Shown here: one piece after another, positions 1-64,000 of the stretch
Position numbering within the stretch: position 1 is the first letter of the stretch
How the letters are laid out: each line of letters starts with the position of its first letter
From: a bacterium
GTDB lineage: Bacteria > Patescibacteriota > UBA1384 > CAILIB01
Reading direction: 5' to 3'
Length of the DNA: 64,000 bases
Assembly (NCBI GenBank): GCA_037131105.1
Contig: JBAXRQ010000001.1
Span: forward strand, 322,039 to 386,038
The notes under the pieces: generated by a model
Told to the model about the DNA's origin: nothing
What the model saw: the letters and a program-made list of their open reading frames with translations, nothing else
Databases searched by the model: none
Position numbers and translations under genes: made by a program

Positions 1-63
1 CTGATCAACGACCCTGAGTGCGAGGCCTGCCAGTAGGTAAAGGCGCTCCACGGGCCCTAGGAA

Positions 64-90
64 GCACCTGAGAGGGTGTTTTTTAGTGCG
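64..90 (+). terminator. possible short hairpin + T-run (cacc-tgagag-ggtg tttttt) at window edge
   Basis: 4-bp stem followed by T6. The gene it would terminate is outside the window; this is weak. Confidence 0.2.
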
Positions 91-1254
91 CTAGAAAAGG
101 GCGGCGAGCAGCTGCATGGCCGCCTTGGTCTGGGACCAGTCCTGAGGCTCGTAAGTAGTCTCGAGGCTGTTGATATACGAAGTGTGGTCTGTGGACCCGG
201 GCCGCAGCTTGAGCTGGGTAATGAAGCTGGTGACGTCCAGGGGGTCCAGCAAGGTCTGGATGACCGGGGAGCCGGTGACGGCTCTTTCAACTATGGCAAC
301 AAATTCAGGCCGTTGATCGGCGGGGAGAAGGTTAAGTTGCTCCCATAGTTGTTCCTGAGCACTACCATTGGTGATGAGCTGTGGAGTTAGGACAGAAGTT
401 ATCTTCTCAAACTGGCTGAAGTCGATCTTCTCACCAGCATTGCGTACAAAGAAGGCCGCATCGGCCTTGCGTAAGAATTCAACTTCCTTGTCAAAGCGAA
501 GATAGTCCCAGAAAAGGGTGCAGTACAGCTCAGTGTCGTCTGGACCTCCAGTTCCGCCCATGGCTGTCAGAAATTCGAGCACATTCTCTAGTGACTGGAA
601 CAACACGAAGCTTTCCTCGCCGATACGCTGGCCTGCCGCCTGCTCCTTGTATTCGACGGGGAAAAAAGGAATCTGAGACATGAAGTCCATGACCTCCTTC
701 TTCATGGCAGTGGTGGGAACGACTGGGGTGAAGTTGTTTTCAGTGAGCAGGTCGGTAATCTTGTCTAGCAGTTCGGAAGCTTTTTTGAGTAGGTTGGGGA
801 GGGCCTCAGAGTCAAGCGAGGCATGGATGAAGGACTTAAGATATAAGAAATCCCGGTCATAATGAGGGGCTGCAAGCAAGAGAAAGCAACTATGCCAGGC
901 ATCCGTAAGATTCGCTGCCTGTATGGGGTCCAAGGGAGCAAGAGCGGTTGCGGTAAGGGTGGGGTACAGTTTTTGGTAATGGCCGATTACAGAGGTTGAA
1001 TTATACTTGCCAAGGGCGTTAGCAAGGCTGATTAAACCCGAAGGAGGAACTAATTCTGAAAGGTTGGTATCAAATGATGTACGGATAAGCCTGCCGATTC
1101 TTAATAGTATTTCGTGGGGAAGAAGGTTCGTCAAATCAGCAAAGAGGTCCTTATCTTTATCCTGTATGGTGCGGGCATATTCCAATAGGTCCTCGGGTGA
1201 GGCAGTGGGCAGCCAGGAAGCAAGCTCGATAACAAGGGAGGAAGGATCGGTCAC
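91..1254 (-). CDS. hypothetical protein (387 aa), translationally coupled partner of the giant membrane protein upstream
   Basis: Long ORF with a GTG start overlapping the stop of the upstream gene (GTGA overlap at 1251-1254). No recognisable motifs and no TM segments. Confidence 0.55.
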   Translation of the reverse strand: MTDPSSLVIELASWLPTASPEDLLEYARTIQDKDKDLFADLTNLLPHEILLRIGRLIRTSFDTNLSELVPPSGLISLANALGKYNSTSVIGHYQKLYPTLTATALAPLDPIQAANLTDAWHSCFLLLAAPHYDRDFLYLKSFIHASLDSEALPNLLKKASELLDKITDLLTENNFTPVVPTTAMKKEVMDFMSQIPFFPVEYKEQAAGQRIGEESFVLFQSLENVLEFLTAMGGTGGPDDTELYCTLFWDYLRFDKEVEFLRKADAAFFVRNAGEKIDFSQFEKITSVLTPQLITNGSAQEQLWEQLNLLPADQRPEFVAIVERAVTGSPVIQTLLDPLDVTSFITQLKLRPGSTDHTSYINSLETTYEPQDWSQTKAAMQLLAALF

Positions 1255-4200
1255 GCGCGTGCGTTATGGACGAGTGAAGGGGACCCAGACGCCTGTTTGT
1301 CCATGTTGATGTGGTTGACGTCGTAATCTTGTGTGATCTTGTTCCACAGATCTCGCTTCCCTCCCTTTCCCGGCCCTTCGTGACCACTTCCTATTGCTTC
1401 GACCCTAGTGATAAAGGTGTCGACATTCGCGGCTCCTCCTGCTGCCATCTCAATCTTTCTTTTAGCGGCTGCAGCCTCTGGCCGGGTGTCAGTCATAATG
1501 TTTCGCAAGCCGCCTGTAAAGGCCTCAACCTGTTTCTTTTCAAGCTTCCCCTCCTGCAGGCCCTTGGTAAAGGCGTGGAAGCCTACTTCTACATCTGGCT
1601 TTAGGTCGGCTGTGTCGCCTCCTAGCAGCTTCGCAAACTCCGTATGGCTTCCTTTAGGCATGAGGTCCTTTATAAGCTTGCCTTGCTCTAGGCTATCGGC
1701 TCCTTCAGCCTTGATGTAGCCGTTGCTCTTTTTCCCAATACGCTTCTCATACATTTCCAGTTCTTCATCTTTTAGTCCGATGTAGTCTTCTTTGGTCGCC
1801 TGGCGTGTCTCTTCAAGCCGGCCTAAAAGGGCGATGTTGGTGCTACGGTGACCTGCCGCCATGCCGCTTATCTCAGTGTCCATTCCATCATAGATTGTAC
1901 TGTTCTTTGTATCGATAGCCTTTAGCTGCTGGGTATAATGTCTCATCTGTGAGATGTCCTCGGCGGTGTGGTTGTCCTTTGCGAAGAGGTCCTTCAGGGA
2001 TTTTGAGTACTCAAGAACTTTCTGCTGTCTGAGAGCCTGTTCATTCTGGGTCTTTTCCTCGCCCTTTGCACGCATCTCTTCCCCAAGGCCCTGCTGCAAC
2101 ATCTGGTTTTTTAGAGTCTCTGCCTCTTTCTGCGCTTCAGCTATCTCGACCGGGTCGGTAAGGTCTTTGGCGGGGTTCTTGAGGAAGTTGTTCAGCTGCA
2201 TGGTCTTAGCTGTCTCAGCTTGTTCGGCTTTGAACTTTGCAGTAATGCCCTCTTTTCTTAGCGTCAGATACTCCTTTTTAAGGCGGGCGCTTTCATTCTT
2301 TTTGGTGCGCACCCCTTCCATCCAGTTCGCGTCAGACATCGTCTTGATTTCCTTCTCTGACTCAAGGTCAGCCAGCGCCTGCTGATAGTCTCCCTTGATG
2401 AGGTTGTCGCTACTTCGGTTTGCTTCCCAGCGGGTAGAGGCTTTCTCCGCATTCGTTTTATCGAGCTTGCTTTGCTGGAATTCCTTCGCCAAACGCTTGT
2501 TGTTATCCTTTCGAGTCTTGATCTCTTCCTTTAAGGCGTCATTGAGATTTGCCAGGGTCTCCTTCCGTATTTCGATATCTGCGGCCTGCTTTTTAAGGCC
2601 ACGACTCTTGCTAATAGACTCATTCATAAGCTCTTCTTCATCAAGCTTCAGCCGCTCCTGCTTGTTTTTGGTTGCAGCCTCCGAACGGGCAAAGGCACGG
2701 TTTACCAGTTTGCCCGGACCGACCTTTGCTAGGGCTCCCTTGACGACGGGTCCTTCCATAACCATTTTATTTCGTGCGTTCATGTTCTCCACAACTTTGC
2801 CATAGCCTCTTCGTACTGTTCCTGCAGGTGTGTAACGGTTTGCAGCGTTGCGCCCGTATTCATTCCACTTGTCCAGCACTCCCTTCGCTTCACCGGCCAG
2901 ACTGAACGGCGTCTTAATGGCAAAGTAGAGACAGACGATACCGAAGGCATAGCCGAGTATACCGGCGAGCGGTGCGTCGGCGCTGCCCAGCACCCCTGCA
3001 TTTACCGAACTTGCCCAGACTAAGGAAAGCCAGATCCAGAACCCAGCTGCCAGCGGCATGATCAGCCAGCCCTTCATCAGGCCCCACCAGCGCTTCCAGA
3101 CCGCCTCCAATGGACTAAAGAAGGCACCCATGGCAGCAAGCGGCGCCATAGGGACCATGACGTAGAAGATGATGCGCCGGACCAGCATCAGGAACGCTAC
3201 AATCAACAGCATTACTGCGGCGACGACGGTGAAGATGTTGAGAAGAGTAAGCTTGAAGATCTTACTGAGGTCTACATTGCTGTTGGCCTGGCACTTCTCG
3301 GTCATCCAGGCGGCGTTTGCATTGGGTAGACAGCTGACCGACCCACCTACGCCTCCTGCGATAGACTTAATACCTTCTGGGAAGCCGCTGTACTGATTTA
3401 CGAAGGACTCAAAGGAGGGGGCGGTGCCTTGCTGCGTACCTATCCCTATAAGTCCACGGGTAAGCTGCCCCACCACCTCCAAACTGGCGCGTACGCCGAA
3501 GAATGAGAAGTGAGCGACGATGAAGCCGATGATCAGGGCCGGTATCAGCTTGTTGATGGCGTAGGTATTGACTTGAATCTGCAGCAGGTTGGCCAGGGCG
3601 ATAAGGACAAGGCCTAGCACGAGGACGACGTTCAGGAACTGGAGGACCCGGTTATAGGCGTTCTGGACCAGGGCTCCGATGCCGCCGGGGGTATTGTCTA
3701 TCAGCTGCTGCTCGATAGGGGTGGTCATAAAGTTGAGGAAGTCGGGATCAGTCAGATATGCACTAATTGTGTTAGCTGTGCCGGCACCCTGTGGGCGCTG
3801 GATCATGTCTGCGCTATCGGCGAGAAAGAGGGCGGAAGTGTTTATGAAAAGCCCTGCGATGTCGTGGCCGATTACCGCGGCATTGCAGATGGCCCGCAAG
3901 TAGAAGTTGACGCTGAGCGGGGTGCCGTTGCCACCGCAGGGGCCACTGCTGGCATCACCGGTCACTGTTCCGATTTTTGGCTCGCCTGCAGCCACCTTTG
4001 CGGCAGCGTCAGTTAGTGTTTTGGTCAGTGCCTCTGGAGTTGCACCATTAGCTGACTCGGTCTGAGTCTGCAGACTGATAACCATATCTCGGATCGGCTG
4101 GTAGATGGTATAGAAGCTACCGAGGTCGGAGTAGGGGGTGTAAGTCCCGGTGGTTTTGGTCCACTCCACACCAACGCTTCCATCCTTGAGTAGGGTCTGT

Positions 4201-5174
4201 AGGTTGGCTGGGTCAGCATGGAGGTAAGCATAGGAGGACTCAAGATCTGTGATGAGCTTGGTGATCACCATTGCGGTGAAGGTGCTGTCTGAGTTGATGA
4301 TCTGGCTTACATCAGTTCTCCACTTGTCCTTGCCAGTTGCATCCTTAGGACTGTTCAGAAGTGTATAGATTTTGCCTAGCACGAAGCCTTGTTGGTTAAT
4401 CTGGGCAATGTCTTCACAGGTGGAGCCTCCGGTTTTTAGAAGTCCGCACGTCTCGCTGCGGGCCGCACTGTCCTTTAAATGGCCGACGAGATAGTCGTCG
4501 AACAGCTGTTTCCCGGCTCCATTTGCTTTTACGGTTCCCCCCGTACCAGAAGCCGCCGGAGTGTAGTCAAAATAGAAACCATTTACTGCAGTTGTAGTGC
4601 CAGCTTTTACCTTGACGAGGTCGGCAATGAGACCGGTTCCCCCGCCACCCGCGCCAAGACGCTCCAGAAGATTCCTCCAGTGGTTCTGGACGCTTTGCTG
4701 GCGGTACTGGGCAAGGATTACCCAGTCAGCCGCTCCGTTATAAAACTCCTGGGTAGTGTTGTTATTGTTGGGAGGATTCTCTGAGGTAAGTACGGGCTTG
4801 GTAGGTGCTTTGGAGAGTGCACTGAGCTTGGTTGTAATGGCGGTATAGGCAGCTGGTCCGTTGGAGAGGCCTCCGACAAAGAGAAGGGCCAAGGGCCCCA
4901 GAAGGACTTGCTTTGCAGCGAAATCCTTAAAGGCGGTGTTACATGTTACGTTGCAGCTCAGCCAGTTTGTGAACTGCTGCTGGGTTGCCGGCGTGGCAGT
5001 GAAGCCACCAATAGAAAGCCCACCGCTAGGGACCACTCCGCCACCGGGGAGACCAGTTGAAGGGGTGTTGGTATCGGCATGTGCGGTTGAGGGAACAAAC
5101 GCACCTACAAATCCGCCTACTGAGATAAGCAGTATTACCCAGGAAAGAATGATCGTACGCCCCCAATGGATCAT
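1251..5174 (-). CDS. giant (1307 aa) membrane protein. Signal peptide and ~500-aa extracytoplasmic domain, then a ~6-7 TM VirB6/TrbL-like core, then a ~600-aa K/E-rich coiled-coil tail. Possible type IV secretion / conjugation component
   Basis: N-terminal hydrophobic signal (ILLISVGGFVGAFVPSTAHA). Cluster of TM helices (LIVAFLMLVRRIIFYVMVPMAPLAAMGAFF..., LIMPLAAGFWIWLSLVWASSVNAG..., AFGIVCLYFAIKTPF). Very long charged C-terminus rich in KEE/KKE heptad-like repeats. Confidence 0.7.
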   Translation of the reverse strand: MIHWGRTIILSWVILLISVGGFVGAFVPSTAHADTNTPSTGLPGGGVVPSGGLSIGGFTATPATQQQFTNWLSCNVTCNTAFKDFAAKQVLLGPLALLFVGGLSNGPAAYTAITTKLSALSKAPTKPVLTSENPPNNNNTTQEFYNGAADWVILAQYRQQSVQNHWRNLLERLGAGGGGTGLIADLVKVKAGTTTAVNGFYFDYTPAASGTGGTVKANGAGKQLFDDYLVGHLKDSAARSETCGLLKTGGSTCEDIAQINQQGFVLGKIYTLLNSPKDATGKDKWRTDVSQIINSDSTFTAMVITKLITDLESSYAYLHADPANLQTLLKDGSVGVEWTKTTGTYTPYSDLGSFYTIYQPIRDMVISLQTQTESANGATPEALTKTLTDAAAKVAAGEPKIGTVTGDASSGPCGGNGTPLSVNFYLRAICNAAVIGHDIAGLFINTSALFLADSADMIQRPQGAGTANTISAYLTDPDFLNFMTTPIEQQLIDNTPGGIGALVQNAYNRVLQFLNVVLVLGLVLIALANLLQIQVNTYAINKLIPALIIGFIVAHFSFFGVRASLEVVGQLTRGLIGIGTQQGTAPSFESFVNQYSGFPEGIKSIAGGVGGSVSCLPNANAAWMTEKCQANSNVDLSKIFKLTLLNIFTVVAAVMLLIVAFLMLVRRIIFYVMVPMAPLAAMGAFFSPLEAVWKRWWGLMKGWLIMPLAAGFWIWLSLVWASSVNAGVLGSADAPLAGILGYAFGIVCLYFAIKTPFSLAGEAKGVLDKWNEYGRNAANRYTPAGTVRRGYGKVVENMNARNKMVMEGPVVKGALAKVGPGKLVNRAFARSEAATKNKQERLKLDEEELMNESISKSRGLKKQAADIEIRKETLANLNDALKEEIKTRKDNNKRLAKEFQQSKLDKTNAEKASTRWEANRSSDNLIKGDYQQALADLESEKEIKTMSDANWMEGVRTKKNESARLKKEYLTLRKEGITAKFKAEQAETAKTMQLNNFLKNPAKDLTDPVEIAEAQKEAETLKNQMLQQGLGEEMRAKGEEKTQNEQALRQQKVLEYSKSLKDLFAKDNHTAEDISQMRHYTQQLKAIDTKNSTIYDGMDTEISGMAAGHRSTNIALLGRLEETRQATKEDYIGLKDEELEMYEKRIGKKSNGYIKAEGADSLEQGKLIKDLMPKGSHTEFAKLLGGDTADLKPDVEVGFHAFTKGLQEGKLEKKQVEAFTGGLRNIMTDTRPEAAAAKRKIEMAAGGAANVDTFITRVEAIGSGHEGPGKGGKRDLWNKITQDYDVNHINMDKQASGSPSLVHNARA

Positions 5175-5256
5175 CTGTGGAGAAGGAATAGTTATTCCTT
5201 TCCATTGTAATCCCTAGGGCGCACAATACGCAACGTAAGATGTCGCGCAGCCGTAC

Positions 5257-5463
5257 TTAGGCGACCGGCTTCTTGGAGCGGGCGAGACCTCCCCGCCTGC
5301 CGGCTTCCTTAGCCTCCTCGGCCGTCCACTGGTGGGCGGTACCGCGGGCATGGGCGGCTTGGCCTCCGCGCTTGGCGATTTCCTTCTGCTTGGTGGGGTC
5401 CATCGAGGCGAATCCTCTCCTTTTGGCTCCTGATTGGTTGGATTCCATAGGTTTTTTCTTCAT
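5257..5463 (-). CDS. KGG-repeat stress-induced protein (68 aa)
   Basis: C-terminal 68 aa of the 202-aa ORF is MKKKPMESNQSGAKRRGFASMDPTKQKEIAKRGGQAAHARG...EAGRRGGLARSKKPVA with the KGG/RGG 'stress-induced acidophilic repeat' pattern (YciG-like). The internal ATG at 5461-5463 avoids the long Arg/Ser-rich upstream extension. Confidence 0.55.
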   Translation of the reverse strand: MKKKPMESNQSGAKRRGFASMDPTKQKEIAKRGGQAAHARGTAHQWTAEEAKEAGRRGGLARSKKPVA

Positions 5464-5641
5464 GGATAGAATGGTTATCTTGCTAGGGGGTGTTACGGGT
5501 CCCCCGATGCTCGACCGGCATCCTCTTGGCTCATATCCTACGCCTTGGGAAATGTCTGCGCTGTGAGCTTCCCTACCGTTCAATCGTAAGCTCGACCGCC
5601 AAGGCCTTGCGTTCGCTTTTTGTTCGGTATAGTGTGGGGTC

Positions 5642-6307
5642 ATGACACCATTTCGCCACCTACCGCTGGTACGCAGGCCCCGAGAGCGACTCCAGGCCGA
5701 AGGAGTTGAGGCGCTTCCTTTGGAAGATCTTCTGGCTATTCTGCTGCGCACCGGAAGCCGTGGGTCTGATGTGTTAGCACTTAGTGAGCGCATTCGTGAC
5801 TCGCTGCTTTCCGGACAGTCCGACGCCAGCCAGCTTGCTCTTATCCCCGGAGTGGGTCCTAGCAAGGCAGCTATTATAGCTGCTGCCCTGCAGCTCCCTC
5901 AGTCCCTCCGGCAGCGGTCAGGTACCTTCGTGCTTTCAGATCCGGCCACGGTCTATGCCTCGTGCCAGGACCTGCTCCGAGAGCCTCAGGAGCATCTGGT
6001 GGTCTTCTTTCTTACGGTCAGGAACCAGCAGATAGCTCGCGAGACCGTTTCCATAGGTACTGCCAGTGCCAGTCTGTTGCATCCCCGTGAGGTCTTCAGG
6101 CCGGCTATTATCCACAACGCTTCACATGTAGTGGTGGCCCATAACCATCCGTCTGGAGATCCCTTGCCTAGTAGTGCAGATCGTGATGCTACCTTGCAGC
6201 TGGCCAGGGCAGGGCGGCAGGTGGGGATTGAGCTGGTAGACCACGTGGTCTGCGGGAGGGACGGATATGTTTCCCTCAAGGCCAGTTCCCCCGAATTATT
6301 CTTTTAA
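5642..6307 (+). CDS. radC: RadC-like JAB/MPN-domain protein (UPF0758)
   Basis: N-terminal HhH-like region and C-terminal JAMM motif ...VVAHNHPSGDPLPSSADRDATLQL... typical of RadC. Confidence 0.85.
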   Translation: MTPFRHLPLVRRPRERLQAEGVEALPLEDLLAILLRTGSRGSDVLALSERIRDSLLSGQSDASQLALIPGVGPSKAAIIAAALQLPQSLRQRSGTFVLSDPATVYASCQDLLREPQEHLVVFFLTVRNQQIARETVSIGTASASLLHPREVFRPAIIHNASHVVVAHNHPSGDPLPSSADRDATLQLARAGRQVGIELVDHVVCGRDGYVSLKASSPELFF

Positions 6308-6567
6308 CCTGACAGGTCTGGTCGGTGTAATTCTGTGTCAGAAACTCCGTTGCTCTCTTACAGAATGAATGATCTTCGTTGGTGTGAGACTCACACAATG
6401 GAGGCCACTCAGATCCTAGGACCGCCTTCCGGCGGCCCGTCGCTCCTCGCTACGCTGCTCATTTCTTTCTCGAAATCCACTCGATCCAACAAGTCCATTT
6501 CATTAATATGCTAGACAATCTATACCTGTGGCCAGGTAGCTAGCTTTTTGCTTTAATGGAAGCACAT

Positions 6568-7419
6568 ATGCAGACACTTTTCAGCCAACCCGTCGTCGAT
6601 ACTATAAAGAAGCTCGCCAAGGAAAAGGCGGCGGCCCTTATTGATGAGGGCATAGATCCACAGCTGGCGGTCATCCTGGTGGGCAACGACGAGGACAGCC
6701 TCCGTTATATTGCCATCAAGCAGCGCTTCGCCAAGGAAGTCGGCGTCATCATGTCCCTGTACCATATCGAGGCCGAAGAGCCGTACGAAGAGGTGGAGCG
6801 TACCATCAAGTTTTTGTCCGAAGATCCGGAGATGCACGGTATCATCGTTCAGTTGCCGCTTCCTGAGCGGTATACCCAGGAGCAGACCGACATGTTGCTT
6901 TCATTGGTCCCGGCCTCGAAGGATGTCGACGGACTGGGTGGCCACTGGCAGAAGCAGGCAGGTCAGGCCCTGACCCTCAAAGAGCTGCTAGAACCCCAAA
7001 ACGCCCTACTTCCTCCCACGGTCAGTTCAGTCCTGTCACTGTTGGATCAGTATTCCATTTCGCCTCGCGACAAGCGGACGGTTATGGTAGGTCGCGGCCG
7101 CCTAGTCGGCAGGCCTTTGGAAGAGTACTTCAAGCATCTTGGCCTGGAAGTAGCGAGCGTGGACGAGGAGACCCCAGGTATCCTGGCTATCACTCAGACT
7201 GCTGACATCCTTATTAGCGCCACCGGCGAGCCTGATCTTATTACCTACCAATGGGTAAAGCAGGGAGCCGTAGTAGTTGACTGTGCCCGGGACATCCATG
7301 AGGACTCGGTAGGGCAGGTGGCCTCGGCGCTAGCTCCCTCACGGGGTGGGGTAGGACCGCTTACCGTCGCTTGGCTTCTTTACAACACCATAATCGCCGC
7401 AGGAGGCTCCCATGACTAA
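6568..7419 (+). CDS. folD: bifunctional methylenetetrahydrofolate dehydrogenase / methenyl-THF cyclohydrolase
   Basis: ...AVILVGNDEDSLRYIAIKQRFAKEVGV...IIVQLPLP...DVDGLG... are FolD signatures. The ORF opens at 6556 (ATG), but the second in-frame ATG at 6568 has a GGAAG RBS and matches canonical FolD N-termini. Confidence 0.85.
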   Translation: MQTLFSQPVVDTIKKLAKEKAAALIDEGIDPQLAVILVGNDEDSLRYIAIKQRFAKEVGVIMSLYHIEAEEPYEEVERTIKFLSEDPEMHGIIVQLPLPERYTQEQTDMLLSLVPASKDVDGLGGHWQKQAGQALTLKELLEPQNALLPPTVSSVLSLLDQYSISPRDKRTVMVGRGRLVGRPLEEYFKHLGLEVASVDEETPGILAITQTADILISATGEPDLITYQWVKQGAVVVDCARDIHEDSVGQVASALAPSRGGVGPLTVAWLLYNTIIAAGGSHD

Positions 7420-8641
7420 CGCCAGCCAGACCCGCATCCAGCAGCTTATAGAGATGGAGGCTGAGCGCCAGTCCAGCCAGCTTTCTCTTATTGCGTCCGA
7501 AAACTATGTCTCAAAGGCAGTTATGGAGGCTACCGGATCTGTACTAACCAACAAGTATGCCGAAGGCTATCCTGGCCGTCGTTACTATGGTGGCAACCAA
7601 GTCGTCGACCTGGTTGAAGAGGAAGCCATCAAACAGGCCCAGGCCTTGTTCGACACTGATTACCACGTAAATGTGCAGCCGTACTCAGGTTCTCCCGCCA
7701 ACCTGGCTGTCTATACTGCCCTGCTTGAGGTGGGCGATACGGTCATGGGCATGGGTCTGGCCCACGGCGGTCATCTAACCCACGGCCACCCAGTAAACCT
7801 TACCGGAAGGCTCTATAACTTCGTACAGTATGGGGTGAGCAAGGACACCGAGCTCATTGATTATGACGAGGTACGGAAGCTGGCCTTGGAGCATAAGCCC
7901 AAGCTTATTGTCTGCGGCTCTACCGCTTATTCTGCCATTATCGACTTCGCTGCCTTCGCTGCCATCGCCAAGGAAGTAGGGGCGCTGCTCATGGTGGACA
8001 TGGCCCATATCGCCGGCCTGATCGCCGGTGGCGAGCATCCTTCTCCTTTCGGTATCGCCGACGTCATCACTAGCACCACCCACAAGACCCTGCGCGGTCC
8101 CCGCAGCGGCGTCATCTTCTGCAAGGAGGAGCATGCCAAGGCCATCGACAAGGCCATCATCCCCGGCATGCAGGGAGGTCCCCATATGAACACCATCGCC
8201 GCCATGGCGGTAGCCTTTGAGGAAGCCCGTCAACCCTCGTTTCGCCAGTACGCCAAGCAGATTGTCCTGAATGCGCGCCAGCTTGCCTTCACTATGCAGC
8301 AGCACGGCTTTCGCCTGGTGGGAGACGGTACTGAGAACCATCTCTTCCTGCTCGACCTGCGCTCCACCCGTTTCCTCGGCAAGGAGGCCAGCGCCCTTCT
8401 CGAGGAGATCGGCATCATCTGCAATATGAACATGATCCCCTACGATGAGAACAAGCCGATGAACCCTTCTGGACTGCGCATCGGCACCCCAGGGGTCACC
8501 TCTCGCGGTATGAAGGAAAAGGAAATGGAACAGATCGGAACTATAATCGCCACTCTGCTTAACGACCCCAGCCAGAAGTCGGAACTAGCCAAGCAGGTGG
8601 CGACCCTCTCTAAGAAGTTCCGCATCCCTTCCCACTATTAA
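7412..8641 (+). CDS. glyA: serine hydroxymethyltransferase
   Basis: YAEGYPGRRYYGG, HGGHLTHG and the PLP-lysine region TTHKTLRGPRSG. AGGAGG RBS. 8-nt overlap with folD. Confidence 0.95.
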   Translation: MTNASQTRIQQLIEMEAERQSSQLSLIASENYVSKAVMEATGSVLTNKYAEGYPGRRYYGGNQVVDLVEEEAIKQAQALFDTDYHVNVQPYSGSPANLAVYTALLEVGDTVMGMGLAHGGHLTHGHPVNLTGRLYNFVQYGVSKDTELIDYDEVRKLALEHKPKLIVCGSTAYSAIIDFAAFAAIAKEVGALLMVDMAHIAGLIAGGEHPSPFGIADVITSTTHKTLRGPRSGVIFCKEEHAKAIDKAIIPGMQGGPHMNTIAAMAVAFEEARQPSFRQYAKQIVLNARQLAFTMQQHGFRLVGDGTENHLFLLDLRSTRFLGKEASALLEEIGIICNMNMIPYDENKPMNPSGLRIGTPGVTSRGMKEKEMEQIGTIIATLLNDPSQKSELAKQVATLSKKFRIPSHY

Positions 8642-8649
8642 GACTCTCT

Positions 8650-10422
8650 ATGGAAATCGATAATCTCTACCGACTACGTCACTCGCTGGCGCATGTTCTC
8701 GCCATTGCAGTCCTCGAAGAATTTCCCGAAGCCAAGCTGGCTATCGGCCCTCCGGTCGACAACGGTTTTTACTATGATTTTGAGCTTCCCTGCGCCCTCC
8801 AGCCTGAGGACCTGCCTGCATTGCAGGAGCGAATGAAGAAGATCCTGCCCCAGGGACTGGGCTTTGCTGAAAGTACCCATTCCATAAATGAGGCACTGGA
8901 GCGTTTCAAAGACCAGCCCTACAAGGCTGAGCTGATTCGTGACCTGGCCGAAAAGGGGGAGACCGAGGTTACTTTCTACACCTCTGGCGACTTCGTAGAC
9001 CTCTGTAAGGGCGGTCACGTGGAAAGTACTGCCGAGATCCCAGTAGACTGCTTTGCCCTTTCCCACGCTTCCGGTGCTTACTGGCGCGGGGATGAGAAGC
9101 GTCCTATGCTGCAGCGCATCTACGGCCTGGCTTTTGAGACGGCTGATGAGCTGAAGGCTTACCAGACCATGATGGAGGAGGCTAAGAAGCGTGATCACCG
9201 TAAGTTGGGTGCCGAACTGGACCTCTTCACCTTCTCTGATCTGGTGGGCTCAGGCCTTCCCCTCTGGACACCTAAGGGCACCATCCTTAGGAACCTGCTT
9301 GACGACTATGTGGGTGAGCTGCGGGCGAACTATGACTACCAGAAGGTGGAGATCCCCCATATCACCAAGAGGGACCTCTACGAGAAAAGCGGTCACTGGG
9401 AGAAGTTCCAGGAAGAGCTGTTCCGTATCAAGACCCGCGAAGGGCATGAGTTTGTTATGAAACCGATGAACTGCCCCCATCACACCCAGATATTTGACCG
9501 CCGCAAGTGGAGCTACCGTGAGATGCCAGCGCGATACGCTAACACCACTATGTGTTACCGCGACGAGCAGAGCGGCGAGTTGAGCGGACTGTCCCGGACA
9601 CGTGCATTTTCCCAGGACGATGCCCACGTATTCTGCCGCTATGACCAGAGCAAGGAAGAGCAGCTTAAGGTATGGGAGATCATCGAGACCTTCTACAAGA
9701 GCTTCGGTTTCGAGTTGTCCATGCGTCTTTCCTTCCATGATCCCTCTAATATGGGCGCTTACCTGGGAACTGAGGAGGAGTGGCAGCAGGCCGAGAACGA
9801 GCTTAAGGAGCTGATGGTGGAAAAGGGCGTCGAATATGAGATTGGCATCGGCGAAGCCGCCTTTTATGGCCCGAAGATCGACTTCATGGCTAAGGACTCC
9901 ATCGGCCGTAAGTGGCAGGTGGCAACGCTGCAGGTAGATAAGAACCAGCCTTCTCGCTTTGGACTTACGTATACGGCAGAGGATGGCAGCGAGCAGCCGG
10001 TGCTGATGATCCACGCCGCTATCATGGGATCTATCGACCGGTTCCTGTCGGTATTTATCGAACACGTGGCCGGTAACTTCCCCTTCTGGCTATCTCCAGT
10101 CCAGGTGTCAGTGCTTCCGGTTAATGACCAGTGCTTCGAATCGGCTCGCGAGCTGGCCACCTTACTAAAGAAAGAGGGTCTGCGCGTGACCGTAGATGAA
10201 AGCAGTGAGAGCGTCGGTAAGAAGATCCGCAATGCCTCCGTACAGAAAACTCCCGTGAAGCTAGTACTTGGTCTTAAGGAGATCGAGGCCTTCAAGGAGT
10301 CAGGAGTATGGAAGGTGAAGCCCAACTGGCGGACCGATTTAGCAGAGCTGGGGGAGGAAGAGATTGCGCTCGATCAGCTATTGTCTTCAATGAGGGAGTT
10401 AGTTGCGACAAAGAAGTTCTAG
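8650..10422 (+). CDS. thrS: threonine--tRNA ligase (590 aa, begins at the editing domain; no N-terminal TGS domain)
   Basis: RHSLAHVLAIAV...IGPPVDNGFYYDF (editing-domain Zn motif), then a class II catalytic core and a C-terminal anticodon-binding domain. Confidence 0.9.
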   Translation: MEIDNLYRLRHSLAHVLAIAVLEEFPEAKLAIGPPVDNGFYYDFELPCALQPEDLPALQERMKKILPQGLGFAESTHSINEALERFKDQPYKAELIRDLAEKGETEVTFYTSGDFVDLCKGGHVESTAEIPVDCFALSHASGAYWRGDEKRPMLQRIYGLAFETADELKAYQTMMEEAKKRDHRKLGAELDLFTFSDLVGSGLPLWTPKGTILRNLLDDYVGELRANYDYQKVEIPHITKRDLYEKSGHWEKFQEELFRIKTREGHEFVMKPMNCPHHTQIFDRRKWSYREMPARYANTTMCYRDEQSGELSGLSRTRAFSQDDAHVFCRYDQSKEEQLKVWEIIETFYKSFGFELSMRLSFHDPSNMGAYLGTEEEWQQAENELKELMVEKGVEYEIGIGEAAFYGPKIDFMAKDSIGRKWQVATLQVDKNQPSRFGLTYTAEDGSEQPVLMIHAAIMGSIDRFLSVFIEHVAGNFPFWLSPVQVSVLPVNDQCFESARELATLLKKEGLRVTVDESSESVGKKIRNASVQKTPVKLVLGLKEIEAFKESGVWKVKPNWRTDLAELGEEEIALDQLLSSMRELVATKKF

Positions 10423-10461
10423 GCAGCATACTGTGTGCCATGAGTATTTCAAGACTCTAGT

Positions 10462-10926
10462 ATGGCCCCTCAAGAACTAACGAGTATTAACCTCAACGGA
10501 GAGGCGTTTGAAGTGTCGTACGTTGAAACGTCGCAGGTTAAGGTTGGGGTCGAATGTGATGTCTATGCGTTTATCAATGATGACTCCAGAGACCTGGCGA
10601 TTATTCGTATAAAGGCAGGGTGCAGTTCTCCTCACCAAAGAATCAAAAAAGGAACAAAGACTGTGCAGGGTTTCCTTGAGGGTGAAGCTACGCTGTCAAT
10701 CGGTGATGTTGATGGCGGGGTGAGCGTCTCATACTTTAATTCGCGAGATGAGGTGGCTGATAATGAGACCGAAGTACGATTGGGCAAACCATGCTGTGGA
10801 AGGCACTCGGAAGGGATCTGGTCTATTACGAGATATGTGAACCTCCCTTTGAGGATGGCAGGTATGAGAATCTGCCTGAGTAAGAACATGAAAAAGGACC
10901 GGCAGAGGCCGGTCCTTTTTCTTTAG
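10462..10926 (+). CDS. hypothetical protein (154 aa)
   Basis: Good-length ORF after thrS with no recognisable motifs. Its 3' end overlaps a strong terminator hairpin. Confidence 0.4.
   Translation: MAPQELTSINLNGEAFEVSYVETSQVKVGVECDVYAFINDDSRDLAIIRIKAGCSSPHQRIKKGTKTVQGFLEGEATLSIGDVDGGVSVSYFNSRDEVADNETEVRLGKPCCGRHSEGIWSITRYVNLPLRMAGMRICLSKNMKKDRQRPVLFL
10891..10924. terminator. bidirectional rho-independent terminator (aaaaaggaccggcagaggccggtccttttt)
   Basis: Perfect 8-bp GC-rich stem flanked by an A-run and a T-run. Lies between convergent genes 10462..10926 (+) and rplY (-). Confidence 0.7.
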
Positions 10927-10934
10927 TCTTGCGA

Positions 10935-11633
10935 CTATTTTTCCTCTGTAGCTGCAGCCTCTTCGCCTTCGGCAGGAGCCTCGCCGCCGGTCTCAGCTGC
11001 GATGGCAGTGACGTCCGTAGCTTCAACGGCCTCATCAAGAGCGGCCAGTTCCTCTTCGGAACGAGGAGCGGTAACGGAAGCGACCATCTCGTCCTCGTCG
11101 TCCAGGATCTCGATGCCTGCAGGGGCCTTGATGTCCTTGACCCGGATATCGTCTTCAAAGGTGGCGAGTACTGAGATGTCGACTTCGATGCTGTGGACTA
11201 GGTCCTGAGGTAGACACTCGACGTTTACCATTGCCTTGACGGTGGAAAGGCTTCCGCCCTCTACCTCGACGGCAGCGGACTCACCAACGAACTCGAGTGG
11301 GATCTCGGTCTGTAGCTTCTCCTTCATGTTCACCGTGTAGAAATCGGCGTGAACTAGGCGGGAAGTGGTAGGGTCCAGCTGGAGATCGTGGATCAGTACC
11401 TTGTGGGCAGCTTTCCCGTCAACCTTCAGATCAACCAGGGTGCTGGAACCAGCGGACTTCCATACGGCTAGCAGCTCGCGGGCAGGTACGGAAATAGAAA
11501 GGCTCTCCTGGCCGTGTCCGTAGACAACTGCAGGAATCTGGCCCTTGGAACGAAGCTGACGAACCTGCTTGCCGATAACAGTACGCAGGTCGGCGCTCAG
11601 GGTAGGAGTGGTGGTGTCGTGAGTGGAGGTCAT
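10935..11633 (-). CDS. rplY: 50S ribosomal protein L25 / general stress protein Ctc, with acidic Ala/Glu-rich C-terminal tail
   Basis: ...RQLRSKGQIPAVVYGHGQESLSISV... matches L25/Ctc N-terminal β-barrel. Confidence 0.85.
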   Translation of the reverse strand: MTSTHDTTTPTLSADLRTVIGKQVRQLRSKGQIPAVVYGHGQESLSISVPARELLAVWKSAGSSTLVDLKVDGKAAHKVLIHDLQLDPTTSRLVHADFYTVNMKEKLQTEIPLEFVGESAAVEVEGGSLSTVKAMVNVECLPQDLVHSIEVDISVLATFEDDIRVKDIKAPAGIEILDDEDEMVASVTAPRSEEELAALDEAVEATDVTAIAAETGGEAPAEGEEAAATEEK

Positions 11634-11685
11634 ACCAATAGAAAAAGGGCGAGATGCCCCGGAGGCTTAGGGGTGAATAAGAACG

Positions 11686-11913
11686 TTAGCGAGACCCAAA
11701 GGCCTTAATGTAGTCGCCATCAAACTTCTCGAGGGCGTCATGCAGGCTTATGATGTCATTGGCACCGATAGGGGTGCCCTCTTCAGGAAGCTCCTGGCGC
11801 TGGGCCGAGGTGTTAAAATGGACCAGGACTGAGATGCTGACCGGGACCTCCCCATCGGAGTTGACCAGTTGGAAGTGGTGAAACTCCCCCTGAGGCATCA
11901 TTTCCTCATTCAT
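11686..11913 (-). CDS. hypothetical small protein (75 aa)
   Basis: ORF only; no motif. Confidence 0.3.
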   Translation of the reverse strand: MNEEMMPQGEFHHFQLVNSDGEVPVSISVLVHFNTSAQRQELPEEGTPIGANDIISLHDALEKFDGDYIKAFGSR

Positions 11914-11995
11914 CGTGGCTTCGCTTACCTATATGGCAGTATCATAGGTGAAATAGGAGTGGAAGTCAATGTTCCATCTCTTGTGCCGAGTCATT

Positions 11996-12080
11996 GGCTG
12001 CCCTCAAAAACCATTGAGACGTATTCCGAAGGAATACTGTTAGACAGGCTCCCTTGAGTCGAAGGTTTTTGAGGGCAGCC
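11996..12080. repeat. perfect 17-bp inverted repeat (ggctgccctcaaaaacc / ggtttttgagggcagcc) with ~50-nt loop containing an inner 7-bp hairpin, immediately 3' of uvrB
   Basis: Read directly from the sequence. The right arm abuts the uvrB stop codon. Confidence 0.6.
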
Positions 12081-15000
12081 TATGACTCGAGTTCTCGGAT
12101 TTGGTCTCTGAGCTTAGCTGCCCCCTCATAATCCAAGTGTAATGCGGCCTGGGCCATCTTGTCGCGCAGCTCTTCCAGATAGAACTTCTTCTCCATGGGC
12201 TTCAGCCGGTTGTACATGGCCTTCTCCTCGGCAACAGTAAGAGTCTCGTGGCTAGGTAAGGCGATAGTAATTGGCTTGTTCAGCAGCTGAGGCACGATTC
12301 CGTGCTCCACGTTATAAGCCTTCTGAATGGTGCGGCGGCGGTCGGTCTCATCGATAGCTCGACGCATGGAGCCGGTGATGTTGTTGGCGTACATGATGAC
12401 TCGTCCCTGGGGGTGGCGGGCGGCCCGGCCGATGGTCTGAATAAGTGAGGTCTCTGAGCGCAGGAAGCCTTCCTTGTCAGCGTCCAGTATGGCGATAAGG
12501 CTCACTTCGGGTAGATCCAGACCCTCGCGCAGCAGGTTGATACCCACCAGTACGTCATAGGTGCCTAGGCGCAGGTCCTGAAGGATCTGGGAGCGGTCCA
12601 AGGTCTTTACGTCGGAGTGCAGGTACTGGACCTTGATGTTTCGGTCCTGCAGGTACTCGGTGATGTCCTCGGCCATGCGCTTGGTGAGGGTAGTGACCAG
12701 GGTGCGCTCGTGTCGCTCGATGCGTATTGCGATTTCCTTGAGAAGGTCGTCTATCTGCCCGTCGATGGGCCGTATCTCGATCTCCGGGTCGGGGATGCCA
12801 GTAGGACGAATTAATAGCTGGGCTACCAGATCCACCTTCTTATCTTTTTCCAGACGGGTCTCCTGGGTCTCTACTTTTACCTTCTCCAGTTCGTACTTGC
12901 CAGGGGTAGCCGACACATAGACTGCCTGGCCGCGGCGCTCCTCAAACTCAGCAAAGGTCAGGGGGCGGTTGTCTTTGGCACCCTTCAGGCGGAAACCATA
13001 GTCCACCAGGGTATTCTTGCGGGCCTGGTCGCCGTTGTACATGCCGCCGATCTGAGGGATGGTCATATGTGACTCATCCACAAACAGTAGGAAATCGTCC
13101 GGGAAATAGTCCAACAGTACCGACGGGGGAGTGCCGGGCGCGCGCCGGTCAAAGTAGCGCGAATAGTTCTCGATGCCGGAGCAAGATCCGGTCTCGCGAA
13201 TCATTTCCAGGTCGAAGGTGACCCGCTGCTTCAGCCTTTGGGCTTCTAGCAGCTTGCCGTGGGCTTCGAAGTCAGCCACCTCGGCTCGCATGTCCCGTTC
13301 AATCTCGGCTAGGATCTCTGGGCGGGCGGTCTCTTCGGTCAGGAAGTGCTTGGCGGGAAATATCTCCACCTCGTCCACGCTCTCCAGTGACTTCTGGGTG
13401 ATGGGATCTATGAGATCAATACTCTCCACCTCGTCGCCAAACTGTACTATCCTGATCTGGTAATCCTCATAAGCCGGAAAGATGGTGATGGTGTCACCCT
13501 GCACCCGGTAGCGGCCGCGGGAGAGATCAATGTCATTTCGCTCATACTGCACATCGGCCAGCTTTCGGGTGAACTGGCGCTGAGGCAGCTGCTCGCCCTT
13601 CTTTACCGTGATATTGGCAAGGCGATAAACGTCAGGAGAGCCCAGACCGTAGATGCAGGAGACCGATGCAACGATGATGGTGTCCCGACGGGTAAGTATG
13701 GAGTGGGTGGAGGCGTGCCGGAACTTCTCGATCTCCTCGTTAATGGCCGAGTCCTTCTCGATGTAGGTGTCGGTCATCGGGATGTAGGCCTCCGGCTGGT
13801 AGTAGTCGTAGTAGGAGACGAAGTACTGGACGGCATTATCCGGGAAGAATTCCCTGAATTCGGCAAAGAGCTGGGCGGCCAGGGTCTTGTTGTGGGCCAT
13901 GACAAGGGTTGGGCGCTGCAGCCGCTCGATGGCATTAGCCATGATGAAGGTATTGTGAACAAAGAGCCCTCCCCGTCCTGTCATAAAGGTCTCAAGTCCA
14001 GGTACGCTAAAATCATACACATACGGGTGTAAAGGTTTTGTCGGTTCGCAAGATGCTATTGGGGACCAGTGAAGCCTGGTTAGTCCCAAGAGTTCTTCGT
14101 CCTTAACGTCTAGAGAGGCGCATATACGCTCAAAAAGTGTCCGAGAAGGATTTCGAATGCCTACTTCGATAGCTGAGATCATGGTGCGGGTGCATCCTGC
14201 TTTTAGGGCGACATCGCGTTGGAGGAGTCCTGCTTCCTGTCGTAATGTCAGGAGTCGCTTTCCTACTCCATACACCAGGTCAACATTGGTGTTCCCTGAC
14301 TTAATCTGCCTGAGAAGTGCGGCTGATTTTCTCGGGCTAATAAAGCCTATCTTGTATGCGAAAGCTCTAAGGTTGTCCTGCCCGCTAATGGTTATCAGAT
14401 GATACATACCACGAGTTCCATCTGGTTTTAGCTTGCTTACCGGCCTGAACCGTGCCCATATGCCAAACCGTAACAGTGCCTCGGCTATATCACTGGCTAG
14501 TTCCGGGCTAAGGGTTACGGCGGTTACGGCCCCCTTTTCAACTCCACCATCTCCCTCAAAGTAGGCAGAAAGAAGCTTGGCTAGGAACTTATTGGAAAAA
14601 GAGGGCCATAAGCTCGGTAGGCGCTTGTTATGGGCATGGGTGCCCATGTGGCTAGATAGTAGGTCTCTCCAAGAACGAATCCCGATTCTATAGTCACCTG
14701 TTTCTTGGAGCCCGAACGGGATGTTCAGCTCCTTGAGGCATCTCCCTACCTCGGCATGGACATAAGGGTCACGAACAGTAATCTGGGAGCCTCCTATAGA
14801 ACAATGGCCCTCAGCGATATACTGGCCAAAAATAGTGGCAACGGCTGGCGTAAGCGGAAGTGTCACAGGCTCGCTATGGATCTTGCCCTTCAGGCTAATC
14901 TCAAAAGGTTTAACAATGTTGCAGGCCAGAAGCTGCCTGGCAGCGGAGAGGTGTACTCCTTCATTAAAGCGGACAACCCGGTATGCTTTGGCATTAGGAT

Positions 15001-15631
15001 GTTCATAATGCCCTGCCAATATGTGGGCAAGGATAGGCTGAGAACGTACTGCCCCACGGAGCTGCACTCCTACGTTTTCAGAGGTGATCTCGTCAATGAG
15101 GTTCAGTGCGGTTAAGGGTCGCGGGGGTTCTGGCAGTAAAGCTGGTACTGGCAGCGCATCAGTTTCTCTGACTTGGCTTCCTTCAACAAGGCAAAGATGT
15201 CCGTCACGTAGTACCCAGACGCTATGGTCACCAGTTACGGTCACGGTTCTACCGCAGCTGGTTGTCAGCCTAAATAACTGGTCAGGAGAGGCGTGGCGGC
15301 TAAGTACGCTGATTTGCTCCCAACTGGTTTTACCAGTCTTAACATCCCAGGACATAACTTCCCATGTACGAGATGGGGCAACTGCGGCTGATTCGTTTTG
15401 TCGGAAGCCTTTTAGGTGTTGGTCGATAAGAAGTCCGATTGGTCCACGATAGGGACGTCCGTCGATACGCACTGTAACTGGTTCATCCCAGGCTACGCTC
15501 TTTCCCGTTCCTGTGGCTCCTAGCAGTACCTGAGACTGGGCTCCGGCCTCGACATTATTCACTATCTGTTCGATAGCGCTAGGTTGGTCGCCGTCGGGTG
15601 TGAAAGGAGCCTTTAGGTTAAAGCGCTTCAT
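12080..15631 (-). CDS. uvrB: excinuclease ABC subunit B containing a 516-aa intein (1183-aa precursor; mature UvrB ~667 aa)
   Basis: N-extein ...LLGATGTGK is interrupted after the Walker-A lysine. C-extein resumes [56 protein letters not shown]... and continues through the UvrB helicase motifs to a UvrC-binding C-terminus. AGGAGG RBS. Confidence 0.9.
13952..15499 (-). mobile_element. UvrB intein (Ser1 ... His-Asn/Thr+1) carrying a LAGLIDADG homing endonuclease and an embedded XRE-type HTH
   Basis: Begins [14 protein letters not shown]... and ends ...GGLFVHN followed by +1 Thr. LAGLIDADG-like blocks [12 protein letters not shown] and [12 protein letters not shown]. Cro/C1-type HTH ...[36 protein letters not shown]. 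Confidence 0.8.
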
Positions 15632-16004
15632 ATGCCTCCTTAATCTGGTCTAGCTTGTCTATCGGAATAATGGCGGCAGCGTAGCAGTCGATGTCAGTAT
15701 CGCCGGTGGACTCGGAGAAGCATACCGGTATCTTCTGGGCCAGGCAGTAACCCAGCTCGATCTTCACGCTGGTGCCCATGTAGCCTTCGGGAAGGATAAA
15801 GTAGGCTGCGTCAGCCTGTTCGGCCGCCTCATAGTGCTCCATGGCCAGGCGCAGCTTGTGGGCTGCGTCCAGGGCCTGATCGGTATTGCCGACCTCCAGG
15901 TCTAAGTTTGGGAATAGGGGAGTGATGCCCAGCTTCTCAAGAGCCGACATAGTGGCAGCTATCTTGCCTCTAAACTTGACGCTGGCGCAGACCAATACCT
16001 TCAT
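15618..16004 (-). CDS. nucleoside 2-deoxyribosyltransferase-like protein (128 aa)
   Basis: [11 protein letters not shown]...[26 protein letters not shown] resembles the Rossmann-like deoxyribosyltransferase family signature (GT.FELGYA..GKPV). 14-nt overlap with the uvrB start (coupled). Confidence 0.45.
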
Positions 16005-16128
16005 ATGCTGTGTTTTCTGGAAGTGTGAATACCTTATGCATAGGTCAATATACCAGAAAGTGGCAGGGAGAGCAGCACAGGGTGGCGTGGGCGCACTATT
16101 GCTGGTACAACGGGTGAAGGGGGTAACT

Positions 16129-16581
16129 ATGGATGAAAACCTTGTGAGTGTCGATGCTATTATTGCCGCTGCTCAGGCAATGAGCAGCATTCCTGATGGC
16201 GAAGGCATGCCACTGGATAGGGCTGCTTATGCCGCGAGGGCCTATCAACGGGAAAGTGGACTTGATGAGCTACTTGAAAAGGTTGATGGTCAGCTTATTG
16301 AGCCAGATAGGGGGCGAGCCTTAGAGGCGGTTGCCGGGGCGATTCCGGTTAGTGCTTTGTTGGCCAACAGCTACTGGGGGATCAAGCCCTCATATGTCAC
16401 GTTTTTTGTTGGACAGTTGGGTGAGGAGGAGGCTTGCCTTCGGCTCAATGAGATGTGGCGTGCCTATTCTGGTGACGATTTGCCTCTCGTATTGGGAAAG
16501 GAGGAAGGAGGAGAACATTGGGGTGCTTATCCGGAGCAATACAAAGAGATGTATTGTGAAATATATGGCTTCAGCCTGTAA
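16129..16581 (+). CDS. hypothetical protein (150 aa)
   Basis: Internal ATG (MDENLVSV...) preceded by a GAAGGGGG RBS. The longer ORF from 15886 would overlap the opposite-strand gene. Confidence 0.45.
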   Translation: MDENLVSVDAIIAAAQAMSSIPDGEGMPLDRAAYAARAYQRESGLDELLEKVDGQLIEPDRGRALEAVAGAIPVSALLANSYWGIKPSYVTFFVGQLGEEEACLRLNEMWRAYSGDDLPLVLGKEEGGEHWGAYPEQYKEMYCEIYGFSL

Positions 16582-16623
16582 TAGGCGCGAAGCTTTGGGG
16601 GAGTCGGATGTCCGGCTCCTCTT

Positions 16624-17343
16624 TTATATAGATTCCTCGAGTGAGTTTTTGGATAGCTCGGTGGTGCGCTGCTTGGCCTGGGCTTGGCGCCACTTTGCGA
16701 TCTCGGCATGGTGGCCGGAAAGCAGGATATCCGGTACGGTCTGGCCCTTGTATTCAAGCGGTCGGGTGTAATGGGGATACTCCACCAAGGGTTTGCCAGC
16801 TTCATCGAGGATGGAAAAGCTTTCTTCCTCAGGAGACTCCTTGCGGATGACTTCAGGAAGTAGACGGGCAATAGCGTCTACGACCATAAGAGCTGGTAGT
16901 TCACCGCCGGTCAGTACAAAGTCGCCTATGGAGAGCTGGGCATCTACCAAGGAGCGGATCCTTTCATCAAAGCCCTCGTAGTGTCCGCATATGAGGGTAA
17001 TCTGGTCGTACTGCTCGGCAGCGTACCTGACCCGGGGTTGGGTGAGGCGTTTGCCCTGGGGGGTCATCAGGATGCTGCGGCGTCGCTCAGCCGGGATAGC
17101 CGCCACCTCGGGGATTTCCAGTACCTTGTGCAGGGCGGCATCGAGGATGTCCACCTTGAGCACCATGCCAGCACCGCCGCCGTACGGGGTGTCATCGACG
17201 CTCTTATGGGTGTCGGTGGCCACTTCGCGGATATCATGGAGGTGCACCTCAACTAAGCCGGCCGCCTGGGCCCGCTTAAGAATCGAGGCCTCCAAGGGGC
17301 CGCGCAGCATTTCCGGGAACAGAGTGAGGATATCGAATCGCAT
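16624..17343 (-). CDS. trmD: tRNA (guanine37-N1)-methyltransferase
   Basis: [12 protein letters not shown]...[12 protein letters not shown]...[12 protein letters not shown], canonical TrmD SPOUT motifs. Confidence 0.9.
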
Positions 17344-17583
17344 ACAGTGACAGTAGCAGATTTTCAGGTTGACAGCCAGTAGCTTTGCCTATATATTTTC
17401 CTGGAACGAGGTGATCACATGGGTGACGACAGCGGTAAGCTGCTATTTTGGCTTTTCGGTGCCTTGGTACTTGTGCTCTGTGTTGCCGGGTTGGCAACGT
17501 ATGGCAGATAAGGCTTCCTGGGCGGAGAACTGTTTAGCCGGCAGGAGTCGGTGATGACGGACGACTATGAAAGGAATTGAAAA

Positions 17584-17832
17584 ATGGGAAGGTTCATTCG
17601 GGAACATGTGAAGTTCGTGCTGCTTGGGATGGGTATTACGATAGTGCTGATAGCGGCAGTTTCGCTCGTTGGTCCTGGTCCGGATGGAATGAGCGCCATC
17701 TCGACAACCTGGCAGCCTTCATTCGCGACAGAGGATGATGACGCTATCAACCACTATCCCCAAGAAGATCCGGTTCCCGGACAGGAAGTGGAGGTCGACG
17801 TCTCTATAGCATCCAGCGGGAGGGCGGAATAG
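17584..17832 (+). CDS. hypothetical single-TM membrane protein (82 aa)
   Basis: AAAGGAA RBS; TM helix VLLGMGITIVLIAAVSLVG; acidic tail. Confidence 0.35.
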   Translation: MGRFIREHVKFVLLGMGITIVLIAAVSLVGPGPDGMSAISTTWQPSFATEDDDAINHYPQEDPVPGQEVEVDVSIASSGRAE

Positions 17833-17903
17833 AAGGAATTTCTTCTGTGTATCGAAGGACTTCACTAGGGCCCGGATCTTTGCGATCCGGGTTTCCTTAC
17901 GTC

Positions 17904-18308
17904 TTAGGGGAGCTTTGTGACAAACAGGCCCCATTCGGCAGCATGAGCAGCTAGGTCTGCGCCGCTAATCTTGTAGGAGATCTCGAAATTCTTCTTCCGA
18001 TCTCGGTAGTTGATGAACCCAAGGGTGAAATACCTCTGAATATCCTCGACCGGCACGTCAATCTGGACTAGTATGCCCCCTTTGGTTTTGGCGTAGGTGA
18101 GGGCCTTTTCTTTCTTGTCGGTGAAGGTGCGTATAGCTACTGGCTCGATGGAGGCAAGGCGCAGGACTATGGGATTGAGATGCTCGGGGTACTTGAAATC
18201 GCCCCGCTGGCGGATACGGAGCAGCTGACGCCACCCCTTCTGGTGGACCGAGGCGGTGTCAGGGTCCAAGTGCTCAAATTCTTGCTTGAGGCCTAGATAG
18301 AGTTTCAT
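17904..18308 (-). CDS. hypothetical protein (134 aa) in the position normally held by rimM in the rpsP-KH-rimM-trmD cluster
   Basis: The ORF track start is TTG at 18347; the first ATG (MKLYLGLKQEF...) is at 18308. No PRC-barrel/RimM motif recognised and no SD. Confidence 0.45.
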   Translation of the reverse strand: MKLYLGLKQEFEHLDPDTASVHQKGWRQLLRIRQRGDFKYPEHLNPIVLRLASIEPVAIRTFTDKKEKALTYAKTKGGILVQIDVPVEDIQRYFTLGFINYRDRKKNFEISYKISGADLAAHAAEWGLFVTKLP

Positions 18309-18340
18309 AGGAGAATATTGTTCTAGACGATAGCATACTC

Positions 18341-18369
18341 TTGACAATCTGGCAAAACAGAGATATATT
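18341..18369 (+). promoter_or_regulatory. sigma70-like promoter (TTGACA-17 bp-TATATT)
   Basis: Consensus -35 and near-consensus -10 read directly. It points into a 150-nt ORF-poor interval that ends at the terminator at 18486-18530. Confidence 0.4.
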
Positions 18370-18485
18370 CATCCGGACAGTTTCCCGTGATGGACCTATC
18401 CGGGAGTTGTCACAAATCCGTTACTTCACCTAGGAGGTGATGCCTATTGTCGATAGCGCTGGTTTTCCAGCAATCGACATCGTTG

Positions 18486-18530
18486 GAAAAAAGCCCAGAA
18501 GCACGCGCTTCTGGGCTTTTCCTGTTTTTT
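18486..18530. terminator. bidirectional rho-independent terminator (aaaaaagcccagaagcacgcgcttctgggctttt...tttttt)
   Basis: 10-bp perfect stem flanked by A- and T-runs. Follows the KH-domain gene on the minus strand. Confidence 0.7.
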
Positions 18531-18542
18531 GGCAATTGTGAA

Positions 18543-18929
18543 CTAGGCAAGTTCGTCCTGTGGCACGTCCTTCAAAGCGTCATTGATGTCGCTCTGCAGG
18601 GTGGGCACGTCCTCTGAGTCTACTGACTTCTCAGTAGTAACACCTTCTTCACCTTGGTCTGAGTAGGTACGGCCACCTTCTGGCTCAATGATTTTCAGGT
18701 TCACACGGGCGTCATTCTTGGCACCGAAGACGCGGAGAAGGGTGCGCAGTGCTTTGGCGGTGCGGCCTTCTTTACCGATGATGGTGCCCATGTCCTCGGC
18801 GCTGACGTGCAGGGAAATGAGGGTACCCATCTCGTCGATGGTGTGCTCAGTACTGACGTCGTCCGGATGGTCTACGATGCCCTTCACAATGTACTCAACG
18901 AATTCCTGTTCCTGGGCTTGGTCTGGCAT
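18543..18929 (-). CDS. KH-domain RNA-binding protein (YlqC/UPF0109 family)
   Basis: ...ISLHVSAEDMGTIIGKEGRTAKALRTLLRVFGAK... is a type-II KH GxxG motif. Conserved position after rpsP. Confidence 0.8.
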   Translation of the reverse strand: MPDQAQEQEFVEYIVKGIVDHPDDVSTEHTIDEMGTLISLHVSAEDMGTIIGKEGRTAKALRTLLRVFGAKNDARVNLKIIEPEGGRTYSDQGEEGVTTEKSVDSEDVPTLQSDINDALKDVPQDELA

Positions 18930-19033
18930 GACCTCTGTTACGGATAGTCACCATAAGTATACGATCAGCATTCTCAGTAATGCAAGCAAGGGAATCAAAA
19001 AAGACAGCCTTCAAGCTGTCTTTTTTGGTGGCT

Positions 19034-19486
19034 TTAGGCCTCGGCGGGAGCCTCGGTTTCTTCAGCGGCAGGCTCCTCGGCGGGAGCGGCTTCCTCAGTA
19101 ACAGCCTCGGTCTCTGGGGCAGTCTCTTCGGCTGCGACCTCTGCTTCGGCTACGGGAGCCTCTTCAGCAGCAACCTCGGCTACCGGCTCTTCCTTCTTCT
19201 CCTCAGGCTTGGTGGGAGTGAAGAAATGGTGCACCTTCTTGCTCTTGTCCATGATACCGTCCTTGATAAGAAGGTTGGTAACGGTGTCGGAAGGCTGGGC
19301 ACCCAGCTTCAGCCACTTCTCGGCCTTGTCCTTGTCGATGACCAGGAGCTTATCGGCCTGGGCAGGGTGGTAGTGACCGATGATATCAACGGATTTGCCG
19401 TTCAGCTTGGAGCGCTTCTCCTGGACCACGATACGGTAGTGGGGAGCGTTGATCTTGCCGGTGCGGGTGAGTCGGATAGCGAGCAT
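19034..19486 (-). CDS. rpsP: 30S ribosomal protein S16 with ~70-aa Ala/Glu/Pro-rich C-terminal extension
   Basis: MLAIRLTRTGKINAPHYRIVV...IGHYHP S16 core; low-complexity acidic tail. Confidence 0.9.
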   Translation of the reverse strand: MLAIRLTRTGKINAPHYRIVVQEKRSKLNGKSVDIIGHYHPAQADKLLVIDKDKAEKWLKLGAQPSDTVTNLLIKDGIMDKSKKVHHFFTPTKPEEKKEEPVAEVAAEEAPVAEAEVAAEETAPETEAVTEEAAPAEEPAAEETEAPAEA

Positions 19487-19546
19487 GCGAAGAGAAAGAG
19501 AATTAGATAAGTCTGTACGCAGATTACCAGAAAGAAGGAGAGCTGT

Positions 19547-19710
19547 CTAGGACTATTTCATCTTTACTATAAGAATGGAATTTTCAATGGACTGAACGAA
19601 GGCTACAAAGGTCGAGGAAGCATATAGTATATGGTGACGAGAGCTTTGTAGACTGGAGTCAGTACAGTGGGGATTCCACTTACTTTAGTAAGGATGAAAT
19701 AGTCCTATAG
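19547..19710. repeat. imperfect ~18-25-bp inverted repeat (..ctaggactatttcatc.. / ..gatgaaatagtcctatag) enclosing ~110 nt, between fmt and rpsP
   Basis: 15-bp perfect core match gatgaaatagtccta in inverted orientation, read directly. Confidence 0.5.
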
Positions 19711-20514
19711 ATTTGGTGCTTCCAGGCCCAGCGTTGTATAAAACTCCTCTTCCTTGATCCTCTGGCCTGCCAAGAAGTCTGTCAGTTCCATGACCTTGCC
19801 ACCTTCAGGCTGCACCTTCTCGATCTTCAGCTTTCCACCGGAAAGCCGGGCCTTGTCGATGATCAGCCGTTTCTTCTTCCACTCGGTGTAGCTGCGGGGC
19901 CAGCCGGCATAGGCCCGGATTTCCCGCTCTAGCTCATCAGCGGGCTTTGAGAAGTCCAGGCGGCCGTCTTCTTTCTTAATGAAATGGCTGAAGCTGGCCT
20001 CTAGGTGGTTCTGCTCTGTGGGAGTAAGCCGTTCCTCCAGATAATCATCGATATTTTCCAGAAAGAGCTGGACGCCGCGCTTGGTAAGGATCTGATACAG
20101 TTCGTCGGGTAGCTCGTCGCAACGTAGAGGATGACGTTCCTGGGCAAGGACCGGTCCGTGGTCCATCTTAGTGTCGATCTCCATAAGAGAAACGCCGGTC
20201 TCACGCACGCCATCTAACAGAGCCTGGACCACCGGCGCAGGGCCACGGTACTCGGGTAGCATGGAAGGGTGGATGTTGAGAACCTGACCGGCCACGGTAT
20301 CTAATACGTCGCGCTTCAAGATGGCGCCGAAGCCCACTACGAGGAGAAACGTAGGCTCAGCTTGCTCGATCATGACTACTAGCTCCTCAGTGGAGAGCTT
20401 AGGGTTGTCGATGACTAGCCTGGGGGAGTATCCAGCATGCATCAATGCTTCCAAGGCAATGGGGCCGATGGGAGCTGACTGTAGTAATACGTAAGGAAGT
20501 TTAAGAGTGCTCAT
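19705..20514 (-). CDS. fmt: methionyl-tRNA formyltransferase (short form, 269 aa)
   Basis: ...LLVVGFGAILKRDVLDTVAGQVLNIHPSMLPEYRGPAPVVQALLDG... formyltransferase SLPxxRG-like core and C-terminal domain. Confidence 0.9.
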   Translation of the reverse strand: MSTLKLPYVLLQSAPIGPIALEALMHAGYSPRLVIDNPKLSTEELVVMIEQAEPTFLLVVGFGAILKRDVLDTVAGQVLNIHPSMLPEYRGPAPVVQALLDGVRETGVSLMEIDTKMDHGPVLAQERHPLRCDELPDELYQILTKRGVQLFLENIDDYLEERLTPTEQNHLEASFSHFIKKEDGRLDFSKPADELEREIRAYAGWPRSYTEWKKKRLIIDKARLSGGKLKIEKVQPEGGKVMELTDFLAGQRIKEEEFYTTLGLEAPNL

Positions 20515-20515
20515 A

Positions 20516-21019
20516 TTAGTAGCGAGGGTAGTCAGTGAGGGGACGCGTCCGAAGCTGCTTTTTAGTCAGGTATGAGGTAAAAAGAATGCCGTTTAGATGG
20601 TCAATTTCGTGCTGGAGTACTCGGGCCAAGAGACCAGCGCATTCGATCTCGACATGATTACCATCTAAATCAAGAGCTTTGACTCGCACCTTGTCAGGAC
20701 GGTAGACGATACCCTCAACACCAGGGATGGAGAGGCAGCCCTCTTCCATAGGCACTTTTCGCTTTCCTGTCCAGGTGACTCGGGGGTTTATGAGGGCAAG
20801 GTGAGGGATGGAGAAATCAGGGTCTTCATCAACGAGTTCGATCACCGTCAAAGCCACCGACTTCCCAACCTGGGGAGCAGCAAGTCCGACGCCGTGGGCG
20901 TTGTGCATAGTAGTACGCATATCCTCGGCCAACTGGCGGATCTCCGGGGTAATCTCGGTGATCGGCTCAGTTTTCTGACGGAGAATGTCGTGCTTGTCGG
21001 TGTAAATGGGAAGAATCAT
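20516..21019 (-). CDS. def: peptide deformylase
   Basis: GVGLAAPQVG, EGCLSIPG and QHEIDHLNG motifs. Confidence 0.95.
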   Translation of the reverse strand: MILPIYTDKHDILRQKTEPITEITPEIRQLAEDMRTTMHNAHGVGLAAPQVGKSVALTVIELVDEDPDFSIPHLALINPRVTWTGKRKVPMEEGCLSIPGVEGIVYRPDKVRVKALDLDGNHVEIECAGLLARVLQHEIDHLNGILFTSYLTKKQLRTRPLTDYPRY

Positions 21020-21092
21020 GGCTAGACTATATCAGAAAAAATCCCCTAGACCCACCCTGTGGGTCTGCAGTGTGCTGCTTTCTTTGGCAGGG

Positions 21093-22640
21093 TTAGAGCA
21101 AATACCATGGATTGCGCTGTACCTTCCATGGCCGGGGCAGTGCCGCCAGCTCTTTCCTGAGCAATACAGGCAGCCGTGTATTGCGATCCGGTGCATGGAG
21201 CAGGATGTGCACGTGGGGACGTTTGCGCCAAGGCGAAGGGAAGGGATGGCTGAGCTGCCAGGGGGATGCAACTAGCTTAGCGAGCTCGGTATGCGTCTTT
21301 GATGCTGCATCGGCAGCCCCCTCATTATCTGGAAGCGAACAGACTATCTGCTGGCCGAACGGGGGCATAGTGGTGGCCTTCTGGATGGCTATCTCGTCGA
21401 GTAGATACTGTTCGAGGTGCCCGCTTCCCAGTGCCTGCACCAGGGGGTGTCCCGGTTGGTGGGTCTGTACCAGGCAGGGGACATTGTAGCGGGCCAAACG
21501 ACCTAGGTCGCCGATGCCGTTCAGGGTATTGGCGAAGGAAGCGTGTGAAAGCAGGGGATCCAGGGAAAGTACGATGGTTAGGCCGACGTTCTCGAGAGGT
21601 GCGTTAAGGATCTGACGGGTCCCCAGAATGACTCCGTCGGGAAGACTGTCGCTTCCTAGCAAAAAGGCCAATCGTTTCGAAACCGTCTCGATGCCAGGCT
21701 GTACTACTTTCTCGCGCTTACCGTCCCTGGTGATGAGGGCAGTACGGTCATGGGCATTGTAGAGGACTACTACTTTCTTACTCTCGGCCAGGCAGGCCTT
21801 GATGGATCCCACTAAAGGGTCGTTCAAGAGTGCTTCACGGCTGAGGTCGACTATCTCAAACATGTTGAAGGCTGGATCTGACTCGCTCTGCTCGGCTTGC
21901 CAGAGTATAAGAGCTGCTTGTTCAGGTAATCCGCTACGTATTTCCAGATCTGAGCCAGTCGCCTCCGTGAGTTGCTGGGTGGCATCTACCAGGTTTAGGT
22001 AGGGTAGCTGCTCGTGGTAATACGAGATATCTTCGGGATCGACCAGGGTGATCTTTCCGAGGTTTGCCCAGGGAGCGAACAAGGCTTTTTCTCGTCCCAT
22101 GGCCACAGAGGTACTACCTCGCGCAATGGCAAACCAACGCTCCAACTCTTCACTCTCATTGCCGTCAAACAGCTCGGCGAACTTGTCTCCGAGGCGGTGC
22201 TGGAGCTGGAGGGACTGGTGCGGTCTAAGACTGGGGACAATGATGGCATGTTGGCGCTCGGGGTCAGTTGTGACCGATTCCGCTTCATACTCCGCCAGCA
22301 GTCTCCGGGCTGCCCTGCCTAATGAAAGCTCCCGTAAGCCTGTCGGCAGCCAGATATACAGCGCGGTAGAGAGCGAGCAGAGGCCGTAGTCGCTTAGCCA
22401 CTCGATAAGCTGGCGCTGGGGGGCTCGCACCAGAGGTTTGTGGCAGAGAACTTGCGACACTGAAGAACTGGCTTTTTCATCTTTTTCATCTACCGACCAG
22501 ACCACTCCCAGACAGTCGCGGCCTCGAAACGGCACCACCACCAATGACCCGGGCTGGCAGGCCAGGCTTGAGGGTATCCGGTAGGACCACCAGGAGGTGT
22601 CGCGCCGGAGGCGGAGGATGGGGACGACCTGGGCGATCAC
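21093..22640 (-). CDS. primosomal protein N' (PriA)-like, apparently helicase-dead (no Walker A, no Cys4 zinc cluster)
   Basis: N-terminal ...LVVVPFRGRDCLGVVWSV... resembles the PriA 3'-DNA-binding domain. The C-terminus resembles the PriA CTD. Conserved priA-def-fmt synteny. No GxGKT/DExH seen. Confidence 0.55.
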   Translation of the reverse strand: MIAQVVPILRLRRDTSWWSYRIPSSLACQPGSLVVVPFRGRDCLGVVWSVDEKDEKASSSVSQVLCHKPLVRAPQRQLIEWLSDYGLCSLSTALYIWLPTGLRELSLGRAARRLLAEYEAESVTTDPERQHAIIVPSLRPHQSLQLQHRLGDKFAELFDGNESEELERWFAIARGSTSVAMGREKALFAPWANLGKITLVDPEDISYYHEQLPYLNLVDATQQLTEATGSDLEIRSGLPEQAALILWQAEQSESDPAFNMFEIVDLSREALLNDPLVGSIKACLAESKKVVVLYNAHDRTALITRDGKREKVVQPGIETVSKRLAFLLGSDSLPDGVILGTRQILNAPLENVGLTIVLSLDPLLSHASFANTLNGIGDLGRLARYNVPCLVQTHQPGHPLVQALGSGHLEQYLLDEIAIQKATTMPPFGQQIVCSLPDNEGAADAASKTHTELAKLVASPWQLSHPFPSPWRKRPHVHILLHAPDRNTRLPVLLRKELAALPRPWKVQRNPWYLL

Positions 22641-22649
22641 GGGGTCTGG

Positions 22650-24281
22650 TTAGTTAGAAAGGGCGGCTTTCACCAGTCCGGCAAACAAAGGATGGGGCCG
22701 GTGCGGCCGGCTGCGGAACTCGGGATGGGCCTGGGTGGCTATGAAGTAGGGGTGGGTCTCACGGGGAAGCTCGACAAACTCGGCCAGGCTGCCGTCAGGT
22801 GACATGCCTGAGAATACCAGGCCGGTGTTCTCCAGCGCTGTATGGTAGTCGGGATTTACCTCAAAGCGATGCCGATGCCGCTCGTTGATAGTAAGCTTTT
22901 TCAGCTCATCAGGGCGGTAGGTGGCGTAGATCTCCTCGGCCAGGCTGCCTTTTTTCAAAACTGCGGGATATGTACCCAGGCGCATGGTACCTCCCTTCTT
23001 CTTGATGTGCAGCTGGTCGGGCAGGATAGCGATGACCGGCTCCTTGGTATCTGGGTCAAACTCGGTGCTGGTGGCGTCAGGGAGATGTCCCAGGGTGCGG
23101 GCAATCTCGATGACGGCTGTCTGTAGACCTAAGCAGATGCCCAGATAAGGGATCTTGTTCTCGCGGGCCAGTCGTATGGCCTGGATCTTGCCTTCTACCC
23201 CACGGGAGCCGAAGCCGCCGGGGACGATCATGGCATCTACCTTGGCAAGCTCTGCCTCCAGGTCCTCGGCCTCTGAATTCAGGGCTACTACTTCGGTATG
23301 TACCCGGTGATGGATGCCGGCATGTTTGATAGCTTCGATGACCGACAGGTACGAGTCTTCAAGGTCTACATATTTGCCGACCAGGCCGATTCTGACTGTG
23401 TGTTTGCGAGCGGCCATATCTGAATACATTTCCTTCCAGAGGGTTGTACCGTTCTTGGGCATGTCCAGTCCGAAGCTGTCATGCACTGCCTTGGTCAGCC
23501 CTTCCTTTTCCAGGTTCACGGGTATGTCGTAGAGGGAAGTGGCATCGCGGGCGGGGATAATGCGACTGGAAGGCACGCCGGTAAACATGGCCAGCTTCTC
23601 CCGCTCGTCCTTGGTAAGGGCCCGCTTGCATCTCACTATGAGAATGTCGGGCTGCAGGCCGTAGCCTCGAAGCGTGGTTATCGAGTGCTGGATGGGCTTG
23701 GTCTTGCCCTCGTCGGAGGGGTAGAGATAATCCATCTTCACCACATGTACGAAGATGGTAGTACCGAAGTTCTCTAGCTTGAACTGGCGCAGGGCCTCGA
23801 TGAAAGGCAATGCTTCGATGTCACCGACGGTACCGCCCACTTCAGTCAGGAGGAAGTCGGGGGAATTGTCTTTGCCTGCCACGTTGATTCTTCGCTTGAT
23901 CTCGTCAGTGACGTGGGGAATGACCTGGATGGTCTTACCCAGGAAGTCTCCTTCGCGCTCCTGGTCCATCACCGAGCGGTAGACGGCGCCGCCGGTAAAG
24001 TTTGAGCTCTTGGTCAGATTGACGTCCATGAACCGCTCGTAATGTCCTAGGTCCAGATCGGTCTCCGCCCCATCGTCGGTCACGAAGACCTCGCCGTGCT
24101 GGAAGGGGTTCATGGTGCCGGCGTCCTGGTTCAGGTACGGGTCGGCCTTGACTACGTTCACTTTGTATCCCAGGTCAATAAGGAGCCGCCCGAGAGAGGC
24201 GGCAGCGATGCCCTTGCCGATGCCTGAGACAATGCCCCCGGTGATCACGATGGTCCTGCTGGATGGGCTGGGCTGGGGCAT
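22650..24281 (-). CDS. pyrG: CTP synthase
   Basis: ...IVITGGIVSGIGKGIAAASLG... N-terminal synthetase domain plus a C-terminal GATase (GICLGLQ, HPEF). Confidence 0.95.
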   Translation of the reverse strand: MPQPSPSSRTIVITGGIVSGIGKGIAAASLGRLLIDLGYKVNVVKADPYLNQDAGTMNPFQHGEVFVTDDGAETDLDLGHYERFMDVNLTKSSNFTGGAVYRSVMDQEREGDFLGKTIQVIPHVTDEIKRRINVAGKDNSPDFLLTEVGGTVGDIEALPFIEALRQFKLENFGTTIFVHVVKMDYLYPSDEGKTKPIQHSITTLRGYGLQPDILIVRCKRALTKDEREKLAMFTGVPSSRIIPARDATSLYDIPVNLEKEGLTKAVHDSFGLDMPKNGTTLWKEMYSDMAARKHTVRIGLVGKYVDLEDSYLSVIEAIKHAGIHHRVHTEVVALNSEAEDLEAELAKVDAMIVPGGFGSRGVEGKIQAIRLARENKIPYLGICLGLQTAVIEIARTLGHLPDATSTEFDPDTKEPVIAILPDQLHIKKKGGTMRLGTYPAVLKKGSLAEEIYATYRPDELKKLTINERHRHRFEVNPDYHTALENTGLVFSGMSPDGSLAEFVELPRETHPYFIATQAHPEFRSRPHRPHPLFAGLVKAALSN

Positions 24282-24517
24282 GCGACAGGTTAGTTTTCAT
24301 TATAGTAGCAGGATCCTTGAGGTGGTGCTACGGGTTGACCGCAGGAGCATTCTGGTGTATCTTAATCTTAAATTCAAAAGACATCGCCACCAGTTCCCGC
24401 CCGTTTGGGCACATCCCGGCCATCCACTAGTACAGTGGGTGGCCGAATGCATTTTCGCGGTATTATCCTTGACAGCGACATACTTACATGGTACTGTAGA
24501 TCACGATTCTGCTCCTC

Positions 24518-24555
24518 TCTTCCCCCTAGAAGGGGCCCCGGCTTTTTGCCAGGGC
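24518..24555. terminator. strong hairpin gaaggggccc-cggctttttgcca-gggccccttc, 3' of the M16 peptidase gene
   Basis: 10-bp perfect GC stem read directly. Confidence 0.5.
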
Positions 24556-24567
24556 CCCTTCGCCCGT

Positions 24568-25833
24568 TTATGCCCCTCTTCTTTCTGGTAAAAACAGCAC
24601 ACTGCCCCGTTCTGTGGGGTCAAAGTAGTGCCTTAGCAGTGACTTCCTGTACTCCGGATCAGCCATGTTCCGGACTGCTTTTGTGTGCTCAGCCTCCGTA
24701 TAGATGCGCCCATGGTTGATGAGGTCCTGGCTGGCGTCGGTGACTATGCTGCCGGCCGTCTGAAAGCTGTAGACCTGGCTGCCGAGCTGGCGGGTGATCT
24801 CGTCCTCGACCAGTTTTTGGTCGCTGGCTGCCTTTTGAATTCTGTCGTCCAAGCAAGCACGGATCTCTTCTGCCTGGGCCACGGTATTTACCGGAAATGA
24901 CAGGTTGAGGACCAGGTTGTCTTCCCGGAAGTCGCAGTCAGAGTCCAGACCATAGGTCCAGCCTTTTTCCTCTCGGAATTCGCGGTAAAGCGGACCTTGG
25001 GTGGTATTTACCAGTAGATTGAGAAAAAAGTTCAGGGCGCAGTAGTCCTCCCAGGACGGACGGTCATGGATCCAGGTAGTCTCAAGGCGGGGCTGACTGA
25101 CGCTGTCAAAGAAGACCTGGTGGTGCTCGCGGCGGGTCCAACGCACCGGCTCGATGCGGGATTGTAGCGCAAGGGGCTGGGTGGGGAGGGCGGCCAACTG
25201 GTCGCGGAACCTGTCAAACGGCCCGGGACCTACCGCCAGGGCGACTATCTGGTTGCTGTGGGATATGCGCCGGTGCATGGCTTGAAGCTGCTCCGCGTCA
25301 ATGGCCGCCAGATCGGCGTCACTCCCGAACAGTTGCTCCAGGGGATACAGGACGTCGTAGATGAACTCCTTGTAATAGTACTGCCCGGCCCGGGTGTTGG
25401 CGGGATAGAACCGGTTCTGGTCACGTTCATTGGCCACCACTCCCTGCTGGATGGGCAGATCGGCATCCTGGAATATGGGCCTGAACACTCGGTTTACCAG
25501 CAAGTCGATGCCGAAGTCCTGCTCAGCGGCCGGAGTATCTATCCAATAGGTAGTCTTTTTGGCGTAGGTGGTGGCATTGCTGTTGCCGGCTTTCATACCC
25601 AGCGTCCGGTCCAAAGCGTAGGCCTCAGGGAAATCTTGTGACCTGATCAGCTGGCAGTGTTCGAGGAAGTGCGGAGATCCAGGAAGTAGTCCGTTTTCAG
25701 GGATGGCATGCCCACTTCCCACCGGAAACTGGACCTCCATGCAGGAAATGGGGAAGGCATCCTGGTAAGTGTGGAGGCTGATGCCGTTGTCCAGGAGGGT
25801 GGTTTCGAAGTGCTGTCGGTCTCGTTTGACCAT
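24568..25833 (-). CDS. M16-family (pitrilysin/insulinase-like) zinc peptidase
   Basis: Inverted zinc motif HFLEH (GSPHFLEHCQL) near the N-terminus; length 421 aa typical of M16B. Confidence 0.65.
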   Translation of the reverse strand: MVKRDRQHFETTLLDNGISLHTYQDAFPISCMEVQFPVGSGHAIPENGLLPGSPHFLEHCQLIRSQDFPEAYALDRTLGMKAGNSNATTYAKKTTYWIDTPAAEQDFGIDLLVNRVFRPIFQDADLPIQQGVVANERDQNRFYPANTRAGQYYYKEFIYDVLYPLEQLFGSDADLAAIDAEQLQAMHRRISHSNQIVALAVGPGPFDRFRDQLAALPTQPLALQSRIEPVRWTRREHHQVFFDSVSQPRLETTWIHDRPSWEDYCALNFFLNLLVNTTQGPLYREFREEKGWTYGLDSDCDFREDNLVLNLSFPVNTVAQAEEIRACLDDRIQKAASDQKLVEDEITRQLGSQVYSFQTAGSIVTDASQDLINHGRIYTEAEHTKAVRNMADPEYRKSLLRHYFDPTERGSVLFLPERRGA

Positions 25834-25888
25834 AGTACTGGCTTATCTGGTGCTAATCTGGTATGCTGGGGGCAGTTTCTTTACTCAT

Positions 25889-27286
25889 ATGGCCACACAT
25901 ACTCCTACTCTTCCGACAGTCGTCCTAGTTGGACGTCCAAACGTCGGCAAGTCCACTCTTTTCAACCGACTCATAGGTCGCCGTAAGGCGATCGTTGCTG
26001 ACGTGGCCGGAACCACTCGTGACCGGCTGCTTACCACCTTGGACTATGACGGCAAGTTTTTTGAGCTGGCCGACCTGGCCGGTATCGAACGTCCCTCAGG
26101 TCAGGATATCCAACTAGGTGTCGCGGCGCAAGCACAGGTAGACAAGGCGCTTGCGGGTGCCAGCCTAGTGGTCTGGGTAGTGGATGGACGCGAAGGCCTT
26201 ACTACGGCTGACCGTAACGTGGGCGATCGCCTGCGCAAGACGGGCAAGCCGGTCCTGGTAGCGATCAACAAATGCGACCATCCCCGCCACGACCAGGCCG
26301 AGATGGAGTTTGCCAGTTATCGATTTAACGGCGTCCTTACCCTTTCAGCCCTGGGCGGACGCGGAGTGGACGGACTGATGGGAGCCATTGCTGAGCGCCT
26401 GCCGGAGACCGGCCACATCCCCCTGACTGATGAACGCCAGCTTCGTCTGGGTATCGTAGGACGCCCGAACGTGGGCAAGTCCACTCTTCTGAACGCCCTG
26501 GCTAATGAGGAGCGGGTAGTGGTAAGTGATATTCCCGGCACCACCCGTGATGCCATCGACCTGGTGATTCCTTCTGAGAACATCTTCGGCCCAACATTCA
26601 CAAAATGGAAGTCAGTCCGGGTAGTCGATACCGCCGGTATCCGCCGTCGCGGCAAGATCGGTCTTGGCCTTGAGAAGTGGAGTCTTATGCGTACGCTGGA
26701 CGCTGTTAAGGAGTCCGAAGTCGTGCTCTTTCTCATTGATGCCAACGAGGGCATGGTCCACCAGGACATGCAGATCGCCCAGGAGATCGTTTCGGCAGGC
26801 CGTGCCCTTATCCTCGTCGTGAATAAGTGGGACCAGGTACTGGCTAAGAAGAAGGCCTTCCCGGCCACTGAAGAGGATGAGAAGGCTCAGGAAGTATTTT
26901 TGAACCACCTGCGCAATGAAGCGCCCTTCCTCTACTGGGTCCAGGTACTCTTTCTTTCAGCCAAAGACCGTCTTAACCTAGATGTTGTGGGCAAGCTAGT
27001 ACTACGTGCCTATAAGAGCTGGGACCTGCAGATCGACCAGTCGCAGCTCGATGAGCTGGCTGCCCAGCTGCAGCACAATCCTCGTCTCAAGAACCTGCAG
27101 AGGATCGAGCTTGAGCATAGTCGTCCTCCGGTATTTCATCTCAAGGTTGAGGGACGCGACCTGCCTCACTTCTCAACGGTACGTATGGCCGAGAACGCCC
27201 TGCGTGAGGCTTTCGACATCGGTCCGACTCCAATAAAAATGTGGTGTGTGCCGTCCATGAAGAAGCGGGTATACAAGAAAAGATAG
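25889..27286 (+). CDS. der: ribosome-biogenesis GTPase Der (EngA), two tandem GTPase domains + KH-like C-terminus
   Basis: VVLVGRPNVGKSTLFN...DVAGTTRD and a second G domain GIVGRPNVGKSTLLN...DIPGTTRD. Internal ATG at 25889 chosen; the longer ORF from 25769 overlaps the divergent M16 gene. Confidence 0.9.
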   Translation: MATHTPTLPTVVLVGRPNVGKSTLFNRLIGRRKAIVADVAGTTRDRLLTTLDYDGKFFELADLAGIERPSGQDIQLGVAAQAQVDKALAGASLVVWVVDGREGLTTADRNVGDRLRKTGKPVLVAINKCDHPRHDQAEMEFASYRFNGVLTLSALGGRGVDGLMGAIAERLPETGHIPLTDERQLRLGIVGRPNVGKSTLLNALANEERVVVSDIPGTTRDAIDLVIPSENIFGPTFTKWKSVRVVDTAGIRRRGKIGLGLEKWSLMRTLDAVKESEVVLFLIDANEGMVHQDMQIAQEIVSAGRALILVVNKWDQVLAKKKAFPATEEDEKAQEVFLNHLRNEAPFLYWVQVLFLSAKDRLNLDVVGKLVLRAYKSWDLQIDQSQLDELAAQLQHNPRLKNLQRIELEHSRPPVFHLKVEGRDLPHFSTVRMAENALREAFDIGPTPIKMWCVPSMKKRVYKKR

Positions 27287-27421
27287 CCGGGCCGCTTAGC
27301 TTGGCGATTTTCCACGTCAGCCTCTCCGTCTCTTCCTCACCGTACCATTTGTACGCCTCGGTCGAGTGCTCGCTGCTTCCTTGAAACTCATCCAGGCTGA
27401 GTAGCCCGCTTTTTAGTAGCC

Positions 27422-28042
27422 TTAGTATGTTGCGTGAGGAGTGAGTTCGAACCTGTTGATAGGGTAGGCCAATACCAATACGCGGCCTATCATGTCGCTC
27501 TCTGGTAGGTCTCCCCAGTCACGTGAGTCGCTGGAACCTTCGCGGTTGTCACCTAGAACGAAGTAATTGCCGGCTTGCACGGTGAAGTCAGTTTGGTTGG
27601 TGGCGGGATTGGGCAGGGTTTTGTTGCCGTCGGAAACGTAGGGCTCTTTTAAGGTAAAGCCGTTGGGGTGCTCGGCGTTGTAGATGGTGACTATTGAGTC
27701 GGTGATCTTGACTCGTTCACCAGGGAAAGCGATGATGCGTTTTACGTAGTTGAAGCTGATGTCCTTAGGGTATTTGAAGACTACTACATCACCGCGAGTC
27801 GGCTGGTGGAGGTGGTAACTCAGCTTATCGACCAGGAGGTAATCTTTGTCGTGCAGGCCTGGATACATGGAGAGGCCGTCGACAACGAAGGGCTGGAGGA
27901 CATAGACCCGGATGCCGTAGGCAAGCACCGAGACGACAAGCAGGGTCTTGATGAGCTCTGCGCTATAGCGCCAAAAATCACCTCCTTGGACTGGCTTCTG
28001 GTGGGAGGATTCAGGTTCTGTGGCGGTGCGGAGCTCGTCCAT
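27422..28042 (-). CDS. lepB: signal peptidase I
   Basis: N-terminal TM; GLSMYP (catalytic Ser region); ...RGDVVVFKYP...; GDNREGSSDSR box E. Confidence 0.85.
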   Translation of the reverse strand: MDELRTATEPESSHQKPVQGGDFWRYSAELIKTLLVVSVLAYGIRVYVLQPFVVDGLSMYPGLHDKDYLLVDKLSYHLHQPTRGDVVVFKYPKDISFNYVKRIIAFPGERVKITDSIVTIYNAEHPNGFTLKEPYVSDGNKTLPNPATNQTDFTVQAGNYFVLGDNREGSSDSRDWGDLPESDMIGRVLVLAYPINRFELTPHATY

Positions 28043-28053
28043 GGAGTATACTA

Positions 28054-28848
28054 GTGGATGATGACCACATCATCATACTAAAAACAGCAGTCGAAAGATA
28101 TATGCTCAGTGCGCTCTTTTCATGGATACTGCGGCCGCATCCGGTAGTATTTAGTCTAGGAAGTCTTACTCTCTACACGCACGCCCTGTTCTTCGCCTTG
28201 GGGGCTGAAGTGTCTCTTTTAATGGCAACATTTTTGGCTCGTACGACAAAGCTTTCGGATGAAAAGGTGGGGGGATGGATACTTACCATTTTTGTCACCG
28301 GTTTAGTAGCTGCCCGCCTGGGGTACTTTATCTCGTATCCTAGCCAGTTTCAGGACGTCTCCCAGGTACTTGCTATCTGGCAAGGGGGACTGGTCTCGTA
28401 TTTTGGCCTGGCGGGCGGTATTGGTGTTGCCTTCTGGCTGCTCCGTGGGATGTCGGCGGCTGAGCGCTGGCGCTGGCTGGATATCCTCTGCGTGGCCGCC
28501 CTTGCTGGGTGGGCGGTGGGACGTATTGGTAATTATTATGCGGCAGACTCGGTAGGAGTGGCTTCTACATGGTGGAGCGTATTTTACGGGCGGGTGCCCA
28601 TCCAACTATTCGAATCGGTACTGACTTTGATCTTGGCCTTTTCCGGATGGCAGTGGTGGGGCCGTTTCAAGCCAGGGGGACTGGCAGTGCTGCTCTCCGC
28701 TGGATACCTGGCCGGACGGTTCATTATCGACATGTGGCGGGATGAAAGCACGGCTGGACCCCTGCACCTGAGTCAGTGGGTCTGCCTGCTTGCTGTCATC
28801 CTGCTTATTCCCCTAATACTCCGGCGTGTCCGTCCGGCTGCCTCTTAG
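28054..28848 (+). CDS. lgt: prolipoprotein diacylglyceryl transferase
   Basis: ...IWQGGLVSYFGLAGG... and the Lgt signature GRIGNYYAADSVG (GRxGN). Polytopic. Confidence 0.85.
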   Translation: MDDDHIIILKTAVERYMLSALFSWILRPHPVVFSLGSLTLYTHALFFALGAEVSLLMATFLARTTKLSDEKVGGWILTIFVTGLVAARLGYFISYPSQFQDVSQVLAIWQGGLVSYFGLAGGIGVAFWLLRGMSAAERWRWLDILCVAALAGWAVGRIGNYYAADSVGVASTWWSVFYGRVPIQLFESVLTLILAFSGWQWWGRFKPGGLAVLLSAGYLAGRFIIDMWRDESTAGPLHLSQWVCLLAVILLIPLILRRVRPAAS

Positions 28849-29218
28849 TCTCGGTCTTGCTGCCCTGGGAGCTGACCAGGCCGTTTCCTGGTGGGTTCTG
28901 GACTTTCATCAGGAATGGGCTCACAGTCACCCGTTCTTTCCCTGGGGAGTGGCTCCCTATAACATCTTGGCTGCGGTGGCTTGTCTGCTGCTTCTGGCCT
29001 TGCTGACCCGTGCCAGCCATTATTACGCAGTGGGACTGAGCCTGCTGGTGGCCGGTCTTTTCAGTAACGCCCTCAGCTATCTCTTCTACGGTCATTTTGT
29101 TGACTACCTGCCTACCGGCGTCAGTTACACAAATGCAGCCGACCTGGTAATCCTGGTCGGCTGCATTCTGCTGGCGGTCGGTCTGGTCTCTAGCTCTTCT
29201 TCGCGACGACAGACTTGA
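28826..29218 (+). CDS. lspA: lipoprotein signal peptidase II (short, 130 aa)
   Basis: GTG start. ...ADQAVSWWV..., GHFVDYLP and TNAADLV match the LspA catalytic Asp motifs (VVDF / FNxAD). Overlaps the lgt 3' end in another frame. Confidence 0.6.
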   Translation: MSVRLPLSLGLAALGADQAVSWWVLDFHQEWAHSHPFFPWGVAPYNILAAVACLLLLALLTRASHYYAVGLSLLVAGLFSNALSYLFYGHFVDYLPTGVSYTNAADLVILVGCILLAVGLVSSSSSRRQT

Positions 29219-29546
29219 TGAGCGCGTCGAGAGCGGCGGGCTCATTGATGGCCATTTCGGAAAGCATCTTGCGATTCACGCCCATGCCTGACTTGTTGGC
29301 GAGGTCCATGAAGGTGCTGTAGGAAAGGTCATGCTGACGGACAGCGGCGTTGATGGTGACGATCCAGCCGCGGCGCAGCTGACGCTTTTTGGTGCGACGG
29401 TCACGGTAGGCGAACTGGCCGGCCTTAAGCAGGGCCTCATTGGCACGCTTGAACAGCTTGCGGCGCCCTGTGTGGAAACCCTTGGCTCGCTCGAGCAGGG
29501 CTGCGTGACGCTTGTGGGTGGTGGTTCCTCGTTTAACGCGTGGCAT
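29190..29546 (-). CDS. rplT: 50S ribosomal protein L20
   Basis: MPRVKRGTTTHKRHAALLERAKGFHTGRRKLFKRANEAL... Confidence 0.95.
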   Translation of the reverse strand: MPRVKRGTTTHKRHAALLERAKGFHTGRRKLFKRANEALLKAGQFAYRDRRTKKRQLRRGWIVTINAAVRQHDLSYSTFMDLANKSGMGVNRKMLSEMAINEPAALDALIKSVVAKKS

Positions 29547-29567
29547 GTGGATCCTTAGAGAGTGGGT

Positions 29568-29762
29568 TTAAAGGTAAGGGAGCAGACGGGAAAGGCGCTT
29601 GACGCTGACCCGGGAAACCAGCTTGTAGCCCTTGGCAGCTGCCAGGACGCGACCCGACTTGTTGTGACGCAGGTGCTGGGCGGAGTTGGTAGGCTGCACG
29701 AGCTTACCGCTGCCGGTCTTGCGAATACGCTTGGAAGTGGTCTTGTGAGTTCTGAGCTTCAT
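29568..29762 (-). CDS. rpmI: 50S ribosomal protein L35
   Basis: MKLRTHKTTSKRIRKTGSGKLV... Confidence 0.9.
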   Translation of the reverse strand: MKLRTHKTTSKRIRKTGSGKLVQPTNSAQHLRHNKSGRVLAAAKGYKLVSRVSVKRLSRLLPYL

Positions 29763-30217
29763 GACTTCTTTTCCTTAAGTAATACTGACATTTGCTTGCC
29801 CTGGCGCTGGATGGGCTGCTCGTATTCGAGGCCGACCATGTCGCGGAACTTGTCGAGCTGTTCGGCAGCCTTCTCCTTGAAGGCCATCTCGCGACCGACA
29901 AGCTTCAGTCGAAGCTTTAGGCGGTGTCCCTCACTGAGAAAGCGCTTGGCCTGGTTCAACTTGACCTCAAGGTCGCCGGCGCCGGTGTTGTAACTGAGAC
30001 GAATCTCCTTTACCTCCTGGGTCTTCTTGGCCTTGTTCTTGCGAAGCTTGCGCTCCTGCTCGTATTTGAACTTACCGTAATCAAGGATGCGGGCGACCGG
30101 AGGAGTAGCCTGGGGTCCTACCAGCACTAGATCCATCTCTGCCTCTTCGGCCAAAGCCTGGGCGGCAGCGAGGTCTATCTCGCCGTGCGACTCGCCATCC
30201 TGATCAATCAAAAACAC
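29759..30217 (-). CDS. infC: translation initiation factor IF-3 (ORF-track start is GTG; the true start is probably an upstream non-canonical AUA at 30275-30277)
   Basis: ...VFLIDQDGESHGEIDLAAAQALAEEAEMDLVLV...ARILDYGKFKYE... The in-frame upstream continuation AASTNLPINQRIRAAR aligns with IF3 N-termini and begins at an ATA codon just after a TAA stop. Confidence 0.85.
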   Translation of the reverse strand: MFLIDQDGESHGEIDLAAAQALAEEAEMDLVLVGPQATPPVARILDYGKFKYEQERKLRKNKAKKTQEVKEIRLSYNTGAGDLEVKLNQAKRFLSEGHRLKLRLKLVGREMAFKEKAAEQLDKFRDMVGLEYEQPIQRQGKQMSVLLKEKKS

Positions 30218-30435
30218 CCGTGCTGCACGGATACGCTGATTGATGGGGAGGTTGGTGCTTGCGGCTATACGGTGTACTTAGTCCTTTGGTCAAGGGTTAC
30301 AGTACCAGATTTACCTACCTGACGTCAATACTATGCAGCCGGCGATTCCTTGAGACTGCTGTATGCATCGCCCCCTTCTTGAGACTACCCTCTATTTCTG
30401 GTACTATCTCGGTATTCCAGATGGGGAGAGCGAAC

Positions 30436-30645
30436 ATGATTTCAGATAAGGAGCGTCTGGCAGTTGTAAGGGCGCGTGTAAAGGGGGCGGCCATGGCCGC
30501 CGGAGGATTATGGCTTGTGGCATTGTTGCTCATGGTCGCGACACCGACAAAAGAGCCAGGAGCCATGGGTCACGTAATCTTTCTACATCTTGTCAATGGT
30601 GCTGCAGTAGCTGCAATAGTGGTGATGGTTCTTCGACGGTTATGA
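30436..30645 (+). CDS. hypothetical small membrane protein (~70 aa)
   Basis: GGGGAGAG RBS 5 nt before the ATG; two hydrophobic helices (LWLVALLLMVATP, AAVAAIVVMVLRRL). Confidence 0.3.
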   Translation: MISDKERLAVVRARVKGAAMAAGGLWLVALLLMVATPTKEPGAMGHVIFLHLVNGAAVAAIVVMVLRRL

Positions 30646-30693
30646 GGCATCATCGAGATCACCGGTCCTGGGGATGTATTCCCAGGACCATTT

Positions 30694-31446
30694 TTATACT
30701 TGCGCGGTACTTCGGCTAACGATGAGTCTCAGCGGTTTCTCCTGGGTGTCGTAGGTGGCGGGGGTGGTGCAGAACTCGGCTCCGGCCACCATGACGCGGT
30801 GGCTTCCTTCGGTGGTAAGCTCGGCTTTTTCCACCTCAAAACGTGAGTCCATGGGTAGGGAAGACGCCTGCTTAAGCAGTCCTGAAAGCAGACCCTTGCG
30901 CTTAGGCTGGGGATGGGTAATCTCGATGAGTAGGCGGCCTGCCTGCCCCGGTTCCCCGGCAAGAGGGGTTATACTGAGCTCCCCGCCCTGGCCCTTTACG
31001 GTAAAATCCGGTGAAACCAGGGTAAATCCTGCTCCGTCCGGGAGAGAGACGGTGGCGGGAGTAAGAAAGCACATACCTTGGTTCAAAAGGCCTAAGCGTA
31101 CTGGCTGCCAGCGTCTACGCTTCAAAGCATCGGCTGCTTCTTTCCAGGCACTAACTCCGGTCAGGAGCTCGATGTCGGGGTTTTCTTGGAAAGGGATGAT
31201 GCCAAATACGACGTCGTGGGGTTCGAGGCCACGTGCCACCTGGTTTATGAGCTCCACACCGCCGACGGCGATGATGGTAGAGTAGCGTTTACCGATGGCG
31301 AGTTGAATAAGATCTTCGACGCTTCTACCAGGTGTAGGTGCCGTCATCTCACCGGCAATGCCAATAGTAGCGAGGTACTCCTTTATCTGGGCGGTGCGCT
31401 CGTATTCTTTGGCTTCAAGTGGCGGCTCGAAAATATAATAGTACAT
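30694..31446 (-). CDS. diacylglycerol-kinase catalytic-domain (YegS/BmrU)-like protein, degenerate GGDG motif
   Basis: ...STIIAVGGVELINQVARGL...VVFGIIPFQENPDIELL resembles DAGK_cat (VVxGGDGT...GIIPxGTxN), but the Asp-Gly-Thr residues are replaced. Confidence 0.45.
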   Translation of the reverse strand: MYYYIFEPPLEAKEYERTAQIKEYLATIGIAGEMTAPTPGRSVEDLIQLAIGKRYSTIIAVGGVELINQVARGLEPHDVVFGIIPFQENPDIELLTGVSAWKEAADALKRRRWQPVRLGLLNQGMCFLTPATVSLPDGAGFTLVSPDFTVKGQGGELSITPLAGEPGQAGRLLIEITHPQPKRKGLLSGLLKQASSLPMDSRFEVEKAELTTEGSHRVMVAGAEFCTTPATYDTQEKPLRLIVSRSTAQV

Positions 31447-31455
31447 GAGCGCCCC

Positions 31456-31836
31456 TTACTCTACCTCAAGGCGGGGTCGCTTTTTGGGTTCTGTGGGCCC
31501 TTCGCTACCGGGTAGGTTCATCTGGGACTTGCCGATAAAGACGGCTCCTGGCCGGATGGAGAGGCGCTGGGTGGTGAGGTCACCCTTTACCAGGCTCTTT
31601 GGCTGCAGCTCGATCTGCTCTTCAGCGGTAATGGAGCCGTGTACTTGTCCGGCCACTTCGACCTGCTTGGCAGTAATGGGACCGTGGATGATGGCAGTCT
31701 CTCCGATGAGGACGGTAGCCTCGGAGACGATGTCGCCAGTGACCTGGCCGTGGATATGGATAGACCCGGGGTTATGAATGGAGCCTTTCAGCTCTACCTG
31801 GGCACCAACTATGGTATCGACTTGCTCTGCGGCCAT
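31456..31836 (-). CDS. bactofilin (DUF583) cytoskeletal protein
   Basis: Repetitive β-helical pattern ...VELKGSIHNPGSIHIHGQVTGDIVSEATVLIGETAIIHGPITAKQVEVAGQVHGSITAEEQIELQ... Confidence 0.8.
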   Translation of the reverse strand: MAAEQVDTIVGAQVELKGSIHNPGSIHIHGQVTGDIVSEATVLIGETAIIHGPITAKQVEVAGQVHGSITAEEQIELQPKSLVKGDLTTQRLSIRPGAVFIGKSQMNLPGSEGPTEPKKRPRLEVE

Positions 31837-31960
31837 GGGGGGAGTTAGTGGGTGATGTTCTTACTATACCGTCCAAGGGCCCGGCGACTCAAGCCTGAAA
31901 ATGCGAACGGCCCGCCCTCCCTTGTAGGGGAGAGCGGGCCGGTGGCTAATGGTGCTGGCC

Positions 31961-32425
31961 TTAGGTCAGGGGGTCGAGTCTAGGGAACGAGCCCTTTTCC
32001 AAGAGGCGTAGCATGGGATCGAAGTGGTCTTCCTGCAGTCGAATGCGACAGAGTACCTTTGAGGCATAGTAATATCCCTCATGGAGGACCACAGGTTTTG
32101 CACCATGAGCCTTCTCAGCCGTTATTCTGACAATGTAGGTGACCAGCGCCTTGCCGTCATTGGCAATGCAATGCGGCAGCATGGTTACGATCACCTGCCG
32201 TGAGTGGAAGCTTGCCTTGGCATGGAACGACTTGGAGTTGATGTCGCCAAGGCACAACAGTGCCAAAAACAGAATGGCAGCTTCTACTGTTAGGAGTAAG
32301 GCGAGCAGGAAGGCTACTGGCGAAGTGCTCCGGAGGACCATCGCCAATACTAGTCCGGTCAGGCCCATCACGACCAGGATGATACCGATCGCCTTCAACA
32401 TGCCCTGTTTCGTTGCAAAACTCAT
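31961..32425 (-). CDS. hypothetical membrane protein (2 TM + ~90-aa soluble domain; bPH_2/YdbS-like architecture)
   Basis: Internal ATG (MSFATKQG...) chosen. TM1 LKAIGIILVVMGLTGLVLAMVL, TM2 VAFLLALLLTVEAAILFLALLCL. Confidence 0.4.
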   Translation of the reverse strand: MSFATKQGMLKAIGIILVVMGLTGLVLAMVLRSTSPVAFLLALLLTVEAAILFLALLCLGDINSKSFHAKASFHSRQVIVTMLPHCIANDGKALVTYIVRITAEKAHGAKPVVLHEGYYYASKVLCRIRLQEDHFDPMLRLLEKGSFPRLDPLT

Positions 32426-32502
32426 TACATACCTTTCAAACAAGATTTCAGGGTTGGTTATACCTCTTTTCCCTGAAAATGTCAAGGTCCTACGCCCCTC
32501 TG

Positions 32503-32970
32503 TCATGAGCTGAGGCTGGCAAAATCGTTTAGCTTGATTCTCCCGAGGCGCGGGAGAAGCCAGTTCTCGTATACCGCTTGAGGATGACAGTCTTTGGGTA
32601 TCCATATGCTTGTCTGCACATAGACTCCACCTTTTCCCCATGTTATCTCCTCGCAGCTGAGTGTGTACTGTAGATTTCCCGTGCAGTTTGGCTGCGAGCT
32701 CGGTAGTTCAAGGCTGACCAGCATCGTTTGTCCGGTATCCGTTCGGACGAGCTCGGAGTAAGAGCGGTCGTAGCGGTAGTTGAAATCACGGTGGTTACGC
32801 ATCATCCACCGGAGTAGATCGAGGCCGATAAGTCCAATGATCAATGACAGTACCAGGTTGTCATCAAAGCCCGATGCCAGGTATCCTAGTCCAGCAGTAA
32901 TAGATACAACAGCTACTGCATTGGCTAGAAATATCAGGTCAAGCAAACAGCTGAACGTTGTCTTTTGCAT
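32503..32970 (-). CDS. hypothetical membrane protein, same 2-TM + soluble-domain architecture as the downstream neighbour
   Basis: ATG with AGGAAA RBS (MQKTTFSCLLDLIFLANAVAVVSITAGLGYL...LSLIIGLIGLDLL...). Confidence 0.4.
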   Translation of the reverse strand: MQKTTFSCLLDLIFLANAVAVVSITAGLGYLASGFDDNLVLSLIIGLIGLDLLRWMMRNHRDFNYRYDRSYSELVRTDTGQTMLVSLELPSSQPNCTGNLQYTLSCEEITWGKGGVYVQTSIWIPKDCHPQAVYENWLLPRLGRIKLNDFASLSS

Positions 32971-33121
32971 CTCATTTCCTTTCACGGCAGGGTGCCGTAC
33001 AAGGGATTAATAGCCGACTCCGCTTGAAAGAGCAAGAGACTTGCCTAAACCCTGGAAATCTGGTAAGCTATGGCCACTTTGAGTGAACTGCCCTCCCAGA
33101 AGATATAATCTCGATTACCGC

Positions 33122-35986
33122 ATGGACAACATTGTTATCACCGGGGCCCGTGAGCACAACCTGAAGAATGTCTCTTTGAGCATTCCCCGCGACAAGCTGG
33201 TGGTAATCACCGGCCTTTCTGGCTCTGGTAAGTCGTCTCTTGCCTTCGATACTCTCTACGCCGAGGGCCAGCGTCGCTACGTTGAGTCCCTGTCCGCCTA
33301 TGCACGGCAGTTCCTTGGCATGATGGAAAAGCCTGATGTTGATTATATCGAGGGTCTTTCTCCCGCTATCTCCATTGACCAGAAGTCGGCCACCCGTAAC
33401 CCACGCTCTACCGTTGGTACCGTCACGGAGGTCTACGACTATATGCGTCTGCTCTTCGCCCGTGTCGGCACCGTCCACTGTCACATCTGTGGAAAACTGG
33501 TCTCGAAGCTCTCAGCTAGCCAGATGGTGGATAAGGTACTCGAGCAGTTTATGGACCAGAAGATCATGCTGCTTTCGCCCATGGTGCGTGACCGTAAGGG
33601 TGAGCACCGCCAGGTATTCCAGCAGATCCAAAAGGCCGGCTATGCCCGTGTCCGGGTGGACGGCAACCAGATGGACCTCGAGGAGGCCCTGGGAATGGAG
33701 CTGGACAAGCAGAAGAAGCACACCATCGAAGTTATCGTCGACCGTCTACAGCTGACCGGTGCCCGTCTGGGAGCCTCTGAGCGCAATACCCAGATCGAGC
33801 AGGACAGCCAGCGGGTACGCCTACTGGACTCGGTAGAGAAGTCCCTGCGTCTTTCCGAGGGTAAGCTTCTGGTCGCCGAGTACGAGGGTGACCGCGAGGT
33901 GTACTACTCCGAGGACTTCTACTGCTTCACCGACGATATCTCTCTTCCTGAGATCGAACCCCGTGCTTTTTCCTTTAACAGTCCTCACGGCGCCTGTCCT
34001 ACCTGCCAGGGTCTAGGCCGCCTGCAGCAGATCGACCCCGAATTGGTGGTGCCTAATGAGCGCCTGACCATCGCTGAGGGCGCTATCCGCCCCTGGAGCC
34101 GATCTACGAGCTTTGACAGCTGGTACCTGCGCATCATGGAAGAGGTGGCTGAGCAGAACAAAATTGACCTGAATGTAGCCTGGGAAAAGCTTCCCGAGAC
34201 TGATCGCCAGATGGTACTTTACGGTACTGGTGAGAAGCGCTATACGGTCGGCGGCTACGCTACTTCCTATGAAGGCGTCATCCCGAACCTAGGCCGTCGC
34301 TACAAGGAGACTGATTCGGAGTACGTTCGTGGTGAGATCGAGAAATACATGGTTGAGGAGCCCTGCAAGGCTTGTGAGGGCGGTCGCTTGCGTCCTGAAG
34401 TATTGGGTGTAAAGGTGATGGACAAGAATATCGTCGAGGTAAACCAAATGCCTATCGCTGAGGGCCTGGCCTTTTTCAAACGACTGGCTGACGGTGAGTC
34501 CCTGACCGAAAACCAGAAGCTTATCGCCCGACAGATCTTCAAGGAGATCTGCTCCCGTCTGCAGTTCCTGCTCGATGTCGGCCTTTCCTATCTAACTCTC
34601 GACCGTTCTGCCAACACGTTGGCGGGTGGTGAGGCTCAGCGTATCCGTCTGGCTACCCAGATCGGTTCTGGACTTACTGGGGTGCTCTACATCCTGGATG
34701 AGCCTTCTATCGGCCTCCACCAGCGTGACAATACCCGTTTGCTGGAGACTCTAAAGATGCTACGTGACCTGGGTAATACCGTCCTGGTAGTCGAGCACGA
34801 CGAAGAGACTATGATGGAAGCCGATCACCTTATCGACATCGGCCCCGGCGCTGGAAAGCACGGCGGTACGGTCGTGGCCCAGGGTACTCCCCAAGAAGTA
34901 GCAGCCAATCCTGACTCCATTACCGGTCAGTACCTTTCTGGAACTAAGAAGATCGACATTCCTAAGAAGCGCCGTCGAAATGACGGTCGTCACTTGGAAA
35001 TAGTCGGTGCCAAGGAGAATAACCTGCAGAATGTCGACGTGAAGATCCCCCTTGGTCTCTTCGTGGTTATTACCGGCGTCTCTGGCTCAGGTAAGTCTAC
35101 CCTCATCAATGACATCCTGGCCAAATCCCTGAATCAGACCTTCTTCCGAGCTAAAGACAACCCAGGTAAGCATAAGGAGATTCGCGGCGTCGACCACCTG
35201 AACAAGGTCATCGACATTGACCAGAGCCCTATCGGCCGCACTCCTCGCTCAAACCCTGCCACCTATACGGGAATGTTCACGGTTATCCGCGACATGTTCT
35301 CGTCCACACCTGAGGCACGCGCTCGTGGCTACAAGACCGGACGCTTCTCCTTCAATATGAAGGGTGGACGCTGCGAGACCTGTTCTGGTGACGGCGTTAT
35401 TAAGATTGAGATGAATTTTTTGCCCGATGTCTACGTGACCTGTGAGGAGTGTAAGGGTAAGCGCTACAACCGCGAGACCCTTGAGATCCTCTACAAGGGC
35501 AAGAATATCTCAGAAGTACTGGATATGACCGTCGAGGAGGCTAACGAATTCTTTGCAGCCATTCCCGCGATTGCTCAGAAACTGCAGGTACTGACAGATG
35601 TTGGTCTGGGCTACATGCACATCGGCCAGCCCGCTACTACTCTTTCGGGTGGTGAGGCCCAGCGTATCAAGCTGGCTTCCGAGCTGTCCCGCCGTGCTAC
35701 CGGCAAGACCCTGTATATTTTGGACGAGCCTACCACCGGCCTGCACTTCGAGGATGTCAAGAAACTTCTCGTGGTACTCCAGGCACTTGTTGAAAAGGGC
35801 AATTCCATCCTGGTCATCGAGCACAACCTCGACGTGATCAAGAGCGCTGACTGGCTCGTGGATATGGGACCTGAAGGAGGTTCTGGTGGAGGATTAGTGG
35901 TAGCCGAGGGTACGCCTGAGGACGTGGCCAAGGTAAAGGCAAGTCATACCGGAAGGTATCTGATCCCGCTTCTCAAAAAGGGTTAA
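33122..35986 (+). CDS. uvrA: excinuclease ABC subunit A
   Basis: Two ABC ATPase modules ([34 protein letters not shown]; second Walker [14 protein letters not shown]) with zinc-finger CxxC pairs and LSGGEAQR signature motifs. ATG at 33122 ([14 protein letters not shown]); the track start at 33083 is GTG. Confidence 0.95.
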
Positions 35987-35987
35987 T

Positions 35988-36026
35988 ACAAAAAAAGAAG
36001 GCCGCCCCACCGGGCGGTCTTTTTGG
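35988..36026 (+). terminator. rho-independent terminator (gaaggccgccccaccgggcggtctttttgg)
   Basis: GC-rich 8-bp stem + T-run immediately 3' of uvrA. Confidence 0.7.
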
Positions 36027-36038
36027 TATAGTGGGGCC

Positions 36039-36287
36039 ATGAACATAGGCGACTTCAAGCTAGGGATCTGCCGTCACTACAAGGGACCACATTATAAGGT
36101 TCTGACCTTGGCACGCCTGCACGATACGTATGAAGAGGTAGTGATCTATGAAGCTCTCTTCGATATACCCGACTTTGGCGACCATGCCGTCTGGGTGCGG
36201 CCGGTAAGCGGATTTCTCGAGGAGGTCGTGGTAGATGGGGTGTGCGTACCTCGCTTCGAGTGGATAGGGGAGAACGAAGATGCCTAA
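36039..36287 (+). CDS. DUF1653-family small protein
   Basis: ...GICRHYKGPHYKVLTLARLHDTYEEVVIYEALF... matches the DUF1653 pattern (YRHYKGxxYxV...SE..E..V.Y). Confidence 0.55.
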   Translation: MNIGDFKLGICRHYKGPHYKVLTLARLHDTYEEVVIYEALFDIPDFGDHAVWVRPVSGFLEEVVVDGVCVPRFEWIGENEDA

Positions 36288-36888
36288 GCCAGTAGTCGTC
36301 GGTATGGATGAGGTGGGTCGGGGTGCCTTGGCTGGGCCCGTACTGGTGGCCTGTGTCTACTTCAATGCCAAGACCCAGGCCGAGCTGCCCTTGATCCTAG
36401 AGGTGGCTGGTCTAAAGAAGCTGAGGGACTCAAAGCAGCTGACTGCCAAACAGCGTGAACGAGTCTACCAAGCCGCCTTCTGCAACATCCAGTGGAGCAA
36501 CGGCTGGGCCCTTCCCTCTGAGATTGACGAGCTTGGTCTCTCGGCCGCCGTGAAGCTGGCGGCCGACCGGGCCTTGGACATGCTGAAGCGCCTGGGCGGG
36601 GAGCCTGGCCTGGTCCGCGCTGACGCCGGGCTTTTTCATTCATTGGAAGACACTATCCCCACTGAGCGGCACATAAAGGGGGATGAGAGATTTCCTGAGA
36701 TCGGACTTGCCTCGATTTTAGCTAAAGTGACTAGAGACAAGATGATGCGAGAGCTGGACGAGACGTTTCCCGGATATGGATTTGTTAGGAATGTGGGGTA
36801 TGGCACGCCCGAGCATTTGGCGGCGCTGCGGAAGCTGGGATCTAGTCCAGAACACCGGAAATTGTTTCTTAGAAAGCTGGGTATCTGA
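36280..36888 (+). CDS. rnhB: ribonuclease HII
   Basis: ...VVGMDEVGRGALAGPVLVACVYF... catalytic DEVGRG motif; overlaps the previous gene by 8 nt. Confidence 0.9.
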   Translation: MPKPVVVGMDEVGRGALAGPVLVACVYFNAKTQAELPLILEVAGLKKLRDSKQLTAKQRERVYQAAFCNIQWSNGWALPSEIDELGLSAAVKLAADRALDMLKRLGGEPGLVRADAGLFHSLEDTIPTERHIKGDERFPEIGLASILAKVTRDKMMRELDETFPGYGFVRNVGYGTPEHLAALRKLGSSPEHRKLFLRKLGI

Positions 36889-36956
36889 GTAAGGGTGGTA
36901 AATACCGTAGGTTATGGTAGCCTATATCCAGGCCATTGGCTGAAAGGAGGCTGGCT

Positions 36957-37295
36957 ATGCAGTATATGCGGTCACGTCCGAAGGGCATTATTACCCATAC
37001 CCTGTATGAAAGAGCGCGGAGAGATATCGAAGAGTTGTTTCGTGAAGGAGAAGGAACGGGAAAGGTGGGAAGTACTAAAGAGTTTGTCTGCGTCGAACTG
37101 TGCCGGGCTAAAGATAATCGTTGTTTCTATTTTCGTGTTTCGACGGTTGCCGGCGTGAGGCATTTTCTGGACAAGGAGTATGACGGTACCATCACTTGGT
37201 TCTATGGGGAGCCGGGACATCAGGCCGGTGGTGATCGCTATCTACGCATTGGCTTACTGCGATCTCTCACGATGCGTTTGAAGGAGAGAAGCTAG
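36957..37295 (+). CDS. hypothetical protein (112 aa)
   Basis: AAAGGAGG RBS 6 nt upstream of the ATG at 36957. Confidence 0.4.
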   Translation: MQYMRSRPKGIITHTLYERARRDIEELFREGEGTGKVGSTKEFVCVELCRAKDNRCFYFRVSTVAGVRHFLDKEYDGTITWFYGEPGHQAGGDRYLRIGLLRSLTMRLKERS

Positions 37296-37353
37296 TCTTT
37301 CCATAGTTGACTGTTTTTGGTACGGTACTGCCAATACCCCGGAGGAGGAGAAT

Positions 37354-37494
37354 ATGGAACCTCAAAAGCTCGTGTTGTATCTTGTCTTGGCCGTTATCGT
37401 AGGATTTGGTGCGATATGGATTCATACTCCCGGCCCCGCCCTGGCTATGCGTCCTCTGTCGTTCCCGACTACAATTACCGCTTCTGTGCGGTAA
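37354..37494 (+). CDS. hypothetical 46-aa hydrophobic peptide (MEPQKLVLYLVLAVIVGFGAIWIHTPGPALAMRPLSFPTTITASVR)
   Basis: Not in the ORF track (<60 aa). Perfect GGAGGAGGAG Shine-Dalgarno 3-6 nt upstream, single TM helix. It reads in a different frame from the 79-aa track ORF 37317..37556, which has no RBS. Confidence 0.35.
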   Translation: MEPQKLVLYLVLAVIVGFGAIWIHTPGPALAMRPLSFPTTITASVR

Positions 37495-37584
37495 GGTCTC
37501 ATCAGAAACTGTCGCTGTATCTACGGATCGGCGGCATTTTCGTGTCCAGTGAGTGACACTTCCAGGTCAATATGATATGGTGAG

Positions 37585-37952
37585 GGCGCTTCCAACCATC
37601 CAAGGCAGTCGCTTTTCGGGAAACCGACGAGAGGAAAGTCCGGGCAGGCAACAGCGACGGTAGTCGGGAAATCCGACCGGGCGTGAGCCCCGAGACAGTC
37701 GCAACAGAAAGCAAACCGCCAGCGGCCCGAAAGGGTGCGGGCAAGGGTGAAACTGTGTGGTAAGAGCACACACGGCCGCCAGGTGACTGGCGCCGCGGTA
37801 AACCTTACCGGCCTGCAAGGTGGGTTGGGCTGGACGGCATAACTCAGCTGGAGGTGTCGAACGGATCCCACCGCGTAGATAGATGGCTGCCGCGTCGCAT
37901 TACCGAGAGGTGGCGGCGTACAGAACCCGGCTTATTAAGATGATTGGAAGCA
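37585..37952 (+). ncRNA. rnpB: RNase P RNA, bacterial type A
   Basis: Hallmark P4 sequence GAGGAAAGTCCGGGC near the 5' end and ACAGAACCCGGCTTA at the 3' end. P1 pairing between cttccaaccatc (37589-37600) and gatgattggaag (37939-37950). Ends approximate (+/-10 nt). Confidence 0.85.
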
Positions 37953-37986
37953 AAAGAAAGAGACTCCTGGAGGTCTCTTTCTTTTG
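37953..37986 (+). terminator. terminator hairpin aaagaaagagactcc-tgg-aggtctctttcttt after rnpB
   Basis: 15-bp perfect stem read directly. Confidence 0.65.
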
Positions 37987-37997
37987 CTGGAAAGCGT

Positions 37998-38138
37998 CTT
38001 AACACGAAGTATTAAGGTGGTTGGAGGCGAGATAAAAAGAGCAGTTTGTGAGCAGGGCCGTTTACGGTCATGATTGCAAACTGCTCTTTTTAGTGAGCCG
38101 ATGGCCCCTTAACACGAAGTACTAGGATGGTTGGAGGC
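37998..38138 (+). repeat. 31-bp imperfect direct repeat (cttaacacgaagtattaaggtggttggaggc / cttaacacgaagtactaggatggttggaggc) flanking a 15-bp-stem hairpin (aaaaagagcagtttg...caaactgctcttttt)
   Basis: Read directly; 110-nt spacing; lies between rnpB and the AI-2E transporter gene. Confidence 0.6.
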
Positions 38139-38168
38139 AGCCTGGCGTATTTATGCTAGAGTAAAGCC

Positions 38169-39224
38169 ATGACTCAGAGCTCCCGCCAGACAACCGCCTT
38201 CTATGTTCTCTTCGGTCTCACCGCCTTGATGGCGCTGGTATTCCTGTGGAGTTACCTTCCGGCCGTGGTCCTGGCCTGTCTTCTCGCCCTGCTCTTCCAT
38301 CCCATGTATCGCAGGCTTATGGATGTCTGCAAGGGGAGGGACTGGCTGGCTATGCCGCTTACCTTCCTGGGCATCTTCCTTTCTTTCATCCTGCCCTTCG
38401 TCATTGCCGGGAGCCTGGCCGTTAGAGTGGTCATGGACTTCTCCAGGCGGTCAGAAGGCACTACCCTGGCTGACGGCCTCTCCCTGAACTGGCTGGTTGA
38501 AAGGGCCAACCTTGTCTTGGCTCAGATTCCGGGCCTTGATTACCAGGTCACTCCGGAGATGGTGACGGGGCAGCTGCAGGCCGCCGCCCACGCACTTTCC
38601 TCACACGCCCTCGATACTGTCAGGGGTGTCGGGGCGGCTGTGTTTGGGGTTATCCCGGTCATCTTCATCTGCATCTACTTCATTGCCGCCCTGCTCTCGA
38701 ACTACGGCACCATCGTAACCTTTCTGCATCGGCTGAGTCCTCTCGACAATGAGATAGACCGGCTCTACTTCAGGCGGGTGAGGGCGATGGCCCTGTCCAT
38801 GGTTAGGGGTACCTTCATCGTCGCGCTTATCCAGGGAACCCTTACCGGACTTCTATTGGCGGTGGCCGGTGTAAAATACTCTGCTTTCCTAGGTCTGCTT
38901 GCCACCATCGCCTCGATCATCCCGCTGGGTGCCGGCATTATCTCCATCCCCATCGGGCTGCTGCTTATCGCCTCCGGGAACATCTGGCAGGGAGTGCTGC
39001 AGATCGCCGGAAACCTTATCGTGGTATCGAATGTAGACAATGTCCTCCGGCCCCGACTGGTAAGCAAGGAGGCCAGCCTGCATCCGGCCCTGACCATACT
39101 GGGTCTGTTCGCCGGCCTGGCCAGCTTCGGCTTTCTTGGCGTAATCTACGGACCGGTACTGATGATCTTCTTCGCTACCACCATAGAGGTGTATATGACC
39201 CGATTCCGTCCTAAGACTGAGTAA
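38169..39224 (+). CDS. AI-2E family (PerM/TqsA-like, UPF0118) membrane transporter
   Basis: 8-TM profile with the conserved C-terminal region ...IPLGAGIISIPIGLLLIASGNIWQGVLQIAGNLIVVSNVDNVLRPRLVSK... Confidence 0.85.
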   Translation: MTQSSRQTTAFYVLFGLTALMALVFLWSYLPAVVLACLLALLFHPMYRRLMDVCKGRDWLAMPLTFLGIFLSFILPFVIAGSLAVRVVMDFSRRSEGTTLADGLSLNWLVERANLVLAQIPGLDYQVTPEMVTGQLQAAAHALSSHALDTVRGVGAAVFGVIPVIFICIYFIAALLSNYGTIVTFLHRLSPLDNEIDRLYFRRVRAMALSMVRGTFIVALIQGTLTGLLLAVAGVKYSAFLGLLATIASIIPLGAGIISIPIGLLLIASGNIWQGVLQIAGNLIVVSNVDNVLRPRLVSKEASLHPALTILGLFAGLASFGFLGVIYGPVLMIFFATTIEVYMTRFRPKTE

Positions 39225-39328
39225 CCCTCTCAATTTCTTCTCGTCATTCTGGTAGTCAGACCATAGCAGTGCTTGTGGGATAACAAAAAATCACCCGAAG
39301 GTGATCTTTTGCTTCTCTCCAGGGGCTC

Positions 39329-40540
39329 CTACTGGTTTCCCGTATTCCCTGAAGAGTGGGCGATATCGAAGAGGGAAAGCTTGATCCCGCTCTGATTGGT
39401 TGAGCGGACAAAGCTGGTGAACACAGGGCTGTCAGGAGAAGTTATGATGGTGTCGCTGTTCCAATACGACCAGTCGGTGGCCTCGGTGACGCCGCTCTTG
39501 TCCTGGGCAAAGATATTGATGGTTACGCTGTAGCCGTTCTTCTTAAGCTTGTTGGCCTGGGCCAGGATGCCGTTCAGGATGTCGGCGCGCTTGGCTGGGG
39601 GCACCGTAATGGTGTTACTGGCATCCAGGGTGTACTTGCTGTGGAACGAGCCGGTGTTATACCAGATTTCCTTGGTACCCAAGCTGTCAGCGGCCTCAGA
39701 GGCAATGTCGTAGCCAAGATACTGGGCGGCGTCTACGATACCAGGACCGGTCTGCTTGGCATTCGGCAGCCAAGGGAATCCCTGGAGACCGAAGCTGGTC
39801 ACCAGTCCCTTGTCGATGCCCTTTACATACGGCAGTAGGCTGACGTACTCGCCATTTGCCCAGTTGAAGTCGCTGGAGTCATAGGTGGCTGAGTTCAGCA
39901 TTATGCTGGTACGAGTCTTGGGGAACTGGGCCCGTAGGGCGCGCAGGTAGATGTTGACGTCAGTGGCGTAGGTAGCCGGAGTGGCGCTTTGGTTGTTCCA
40001 ATACGGCAGGTTGGCCTCAGGGAACGGTACCCAGGTGCCCATATCAGCGTCGGTGAGGCCCTGGGCCTTTAGCTCGGCGAAGTAGGTCTGGATGAACGGA
40101 GTGTAAAAGCCGCTGCTGAACTCGGTGAAGTCTACCAGGCCCCAGTCGCTGCTTGGCTCGATGATGACCAGGGGATGTACTCCATGCTTCTTGAACTCCT
40201 TCAGCTTCGTAGCCATGATATCGGCTCGGTGCTTGGCGTCGACGGAGTCCTTGGGCATGTCACCAAAGATCATCATCTGGTCGGTTACGAACGAATGACA
40301 TACTTCCTGGTACTCAGCTAGCTTCTGTAGCTCAGGACTGCTGCTGGCACTCAGGCCTACGATAGGCTTCAGGTTACTGCAATCTCCGGTAACCTGTACT
40401 GAAGGCGAGCGGTGGATGAGTGAGGCCAGGGCAGGTGCCTGCAGGCGGATGTCGGTCATTGACTGCACCACGACTCCCACCGCGTAGGCGGAGGCTAGCA
40501 GGAAGAGGAGGCTGAAGATGAATACTTCTCGTGGTTTCAT
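39329..40540 (-). CDS. secreted protein (403 aa), last gene of the GT2 exopolysaccharide operon; possible glycan hydrolase/processing enzyme
   Basis: Internal ATG at 40538-40540 gives a signal peptide MKPREVFIFSLLFLLASAYAVG and forms an ATGA overlap with the GT2 stop. No TM beyond the signal peptide. Confidence 0.55.
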   Translation of the reverse strand: MKPREVFIFSLLFLLASAYAVGVVVQSMTDIRLQAPALASLIHRSPSVQVTGDCSNLKPIVGLSASSSPELQKLAEYQEVCHSFVTDQMMIFGDMPKDSVDAKHRADIMATKLKEFKKHGVHPLVIIEPSSDWGLVDFTEFSSGFYTPFIQTYFAELKAQGLTDADMGTWVPFPEANLPYWNNQSATPATYATDVNIYLRALRAQFPKTRTSIMLNSATYDSSDFNWANGEYVSLLPYVKGIDKGLVTSFGLQGFPWLPNAKQTGPGIVDAAQYLGYDIASEAADSLGTKEIWYNTGSFHSKYTLDASNTITVPPAKRADILNGILAQANKLKKNGYSVTINIFAQDKSGVTEATDWSYWNSDTIITSPDSPVFTSFVRSTNQSGIKLSLFDIAHSSGNTGNQ

Positions 40541-41853
40541 GGGTGGGCAAGTGTGTGGGTGTGAGTGGGGACAGGCTCGGCGTCGGTATCGATACCGGTG
40601 CGGCTCCAGGACTGCCATTCGATCTCGTCGCCTCTGACCGTCATCAGGATGCTCTTGATAAGGGCCAGCCACTCCACCCAGACCAGGAAATAGAACAACG
40701 GCCAGGTGAATGGGAAGAGGAAGAGTATGCCGAGGTTGATCTTCTCATGGTCAAACAGGGCGATCACCAGATAGGTGGCGAAGATAAAGAGTATGCCCAA
40801 AGACAATGAAAGATAGTCGCCAGAGATGATGCTGTAGCTGAGCAGCAGGGTAAGGCCTACCGGCTCAAAGAGCAGCTGGCTTTCGGAAAGCAGGCAGAAT
40901 GGCAGTATGAACCAAGACAGAGCCCGGTTATGGCGTTTATCCAATGAGAAGAACATACGGCGGTAGCGTACGAAGGTGTCGAAGCGGCCCTTCTTCCAAC
41001 GCAGGCGCTGGTTCAGCAGACCCATTACGGTGCTGGCACCCTCGGTGTAGCAGATGACGTCCTCAGCATAGACCGAATGCAGGCCGTTGTACCGGGTCCG
41101 CAATGACATCTCGATGTCCTCGGTTTTGTTGGCCTCGTCAAAGAGTCCGAGCTGCTCGAATACCTTCTTCTTGCGGAAGGCAGCGCAGGCGCCTCCGAAG
41201 ATATACTCGGCGTTCATCACCGAGTGGGCGCGCTTGAAGTAGAAGCCGAAGAGGTACTCGAGGTTCTGGATGAAGCCCATCACAGAATGGTTGCGGCCTA
41301 CCTTGACGTTGCCGACGGCGACGTCGATCTTCTCATCCTCAAAGTAGGGCACCAGCCGGGCGATGGCCTTCCTGTGCAGGACTGAGTCGGCGTCCACGGT
41401 GACGACGATCTCACCCTTGGATGCGACGATACCCCGGTTCAGGGCGGTACCTTTGCCACCGTTTTCCTTATATACGTAATGCAGCTGGGCGGTAGGGTGC
41501 AGGTTGTGCCATTCGGCGCTCTTCATGAAGCGCTCGAACATCTCGTGGGAACGGTCGGTAGAGCCGTCGTTCACCACGATAATCTCAAGGTTTTGGTAGG
41601 TGCTGTTCAGTACTGAACGTACCGTACGCAGTAGGCCCACCTCTTCATTCCAGGCGGGAATAACCACCGAGACCATGGGGCGGTACGGGCGGCGCAGGCC
41701 GTTCTCAAGACGTTTGCCGGCCAGTCGTTCCTGACGAAGCGCCTCCTTCACCGCGTGGAAGGGGGCAAGGAGCAGGAACAGATAATACTTCACCAGCATT
41801 ATGGTGGCGAAGAATATGGTGATGTTCCTAAGAAGAAGGTAGTGTTCAGCCAT
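40537..41853 (-). CDS. processive family-2 glycosyltransferase (PgaC/IcaA/cellulose-synthase-like)
   Basis: VSVVIPAWNEE...IIVVNDGSTD (DGS), VTVDADSV (DxD), TED and the processivity motif QRLRWKKG (QxxRW). N- and C-terminal TM helices. Confidence 0.85.
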   Translation of the reverse strand: MAEHYLLLRNITIFFATIMLVKYYLFLLLAPFHAVKEALRQERLAGKRLENGLRRPYRPMVSVVIPAWNEEVGLLRTVRSVLNSTYQNLEIIVVNDGSTDRSHEMFERFMKSAEWHNLHPTAQLHYVYKENGGKGTALNRGIVASKGEIVVTVDADSVLHRKAIARLVPYFEDEKIDVAVGNVKVGRNHSVMGFIQNLEYLFGFYFKRAHSVMNAEYIFGGACAAFRKKKVFEQLGLFDEANKTEDIEMSLRTRYNGLHSVYAEDVICYTEGASTVMGLLNQRLRWKKGRFDTFVRYRRMFFSLDKRHNRALSWFILPFCLLSESQLLFEPVGLTLLLSYSIISGDYLSLSLGILFIFATYLVIALFDHEKINLGILFLFPFTWPLFYFLVWVEWLALIKSILMTVRGDEIEWQSWSRTGIDTDAEPVPTHTHTLAHP

Positions 41854-41856
41854 AAC

Positions 41857-42507
41857 TTACAGTTGGGTGTTCTGAAGGTTGACGAAGGTTGCAGTCACAT
41901 ACTGGATGCTCTTGTTATCGGAGCTGGTGATAGCCAATAGCAGGTCGGGAGTGGTGGTGTCAGGCAATATAAAGGAAGTGGTGGCCGGCAGCAGCTGGGT
42001 GTTGCTGATACGGAACATGTAGCGCCAGTCCCTGTCGGTATCCAGGAAGACATTGTCACCGACGGTCAGAGTACTGGGGTCGTTAATGGTCCTCCAGCCC
42101 TCACGCAGGTAGACCAGGGTATTGCCGATATTGCCACCCTTGGCGGGACTCAAGTAGGCGAACTGAGCGGTAGACTGCCGGGCCAGGTAGTGGCCGTTCT
42201 GGTAAATGGCGGGCACGACCTGTAAGCGGGTGCTGGTGGGAGTCAGTTTCAGGTAGAGCGGGTGGCCGAAGTTGCCTTCTCCGGAGTTCGGGTCCTTGAC
42301 GATCTGGGGGGAGGTGTTGCGGTCGATGATGTCCCGTACCGGTACGGGGGTAAGGGCTATGGCAAACGGGACCTCCTTGGTGAAGGCCAGCTCATAGCCG
42401 TTGATCATGATGAAGGTGGTGGCTGACAAAGAAAGGGTCATCAGCACGAAGTACTGAGTGGCCAGCCACAGGCTGCGCAGAACGCGCTTGGTCCTAGAAA
42501 TCGCCAT
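41857..42507 (-). CDS. membrane-anchored extracytoplasmic protein (216 aa), sortase-like topology but no catalytic Cys recognised
   Basis: N-terminal signal-anchor LRSLWLATQYFVLMTLSLSATTFIMI, then a ~180-aa soluble domain. 4-nt gap to the GT2 gene. Confidence 0.5.
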   Translation of the reverse strand: MAISRTKRVLRSLWLATQYFVLMTLSLSATTFIMINGYELAFTKEVPFAIALTPVPVRDIIDRNTSPQIVKDPNSGEGNFGHPLYLKLTPTSTRLQVVPAIYQNGHYLARQSTAQFAYLSPAKGGNIGNTLVYLREGWRTINDPSTLTVGDNVFLDTDRDWRYMFRISNTQLLPATTSFILPDTTTPDLLLAITSSDNKSIQYVTATFVNLQNTQL

Positions 42508-42643
42508 GGTTCCTCCGGGTTCGGAAACCGATGTAGAAGGCCATGCCGTGCGCTATGACATTAGCAAGCAGAACGCTTGAAATGAAAGCGCAGTAAAACA
42601 GGATGAGAAGGTAGTAGGGACCGGATGAAATGCCTGTAAGCAT
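42494..42643 (-). CDS. 49-aa hydrophobic peptide (MLTGISSGPYYLLILFYCAFISSVLLANVIAHGMAFYIGFRTRRNHGDF), first gene of the EPS operon
   Basis: Not in the ORF track. Its stop overlaps the start of the next gene (ATGGCGATTTCTAG), which suggests coupling. No SD. Confidence 0.25.
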   Translation of the reverse strand: MLTGISSGPYYLLILFYCAFISSVLLANVIAHGMAFYIGFRTRRNHGDF

Positions 42644-42650
42644 GGGTACT

Positions 42651-42693
42651 TATTGTGATAGATCACAATAGGGTATCTTTACTGATTTGTCAA
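42651..42693 (-). promoter_or_regulatory. promoter (TTGACA-17-TATTGT) overlapped by a 9-2-9 palindromic operator tattgtgat-ag-atcacaata
   Basis: On the minus strand: ..TTGACAaatcagtaaagatacccTATTGTgatctatcacaataagtacccATG. The perfect 9-bp inverted repeat spans the -10 region to +1. Confidence 0.5.
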
Positions 42694-42754
42694 TACAGGA
42701 GCCAATAAAATGCGGCCTGTCCTTGCTAGGGGCAGGCCGCGGGGTGCGTCGGGA

Positions 42755-43435
42755 CTACGTGAGTATCGGTCGGAGAATGCCATCCACCTGGCCGACCACG
42801 TACTCGATACCGTTGGCGCCTGGGATGAAGTGGTAGTCGGGGTGACCTTGCCAGGCCTCCCTGGTCAACATCTCGACCCGCTGCGCCTTTTCCAGATTCT
42901 CGTATCGCTTGTCATTGCCCTGGGCACTGAACAGCTCTGGTTTGGCAGTCGCTAATGACTCGAGATGGACTACCTTGTCGTAGGCTGCATACAGGATGCG
43001 GGTGGTGAGGCCTGAGAACCGAGCGGCAAGTTCATCGTGAAGTCCTGGCATGTAAACCATGGCATCGGCAGTGCCGCGGTCAGAAACAATCGCCCTAATA
43101 CCTCCCTTTAAAACGGCTTCGTCGTAGGCTTCCAGCTCACGCATGATCTGGGTAAGTAGCATGGCCGGCTGGAAGCGGCTGAGCCATCGGTCGATGAGCT
43201 CCTCTTGCGACGGGACGGCGGTCAGGCCTGATGTCAGAAAGAGGGTGGCAGTCTCGTCAAGTTGGGAGACTAGGCCGGGAAACTGCCTTGCCACGTATCC
43301 CATAACAGTACTTTTGCCGCCGTTCGGGCCGCCGACCAATCCTATGCGTAGCGGGCCGCCGGGAGGCTTCGCTGCAAGATACTCATCCAAGAGAGGATGG
43401 GAGAATGCGTCGCTGACCGGATTGTTGTTGTTCAT
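42755..43435 (-). CDS. P-loop NTPase (AAA_28/NadR-kinase-like)
   Basis: Walker A GLVGGPNGGKST. Start at the ATG with an AAGGAG RBS (MNNNNPV...); the alternative ATG at 43468 adds 11 aa; the track start at 43576 would overlap the tRNA. Confidence 0.6.
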   Translation of the reverse strand: MNNNNPVSDAFSHPLLDEYLAAKPPGGPLRIGLVGGPNGGKSTVMGYVARQFPGLVSQLDETATLFLTSGLTAVPSQEELIDRWLSRFQPAMLLTQIMRELEAYDEAVLKGGIRAIVSDRGTADAMVYMPGLHDELAARFSGLTTRILYAAYDKVVHLESLATAKPELFSAQGNDKRYENLEKAQRVEMLTREAWQGHPDYHFIPGANGIEYVVGQVDGILRPILT

Positions 43436-43562
43436 CTGTCTTCGCTCCTTTGCAATCTGGACGTTCATGTCCAGGACCAAGGTATACCTTCCGGAGGAGG
43501 CCGTCCAGTCTGAGATCGACAAAAGGGGGTAATTTTGGTAGATTCGAAGGGCTACCAAACAG

Positions 43563-43637
43563 TGGGGAGTGGCCAAGTGGTAAGGCAGTGCCCTTTGAAG
43601 GCATGTATCGAAGGTTCGAATCCTTCCTCCCCAGCCA
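43563..43637 (+). tRNA. tRNA-Gln (anticodon TTG), CCA encoded
   Basis: TGGGGAGTGGCCAAGTGGTAAGGCAGTGCCCTTTGAAGGCATGTATCGAAGGTTCGAATCCTTCCTCCCCAGCCA. U1:A72 pair, D-loop GCCAAGYGGUAAGGC and T-arm GGTTCGAATCC closely match bacterial tRNA-Gln. Anticodon loop CT-TTG-AA. Confidence 0.85.
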
Positions 43638-43680
43638 GAAAGAAGCGATAGAGCTCGTCCTCTATCGCTTCTTTCTGTTT
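43638..43680 (+). terminator. hairpin gaaagaagcgatagag-ctcgtc-ctctatcgcttctttc + tgttt after tRNA-Gln
   Basis: 16-bp perfect stem read directly. Confidence 0.6.
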
Positions 43681-43955
43681 ATGTAAGTAATGAATCGGAT
43701 TAATAAGGTCTGTTAAATCTAAAAGATTCCTGCTATTGATGACGACGACTTCCGGGTGTATGTGGCATTTCCACCTATCCCTCACGAAACCGTACGAAAG
43801 GGCGGCGGGCATTTTCTGGAAATCTACGATACCGTGGCCGGAGCCGATGACTGTCCGGTGCCCCTCGACGAATTTCAGGAACATCTCTAACTCATGTGCG
43901 AATGGGTTTGTTAGGGTCTGCAGTGTGCTCTATGCATGCTGCAGGCCTCACAAAG

Positions 43956-45710
43956 TTATGCGCTAGCCTTTCCTGTAAGACGGTTCAGGAATCGGTGTAT
44001 GAAGCCTCTCAGTAGGCCGAGATCTACGACTACATACAGTGCAAGTATTCCTACTGCCCACGGCAGGGAGGAGTCCTTTTCGGGTGTCTTGACCGTAACG
44101 GTGGCCGGGGAAGACAAAGCCTTTACCGTGGGCGCCGGCAGTTCGCTCGTGACCACTGCGATGCTGCGCGGGGTCGGACTAGGACTAGGAGCCGGAGTCG
44201 GGCTAGGCGTTGGGCTAGGACTGGGAGTCGGTGCAGCCTTTTTTGGGGTTGGCTTAGGGATGACACTTTGGGGGACCGTTGACGCCACGCCGTTAACCGG
44301 GGGCTTGGTAATGACCAGGGCGGGTGCTGGCGTGGCTTGGTTAGGGTCGGGGGTTGTGCCGAGCTCAGGCAGGTCAGAAGGGGCCTTGATCTGGGCAGGG
44401 ACGGCGGTAGGTGCCGTAGTCGGAGTCGCAGTAGGTGGTGGGGCTGGCGTCGTTGTAGGATTGACTGCGGCTAGGACGTCGATCTCGCCGCCATTTACCG
44501 AATGAGTACTGCCGTTCGTCGAATCGATGTAGGAGGTTATTGGGTCGGTGGAGCCGACGATCTTGCTTTTGACCTGAGCCGGGGAAAGCGATGGATTCTG
44601 AGAGAGTAGGAGGCCCGCCTCGCCAGCCACAAAGGGAGAGGCCATCGAGGTGCCGCTCAGGTAGGCGTACCCTTCTTTCTTATAGGTGCTGGCAATGCTC
44701 TCGCCGGGTGCTACCACGCTTACCCAGCTTCCGTAGTTTGAAAACGAAGAGAGCTGGCCGGTCTGTCCGGCTGAGGCTACCGAAATGACGCCCGGATAGG
44801 CTGCCGGGTAGATGGGTGAAGAAGAACCGCTATTGCCGGCCGCTGCTACCACGACTACATTGTGGCTGATGGCGTACTGGATGGCATCGGACATGATCTG
44901 GGTGCCTGTCGAAGAGCCAAGGCTGAGGTTAATGATCTGGGCGCCGTGATCTGTGGCATACAGGATGCCGGCCGCCACGGTGGAAGTAGTGCCGCTTCCG
45001 GAGGCGTCTAGTACTTTGACCGGCATAATCTTGCACTGCCAGCACACGCCGGCCACCCCAATGGAGTTGTTGCCATCCGCTGCGGCGATCCCGGCCACAT
45101 GGGTGCCATGGCCATTGTCATCGCTAGGATCCGAGGTACCTGCTACAAAGTTGTATCCTGTTGAAAGAAGGTTTGGGGTCAGGTCGGGATGGGTCATATC
45201 GGCGCCGGTATCAACGAAGGCAATGGTCACTGAAGGGCTGCCGGTATTCGTATTCCAGGTAGTATCCGCCTTGATCGCTGTCGGTCCCCATTGGATGGAG
45301 TAATACGGGTCGTTCGGCACGGTCATGGTGCTGACGGTCTGGTCTCGCTCGACGGATACGCCAGTTGCCCGTAGTTTGGTTTCAAAATCGGTGTCGCTTA
45401 TGCCGCTAGACGGCGGGTTTTCTACGATATCGGTATTGATGGAAGCAAGCTCGGTTTTCATTTTGACGCCAAGTTCGGCGTAGGCGTTCTCGAGAGCGGT
45501 TTTGCTTGTAGGCGTGTACTTAACTAGGAAGTGATGGGGTGCTGCCGTGGCTTCTGGGCTGCTTGTGATAGCAGGAGTTTGCTTGGTAACGGTGACAGAC
45601 GGCGAAACAAGGGCCTGATGAACCCCTAGTATTCCGACGATGGATCCTACGATGATCCCGAGGCACGTAATAAGCGCCAGCTTCTTACAATGTAACGCTT
45701 TAAGAGTCAT
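43956..45710 (-). CDS. subtilisin-like (S8) serine protease with Pro/Thr/Ser-rich linker and C-terminal TM anchor
   Basis: Catalytic triad blocks ...AFVDTGAD (Asp), NGHGTHVAGIAAA (His) and GTSMASPFVAGEAGLL (Ser). N-terminal signal anchor. The linker (PTPSPSPTPSPTPAPSPSPTP) is encoded by tandem degenerate repeats at ~44150-44260. Ends with the hydrophobic segment LPWAVGILALYVVVDLGLL. Confidence 0.9.
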   Translation of the reverse strand: MTLKALHCKKLALITCLGIIVGSIVGILGVHQALVSPSVTVTKQTPAITSSPEATAAPHHFLVKYTPTSKTALENAYAELGVKMKTELASINTDIVENPPSSGISDTDFETKLRATGVSVERDQTVSTMTVPNDPYYSIQWGPTAIKADTTWNTNTGSPSVTIAFVDTGADMTHPDLTPNLLSTGYNFVAGTSDPSDDNGHGTHVAGIAAADGNNSIGVAGVCWQCKIMPVKVLDASGSGTTSTVAAGILYATDHGAQIINLSLGSSTGTQIMSDAIQYAISHNVVVVAAAGNSGSSSPIYPAAYPGVISVASAGQTGQLSSFSNYGSWVSVVAPGESIASTYKKEGYAYLSGTSMASPFVAGEAGLLLSQNPSLSPAQVKSKIVGSTDPITSYIDSTNGSTHSVNGGEIDVLAAVNPTTTPAPPPTATPTTAPTAVPAQIKAPSDLPELGTTPDPNQATPAPALVITKPPVNGVASTVPQSVIPKPTPKKAAPTPSPSPTPSPTPAPSPSPTPRSIAVVTSELPAPTVKALSSPATVTVKTPEKDSSLPWAVGILALYVVVDLGLLRGFIHRFLNRLTGKASA

Positions 45711-45760
45711 ATACTAGCAGTGTAATATAAAACCAGTACAAGTACCTACTAATCCAGGTT

Positions 45761-46414
45761 ATGAAATTTCTCCTCACCTCTTCGGGTATCAGTAATCGTG
45801 CTTTGCTTAATTCATTATTGAACCTGGCCGGAAAGCCGGTCAACCAACTTAAGGTGGTCTACATTCCCACAGCTGCTAACGTGGAGCCAGGTGACAAGGG
45901 TTGGCTGATCGATAACCTGCGCGACTTTCAGGAAGCGGGGTTCGAGTCTGTGGATATTATGGATATCGCTGCGGTACCGCTTGAGATCTGGAAACCTCGT
46001 TTAGAGGCTGCAGACATCCTGGTGATGGGAGGTGGCAATACGAGTTATCTCTTAGAACAAATTCATTCCTCTGGCCTTGCCGAAGTACTGCCTGAGCTTC
46101 TGAAGACGCGGGTATATCTGGGAACCAGTGCTGGTAGTATGGTGGTGGGCACGGATATGCCGGCCGAGGCCTTGGAAATGGTCTATCCTGACGAGTCAAC
46201 CAAGGGCGAAAAGGGCCTTAGGCTTGTGGACTTTTATATCCTGCCGCACTTTGGCTCCGAGTACTTTCCCGAGGTGCATGAGAAGAATGCACAAAAGGTG
46301 GCGGATATCTCAAGGCAGACGGTCTACCTCTTGGATGATCAGACGGGAATCGAAGTTAATGGCGATTCTATAACGGTAATCGGTGAAGGTACCTGTATCC
46401 GGTATGAAAGGTAA
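45761..46414 (+). CDS. peptidase E-like (S51 family) protein
   Basis: ...ILVMGGGNTSYLL... and the catalytic-Ser region YLGTSAGSMV, typical of PepE/cyanophycinase-type Ser-His-Glu peptidases. Confidence 0.75.
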   Translation: MKFLLTSSGISNRALLNSLLNLAGKPVNQLKVVYIPTAANVEPGDKGWLIDNLRDFQEAGFESVDIMDIAAVPLEIWKPRLEAADILVMGGGNTSYLLEQIHSSGLAEVLPELLKTRVYLGTSAGSMVVGTDMPAEALEMVYPDESTKGEKGLRLVDFYILPHFGSEYFPEVHEKNAQKVADISRQTVYLLDDQTGIEVNGDSITVIGEGTCIRYER

Positions 46415-46495
46415 CCGTGTAGTTATTGTTTTTTCCAGCCTCCTCTTACCTGGTGTACGGCGGCAAGAAAAGGATCTTTATGATATGCTTATGCC

Positions 46496-46687
46496 ATGAC
46501 CAAAATACAGATTCTTCGTCGACAGAAGGCAGTAGCGGCAGCGGTCGGTTCGGTACGCGCTGAAGGCCTTAAGACAACAATAAAAACCCAGAAGCAGCTA
46601 AAAGAATACGCTGAGGGAAAGATTACTATTGCAAAACTACGCAGAGTTACTATTGATGATATAAAGGCAAAACAAAAAAAGAAGTAA
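46496..46687 (+). CDS. VbhA-like Fic antitoxin (63 aa) with inhibitory (S/T)xxxE(G/N) motif
   Basis: ...AAAVGSVRAEGLKTT... contains S-V-R-A-E-G, matching the alpha-inh motif of class I Fic antitoxins. Directly precedes the Fic gene (10-nt gap). AT-rich. Confidence 0.55.
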   Translation: MTKIQILRRQKAVAAAVGSVRAEGLKTTIKTQKQLKEYAEGKITIAKLRRVTIDDIKAKQKKK

Positions 46688-46697
46688 CCAAGAGCGT

Positions 46698-47330
46698 ATG
46701 CCATACGATGTCGATAATGATCCCTATATCGACAAGACAACAGGCATTCTTCGTAATCTCTTGGGTATAAAGACCCAGATAGTATTGGACGATGCTGAAG
46801 CGCAAATTACTGCAATAGAAATTACTGCCCTCACGAGTGGGGAGGGCTACCCGTATGATGAACCTTCGGTAGACTCATTGAAGGACATTCATAAGCAGCT
46901 TTTCAGGTATATTTACGTATGGGCTGGGTCGGTGAGAACTGTAGAACTAAGTAAGGGCGACACAAGCTTTGCTCGAGCTGTACATATTGAAAAGGCTATG
47001 GATGGTATTTTTACAGAACTAGAAAAAGAGGGCTATCTTGCAGGACTTAGTACTAATCTATTTGTGGAAAGGCTTGCTCACTACTATGGAGAGTTGATTG
47101 CACTTCATCCTTTTCGTGAAGGTAATGGCAGGACTATCCGTACCTTTTTGGCTATCTTAGCTGATAATAATGGGTGGCATATTGCTTGGGATGAAATGAA
47201 TTCGGAAGAAAATATTTCCGCATGTATTGCGGCGTACAAAGGAGATGAGACCCCATTGCGTAATATGTTGGAGAAGATTATCGCCCCCGTTGATGTATTT
47301 TGGGGCCGTGATCCCTATGAATTCATTTAG
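46698..47330 (+). CDS. Fic family protein (AMPylation/NMPylation toxin)
   Basis: Canonical Fic motif HPFREGNGRTIR in ...LIALHPFREGNGRTIRTFLAILA... Confidence 0.85.
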   Translation: MPYDVDNDPYIDKTTGILRNLLGIKTQIVLDDAEAQITAIEITALTSGEGYPYDEPSVDSLKDIHKQLFRYIYVWAGSVRTVELSKGDTSFARAVHIEKAMDGIFTELEKEGYLAGLSTNLFVERLAHYYGELIALHPFREGNGRTIRTFLAILADNNGWHIAWDEMNSEENISACIAAYKGDETPLRNMLEKIIAPVDVFWGRDPYEFI

Positions 47331-47394
47331 CCAATGCGGCTCATTTCCCCCAGCACAGCATTAGTCGGCGTATGTGCTACTCGATCTTTGTATC

Positions 47395-47570
47395 CCGGCA
47401 GGGGGAACATCACAAACAGATTGTGAAGGAAATGGATGAGTATCCCTAGATAGATGTCCCGGCTGAGCCACCTGATAAGGTCGAACACCGGTCCCGCCCG
47501 AAACCCCCCATAGACACTGGTATTCCAGGTTCGTCGCCAGCGGCCTATCAGAGGGTCTACATGTGAGCTT
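47395..47570 (-). pseudogene. remnant of the 3' half of a CPBP (CAAX/Abi) intramembrane-protease gene (decayed copy of the gene at 52432-52947)
   Basis: ~175 bp with ~85-90% identity to 52507-52672 (e.g. atgagtatccctagatagatgtccc[g/c]gctgagccacctgataagg[t/c]cgaacaccggtcccgcccgaaaccc). No intact ORF. Confidence 0.6.
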
Positions 47571-47751
47571 GGAAGTTCTCACACTGGAACAAGAAGAACC
47601 GCACCCAGGAAATGGACATAGCCCGGCGCTACCTGGCCGACACCAAGGATTACCTGTAATGCCAGAACCTGATATATCTAGCTTCTAGAGCATATTTCTG
47701 ATATAGAAAGAACACGGGTATCATATATACCTGTATTTCTAGGAGGTTTGA

Positions 47752-48699
47752 ATGAGGAGATCAGTTGGTAGAGGCGCCCTAATTATGGCGCTCGTACTCT
47801 GTACGGCTGTGGCTCAGGCCCAGACGGTCCCGCCGGAAACGCTGTTTCTGGGAAGGGCGAATGACTTGGGGAATACCACCTATGTGGACAATATCTCCCA
47901 GGGTCGGGATGACAATCCGGCCCGACTGTTTGATCGCGGGCGCCAGGCCGGCATCAAGGGTGGACGTATCGCCGACCGGGTGCTTCCCGACCTGCAGATG
48001 CTCTATGCCCAGGGCACCAGCCCCGTGTCGAAGCGCTGGATGGTTCAGCTGGCGGGTACTCGCCTGACCGGAAGCGGACCCTTCGGTCCCGGCACCCTTT
48101 CCTACCGGGACAAGGATGCCGGACTGCAGGTAGCCTACCGGGCAGGGAACCGACTTGATTTCGGCGTGGGAGTGGCAGATATCGAGACCGTCTCTCAGAT
48201 CAAAGTCGGCGGCATCGGCGGCTTTACCCTTACTAGCCAGCCACGCGGGCTAGGCGGACGGGTGGGAGCGCGCTACCGGCTCTCTCCCCGGATTGAGCTG
48301 GAGGGTACCTATGACCACTACGGCGATGCGGAAAGGACGGTGCCGCTGGGGGCCTTTGCTCCGCTTGGTGAGAGTACGGCGGTCTTCACCACCCAGAAGA
48401 TGGTGGTCGGCGGCAGTTACCGCGCCAAGGGCATCGAGGCAGCCATGTTCTATACCAAGCTGGACATAGATCAGCGGGGAGGCCCCTTCTCGCTGGGAAA
48501 GAACTTCCTTAATGGTGGCGTCAAGGCCACCCATGGACCATTCTACCTGGCGGCCGGGATGTATGACGGCTACGGAAGTGTGGGAGCTGGCATGGCACGG
48601 GGAAAGACCAGTCTTACCGTGGCGGCTAGCAACCGTAACAAGGCCTTCTCGCCCACTGCGAAGACGGCCTATTACGCCGAAGCAGTGAGAGGGTTCTAA
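47752..48699 (+). CDS. outer-membrane β-barrel protein (signal peptide; C-terminal ...YYAEAVRGF)
   Basis: Cleavable signal ALIMALVLCTAVAQAQT. Alternating hydrophobic β-strand pattern. Terminal Phe with an aromatic at -3, the classic OMP C-terminal signature. AGGAGG RBS. Confidence 0.55.
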   Translation: MRRSVGRGALIMALVLCTAVAQAQTVPPETLFLGRANDLGNTTYVDNISQGRDDNPARLFDRGRQAGIKGGRIADRVLPDLQMLYAQGTSPVSKRWMVQLAGTRLTGSGPFGPGTLSYRDKDAGLQVAYRAGNRLDFGVGVADIETVSQIKVGGIGGFTLTSQPRGLGGRVGARYRLSPRIELEGTYDHYGDAERTVPLGAFAPLGESTAVFTTQKMVVGGSYRAKGIEAAMFYTKLDIDQRGGPFSLGKNFLNGGVKATHGPFYLAAGMYDGYGSVGAGMARGKTSLTVAASNRNKAFSPTAKTAYYAEAVRGF

Positions 48700-48726
48700 A
48701 GGAAACCTTGCAATTTGTCTATTTGA

Positions 48727-48760
48727 CAAGGACCGCACTCTCGCGAGAGTGCGGTCCTTG
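48727..48760. terminator. bidirectional terminator: perfect palindrome caaggaccgcactctcgcgagagtgcggtccttg
   Basis: 15-bp stem between the convergent OMP and histidine-kinase genes. Confidence 0.65.
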
Positions 48761-48802
48761 TCGTGATGTCCCTGTCCAACTGGTAGATGGTTCAGAGACT
48801 AG

Positions 48803-50854
48803 TTATGGTTCTTCCAGAATAGGGATTTCGATCACTACTGCCGTTAGGTAGGGGGCGGGCAGTAGGATGGGCACCTTATTCGGGAATGTGCAGTAGGGCG
48901 GCGAGGTGCGGGTTCCATCACGGAACCCGATGATCCCGATGGTGCCGTAGTGCGCGCGGACATTCTTATCGACGAGAGACTGTCCGAGACCGGTGCCTGG
49001 CTTGCCATCGTCGATATCCTCCTGATTTCTCCTGTAGTCCATGCCGAACATTCCGCTGGCAAAGTCCTCCACCATACCGCGGCGCTCTTCAGATCCACCC
49101 CGTGCCCTGCCTTCGTCCATCACCATGATGCTAAACGTTTTCTCATCAGAGGATAACGAGAGAAGGAGGTTTCCGTCACTGTATTTGCCGCCATTTGACA
49201 GGAGGTTCATCAGGACGGCATGGATCCGTATGGCCTCGATTGCCACTGATGCGGTAGGATCTGGGCAGTCAATGAGGATCTGCCTCGGCCAGGGCCTCAG
49301 GCACCCGCTGGTAGAGAAGAGCTTGGCGGTTCCCCGTTGGATCTTGTCTATGAGCAGAGAAATGGGAACGCCGGACCTTTGCACTTGCAGGGGCTTGTCA
49401 GTAGAGCTTTCAGACTCCAGCTTCAATACGGCAAGCTGGTCGCACATATCCTGGGCCACCCCATGGGCATCCTTCAGAAACTCGAGGGCATCCTCGGGCA
49501 ACCCATTCCCGTAAAGATCTATGACCGTTTGAATGTACAGCATGATTACGCCGGCGGGATTAACCAGGTCATGGTTTATCTCCTTCATCAAACGGTCCTT
49601 CATGTCGATAAGCTCATCCCGAACTTTGACCTGAAGTTCGGCTTTCTCACGATCGAGCTCCGCTCGCTGCCGTTTGAGCTGCTCCTCTCGGTGCTTAATG
49701 TTTGAATCGGTGGCCATAGTGAGCTGGAGTCGGAAGATGAGTTCCGTTTCCTTTTCCCGGTTTGACCATCCCTCCATCCCCGCGATAAGCACTCGCCATA
49801 TTCGTGAGTACAGGGCGATCTCCGTGTAGTCGAACCTGCTGACATGGTAGGGGCCATCGAAAATCTGATCCCTCCAAATGATGGGTCGTTCAGCTGGAAA
49901 GTCGGCGGTCACCTTGAGGGCTACCCATCCTTGATTTGACCCATTGACGTCACGAGGTGTGAGGTAAAAGGGCGTCGCGCCGAAAAACTCGCGGGCTTCT
50001 AGCATGACTGGTGCCCGGTGGTGGTATCGCGCCTCAAGTAGACATACCTCGGCTATCTTCTGCCCTTTGCAGACTACGCTGCCGTCATCCAGTACTTCTG
50101 CCTCGTGCCCGTGGTGGGCAAGAAACTCAAGTAGCTGCCATTGGAAGACCAGGTCGGTGACCTTGGCCATATTCCGCTTGTAAAGCTTGGCGATTATGGC
50201 GAAGTGGCCGTTGGTATAGGCAATGGAAAACCAGTCGTCGATGCTGTCGATCCAAGGTAGGTACTTATGGATGAGATAGCATGAGTTCTTATGGCGGCGC
50301 AGGTACCAGCCCTCCTTGGTCCGGTTGAATCCGGGGATAAGGCTGACGCCCAGCTCCATAGCGGCGTTGATCGGCCCCTTTATGAGGGAGGCGGTGAAAA
50401 ACTGGCCGCCCTTTACCCAGCTGACCCAGGAATTCATGGCGCCGAAGCTGGGGGTCTCGGGAGCGGCCGCACCGAGTCGGAAGCAGATCTCATTAATGTC
50501 GACCTTAAGCCTCGCTGCGATGTTACGTGCTACCTGCTTGAAGTCATTCAGGGGCACCCAATGGTCGGGTTCTTCCTCTATCTCATCAAGGGTCACCTCA
50601 AGTCCGTCCACAAGCTGCGGGATATCGCCTTCGGTGTGGGTCTCATTGACGTACCCCCGTAGCAAGTTCAATATATTTCTGCAGCTTACGTTCCAGTCGG
50701 CATCGCTATCCTCCTTGAACTCACTAACGAATTCGTTTATGAGCCGGTTTCGTGCCAGCAGTATCTGGACAGGGTTTGTTACGTCCTGCATGTCGGCTCC
50801 GAAGGCGTCCAGCCTTCGCAGCCATTCTTCGTACAGTTCATGTCTCGTTTTCAA
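48803..50854 (-). CDS. cytoplasmic histidine-kinase-like protein: ~400-aa uncharacterised N-terminal domain + coiled coil + HisKA/HATPase_c
   Basis: H-box ...KEINHDLVNPAGV..., N-box LMNLLSNGGKYSDG, G2 box GTGLGQSLV. No TM segments. No response regulator nearby. Confidence 0.65.
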   Translation of the reverse strand: MKTRHELYEEWLRRLDAFGADMQDVTNPVQILLARNRLINEFVSEFKEDSDADWNVSCRNILNLLRGYVNETHTEGDIPQLVDGLEVTLDEIEEEPDHWVPLNDFKQVARNIAARLKVDINEICFRLGAAAPETPSFGAMNSWVSWVKGGQFFTASLIKGPINAAMELGVSLIPGFNRTKEGWYLRRHKNSCYLIHKYLPWIDSIDDWFSIAYTNGHFAIIAKLYKRNMAKVTDLVFQWQLLEFLAHHGHEAEVLDDGSVVCKGQKIAEVCLLEARYHHRAPVMLEAREFFGATPFYLTPRDVNGSNQGWVALKVTADFPAERPIIWRDQIFDGPYHVSRFDYTEIALYSRIWRVLIAGMEGWSNREKETELIFRLQLTMATDSNIKHREEQLKRQRAELDREKAELQVKVRDELIDMKDRLMKEINHDLVNPAGVIMLYIQTVIDLYGNGLPEDALEFLKDAHGVAQDMCDQLAVLKLESESSTDKPLQVQRSGVPISLLIDKIQRGTAKLFSTSGCLRPWPRQILIDCPDPTASVAIEAIRIHAVLMNLLSNGGKYSDGNLLLSLSSDEKTFSIMVMDEGRARGGSEERRGMVEDFASGMFGMDYRRNQEDIDDGKPGTGLGQSLVDKNVRAHYGTIGIIGFRDGTRTSPPYCTFPNKVPILLPAPYLTAVVIEIPILEEP

Positions 50855-50911
50855 TGTGCCTCCCCCCTTTTCCTCTAGGTTATACCAGATAAGAGAGGAT
50901 CTGGATAGTTC

Positions 50912-52381
50912 CTAGCGCTCCTTTTCGTGGGAGAAGGCAAGAAGGGGGATCTCGTGCCGTTTGGCTATCTTCTTGAGTTCTGGCTTGGGATTTACGGCGT
51001 AGGGGTATTTCACCTTTGTGAGGAGCACGGCGTCACCGAAACTGTCACCGTAGGCGAATGAGTCCTCCAGGGAGGTGTCGTTCAGGTCGAGGTACTCCTG
51101 GGCATAATGGAGCTTTCCCTTGCGATAGGCGATGGGCCCTTCGATGTGGCCGGTGAGCATGCCGTCCTTTTTCTCAGTGCGTGTGCCGTAGGCGGCGTCC
51201 ACGTCGAAGTACTTGGCCCAGGGACCAAGAAATACGTCGAAGATCTCACTTACCAGTACCACCCGGTGGCCATGCTGCTGATGTGACCTGATGATGTCAG
51301 CCGCTTCCTGGTAGATCCGGGGGACGATACGCTCCTCAAACACCGTCTGGGCGATGAGGGCCATCTCGGTGGCATTGCGATCCTTGAGAAGTCCGGCGAT
51401 ACGGGGGATGATCTCGAGGTGGTTCAGGGTCCCTTTCTTTTCCTGGCGGTACCAGGAGAGTACCGAGGGTACCAGGTGGAGTGGGAGTAGTCCCTTGCGG
51501 AAGAGGTGCTTCACGATAACCACCTCGGTGTAGCCGGGAAAGAGGGTCCTGTCGATGTCAAAGAAGGCGGTTATGACTTTGGCTTGCGGCGGCCTGTAGA
51601 CGGTTGCCTCGCTAGTTCTCATTGAAATGGGGAGGTGATGGGCTATCAGATTCTCCAGCTGACGCGTCTTCTGGGTGATAATGTCCACAGTCAGGTCGAT
51701 GCCCTCCTCGGACGGCAAGCGGTAGGGCTTGTAGAGCGTGATAGTGATATGGGCAGGCGTAAATATCTTCTTCTTGCTATCGAACAGCTTGCTGCTGCCT
51801 TCAATGGTGGCCGGTACGATAGGGGCGCCGGTATTCATAGCCAGCCGGATGGCTCCCCAATGGAAGGGAAGGATCTTAGGATGGCGCTCCACGTGTCCCT
51901 CAGGAAAGATGAGGACGTTCTTGCCAGCCCACAACGCCTCGGACAGCAGGGTGTACACCTCTTCCCGCCGGTGGGCCTGCTTGTACATGGCCTGCTCCTC
52001 AAAGCTGCGAGATACGTCAATGCAGCCGCACTTCTTGAGCCAGAAAGAGAACAGTCCTGGGAAATAGGGGAAGGGCGCCGTCAGGGCGACCAGCGGCAGG
52101 GCGTGGATGAAGTTGAAGAATATGCCGTCGAAGAACCCCTGGTGGTTGCAGGCGAAGATGACCGGCTCGTCCGGGATATGCTCGGTGCCTTTTATCGTCA
52201 GTTTTATGCCGAGGAGTACCTGGATCAGGTGGAGGACGAATTTCCCGACCCGGTACCACTGCCCCTCTTTGTTTTTGCTCAGGAAGGCTAGGCACCATCC
52301 GATCGGTAGAAAAGACAACAGCACAATTCCTATGATCAAAAGGGCATAGACGGTGTAGCACAGCTGGATAATTCTCTTCAT
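50912..52381 (-). CDS. fusion protein: 1-acyl-sn-glycerol-3-phosphate acyltransferase (PlsC/LPLAT) domain + HAD-superfamily (subfamily IB-like) phosphatase domain
   Basis: N-terminal TM; acyltransferase motifs NHQGFFD (HxxxxD) and IFPEG. Then the HAD motif I FFDIDRTL, with downstream ...LVSEIFDVFL... and a C-terminal GDSFGD (motif IV). Internal ATG at 52381 (MKRIIQL...). Confidence 0.7.
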   Translation of the reverse strand: MKRIIQLCYTVYALLIIGIVLLSFLPIGWCLAFLSKNKEGQWYRVGKFVLHLIQVLLGIKLTIKGTEHIPDEPVIFACNHQGFFDGIFFNFIHALPLVALTAPFPYFPGLFSFWLKKCGCIDVSRSFEEQAMYKQAHRREEVYTLLSEALWAGKNVLIFPEGHVERHPKILPFHWGAIRLAMNTGAPIVPATIEGSSKLFDSKKKIFTPAHITITLYKPYRLPSEEGIDLTVDIITQKTRQLENLIAHHLPISMRTSEATVYRPPQAKVITAFFDIDRTLFPGYTEVVIVKHLFRKGLLPLHLVPSVLSWYRQEKKGTLNHLEIIPRIAGLLKDRNATEMALIAQTVFEERIVPRIYQEAADIIRSHQQHGHRVVLVSEIFDVFLGPWAKYFDVDAAYGTRTEKKDGMLTGHIEGPIAYRKGKLHYAQEYLDLNDTSLEDSFAYGDSFGDAVLLTKVKYPYAVNPKPELKKIAKRHEIPLLAFSHEKER

Positions 52382-52431
52382 GCACCCATTATATAGTAGT
52401 ATGCCGCAAGAGGAAAAAGAGAAGGGCTGCC

Positions 52432-52947
52432 TTACCTCTCCGACTGCTTTTCGCGTAGCTCGGCATTGGTGGGCGTGTGGGCCATCCGGTCCTTGAAACC
52501 AGGTAGTGGGAACATGACAAAAAGATTGTGTAAGAAGTGAATGAGTATCCCTAGATAGATGTCCCCGCTGAGCCACCTGATAAGGCCGAACACCGGTCCC
52601 GCCCGAAACCCGGCATAGGTACTGGTCTTCCAGGCACGCCTCCAGCCCGCCCACCAGAGGGTCTGCATGTGAGCAAGGCCGAAGATAAGAGATGACCCTA
52701 TCAGGGCGTAGAGCTGGCTGTGCCAGAGGTAGATGATCACTCCGTACAGTAGTCCACGAAAAATGAGCTCCTCACCGAAGGCCGCTTTGAGCGACGAGTT
52801 GTAGAAGATGGTGATGCCGCGAATCCAGGCCAGTGGTAAAAAAAGCAGCCAGATCCCCAGTACCGCTAGCGGGTAATATAAGGAAAAGGGATGGGCGGGA
52901 TTGAGGCCGAGATCGGTGAGAAGGATGGTGACAGTGATGGCAGGGAG
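52432..52947 (-). pseudogene. CPBP-family (CAAX protease / Abi) intramembrane metalloprotease. Motif 1 (EELIFRG) lies upstream of the first ATG/GTG/TTG, and the frame is closed by an in-frame TAA 172 codons before the stop; probably disrupted or started non-canonically
   Basis: In-frame translation upstream of the track ORF gives LPAITVTILLTDLGLNPAHPFSLYYPLAVLGIWLLFLPLAWIRGITIFYNSSLKAAFGEELIFRGLLYGVIIYLW..., followed by FGLAH (motif 2) and HFLHN (motif 3). TAA at 52948-52950. A 25-aa in-frame ORF lies just upstream of the TAA. Confidence 0.55.
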
Positions 52948-53148
52948 TTATTCCTTGTCTTCAGTATAGCGAAATGTGAGCCTGACTGGGTCACCCATAA
53001 TGACAACGTCCGATCCTATTTTCATCTCACGTAAAAAAAGAGTAGTGCATCTCAGATGCAGGAGATAGTCGAGAGGCGTGGTTGAGGCTCTCTAATCAAA
53101 GAAGCCACCGTGCGGAGCAGGGCGGCTTCTGTGGTGCGGTAGGTTGTC

Positions 53149-53430
53149 CTAATAGTGATGCTGGTCTCTGATAGAGGCCATCATGCGGGCGAGGAGGACA
53201 ACATCGATGTTCGTGTCGCCCCGGGTTTTGGCGTACTCGTTGGTCAGGACGGCCCAAAGGTCATCACCTGTATCGGAAGCGTCTTCGCCGGGGAAGATAA
53301 CTTCCATCATGAGATCAAGAGCGGCGGATTCCTCCATACCCTTGATAGGTTCCTGCTCAAGAACTGCCTCGAGCACTCTCTGAACTAGGATATTTCCTGC
53401 GGAAAGCGACTGTACTGTTTTCGGCATCAT
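53149..53430 (-). CDS. hypothetical protein (93 aa)
   Basis: ORF with a downstream hairpin (gaagccacc...gcggcttc). No motif. Confidence 0.35.
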   Translation of the reverse strand: MMPKTVQSLSAGNILVQRVLEAVLEQEPIKGMEESAALDLMMEVIFPGEDASDTGDDLWAVLTNEYAKTRGDTNIDVVLLARMMASIRDQHHY

Positions 53431-53492
53431 ATCTCCTTGTCTGTCGTGGATTGGGCAATACTACTACCCTGACCTGGAAATGTCAATGTGGC

Positions 53493-54206
53493 CTAGACCT
53501 TCATCTTCCTACAAAGAGGATAGACGAAGACGGTAAGTATAACCGCAAAGAAGACGGCGAAGCCGCACATGATGGACGGAATGCCGGCCTGCACCTGGGG
53601 TGAGACCAGGTAGATGGCTCCGGTGGGGATCAGGAATGTGCCGATGCCGGCTAGTAGCCAGTACAATGCGCTTCTGGCATTCTGGGTTTTTTTCTCCCCA
53701 AAGGACCCAACAGAAAATGACAATATTTCAGCTAAGGCTAAGGCCAGGGTGACCGCATAATACAAAGGGAAATAGGTATCGGCTATGACGCCGCGGGTAT
53801 TGATGAGGACATAGTTACCGCCGCAGATCGCGGTGTTGATGGACTGGGTGCTGAAGAGGAAGTAGCCGATGATGACGACTGCAAGAACATACCCCGTATA
53901 GCGGGCCCAGGGCCGCTTGGTGATGATACTAATTAGGTGTAGGTTAAGTGCCGGCAGGAGCGTGATGGCGGCGTAGCCAAGCTTCATCCAGGGAACGGTG
54001 TGGGCGCCGGCGCAAACCTGGTATTCGGCCAGCTGGAAGATGCCCAGACAGATAAGTAGAGAGATGATAAGGGTGGTGGCCGGCCGCAGCTTGGAAGTGA
54101 CCAGGATGTAGGTGGCAAAGCCAAATTCAAGGACCAGGGTCGCCAGCATGACCGGCGGACTGAAGCACATGAAGGTGGAGGAGTCGGACTTTGGAAGGAA
54201 TCGCAT
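53493..54206 (-). CDS. hypothetical polytopic membrane protein (~7 TM)
   Basis: Seven hydrophobic helices throughout; no motif recognised. Confidence 0.55.
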   Translation of the reverse strand: MRFLPKSDSSTFMCFSPPVMLATLVLEFGFATYILVTSKLRPATTLIISLLICLGIFQLAEYQVCAGAHTVPWMKLGYAAITLLPALNLHLISIITKRPWARYTGYVLAVVIIGYFLFSTQSINTAICGGNYVLINTRGVIADTYFPLYYAVTLALALAEILSFSVGSFGEKKTQNARSALYWLLAGIGTFLIPTGAIYLVSPQVQAGIPSIMCGFAVFFAVILTVFVYPLCRKMKV

Positions 54207-54282
54207 GGCTCTAGTATATCGTGAGATATGACGGGATTCCTAGTATCTGTTAGAGTATATGCATAAAAGGCACTAATCCTGT

Positions 54283-54663
54283 GTGGCCATGAAGCAGTCC
54301 ATCAATACCGATGCCGCCCCCAAGGCCCCGGCCTTTCTCTCCCAGGCCATAGTCAGCAATGGGCTTATCTTTGTGTCTGGCCAGATCCACAGTACCCCTG
54401 ACGGGGCTGTGATGACCGGGACAGTAGAAGAGAAGTTGGCCCAGATTATGGGAAATATCAAAGCCATCCTTCGTGCCGCTGATGCCACCTTGGATGATGT
54501 GGTGAAGGCCACGATCTATGTGACAGACATGGCCCAGATGCCTGAGCTTAACAAGGCATATCCTACCTATTTCAGTGAGCCGTATCCTGCCCGCGAGGCA
54601 GTCTGCGTAAAGGAGCTGCCGCTGGGTGCGACCATTGAAATAAGTGTGATCGCCGCAAAATAA
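54283..54663 (+). CDS. ridA: RidA/YjgF-family reactive-intermediate deaminase
   Basis: ...APAFLSQAIVSNGLIFVSGQI... and the C-terminal ...PAREAVCVKELPLGATIEISVIAA, typical of RidA (YjgF/L-PSP). Confidence 0.85.
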   Translation: MAMKQSINTDAAPKAPAFLSQAIVSNGLIFVSGQIHSTPDGAVMTGTVEEKLAQIMGNIKAILRAADATLDDVVKATIYVTDMAQMPELNKAYPTYFSEPYPAREAVCVKELPLGATIEISVIAAK

Positions 54664-54667
54664 TACC

Positions 54668-54994
54668 GTGAGTAAGACCCTGAAATTCAAGCCGCATTTG
54701 GCTGAGCAGATACGCCAGGGAACCAAGGTCTCCACTTGGAGGTTGTTTGATGATAAGGACCTTCAGGACGGCGACGTGGTTGGGCTCATTGAGAATGGCA
54801 TCGAAGCGCCTTTCGCCACGGCGCGAATAACCAAGACTGCGGAAAAGACCCTGGGATCTCTACAGGAAGAGGACTGGGTGGGGCATGAGCGCTTTGCCAG
54901 CGACGAGGAAATGTACGCTACTTTCAGAAAGTACTATGGCCCGGAAGTCGGACCTGAGACGGTAGTGAAGATTATCTGGTTCAGCACTGTGTAG
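54668..54994 (+). CDS. ASCH-domain (PUA-like) protein
   Basis: MSKTLKFKPHLAEQIRQGTKVSTWRLFDDKDLQDGDVVGL matches ASCH-domain N-termini; 4-nt gap after ridA. Confidence 0.65.
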   Translation: MSKTLKFKPHLAEQIRQGTKVSTWRLFDDKDLQDGDVVGLIENGIEAPFATARITKTAEKTLGSLQEEDWVGHERFASDEEMYATFRKYYGPEVGPETVVKIIWFSTV

Positions 54995-55010
54995 GGTCCC
55001 AAGAATGAAG

Positions 55011-55048
55011 AATAGCGCGTTACCCACTAGGGGGAGCGCGCTATTTTC
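55011..55048. terminator. bidirectional terminator aatagcgcg-ttacccactagggggag-cgcgctatttt
   Basis: 9-bp perfect stem between convergent genes. Confidence 0.6.
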
Positions 55049-55076
55049 AGTAATACGACGAGTCTTGGCCGTGGAT

Positions 55077-55688
55077 TTAGCGGTACGTCGCGAGTCGCAG
55101 CTCGTGTTGACAGAGCACTTGCTCAATTTCCTCGAGGCATTTTTTCCTCTGGTGCTTTCTGCTGACGATCTTGTCTCTGGTCAATCTGGCGATTAAGCCG
55201 AGGCAGACGCAGTCCTGATCCAGGAGAAAGTTGTAGGTAGGGGTGCTGAATGGAAGCTCCTGCAGACTGATCCTACCAACGGCAACGGTCATTGGCGCGA
55301 CATCCAGATTCTTCGGTGCGCCGCCATTTTTGCAAGCCTTCCTTCTTGGCGTGGCGTCATAGTAGTGGCGCAGCCTTGCGCAGATAGTGTCGACAGCTTT
55401 TACCAATGTGGCGGGATGTTTCACACCCCAGTTCTTGGCGATCTCCGTGAACTTCTGACGTGGCTGACCAATCCCGTAATACCTTCTCAGCAGTCCTTCT
55501 TCAGTCGGGGTGCAGAGCAGCCTGATCATCGGTGCGAGCAGTTTCTTGCTGAGCTTCTCGTGCATGTGCCAGAAGGCTTCGTCGAGTAATTCGCCGTTTT
55601 CTTCCTTTACCTGCTCACTGATTGCCCCAGCCACATGTGCCCGCAGGGCAATGTTGCTGTAGGGTCCCAGTTCCTGGTTGTGCTTCAT
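55077..55688 (-). CDS. putative DNA-binding regulator combining a sigma-70 region-4-like HTH with an RNA-polymerase alpha-CTD-like (HhH) C-terminal domain
   Basis: ATG with a GAGAGGAG RBS (MKHNQ...). ...RRYYGIGQPRQKFTEIAKNWGVKHPATLVKAVDTICARLR (sigma region-4-like). The C-terminal ISLQELPFSTPTYNFLLDQDCVCLGLIARLTRDKIVSRKHQRKKCLEEIEQVL resembles the alpha-CTD (LELSVRSxNCLK...G.KSLxEI). Confidence 0.45.
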   Translation of the reverse strand: MKHNQELGPYSNIALRAHVAGAISEQVKEENGELLDEAFWHMHEKLSKKLLAPMIRLLCTPTEEGLLRRYYGIGQPRQKFTEIAKNWGVKHPATLVKAVDTICARLRHYYDATPRRKACKNGGAPKNLDVAPMTVAVGRISLQELPFSTPTYNFLLDQDCVCLGLIARLTRDKIVSRKHQRKKCLEEIEQVLCQHELRLATYR

Positions 55689-55851
55689 GGTTTCTCCTCT
55701 CAAACCTCGCGACTTCGCCGCGATGAGTCACATTACCACGTGAAGACCTTTTTGACAAGGCTAATGCCTTACCCTCGAATTCAATACACAATGCTCCAGT
55801 TGCAGCAGACAGTTCTGCATTGGGTATTTGATTCAGGTAGCCTTTGTGAGA

Positions 55852-55880
55852 TTGACACATCCTTCCCAATCTGGTATATT
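55852..55880 (+). promoter_or_regulatory. strong sigma70 promoter TTGACA-17 bp-TATATT upstream of the 55914 gene
   Basis: Consensus hexamers read directly; 34 nt upstream of the ATG with a GAAAGGA RBS. Confidence 0.55.
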
Positions 55881-55913
55881 CACCCATCCAGTTACGATAG
55901 AAAGGACAGCGAA

Positions 55914-56315
55914 ATGGACAGTGAAACGACAGTTGAGGATCTGGTCGAAAAGCTTTTCCCGGAAAAGACCGCGGCAGATCTGATGGGCGCCCGGTTCAGA
56001 CTCACCTTCATCCACCAGTTGGCAGACGTGAGGACTGCAACGACGGATGTGGCTCTCGAGCACATCGATACAAGGGAGCAGGGTGTGGTCTTCGAGGCGG
56101 TCGTCACCGACCTTGAGGTCATCGAGACCCGGACCTACGGGACGCAGGTACCTGTCCCGGTGCTGGTAGTGTGTTATGACCAGGCGGAGTATGCTGGTAT
56201 GCGCACGTTCAATGTCCTCGTGTACCGGACCTATGCAGTGATGCTTCTGGCCGGTCAGGTCGAGGAAGAGTGTACCAAGGCGGAAATCTCGGGAGTGTTT
56301 CAGCTTCTCGACTAA
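55914..56315 (+). CDS. hypothetical protein (133 aa)
   Basis: Internal ATG with RBS downstream of the consensus promoter. No motif. Confidence 0.5.
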   Translation: MDSETTVEDLVEKLFPEKTAADLMGARFRLTFIHQLADVRTATTDVALEHIDTREQGVVFEAVVTDLEVIETRTYGTQVPVPVLVVCYDQAEYAGMRTFNVLVYRTYAVMLLAGQVEEECTKAEISGVFQLLD

Positions 56316-56333
56316 TCGCCGCAAGAAGCAGTC

Positions 56334-56378
56334 TGGAAAAGGATCGGTCGCCATATGGTGCCCGGTCCCTTTTTCTTC
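56334..56378 (+). terminator. intrinsic terminator, member of a repeated two-tier hairpin family (tggaaaaggatcggtcgcc...cccggtccctttttcttc)
   Basis: Shares an 18-nt identical 5' arm and the ccggtcc + T-run with the element at 56846-56894. Confidence 0.5.
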
Positions 56379-56455
56379 ATTAGTCATCCGAGAGGATTGA
56401 CGTGCGTCATGATTTATGGTACCTTCGTACATTCCAGTACAGAGAAAGGATCGGA

Positions 56456-56833
56456 ATGATTACGAGTAATACAGCGTACTTATTTGTGCAGCGCTTCCTT
56501 GAGGGAGAGTCGAGTTTCTCACTCATCGGCCGCGCCGCCCTATTGGTCTTTGAGCCCTTCGGCGAAATAAAAACCTTGACGGGTGATGATGCCAGGACAA
56601 TCTACACCTCGGAGTCGCCGTGGGTGTCGGTAATGATTACCAGTGTGAGGCCGCATGACGGAGTGAAGCCAGGCTTCCTCATCATGGAGTTCGCACAGGT
56701 CAGTTACATGGGGTGCACGATGTCATCTCTGTGGCTCCATCGGGATGGGACCGCGAGGGTGCTACTTTCCCAACCAACCTATGGTATGCAGGGCCAAATC
56801 CTAGCCACGCTTGAGCTCGGTGAGCGCCGTTAG
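56456..56833 (+). CDS. hypothetical protein (125 aa)
   Basis: ATG with an AGAGAAAGGA RBS; no motif. Confidence 0.45.
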   Translation: MITSNTAYLFVQRFLEGESSFSLIGRAALLVFEPFGEIKTLTGDDARTIYTSESPWVSVMITSVRPHDGVKPGFLIMEFAQVSYMGCTMSSLWLHRDGTARVLLSQPTYGMQGQILATLELGERR

Positions 56834-56845
56834 TACATCGCCGTT

Positions 56846-56894
56846 TGGAAAAGGATCGGTCGCCGCAAGGCGTGCCGGTCCTCTTCTTTTTATC
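56846..56894 (+). terminator. intrinsic terminator, second copy of the repeated hairpin family (inner GNRA hairpin cgcc-gcaa-ggcg)
   Basis: tggaaaaggatcggtcgccgcaaggcgtgccggtcctcttcttttt. Confidence 0.5.
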
Positions 56895-56924
56895 TGCTCC
56901 TACATATTCTGCTAGAGTAATGGT

Positions 56925-57512
56925 ATGGACACAGCCGAGACCCACAAGGACCTGCCAGTACTTACCTTTGCCACTGTCGACCAGTGGGAGGAATGGCTGG
57001 CAGCTAGCCACACCCAGACCACGGGCGTCTGGATAAAATTCGCCAAGAAAGCCTCGGGCCACACTACCGTCACCTATATAGAAGCTAGGGACACGGCCCT
57101 GATGTACGGCTGGGTCGACGGGCTGGTGAATGCCTACGACGAGAAGTTCTACGTGACCCGGTTTATGTCGCGCCGGCCCAAGAGCACCTGGTCCAAGATC
57201 AACAAAGGGGTGGCCGAGCAGCTTATAAAGGAAGGGAAGATGCAGCCGGCAGGACTCAAAGAGGTGGAGCGGGCCAAGGCGGACGGACGCTGGGACGCCG
57301 CCTATGATCCGCAGAGCAGCATGGAAGTGTCTGATGAGTTTAGTCAGGCCCTGGACAAGAATCCGGCGGCGGCTGAGCAGTTTGCTGCAATCTCCAAGGC
57401 CAACCGCTATGCCTTCCTGTACCGTCTGCATCACGCCAAGCGGGCAGAGACGAAGGTGTCCCTTATTGAAAGGTTCGTGGAGATGCTAGCGGCCGGGGAG
57501 ACGTTTCACTAG
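56925..57512 (+). CDS. YdeI/OmpD-associated (OmdA) family protein
   Basis: The C-terminal ...ANRYAFLYRLHHAKRAETKVSLIERFVEMLAAGE matches the YdeI_OmdA signature (FLYRIxxAKRPETRxKRIEKxVxML). Confidence 0.65.
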   Translation: MDTAETHKDLPVLTFATVDQWEEWLAASHTQTTGVWIKFAKKASGHTTVTYIEARDTALMYGWVDGLVNAYDEKFYVTRFMSRRPKSTWSKINKGVAEQLIKEGKMQPAGLKEVERAKADGRWDAAYDPQSSMEVSDEFSQALDKNPAAAEQFAAISKANRYAFLYRLHHAKRAETKVSLIERFVEMLAAGETFH

Positions 57513-57522
57513 TCAATAACAC

Positions 57523-57984
57523 ATGTCTATGTTTAAAGAAGGCACGGGTTTCTCAGCTGGAGGAGCAGAAGTCGGACCTGAGGCATTTGAGGAGCATATT
57601 CAGGGACTTGCTGATGATTTTGAGGTGGAAGAGGAGTGGACCTCGCGCTTGAATCCTGATGTTATCCGAAGAGACCTTGAGGACGCTTCGATTATTATTA
57701 GCCAAGGCACAGGCGGCGTCGACCGTACCATGAATATACCCTTAGAAAGCGCTCGTCGAGCAGTCGCCCAAGAAATAATAGAAGTAGGCAGCGGAGCTGG
57801 CGGCTTTGTGCAGGACTATATGAGGCACGCTGCCAACAGTGCAAAAAAGAGCGCCTTGGTAAAAGGCACCATAGTCGACTGGGTGCATTCAGTACTGCCT
57901 GAGGCGGACTATGACGGCGACAACATTAGTGAGGGCGGTGCTGCTTACTGGGCAGGCCGTGGACAGATCCGCAGCGGGGATTGA
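57523..57984 (+). CDS. hypothetical acidic protein (153 aa)
   Basis: ORF directly after ydeI-like gene; no motif. Confidence 0.45.
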   Translation: MSMFKEGTGFSAGGAEVGPEAFEEHIQGLADDFEVEEEWTSRLNPDVIRRDLEDASIIISQGTGGVDRTMNIPLESARRAVAQEIIEVGSGAGGFVQDYMRHAANSAKKSALVKGTIVDWVHSVLPEADYDGDNISEGGAAYWAGRGQIRSGD

Positions 57985-58030
57985 TAGTAGTCATTCACGC
58001 GCGCAGCTGCTTAGATAATCAAATAACCCA

Positions 58031-58345
58031 TTGCATATGACCATTAATGAATTTCAGCAGCATGCAGTCGGCACCGTGGCAATTACCGAAAAAGGAATCC
58101 CGGCTCTTACCCATCGCACCTTGGGCTTGACCGGAGCGGCTGGCATCATCGCCAATGAGACCAAGAAGGTGATCCGCGACAAGGCAGGCGTGGCTGACTC
58201 TGAGGACATGGAGGTGGTGAAAAAGCGGCTAGGAGACGTGCTGTACTACGCGGCAGTTCTGGCCGATTACTACGGCCTCTCGCTCTCCGAGGTCGCCGAG
58301 CAGAACATGGAGCAGTCCACTGCCTTTAAGGCGGATAGGGCCTAA
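58031..58345 (+). CDS. MazG-like nucleotide pyrophosphohydrolase (all-alpha NTP-PPase)
   Basis: ...LGLTGAAGIIANETKK...LGDVLYYAAVLADYYGLSLSEV matches the MazG/NTP-PPase EExxE..K...GDxLxxxxxLA pattern. Confidence 0.65.
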   Translation: MHMTINEFQQHAVGTVAITEKGIPALTHRTLGLTGAAGIIANETKKVIRDKAGVADSEDMEVVKKRLGDVLYYAAVLADYYGLSLSEVAEQNMEQSTAFKADRA

Positions 58346-58408
58346 CAAAGACAAACAGCCCCCGTCGTGAGACGGGAGCTGCTGTTATGCCGGACTGGAT
58401 ACCGGGAC

Positions 58409-59287
58409 TCACTGCGGGAGTGAGTCGAACAAATTCTTGGCGACACGGGCGGCCTCTTCGTTGCGCCGGGCGATGGTCCATGGCAGTGCGAAGAGGGTCT
58501 TCAGCATGCCGTAAATGTCGGACCATCCCATCTCCACTACCACTTCAGTGGCTTCACAGCCGGCGGCGAAGAGTAGTTCGATGGCTTTCCAGAAGGGATG
58601 GTTCTTACCGCCTGTCCGGAAATACCCCCAGTCCTTCTTTGCCTTGATCTGCCAGTGGATGATCTTGACCCACTTGGCTAGCAAGGCGGCTTGCTCCGGT
58701 GTCCAGCCCAGGTCAACTAGGATGTGGTGGGTGTCATACACCAGCCCTATCTGTCGGCCTTCTGCTTCCCATTTCTCGATCTGGGCGATCAGCGCTTCGG
58801 GACTTTCCCCGAGTGCTCCGAGATGAGGACTGACCTCAATGAGTTGGAGTGGACCCGCCGGTACCAGATCGATCTCGTAGGGACAGTGCACGATCTCTCG
58901 GACGTCGTCCTTTCGATTCTGGCTGTACCACTGGTTGGCAGACTCCTCATCGATGAAGGCGACAATCGCCATCTGGATGATACGGACCTCCGCGTTCAGT
59001 GCCTTCGGAAGCCGGTACATGATACCGCCTGCCGTCCGGTCATAGAGCCTGCCCGTATGGAATCTGAAGCCGTTTGGGACACTCCTTACCAGCTGGGCAA
59101 AAGGTTTCTCCATCAGTGCCGGCTTGGCGCTTCTGGGAAACCCGCGCACTGGCATGTCCTGTACTCCGTCCCAGGTGCGATTGAACACATCCTGGAGCTG
59201 AGAGTACCATTCCATCGCCCTAAAGAGCATCGTCCACACCCCCAGATAATTGAGGACTGACGAATATAGCTTAATTTCTCTTTTCAT
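58409..59287 (-). CDS. hypothetical protein (292 aa)
   Basis: Internal ATG (MKREIKLY...); the longer track ORF has a His/Pro-rich leader without an RBS. No secure motif. Confidence 0.45.
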   Translation of the reverse strand: MKREIKLYSSVLNYLGVWTMLFRAMEWYSQLQDVFNRTWDGVQDMPVRGFPRSAKPALMEKPFAQLVRSVPNGFRFHTGRLYDRTAGGIMYRLPKALNAEVRIIQMAIVAFIDEESANQWYSQNRKDDVREIVHCPYEIDLVPAGPLQLIEVSPHLGALGESPEALIAQIEKWEAEGRQIGLVYDTHHILVDLGWTPEQAALLAKWVKIIHWQIKAKKDWGYFRTGGKNHPFWKAIELLFAAGCEATEVVVEMGWSDIYGMLKTLFALPWTIARRNEEAARVAKNLFDSLPQ

Positions 59288-59500
59288 GTTATTCCCTTTC
59301 GACACTGCCTTCTCGGCACTAATGTCCGCCGCAGTGTAGCATAAAACCCCCAACCTGTCAATCAGGTAAGGAAAAAGGCCCGGCGTCGCCGCCAGAATAA
59401 TACAAGAAGAAAGTATGCTAACAACCTTACCCTTGACGACTTTGCTATGATGAATAGAGAGTCCTGCCATTGGCGGGGTATGTACTAATCTGGAGGCACC

Positions 59501-59686
59501 ATGAACAACAAAACCGTGTGGTACGTTGTCGGGGGGTTTGTAGCAGGAGTTCTGGTCGGATCCTGGATAGTAGGCGCCCAGTACCGGGGCATGGGCGGCA
59601 TGTGGGATGATATGATGCATCACACTACCTATTACGGGGCTACCCGGACCTCCAGCGGCGGCACCATGATGATCATCAGGAACTAA
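59501..59686 (+). CDS. small membrane protein (61 aa) coupled to the downstream permease
   Basis: GGAGG RBS; TM VWYVVGGFVAGVLVGSWIVGA; 9-nt gap to the permease gene. Confidence 0.4.
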   Translation: MNNKTVWYVVGGFVAGVLVGSWIVGAQYRGMGGMWDDMMHHTTYYGATRTSSGGTMMIIRN

Positions 59687-59695
59687 GCTTCTCGC

Positions 59696-60829
59696 ATGTC
59701 TGTTCTAAACGAGCTTTTGCACGCCCTTTCCATGGCGTTTGCCATGTTCTGGGAGATCTTCTGGGCCCTGGCCCTGGGATTTCTGCTGTCCGCCGTGGTG
59801 CAGGCGGTGGTCTCCAAGGGTGAGATGGGTCGGCTGCTACCGGACTCCTCACTGAAAAGCCTTTGGCGGGCCTCCTGGCTGGGAGCGGCTTCGTCGTCCT
59901 GTTCATATGCCGCAGTAGCTATCGCCCGGTCCATGGTGGCCAAGGGAGCCGACTTTACCGCCGCCTTCGCCTTTGAGTTTGCCTCCACCAACCTGGTCAT
60001 CGAGCTGGGGATCATCCTCTGGCTGCTGCTGGGCTGGCAGTTTGCGGTGGCTGAGTACGTGAGCGGCTTCCTGATGATCCTCATACTTTCCGGACTGTTC
60101 CGGGTCTTTCTAAAGCCTGGCCTAATGAAGGAGGCAGTAGCCCAAGCGCAGCAGGTAAGCGGCGGCGGGCATGAAGGGCATGGCATGGGTGAGGAGACGA
60201 GGGACGTCTGGTACCGCCGTCTGCTTTCGGGCGAGGGACTGACCTCGGTGAGCCGCTACTTCGTGATGGACGTCTCCATGCTCTGGAAGGAGATTATGGC
60301 AGGGCTGCTGATAACCGGGGCGCTCTCGGCCTGGGTGCCGCAGTCGTTCTGGCAGCATTTCTTCCTGGCCGGTGAGTCGGGGGTGGGGCCGGCAGTCTGG
60401 GGAGCGGTGGTAGGACCCTTGGTGGCCATGCTGTCCTTTGTCTGCTCAATAGGGAACGTGCCTCTGGCGGCGGTGCTGTGGAACGGGGGCATCAGCTTTG
60501 CCGGGGTCATCTCATTTATCTTCGCCGACCTGCTGATCCTGCCCATACTTTCTATATATAGGAAGTACTACGGGATGAAGATGGCGGTGTTCCTGGCGGC
60601 AATGTCATACCTGGCCATGGTGCTGGCCGGGCTGGTGACGGAAGCGGCGTTTCGGCTGCTCGGACTAGTGCCCAGTACGCGGCAGGCCTTGGTGCTGGAG
60701 GCGCACATAGGGTGGAATTATACCAGCGTGCTGAATGCGGTGTTTGTGGTTGGGGTGGCGGTGCTGGTGTGGAGGAATGCACGGGCGGGGAAGGGGGAGG
60801 AGCATTGTGAGCATCACGGGCACCACTGA
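59696..60829 (+). CDS. permease of the DUF318/ArsP-like two-repeat family with His-rich C-terminus (GEEHCEHHGHH)
   Basis: Multiple TM helices; internal duplication typical of 'predicted permease' PF03773; metal-binding-like tail. Confidence 0.7.
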   Translation: MSVLNELLHALSMAFAMFWEIFWALALGFLLSAVVQAVVSKGEMGRLLPDSSLKSLWRASWLGAASSSCSYAAVAIARSMVAKGADFTAAFAFEFASTNLVIELGIILWLLLGWQFAVAEYVSGFLMILILSGLFRVFLKPGLMKEAVAQAQQVSGGGHEGHGMGEETRDVWYRRLLSGEGLTSVSRYFVMDVSMLWKEIMAGLLITGALSAWVPQSFWQHFFLAGESGVGPAVWGAVVGPLVAMLSFVCSIGNVPLAAVLWNGGISFAGVISFIFADLLILPILSIYRKYYGMKMAVFLAAMSYLAMVLAGLVTEAAFRLLGLVPSTRQALVLEAHIGWNYTSVLNAVFVVGVAVLVWRNARAGKGEEHCEHHGHH

Positions 60830-60886
60830 GGTGCGTTATAAGAAGAAACCTGCTAGGATTTGAGTATCTAGCCCTTCCTTCCCCCT

Positions 60887-62332
60887 ATGTTCGAACAGGC
60901 CTTCAAACGCATCGACGACGTGCTCCGTAAGGATGCTGGTGCCTCCAGTGAGCTTGACTATGTTGAGCAGACCTCCTGGATCTTATTCCTCAAATATCTG
61001 GACGACTTGGAGAAGGACAAGTCTACCGAGGCAGCTTTGGCCGGCAAGGACTACAAGGCCATCATCGCCCCCGAATACCGCTGGGAAGTCTGGGCGGCTC
61101 CCAAGACTGCAGACGGCAAGCTTGACCACCATAAGGCGCTTTCCGGTGATGACCTGCGGGACTTCGTCGACCTGCAGCTTTTCCCGTACCTAAAGAAGTT
61201 CAAGAGCGAGGCCGAGGGCCCGGATACCATCGAGTACAAGATCGGGGAGATCTTTAGCGAGATCAAGAACAAGATCCAGAGCGGCTACACCCTGCGGGAG
61301 ATTCTGGACGTGGTGGACGACATGCGGTTCCGCTCCCAGGCCGAGAAGCACGAGCTTTCCAGCCTCTACGAGGGCAAGATCAAGAACATGGGCAACGCCG
61401 GCAGGAACGGCGGTGAGTACTATACGCCCCGGCCTTTGATCAAGACCATTGTTAAAGTGGTGGATCCCAAGATTGGTGACACTATCTATGACGGAGCCGT
61501 CGGCTCGGCTGGCTTCTTGGTGGAGGCCTACGAATACCTCAGGAGCAGCCGCAAGCTCTCTACCGAGGATGTCCAGACCCTGCAGAAGAAGACCTTCTAC
61601 GGCAAGGAGAAGAAGTCGCTGGCCTATATCATTGGGATCATGAACATGATTTTGCACGGCATCGAGGCTCCCAATATCCTGCATACCAATACCCTGGCCG
61701 AGAATCTGGCCGACATCCAGGAGAAGGACCGTTACGATGTAGTGCTGGCCAATCCGCCGTTTGGCGGCAAGGAGCGGACCGAGGTGCAGCAGAACTTCCC
61801 GATCAAGACGGGGGAGACTGCATTTCTTTTCCTGCAGCACTTCATCAAGATCATGAAGGCAGGCGGCAAGGGCGGCATCGTCATCAAGAACACCTTTCTT
61901 TCAAATACTGACAATGCCTCGGTTTCGCTGCGCAAGTATCTATTGGAAGGTTGTAACCTGCATACGGTGCTGGATCTGCCTGGTGGTGCATTCGTGGGGG
62001 CAGGTGTGAAGACGGTCGTACTGTTCTTTGAGAAAGGGGCACCTACCAAGAAGATCTGGTATTACCAGCTGAACCCGGGAAGAAACCTAGGGAAGACGAA
62101 TCCGCTGAATGAGAAGGACTTGACGGAGTTTGTGGAGTTACAGAAGACGAAGGGGGATAGTGAGAATTCGTGGAGTGTGGGAGTGAGGGATCTTAACAGG
62201 GAGACCTGGGATCTGTCAGTGAGGAACCAAGATGCACTCAAGGGAGTCGCCATACGAGACCCAGAGATGATTATAAAAGAGATAAGGATTCTGGATGAAA
62301 AAATCAGGGCTACTCTTGAGAGTATTATATGA
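60887..62332 (+). CDS. hsdM: type I restriction-modification system DNA methyltransferase subunit M
   Basis: N6-adenine MTase motifs: motif I in ...DPKIGDTIYDGAVGSAGFL..., motif IV NPPFG (VLANPPFGGKE). HsdM N-terminal domain. Confidence 0.9.
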   Translation: MFEQAFKRIDDVLRKDAGASSELDYVEQTSWILFLKYLDDLEKDKSTEAALAGKDYKAIIAPEYRWEVWAAPKTADGKLDHHKALSGDDLRDFVDLQLFPYLKKFKSEAEGPDTIEYKIGEIFSEIKNKIQSGYTLREILDVVDDMRFRSQAEKHELSSLYEGKIKNMGNAGRNGGEYYTPRPLIKTIVKVVDPKIGDTIYDGAVGSAGFLVEAYEYLRSSRKLSTEDVQTLQKKTFYGKEKKSLAYIIGIMNMILHGIEAPNILHTNTLAENLADIQEKDRYDVVLANPPFGGKERTEVQQNFPIKTGETAFLFLQHFIKIMKAGGKGGIVIKNTFLSNTDNASVSLRKYLLEGCNLHTVLDLPGGAFVGAGVKTVVLFFEKGAPTKKIWYYQLNPGRNLGKTNPLNEKDLTEFVELQKTKGDSENSWSVGVRDLNRETWDLSVRNQDALKGVAIRDPEMIIKEIRILDEKIRATLESII

Positions 62333-63414
62333 GTAAAGATGAAATAACAACCCAAACTCTTAAGGAGGGGGTGGCAAAGACTTCTACAATTAAACTAGGC
62401 AAAACGCCCGAGACTCGCATTACGTTTGAGGCACTAATCCATGAGAAGGGAGTGTCAGGCAAAATAATAAAGTACAAAAAAGATCGAAAAAGTGATTGGG
62501 ATAACCTCCAGAAAAGTGACTTTAGTAGTCATGCGCTGGATGTAATGGAGAAAGTGGAAATCCCAGTTTCTACCGATGAATTGTTAAAATTAATTACTGA
62601 AATTCAACTTAGATATAGAATCGCTGAAGGAGGAGTTAAGTCGGGTATACATTCATATATACCAGTCGAAAAAGACAGCTTTGTGCTTATTGATAATGAG
62701 AACATCAAGCAAATATTGGAGAGTGTCTTAATAAAAGGCTACTCAGATGATTTTTGGCAGTTGCTTTCCGCCTCTGAGCCAGACTTGGCAAATAGACTAT
62801 CGGCGGGTCAACTGCAACTTCAAAGGGAAAAAATTGTAAAAGATTTAGAGCGGCGTTTACTTTTAAGGTTTTCAGAAACAAACGGTAATGACTCGTGGCA
62901 AAGATGGATTCATGCGAATAACTGGTTATTTGGAATCAATTATCAAAAGCCTATCGAAAAAGAAAAAATAAATATTTCCGGTGTTATGCCAGACTTTCTT
63001 TTTCCAACAGTGGATGGGTTCATCGACATTCTGGAAATTAAACTTCCAGAAGATGAGGTGATTTCCTCAGATGGTAGCCATCAGGGTGCTTGGAAATGGA
63101 CGGCGGCGAGCAATACAGCGATTGGCCAGGTTGTAAACTATCTTTCTGAGATAGATCGTATGAGTTCTGAAATAGAAAACAATATTCGGAGAAAATACGA
63201 GCTGGAAGTTTCTTGCTTGAAGCCCCGAGCACACATTCTAATAGGAAACTCTCAGGATTGGAAAATGGAAAAAAAAGAGGGCTTAAGAAAGCTGAATCAT
63301 TCACTCCACGGAATAGAGGTAATAACATATTTCGATCTTATCCAGCGCGGCAAGAGTTTTTCAAAAAGCCCGGTTGCTGGTGTTCGAACAGATATTGATA
63401 ATTTGCTCTCCTAA
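62329..63414 (+). CDS. DUF4263 (Shedu/SduA-like) PD-(D/E)xK nuclease-family protein inserted between hsdM and hsdS
   Basis: AT-rich gene overlapping the hsdM stop by 4 nt. C-terminal nuclease core ...GVMPDFLFPTVDGFIDILEIKLPEDEV... (D ... D-x(n)-E-I-K), as in Shedu C-terminal domains. Confidence 0.55.
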   Translation: MSKDEITTQTLKEGVAKTSTIKLGKTPETRITFEALIHEKGVSGKIIKYKKDRKSDWDNLQKSDFSSHALDVMEKVEIPVSTDELLKLITEIQLRYRIAEGGVKSGIHSYIPVEKDSFVLIDNENIKQILESVLIKGYSDDFWQLLSASEPDLANRLSAGQLQLQREKIVKDLERRLLLRFSETNGNDSWQRWIHANNWLFGINYQKPIEKEKINISGVMPDFLFPTVDGFIDILEIKLPEDEVISSDGSHQGAWKWTAASNTAIGQVVNYLSEIDRMSSEIENNIRRKYELEVSCLKPRAHILIGNSQDWKMEKKEGLRKLNHSLHGIEVITYFDLIQRGKSFSKSPVAGVRTDIDNLLS

Positions 63415-63416
63415 TT

Positions 63417-64000
63417 ATGGCCTGGACGAAACTAACATTAGGGGAAGTTTGTGAAACGATGTTTCGAGGAGCCTCTCCTATATATTCTGAGAAAGCTGGC
63501 GTTTATGTTTTAAATCAAAAATGTATTCGCAATCATGTAATAGATTACTCATTCGCGAGGATGCATGATGCTGAGGCTAAGCCACCAAAAAGTTGGCAAT
63601 ATATCCGGACAGGAGATGTCTTGGTTAACTCCACAGGTACGGGTACCTTGGGAAGGCTGGCTCAAGTGGATGCTTCTCCACTTGTGGCGGTTGTTGACTC
63701 ACATATTACAGTGATTAGGCCAAAGAAGGGTTCTTTTGATGATGATTTCTTCGGGTGGCTGCTTAGGGGGGCTGAAGAAGAGATAGCATCAAAAGGTGAG
63801 GGTGCAAGTGGGCAGACTGAGTTGTCTCGTAGTGCTTTGAGTAATGTCATAATATCCTTTCCTGAGTCAATAAAGGAGCAGAATAGAGTTGTGAACATAT
63901 TGGGTAACGCTTTCCAGAAGCTGGATAGAGCTAAATCTGATATAGAAATGAATCTCCGGAATACGCGTGAGATATTTGATGTCTGCGTTCAAAATTATTT
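63417..64000 (+). CDS. hsdS: type I restriction-modification system specificity subunit S (5' part; continues beyond window)
   Basis: MAWTKLTLGEVCE...GASPIYSE...VLVNSTGTGTLGRLA... is an HsdS target-recognition-domain signature. Starts 3 nt after the DUF4263 gene stop. Confidence 0.85.
   Translation, partial: MAWTKLTLGEVCETMFRGASPIYSEKAGVYVLNQKCIRNHVIDYSFARMHDAEAKPPKSWQYIRTGDVLVNSTGTGTLGRLAQVDASPLVAVVDSHITVIRPKKGSFDDDFFGWLLRGAEEEIASKGEGASGQTELSRSALSNVIISFPESIKEQNRVVNILGNAFQKLDRAKSDIEMNLRNTREIFDVCVQNY

Follow-up and report, generated by a model that had tools for sequence, protein, structure and literature searches.

Shedu is an anti-phage system whose nuclease, SduA, has been studied in Bacillus cereus and Escherichia coli, and genes of this kind are known to occur inside restriction-modification (R-M) loci. 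The survey of Gu et al. (10.1101/2023.08.10.552793, Supplemental Fig. S8) placed 602 of 5,499 Shedu genes, about 11%, within R-M systems of Type I, II, III or IV, a share that the available portion of the preprint text does not split by subfamily. Here, we describe an sduA gene that lies inside a Type I R-M operon in a 64,000 nt stretch of DNA from an uncultivated bacterium (the window). The window sduA is one more case of a published pattern, in which Shedu genes are found in R-M loci and defence genes are embedded in Type I operons. The arrangement has already been reported for hundreds of Shedu genes and is of low novelty; our addition is a modest one, namely a census of the R-M share of one SduA subfamily, together with evidence from GC content at third codon positions (GC3) for a probable sduA-hsdS cassette. 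The reading that we consider likely is of a Type 1A Shedu nuclease that serves as a self-contained defence layer, and whose gene is co-transcribed with a complete Type I system and belongs to a low-GC cassette.

The sduA gene and its operon

The sduA gene (62329..63414, forward strand) has the Type 1A architecture and consists of 361 codons plus stop, from an ATG start to a TAA stop at 63412–63414, exactly as the ORF had been described in the initial annotation. By comparison with 519 homologs the ORF is complete, and one and the same protein sequence is encoded by four independent assemblies, which excludes an assembly artefact; NCBI annotates the identical protein as an SduA domain-containing protein. 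Upstream lies hsdM (60887..62332, forward strand), encoding the 481 aa methyltransferase subunit of a Type I R-M system, which is recognized by Pfam (N6_Mtase, 6.2e-60; HsdM_N, 2.5e-08) and, over its full length, by the PADLOC MTase_I model PDLC03021 (2.1e-155). Downstream lies hsdS, the gene of the Type I specificity subunit, which is cut by the window end after its first 194 codons (63417..64000, forward strand; Pfam Methylase_S, 3e-08; PADLOC Specificity_I, 1.7e-30). The complete HsdS, taken from locus L002, is a protein of 394 aa with two target-recognition domains, matched by Methylase_S in two stretches (9.6e-27). The window also contains RNase P RNA and one tRNA, and no rRNA was found within it.

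The initial annotation had proposed that the gene is embedded in a Type I operon and had asked whether hsdR follows hsdS. The order hsdM-sduA-hsdS was confirmed, and on a 391 kb contig of the same genome hsdS is indeed followed by hsdR (771 aa; PADLOC REase_I, 3.5e-141; Pfam HSDR_N_2/ResIII/EcoEI_R_C). The locus thus encodes together the components of a Type I R-M system: HsdM, HsdS with two target-recognition domains, and HsdR with a nuclease plus an SF2 motor. All four genes, in the order hsdM-sduA-hsdS-hsdR, lie on one strand, and are separated in turn by a 4 nt overlap, a 2 nt gap and a 12 nt gap. The first of these was as annotated, with the TGA stop of hsdM inside the ATGA at 62329–62332; the second had been given as 3 nt, but the hsdS ATG begins at 63417 and the actual spacer is 2 nt, a spacing shared by the genes as called in L002 and L003. 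Both junctions of sduA are of the translational-coupling type, and from this arrangement we propose that the gene is co-transcribed with the complete Type I system. A consensus scan of the operon for promoters and terminators gave counts not above those of shuffled sequence (for terminator-like sites, 11 found versus 7.1 ± 2.7 expected), and is therefore uninformative on internal signals.

Family membership, domains and predicted activity

The assignment of the protein to DUF4263 and Shedu, initially made by eye, was upheld by profile searches. Pfam SduA_C (PF14082, DUF4263) matches aa 189–337, corresponding to model positions 6–158 of 159, at 65.8 bits (gathering cut-off 27; E = 6.7e-18), and also matches all 46 aligned homologs. 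The 2023 PADLOC SduA model PDLC00390, which covers the full length of the protein, aligns aa 10–348 with its positions 9–337 of 339 (E = 1.9e-98), and 16 further PADLOC SduA models match as well; NCBIfam held no model matching the protein. The comparison of a predicted structure with SduA, suggested at the same time, pointed the same way, as the predicted fold matches the solved SduA structures 8PS4/8PS5 and 8TI8/8TI9. A single-sequence phmmer search of the PDB returned only a marginal match to E. coli SduA (E = 0.23) and missed B. cereus Shedu, and a family profile, rather than the single sequence, was needed to recover the latter at full length: profile positions 2–345 align with residues 4–378 of B. 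cereus B4264 Shedu (8TI8_A; E = 1.6e-25), with the N-terminal domain and the linker covered. It is this full-length alignment that identifies the predicted protein as Type 1A (Gu et al.). The initial annotation had suggested a divergent N-terminal domain and an uncharacterized Shedu subtype, an idea that was not supported and that we reject, in view of the end-to-end profile alignment, the matches of Pfam SduA_N to 20 of the 46 family members (E <= 1e-3, best 3.3e-08) and the full-length PADLOC model. As judged from sequence, the window protein is a genuine and ordinary SduA nuclease of a known kind.

The predicted N-terminal domain (aa 1–110; 62329..62658, forward strand) is defined by Pfam SduA_N, the profile alignment and the predicted structure. 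[quoted passage not shown] In the predicted structure, which has a mean pLDDT of 84, residues 1–110 are modelled as five β-strands, a long helix at 82–100 and a short strand at 107–110, and the B. cereus domain is itself predicted to be sPC4/Whirly-like, with a β-β-β-β-α order (Gu et al., 10.1101/2023.08.10.552793). Residue R29 of the B. cereus domain is essential for immunity, according to the same authors; it aligns with R30 of the window protein, in a column that is variable within the window protein's own family. The N-terminal region had initially been described as long and α-helical, which does not agree with this β-rich model, and the helical part is confined to about residues 126–176, in the linker (aa about 111–180; 62659..62868, forward strand). 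This segment, delimited by the predicted structure, aligns with the B. cereus linker, defined as residues 118–170 (Gu et al., 10.1101/2023.08.10.552793), and is where the model is least reliable, with pLDDT 57–66 at aa about 111–150.

The remainder of the protein is the SduA_C/DUF4263 PD-(D/E)xK nuclease domain (aa about 181–346; 62869..63366, forward strand). The restriction-endonuclease-like core originally noted here, acidic residues followed by E-I-K, is present as PDFLFPTVDGFIDILEIKLP, and five candidate catalytic residues of the domain are invariant across the 46-homolog alignment. On the forward strand, these are E183 (62875..62877), an acidic candidate for motif I; D222 (62992..62994), the motif II aspartate within PDF; E236 and K238 of the motif III sequence E236-I237-K238 (ExK; 63034..63042); and Q267 of motif IV (63127..63129). 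In the profile alignment, the B. cereus counterpart of D222 is D249 (chain D251), those of E236 and K238 are E264 and K266, and that of Q267 is Q295 (AVTQVLTY), the catalytic roles of the B. cereus residues being those given by Gu et al. (10.1101/2023.08.10.552793). The motif I assignment is ambiguous, as B. cereus E204 falls opposite N187, four residues downstream of E183, in a gapped HMM alignment.

These features bear on the idea that SduA has no part in defence, either as a repair nuclease resembling NucS/EndoMS or as a decaying, inactive gene that arrived with an exchanged hsdS cassette. We regard this as the least probable of the readings considered, and a highly improbable one: SduA structures score about twice as well as NucS, the catalytic positions are all intact in an ORF of full length, the identical sequence recurs in the four assemblies and the genomic context is one of defence genes.

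The protein shares the three-part architecture of B. cereus B4264 Shedu, in which a β-rich N-terminal domain and a helical linker precede the DUF4263 PD-(D/E)xK nuclease. By analogy with the B. cereus and E. coli proteins (Gu et al., 10.1101/2023.08.10.552793; the available part of Loeff et al., 10.1101/2023.08.10.552762), it may form an autoinhibited homotetramer, restrained by the N-terminal domain and the linker. Upon infection, the N-terminal domains would recognize a nucleic-acid feature associated with the phage, such as single-stranded DNA or the free ends of linear DNA, after which the nuclease would be free to nick or cleave the DNA of the invader. The oligomeric state, trigger and substrate put forward here are extrapolated from homologs at about 15–20% identity over structurally aligned regions.

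Probable cassette origin and association with R-M loci

The AT-richness of sduA relative to the surrounding chromosome, remarked on from the start, proved to be strong. The GC content is 0.37–0.41 in sduA and 0.39–0.46 in hsdS, whereas hsdM stands at approximately 0.55 and window positions 1–60886 at 0.548, and the break is sharp at third codon positions, with GC3 values of 0.37 for sduA and 0.40 for hsdS versus 0.77 for hsdM codons 1–380 and 0.65 for hsdR. Within hsdM, GC3 drops to 0.58 over codons 381–481. Composition profiles and GC3 per gene thus delimit a low-GC block (62080..64000, no strand assigned) comprising the last approximately 100 hsdM codons, the whole of sduA and the whole of hsdS, which extends approximately 600 nt past the window end, up to the hsdS/hsdR junction. 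Because sduA and hsdS lie so far below hsdM and hsdR in GC3, and because the hsdM-sduA difference is far smaller, only 0.07–0.15, in the relatives L008, L010 and L056, we propose that the sduA-hsdS block was probably gained as a cassette when an already established hsd operon recombined. Against this, AT-richness is a frequent intrinsic property of hsdS genes. Comparison of the hsdM 3′ end with low-GC relatives revealed no donor or breakpoint: the 3′ end is not closer to these relatives than the rest of hsdM is, and the protein is simply conserved least at its C-terminus. The GC3 break bears on the shuffling of defence modules, as the embedded gene and hsdS look exchangeable as one cassette.

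In our census, R-M loci hold 12 of 25 family members of the same architecture, versus 3 of 26 relatives whose N-terminal domains are of other kinds (Fisher p = 0.006); the set of 25 plus 26 loci is small and includes short contigs, and the statistics ignore phylogeny. This suggests that the subfamily is R-M-associated above the rate for all Shedu, and with 12 of the 25 members in such loci the co-location may be more than passive. Members in R-M loci often have reading frames that overlap or abut those of their neighbours, and the closest relative (L056) has the same 4 nt hsdM/sduA overlap. The partners are diverse, comprising two Type I families, Type II AlwI, a Type III-like pair and a fused enzyme, and the place of sduA within Type I operons differs, being M-sduA-S in some and S-sduA-R in others. 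At more than half of the family loci examined, hsd genes are absent: close relatives stand alone among housekeeping genes (P0004/L057 and P0005/L058), and others adjoin unrelated defence genes, including GmrSD, AbiEii and DarT. In L056, L057 and L027, the genes of approximately 220–243 aa that come immediately after sduA were considered as a conserved partner and rejected, as they have no detectable similarity to each other or to the window.

One way to account for the association is that SduA works in sequence after the Type I enzyme. HsdR would translocate and cleave phage DNA that lacks the modification, creating free ends or single-stranded regions that the SduA N-terminal domains sense, whereupon Shedu would amplify restriction by cutting the linear fragments further. 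The translational-coupling-like junctions, with the overlap repeated in L056, are consistent with such a coupled system, as is the census share when set against 3 of 26 and about 11% for all Shedu; the sensing of free DNA ends is described for E. coli SduA in the available part of Loeff et al. (10.1101/2023.08.10.552762), and Gu et al. (10.1101/2023.08.10.552793) raise the possibility that Shedu is a specific complement to R-M or BREX. However, close relatives occur alone, partner types and operon positions vary, the census has the limits given above, and B. cereus Shedu (Gu et al.) and E. coli Shedu (the available part of Loeff et al.) are protective as single genes. We therefore rate coupling of this kind as rather unlikely, and are similarly doubtful of its wider form, in which the Type 1A-like subfamily would be specifically adapted to R-M, with a sensor triggered by restriction-made DNA ends or ssDNA in a two-step ‘cut, then shred’ response. 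If that reading were true, R-M plus Shedu would be one pathway, not two independent layers. The seemingly unusual R-M association would make this subfamily a good model for testing cooperation between Shedu and restriction.

The position of sduA exactly between hsdM and hsdS also recalls prrC of the EcoprrI locus, likewise an embedded gene, whose product is activated when T4 Stp inhibits the enzyme (EcoSal review, PMC12707154); PrrC occurs almost only as an embedded component of Type I R-M (Payne et al., 10.1101/2024.01.29.577857). By this precedent, SduA would be kept inactive by contact with HsdM2S and unleashed when an Ocr- or Stp-like anti-restriction protein of a phage inhibits the Type I enzyme. 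Shedu, however, has an autoinhibitory N-terminal domain and linker of its own, the B. cereus protein is regulated without a partner (Gu et al., 10.1101/2023.08.10.552793) and more than half of the loci lack hsd genes, all of which makes such guardianship very improbable. Since close relatives stand alone or beside unrelated defence genes and the operon position is variable, SduA is most likely a self-contained second defence layer, inherited and expressed together with the R-M system and physically independent of it.

Comparison with known systems

The closest described protein over its whole length is B. cereus B4264 Shedu (8TI8, 8TI9), with which window SduA shares about 16–20% identity over structurally aligned regions. 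The B. cereus protein is slightly longer (about 380 versus 361 aa), and octamer-based activation belongs to its side of the comparison; unlike it, window SduA sits inside a Type I R-M operon. With E. coli SduA (8PS4/8PS5), for which DNA-end sensing has been described (Loeff et al.), the family profile aligns over the nuclease domain only (profile positions 183–345), and because the N-terminal clamp domain of that protein has no detectable sequence homology with the family, its end-clamping mechanism is not simply transferable. NucS/EndoMS and the cleavage domains of FokI and N.BspD6I score much below SduA, and differ in domain context and biology.

PrrC in EcoprrI, TgvAB in the Type I R-M system of Vibrio cholerae VPI-2 and the ‘guilt-by-embedding’ candidates of Payne et al. 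(2024) are likewise accessory defence genes that lie between hsd genes and are co-expressed with them. As proteins and in mechanism, PrrC, an anticodon nuclease, and TgvAB, a GmrSD-like Type IV system, are unrelated to SduA, and Pfam, PADLOC and NCBIfam searches gave no match of window SduA to PrrC. PrrC is regulated by the R-M complex, whereas SduA has only the embedded position in common with it. With the Shedu genes found within R-M systems by Gu et al. (2023), the window arrangement is the same in kind, and represents one more instance.

Family, fold and architecture of SduA

The 361 aa product of sduA (62329..63414, forward strand, ATG to TAA) belongs to the Shedu family, as the initial annotation had proposed from its DUF4263-like core. 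Pfam SduA_C (PF14082, DUF4263) matches aa 189-337 with 65.8 bits against a cut-off of 27, and the PADLOC SduA model PDLC00390 aligns aa 10-348 to model positions 9-337 of 339 (E = 1.9e-98). Sixteen further PADLOC SduA models also match; an NCBIfam search gave no match. A search of 5.8 billion proteins returned 519 homologs at E <= 1e-5; most are 347-368 aa long and align with 93-100% of the query. The same protein, letter for letter, is encoded in four independent assemblies, and the NCBI entry with the identical sequence is named 'MAG: Shedu anti-phage system protein SduA domain-containing protein [bacterium]'.

The catalytic residues D222, E236, K238 and Q267 are intact; an alignment of 46 of the 519 homologs (45-62% identity to the query) shows no variation at these four positions or at E183. 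The AlphaFold2 model built from this alignment has a mean pLDDT of 84, and its top nine Foldseek matches in the PDB are all solved Shedu structures (E. coli 8PS5/8PS4 and B. cereus 8TI9/8TI8; E 2.7e-08 to 2e-05).

The N-terminal region, previously described as long and alpha-helical, is modelled instead as a set of five beta-strands within 6-50, with a long helix at 82-100 and one short strand after it; a helical linker (126-176) leads on to the nuclease domain. Pfam SduA_N (PF21407) covers aa 17-105, nearly the whole model, at 23.8 bits, just under its gathering score of 27, and matches 20 of the 46 family members at E <= 1e-3. Against B. cereus B4264 Shedu (8TI8_A), the 46-sequence profile aligns in a single stretch (profile 2-345 to chain 4-378, E = 1.6e-25) that spans the N-terminal domain (NTD), linker and nuclease, whereas E. 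coli SduA aligns over the nuclease domain only. This full-length alignment argues against the divergent N-terminus and possible new subtype suggested in the initial annotation, and on the same grounds the protein is placed in Type 1A as defined by Gu et al., the largest Shedu class with 1,684 instances (10.1101/2023.08.10.552793).

Chain D251/E266/K268 of 8TI8_A are D249/E264/K266 of Gu et al., so chain numbering is native +2. B. cereus motifs II-IV align with D222, E236, K238 and Q267, and R30 aligns with R29 of the B. cereus NTD, mutation of which abolished immunity (Gu et al., 10.1101/2023.08.10.552793). The motif I residue E204 is placed opposite a position four residues downstream of the invariant E183, which leaves the motif I assignment ambiguous. 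B. cereus Shedu is an autoinhibited tetramer, released via the NTD and linker, with an active octamer (Gu et al., 10.1101/2023.08.10.552793). By analogy with its homologs, SduA would form an autoinhibited tetramer, its NTD would sense nucleic acid, and the enzyme would cleave phage DNA.

A complete Type I operon of mixed composition

Upstream of sduA lies hsdM (60887..62332, 481 aa; Pfam N6_Mtase 6.2e-60 and HsdM_N, PADLOC MTase_I 2.1e-155), whose TGA stop falls inside the ATGA that holds the sduA start. Downstream, the sduA TAA (63412-63414) and two bases precede the ATG of hsdS at 63417, an ORF that runs off the window end; the spacer is therefore 2 nt and not 3 nt as first noted, the placement being otherwise accurate. 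The last 10 kb of the window is 100% identical to L001, a 391-kb ENA metagenome contig of the same genome. On L001, L002 and L003, HsdS, identified by Pfam and PADLOC, is 394 aa long with two Methylase_S stretches, and a 12-nt gap separates its gene from that of a 771 aa HsdR (PADLOC REase_I 3.5e-141; Pfam HSDR_N_2, ResIII, EcoEI_R_C). The hsdR gene, raised by the initial annotation as a possible neighbour, thus follows hsdS, and sduA lies between the M and S genes of a complete Type I system.

On L001, hsdS spans 11089-12273, while one gene call (11293-12273, 326 aa) starts 68 codons downstream; in the Logan and JGI calls the protein has 394 aa, with the underlying sequence identical and only the choice of start codon different. 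The long form starts 2 nt past the sduA stop and takes in the first target-recognition domain. In a consensus scan of the operon, terminator-like and promoter-like sites were no more frequent than in shuffled sequence.

The AT-richness reported for sduA is borne out (GC 0.37-0.41, against about 0.55 in hsdM and 0.548 over window positions 1-60886). GC3 falls from 0.77 in hsdM codons 1-380 to 0.58 in codons 381-481, is 0.37 in sduA and 0.40 in hsdS, and returns to 0.65 in hsdR. In three related operons (L008, L010, L056), hsdM and sduA differ in GC3 by just 0.07-0.15; against these, the sharp steps mark the window operon as a mosaic. The low-GC region runs from 62080 to 64000 and on to about 12270 of L001, leaving an sduA-hsdS block of about 2.5 kb between host-like hsdM and hsdR, which suggests that recombination in an already established hsd operon brought the block in as a replacement cassette. 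No donor for such a cassette was identified, and comparison with related operons placed the C-terminus of HsdM no nearer to low-GC relatives than the rest of the protein.

An ArsP-type permease gene lies upstream of hsdM and an NYN-domain gene (183 aa, L001 region 14734-15806, past the window end; Pfam NYN 3.3e-14) downstream of hsdR. The latter has weak PADLOC matches to NYN (1.2e-06) and HEC-09 (7.9e-05), a candidate of Payne et al. (10.1101/2024.01.29.577857), and may be another gene of this island with a defence or toxin function. Two small ORFs without matches follow it, where GC is intermediate (about 0.48). The remaining flanking genes gave no defence matches. Just upstream of the permease and operon, ORFs at 58409-59623 (reverse strand, 404 aa), 57523-57984 (forward, 153 aa) and 58031-58345 (forward, 104 aa) have host-like GC and no Pfam or PADLOC match at E <= 1e-3. 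Rfam matches in the window comprise only a bacterial class A RNase P RNA (37593-37950, forward, 186 bits) and one tRNA (43563-43634, forward), with no rRNA.

SduA beside restriction-modification genes

A scan of one genome per GTDB species yielded 51 loci, whose neighbours were annotated by tblastn with two Type I families and Pfam; SduA matches the query from the N-terminus at 25 and in the nuclease domain only at 26. Type I hsd genes lie on the same strand within about 4.5 kb at 10 of the 25, ordered M-sduA-S (L008, L010), sduA-S-R (L022), S-sduA-(x)-R (L016, L018, L019, L021, L030) or with another gene between (L024, L017). At one further locus (L020) sduA follows a Type II AlwI pair, and at another (L005) a 1,249-aa fused HSDR_N_2, N6_Mtase and Methylase_S enzyme. 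Restriction-modification (R-M) genes occur near 3 of the 26 nuclease-domain-only loci, against these 12 of 25 (Fisher p = 0.006, uncorrected for phylogeny and with several contigs short). Other neighbours include GmrSD, AbiEii, DarT, YhcG nuclease and reverse transcriptases.

Of the four closest relatives whose context was examined, P0003 (64% identity) repeats the order hsdR-hsdM-sduA and the 4-nt hsdM/sduA overlap, with three small genes and then hsdS downstream. P0021 has genes for an N6_N4 methylase and a ResIII helicase as neighbours, and P0004 and P0005 occur by themselves, surrounded by housekeeping genes.

In a Gammaproteobacteria MAG (L008 2703-5227) and a Candidatus Roizmanbacteria MAG (L010 1012-3523), sduA directly follows an hsdM whose product is 70-75% identical to that of the window, while the SduA proteins are just 49-57% identical; this joining of hsdM to sduA is thus shared across phyla, and the pair either evolve at unequal rates or have undergone recombination. 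The L005 enzyme (496-5346) is a fused R-M enzyme of Type IIG/ISP-like form that carries HSDR_N_2, N6_Mtase/Eco57I and two Methylase_S domains on one polypeptide; its gene lies 7 nt upstream of one for an SduA 60% identical to that of the window. Relatives' Type I operons also hold a RhuM-family gene between hsdM and hsdS (L018 4465-5502), an SMC/ABC-type ATPase gene between sduA and hsdR (L019 5036-6568) and an AAA_16 ATPase gene upstream of sduA (L022 7962-9305).

Given that some relatives lack R-M neighbours, and that both the type of R-M partner and the place of sduA within operons differ between loci, SduA most likely acts independently, as a second defence layer co-inherited and co-expressed with the R-M system. 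The most interesting reading of the link, if true, would be functional coupling, in which Shedu senses DNA ends or ssDNA left by Type I cleavage. Loeff et al. (10.1101/2023.08.10.552762) show that E. coli SduA uses its N-terminal clamp to bind free DNA ends and place the DNA for nicking. The same variation in partners and positions speaks against coupling, which we consider unlikely. A guardian role like that of PrrC, whose gene is embedded in EcoprrI (PMC12707154), is more improbable still.

[quoted passage not shown] Embedded defence genes in Type I operons are well known, among them tgvAB in V. cholerae VPI-2 (PMC11411939), and have been surveyed systematically by 'guilt-by-embedding' (Payne et al., 10.1101/2024.01.29.577857). 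The initial reading of a Shedu gene within a Type I operon was right in substance, and SduA is a typical representative of a known family, in a setting that has already been reported.
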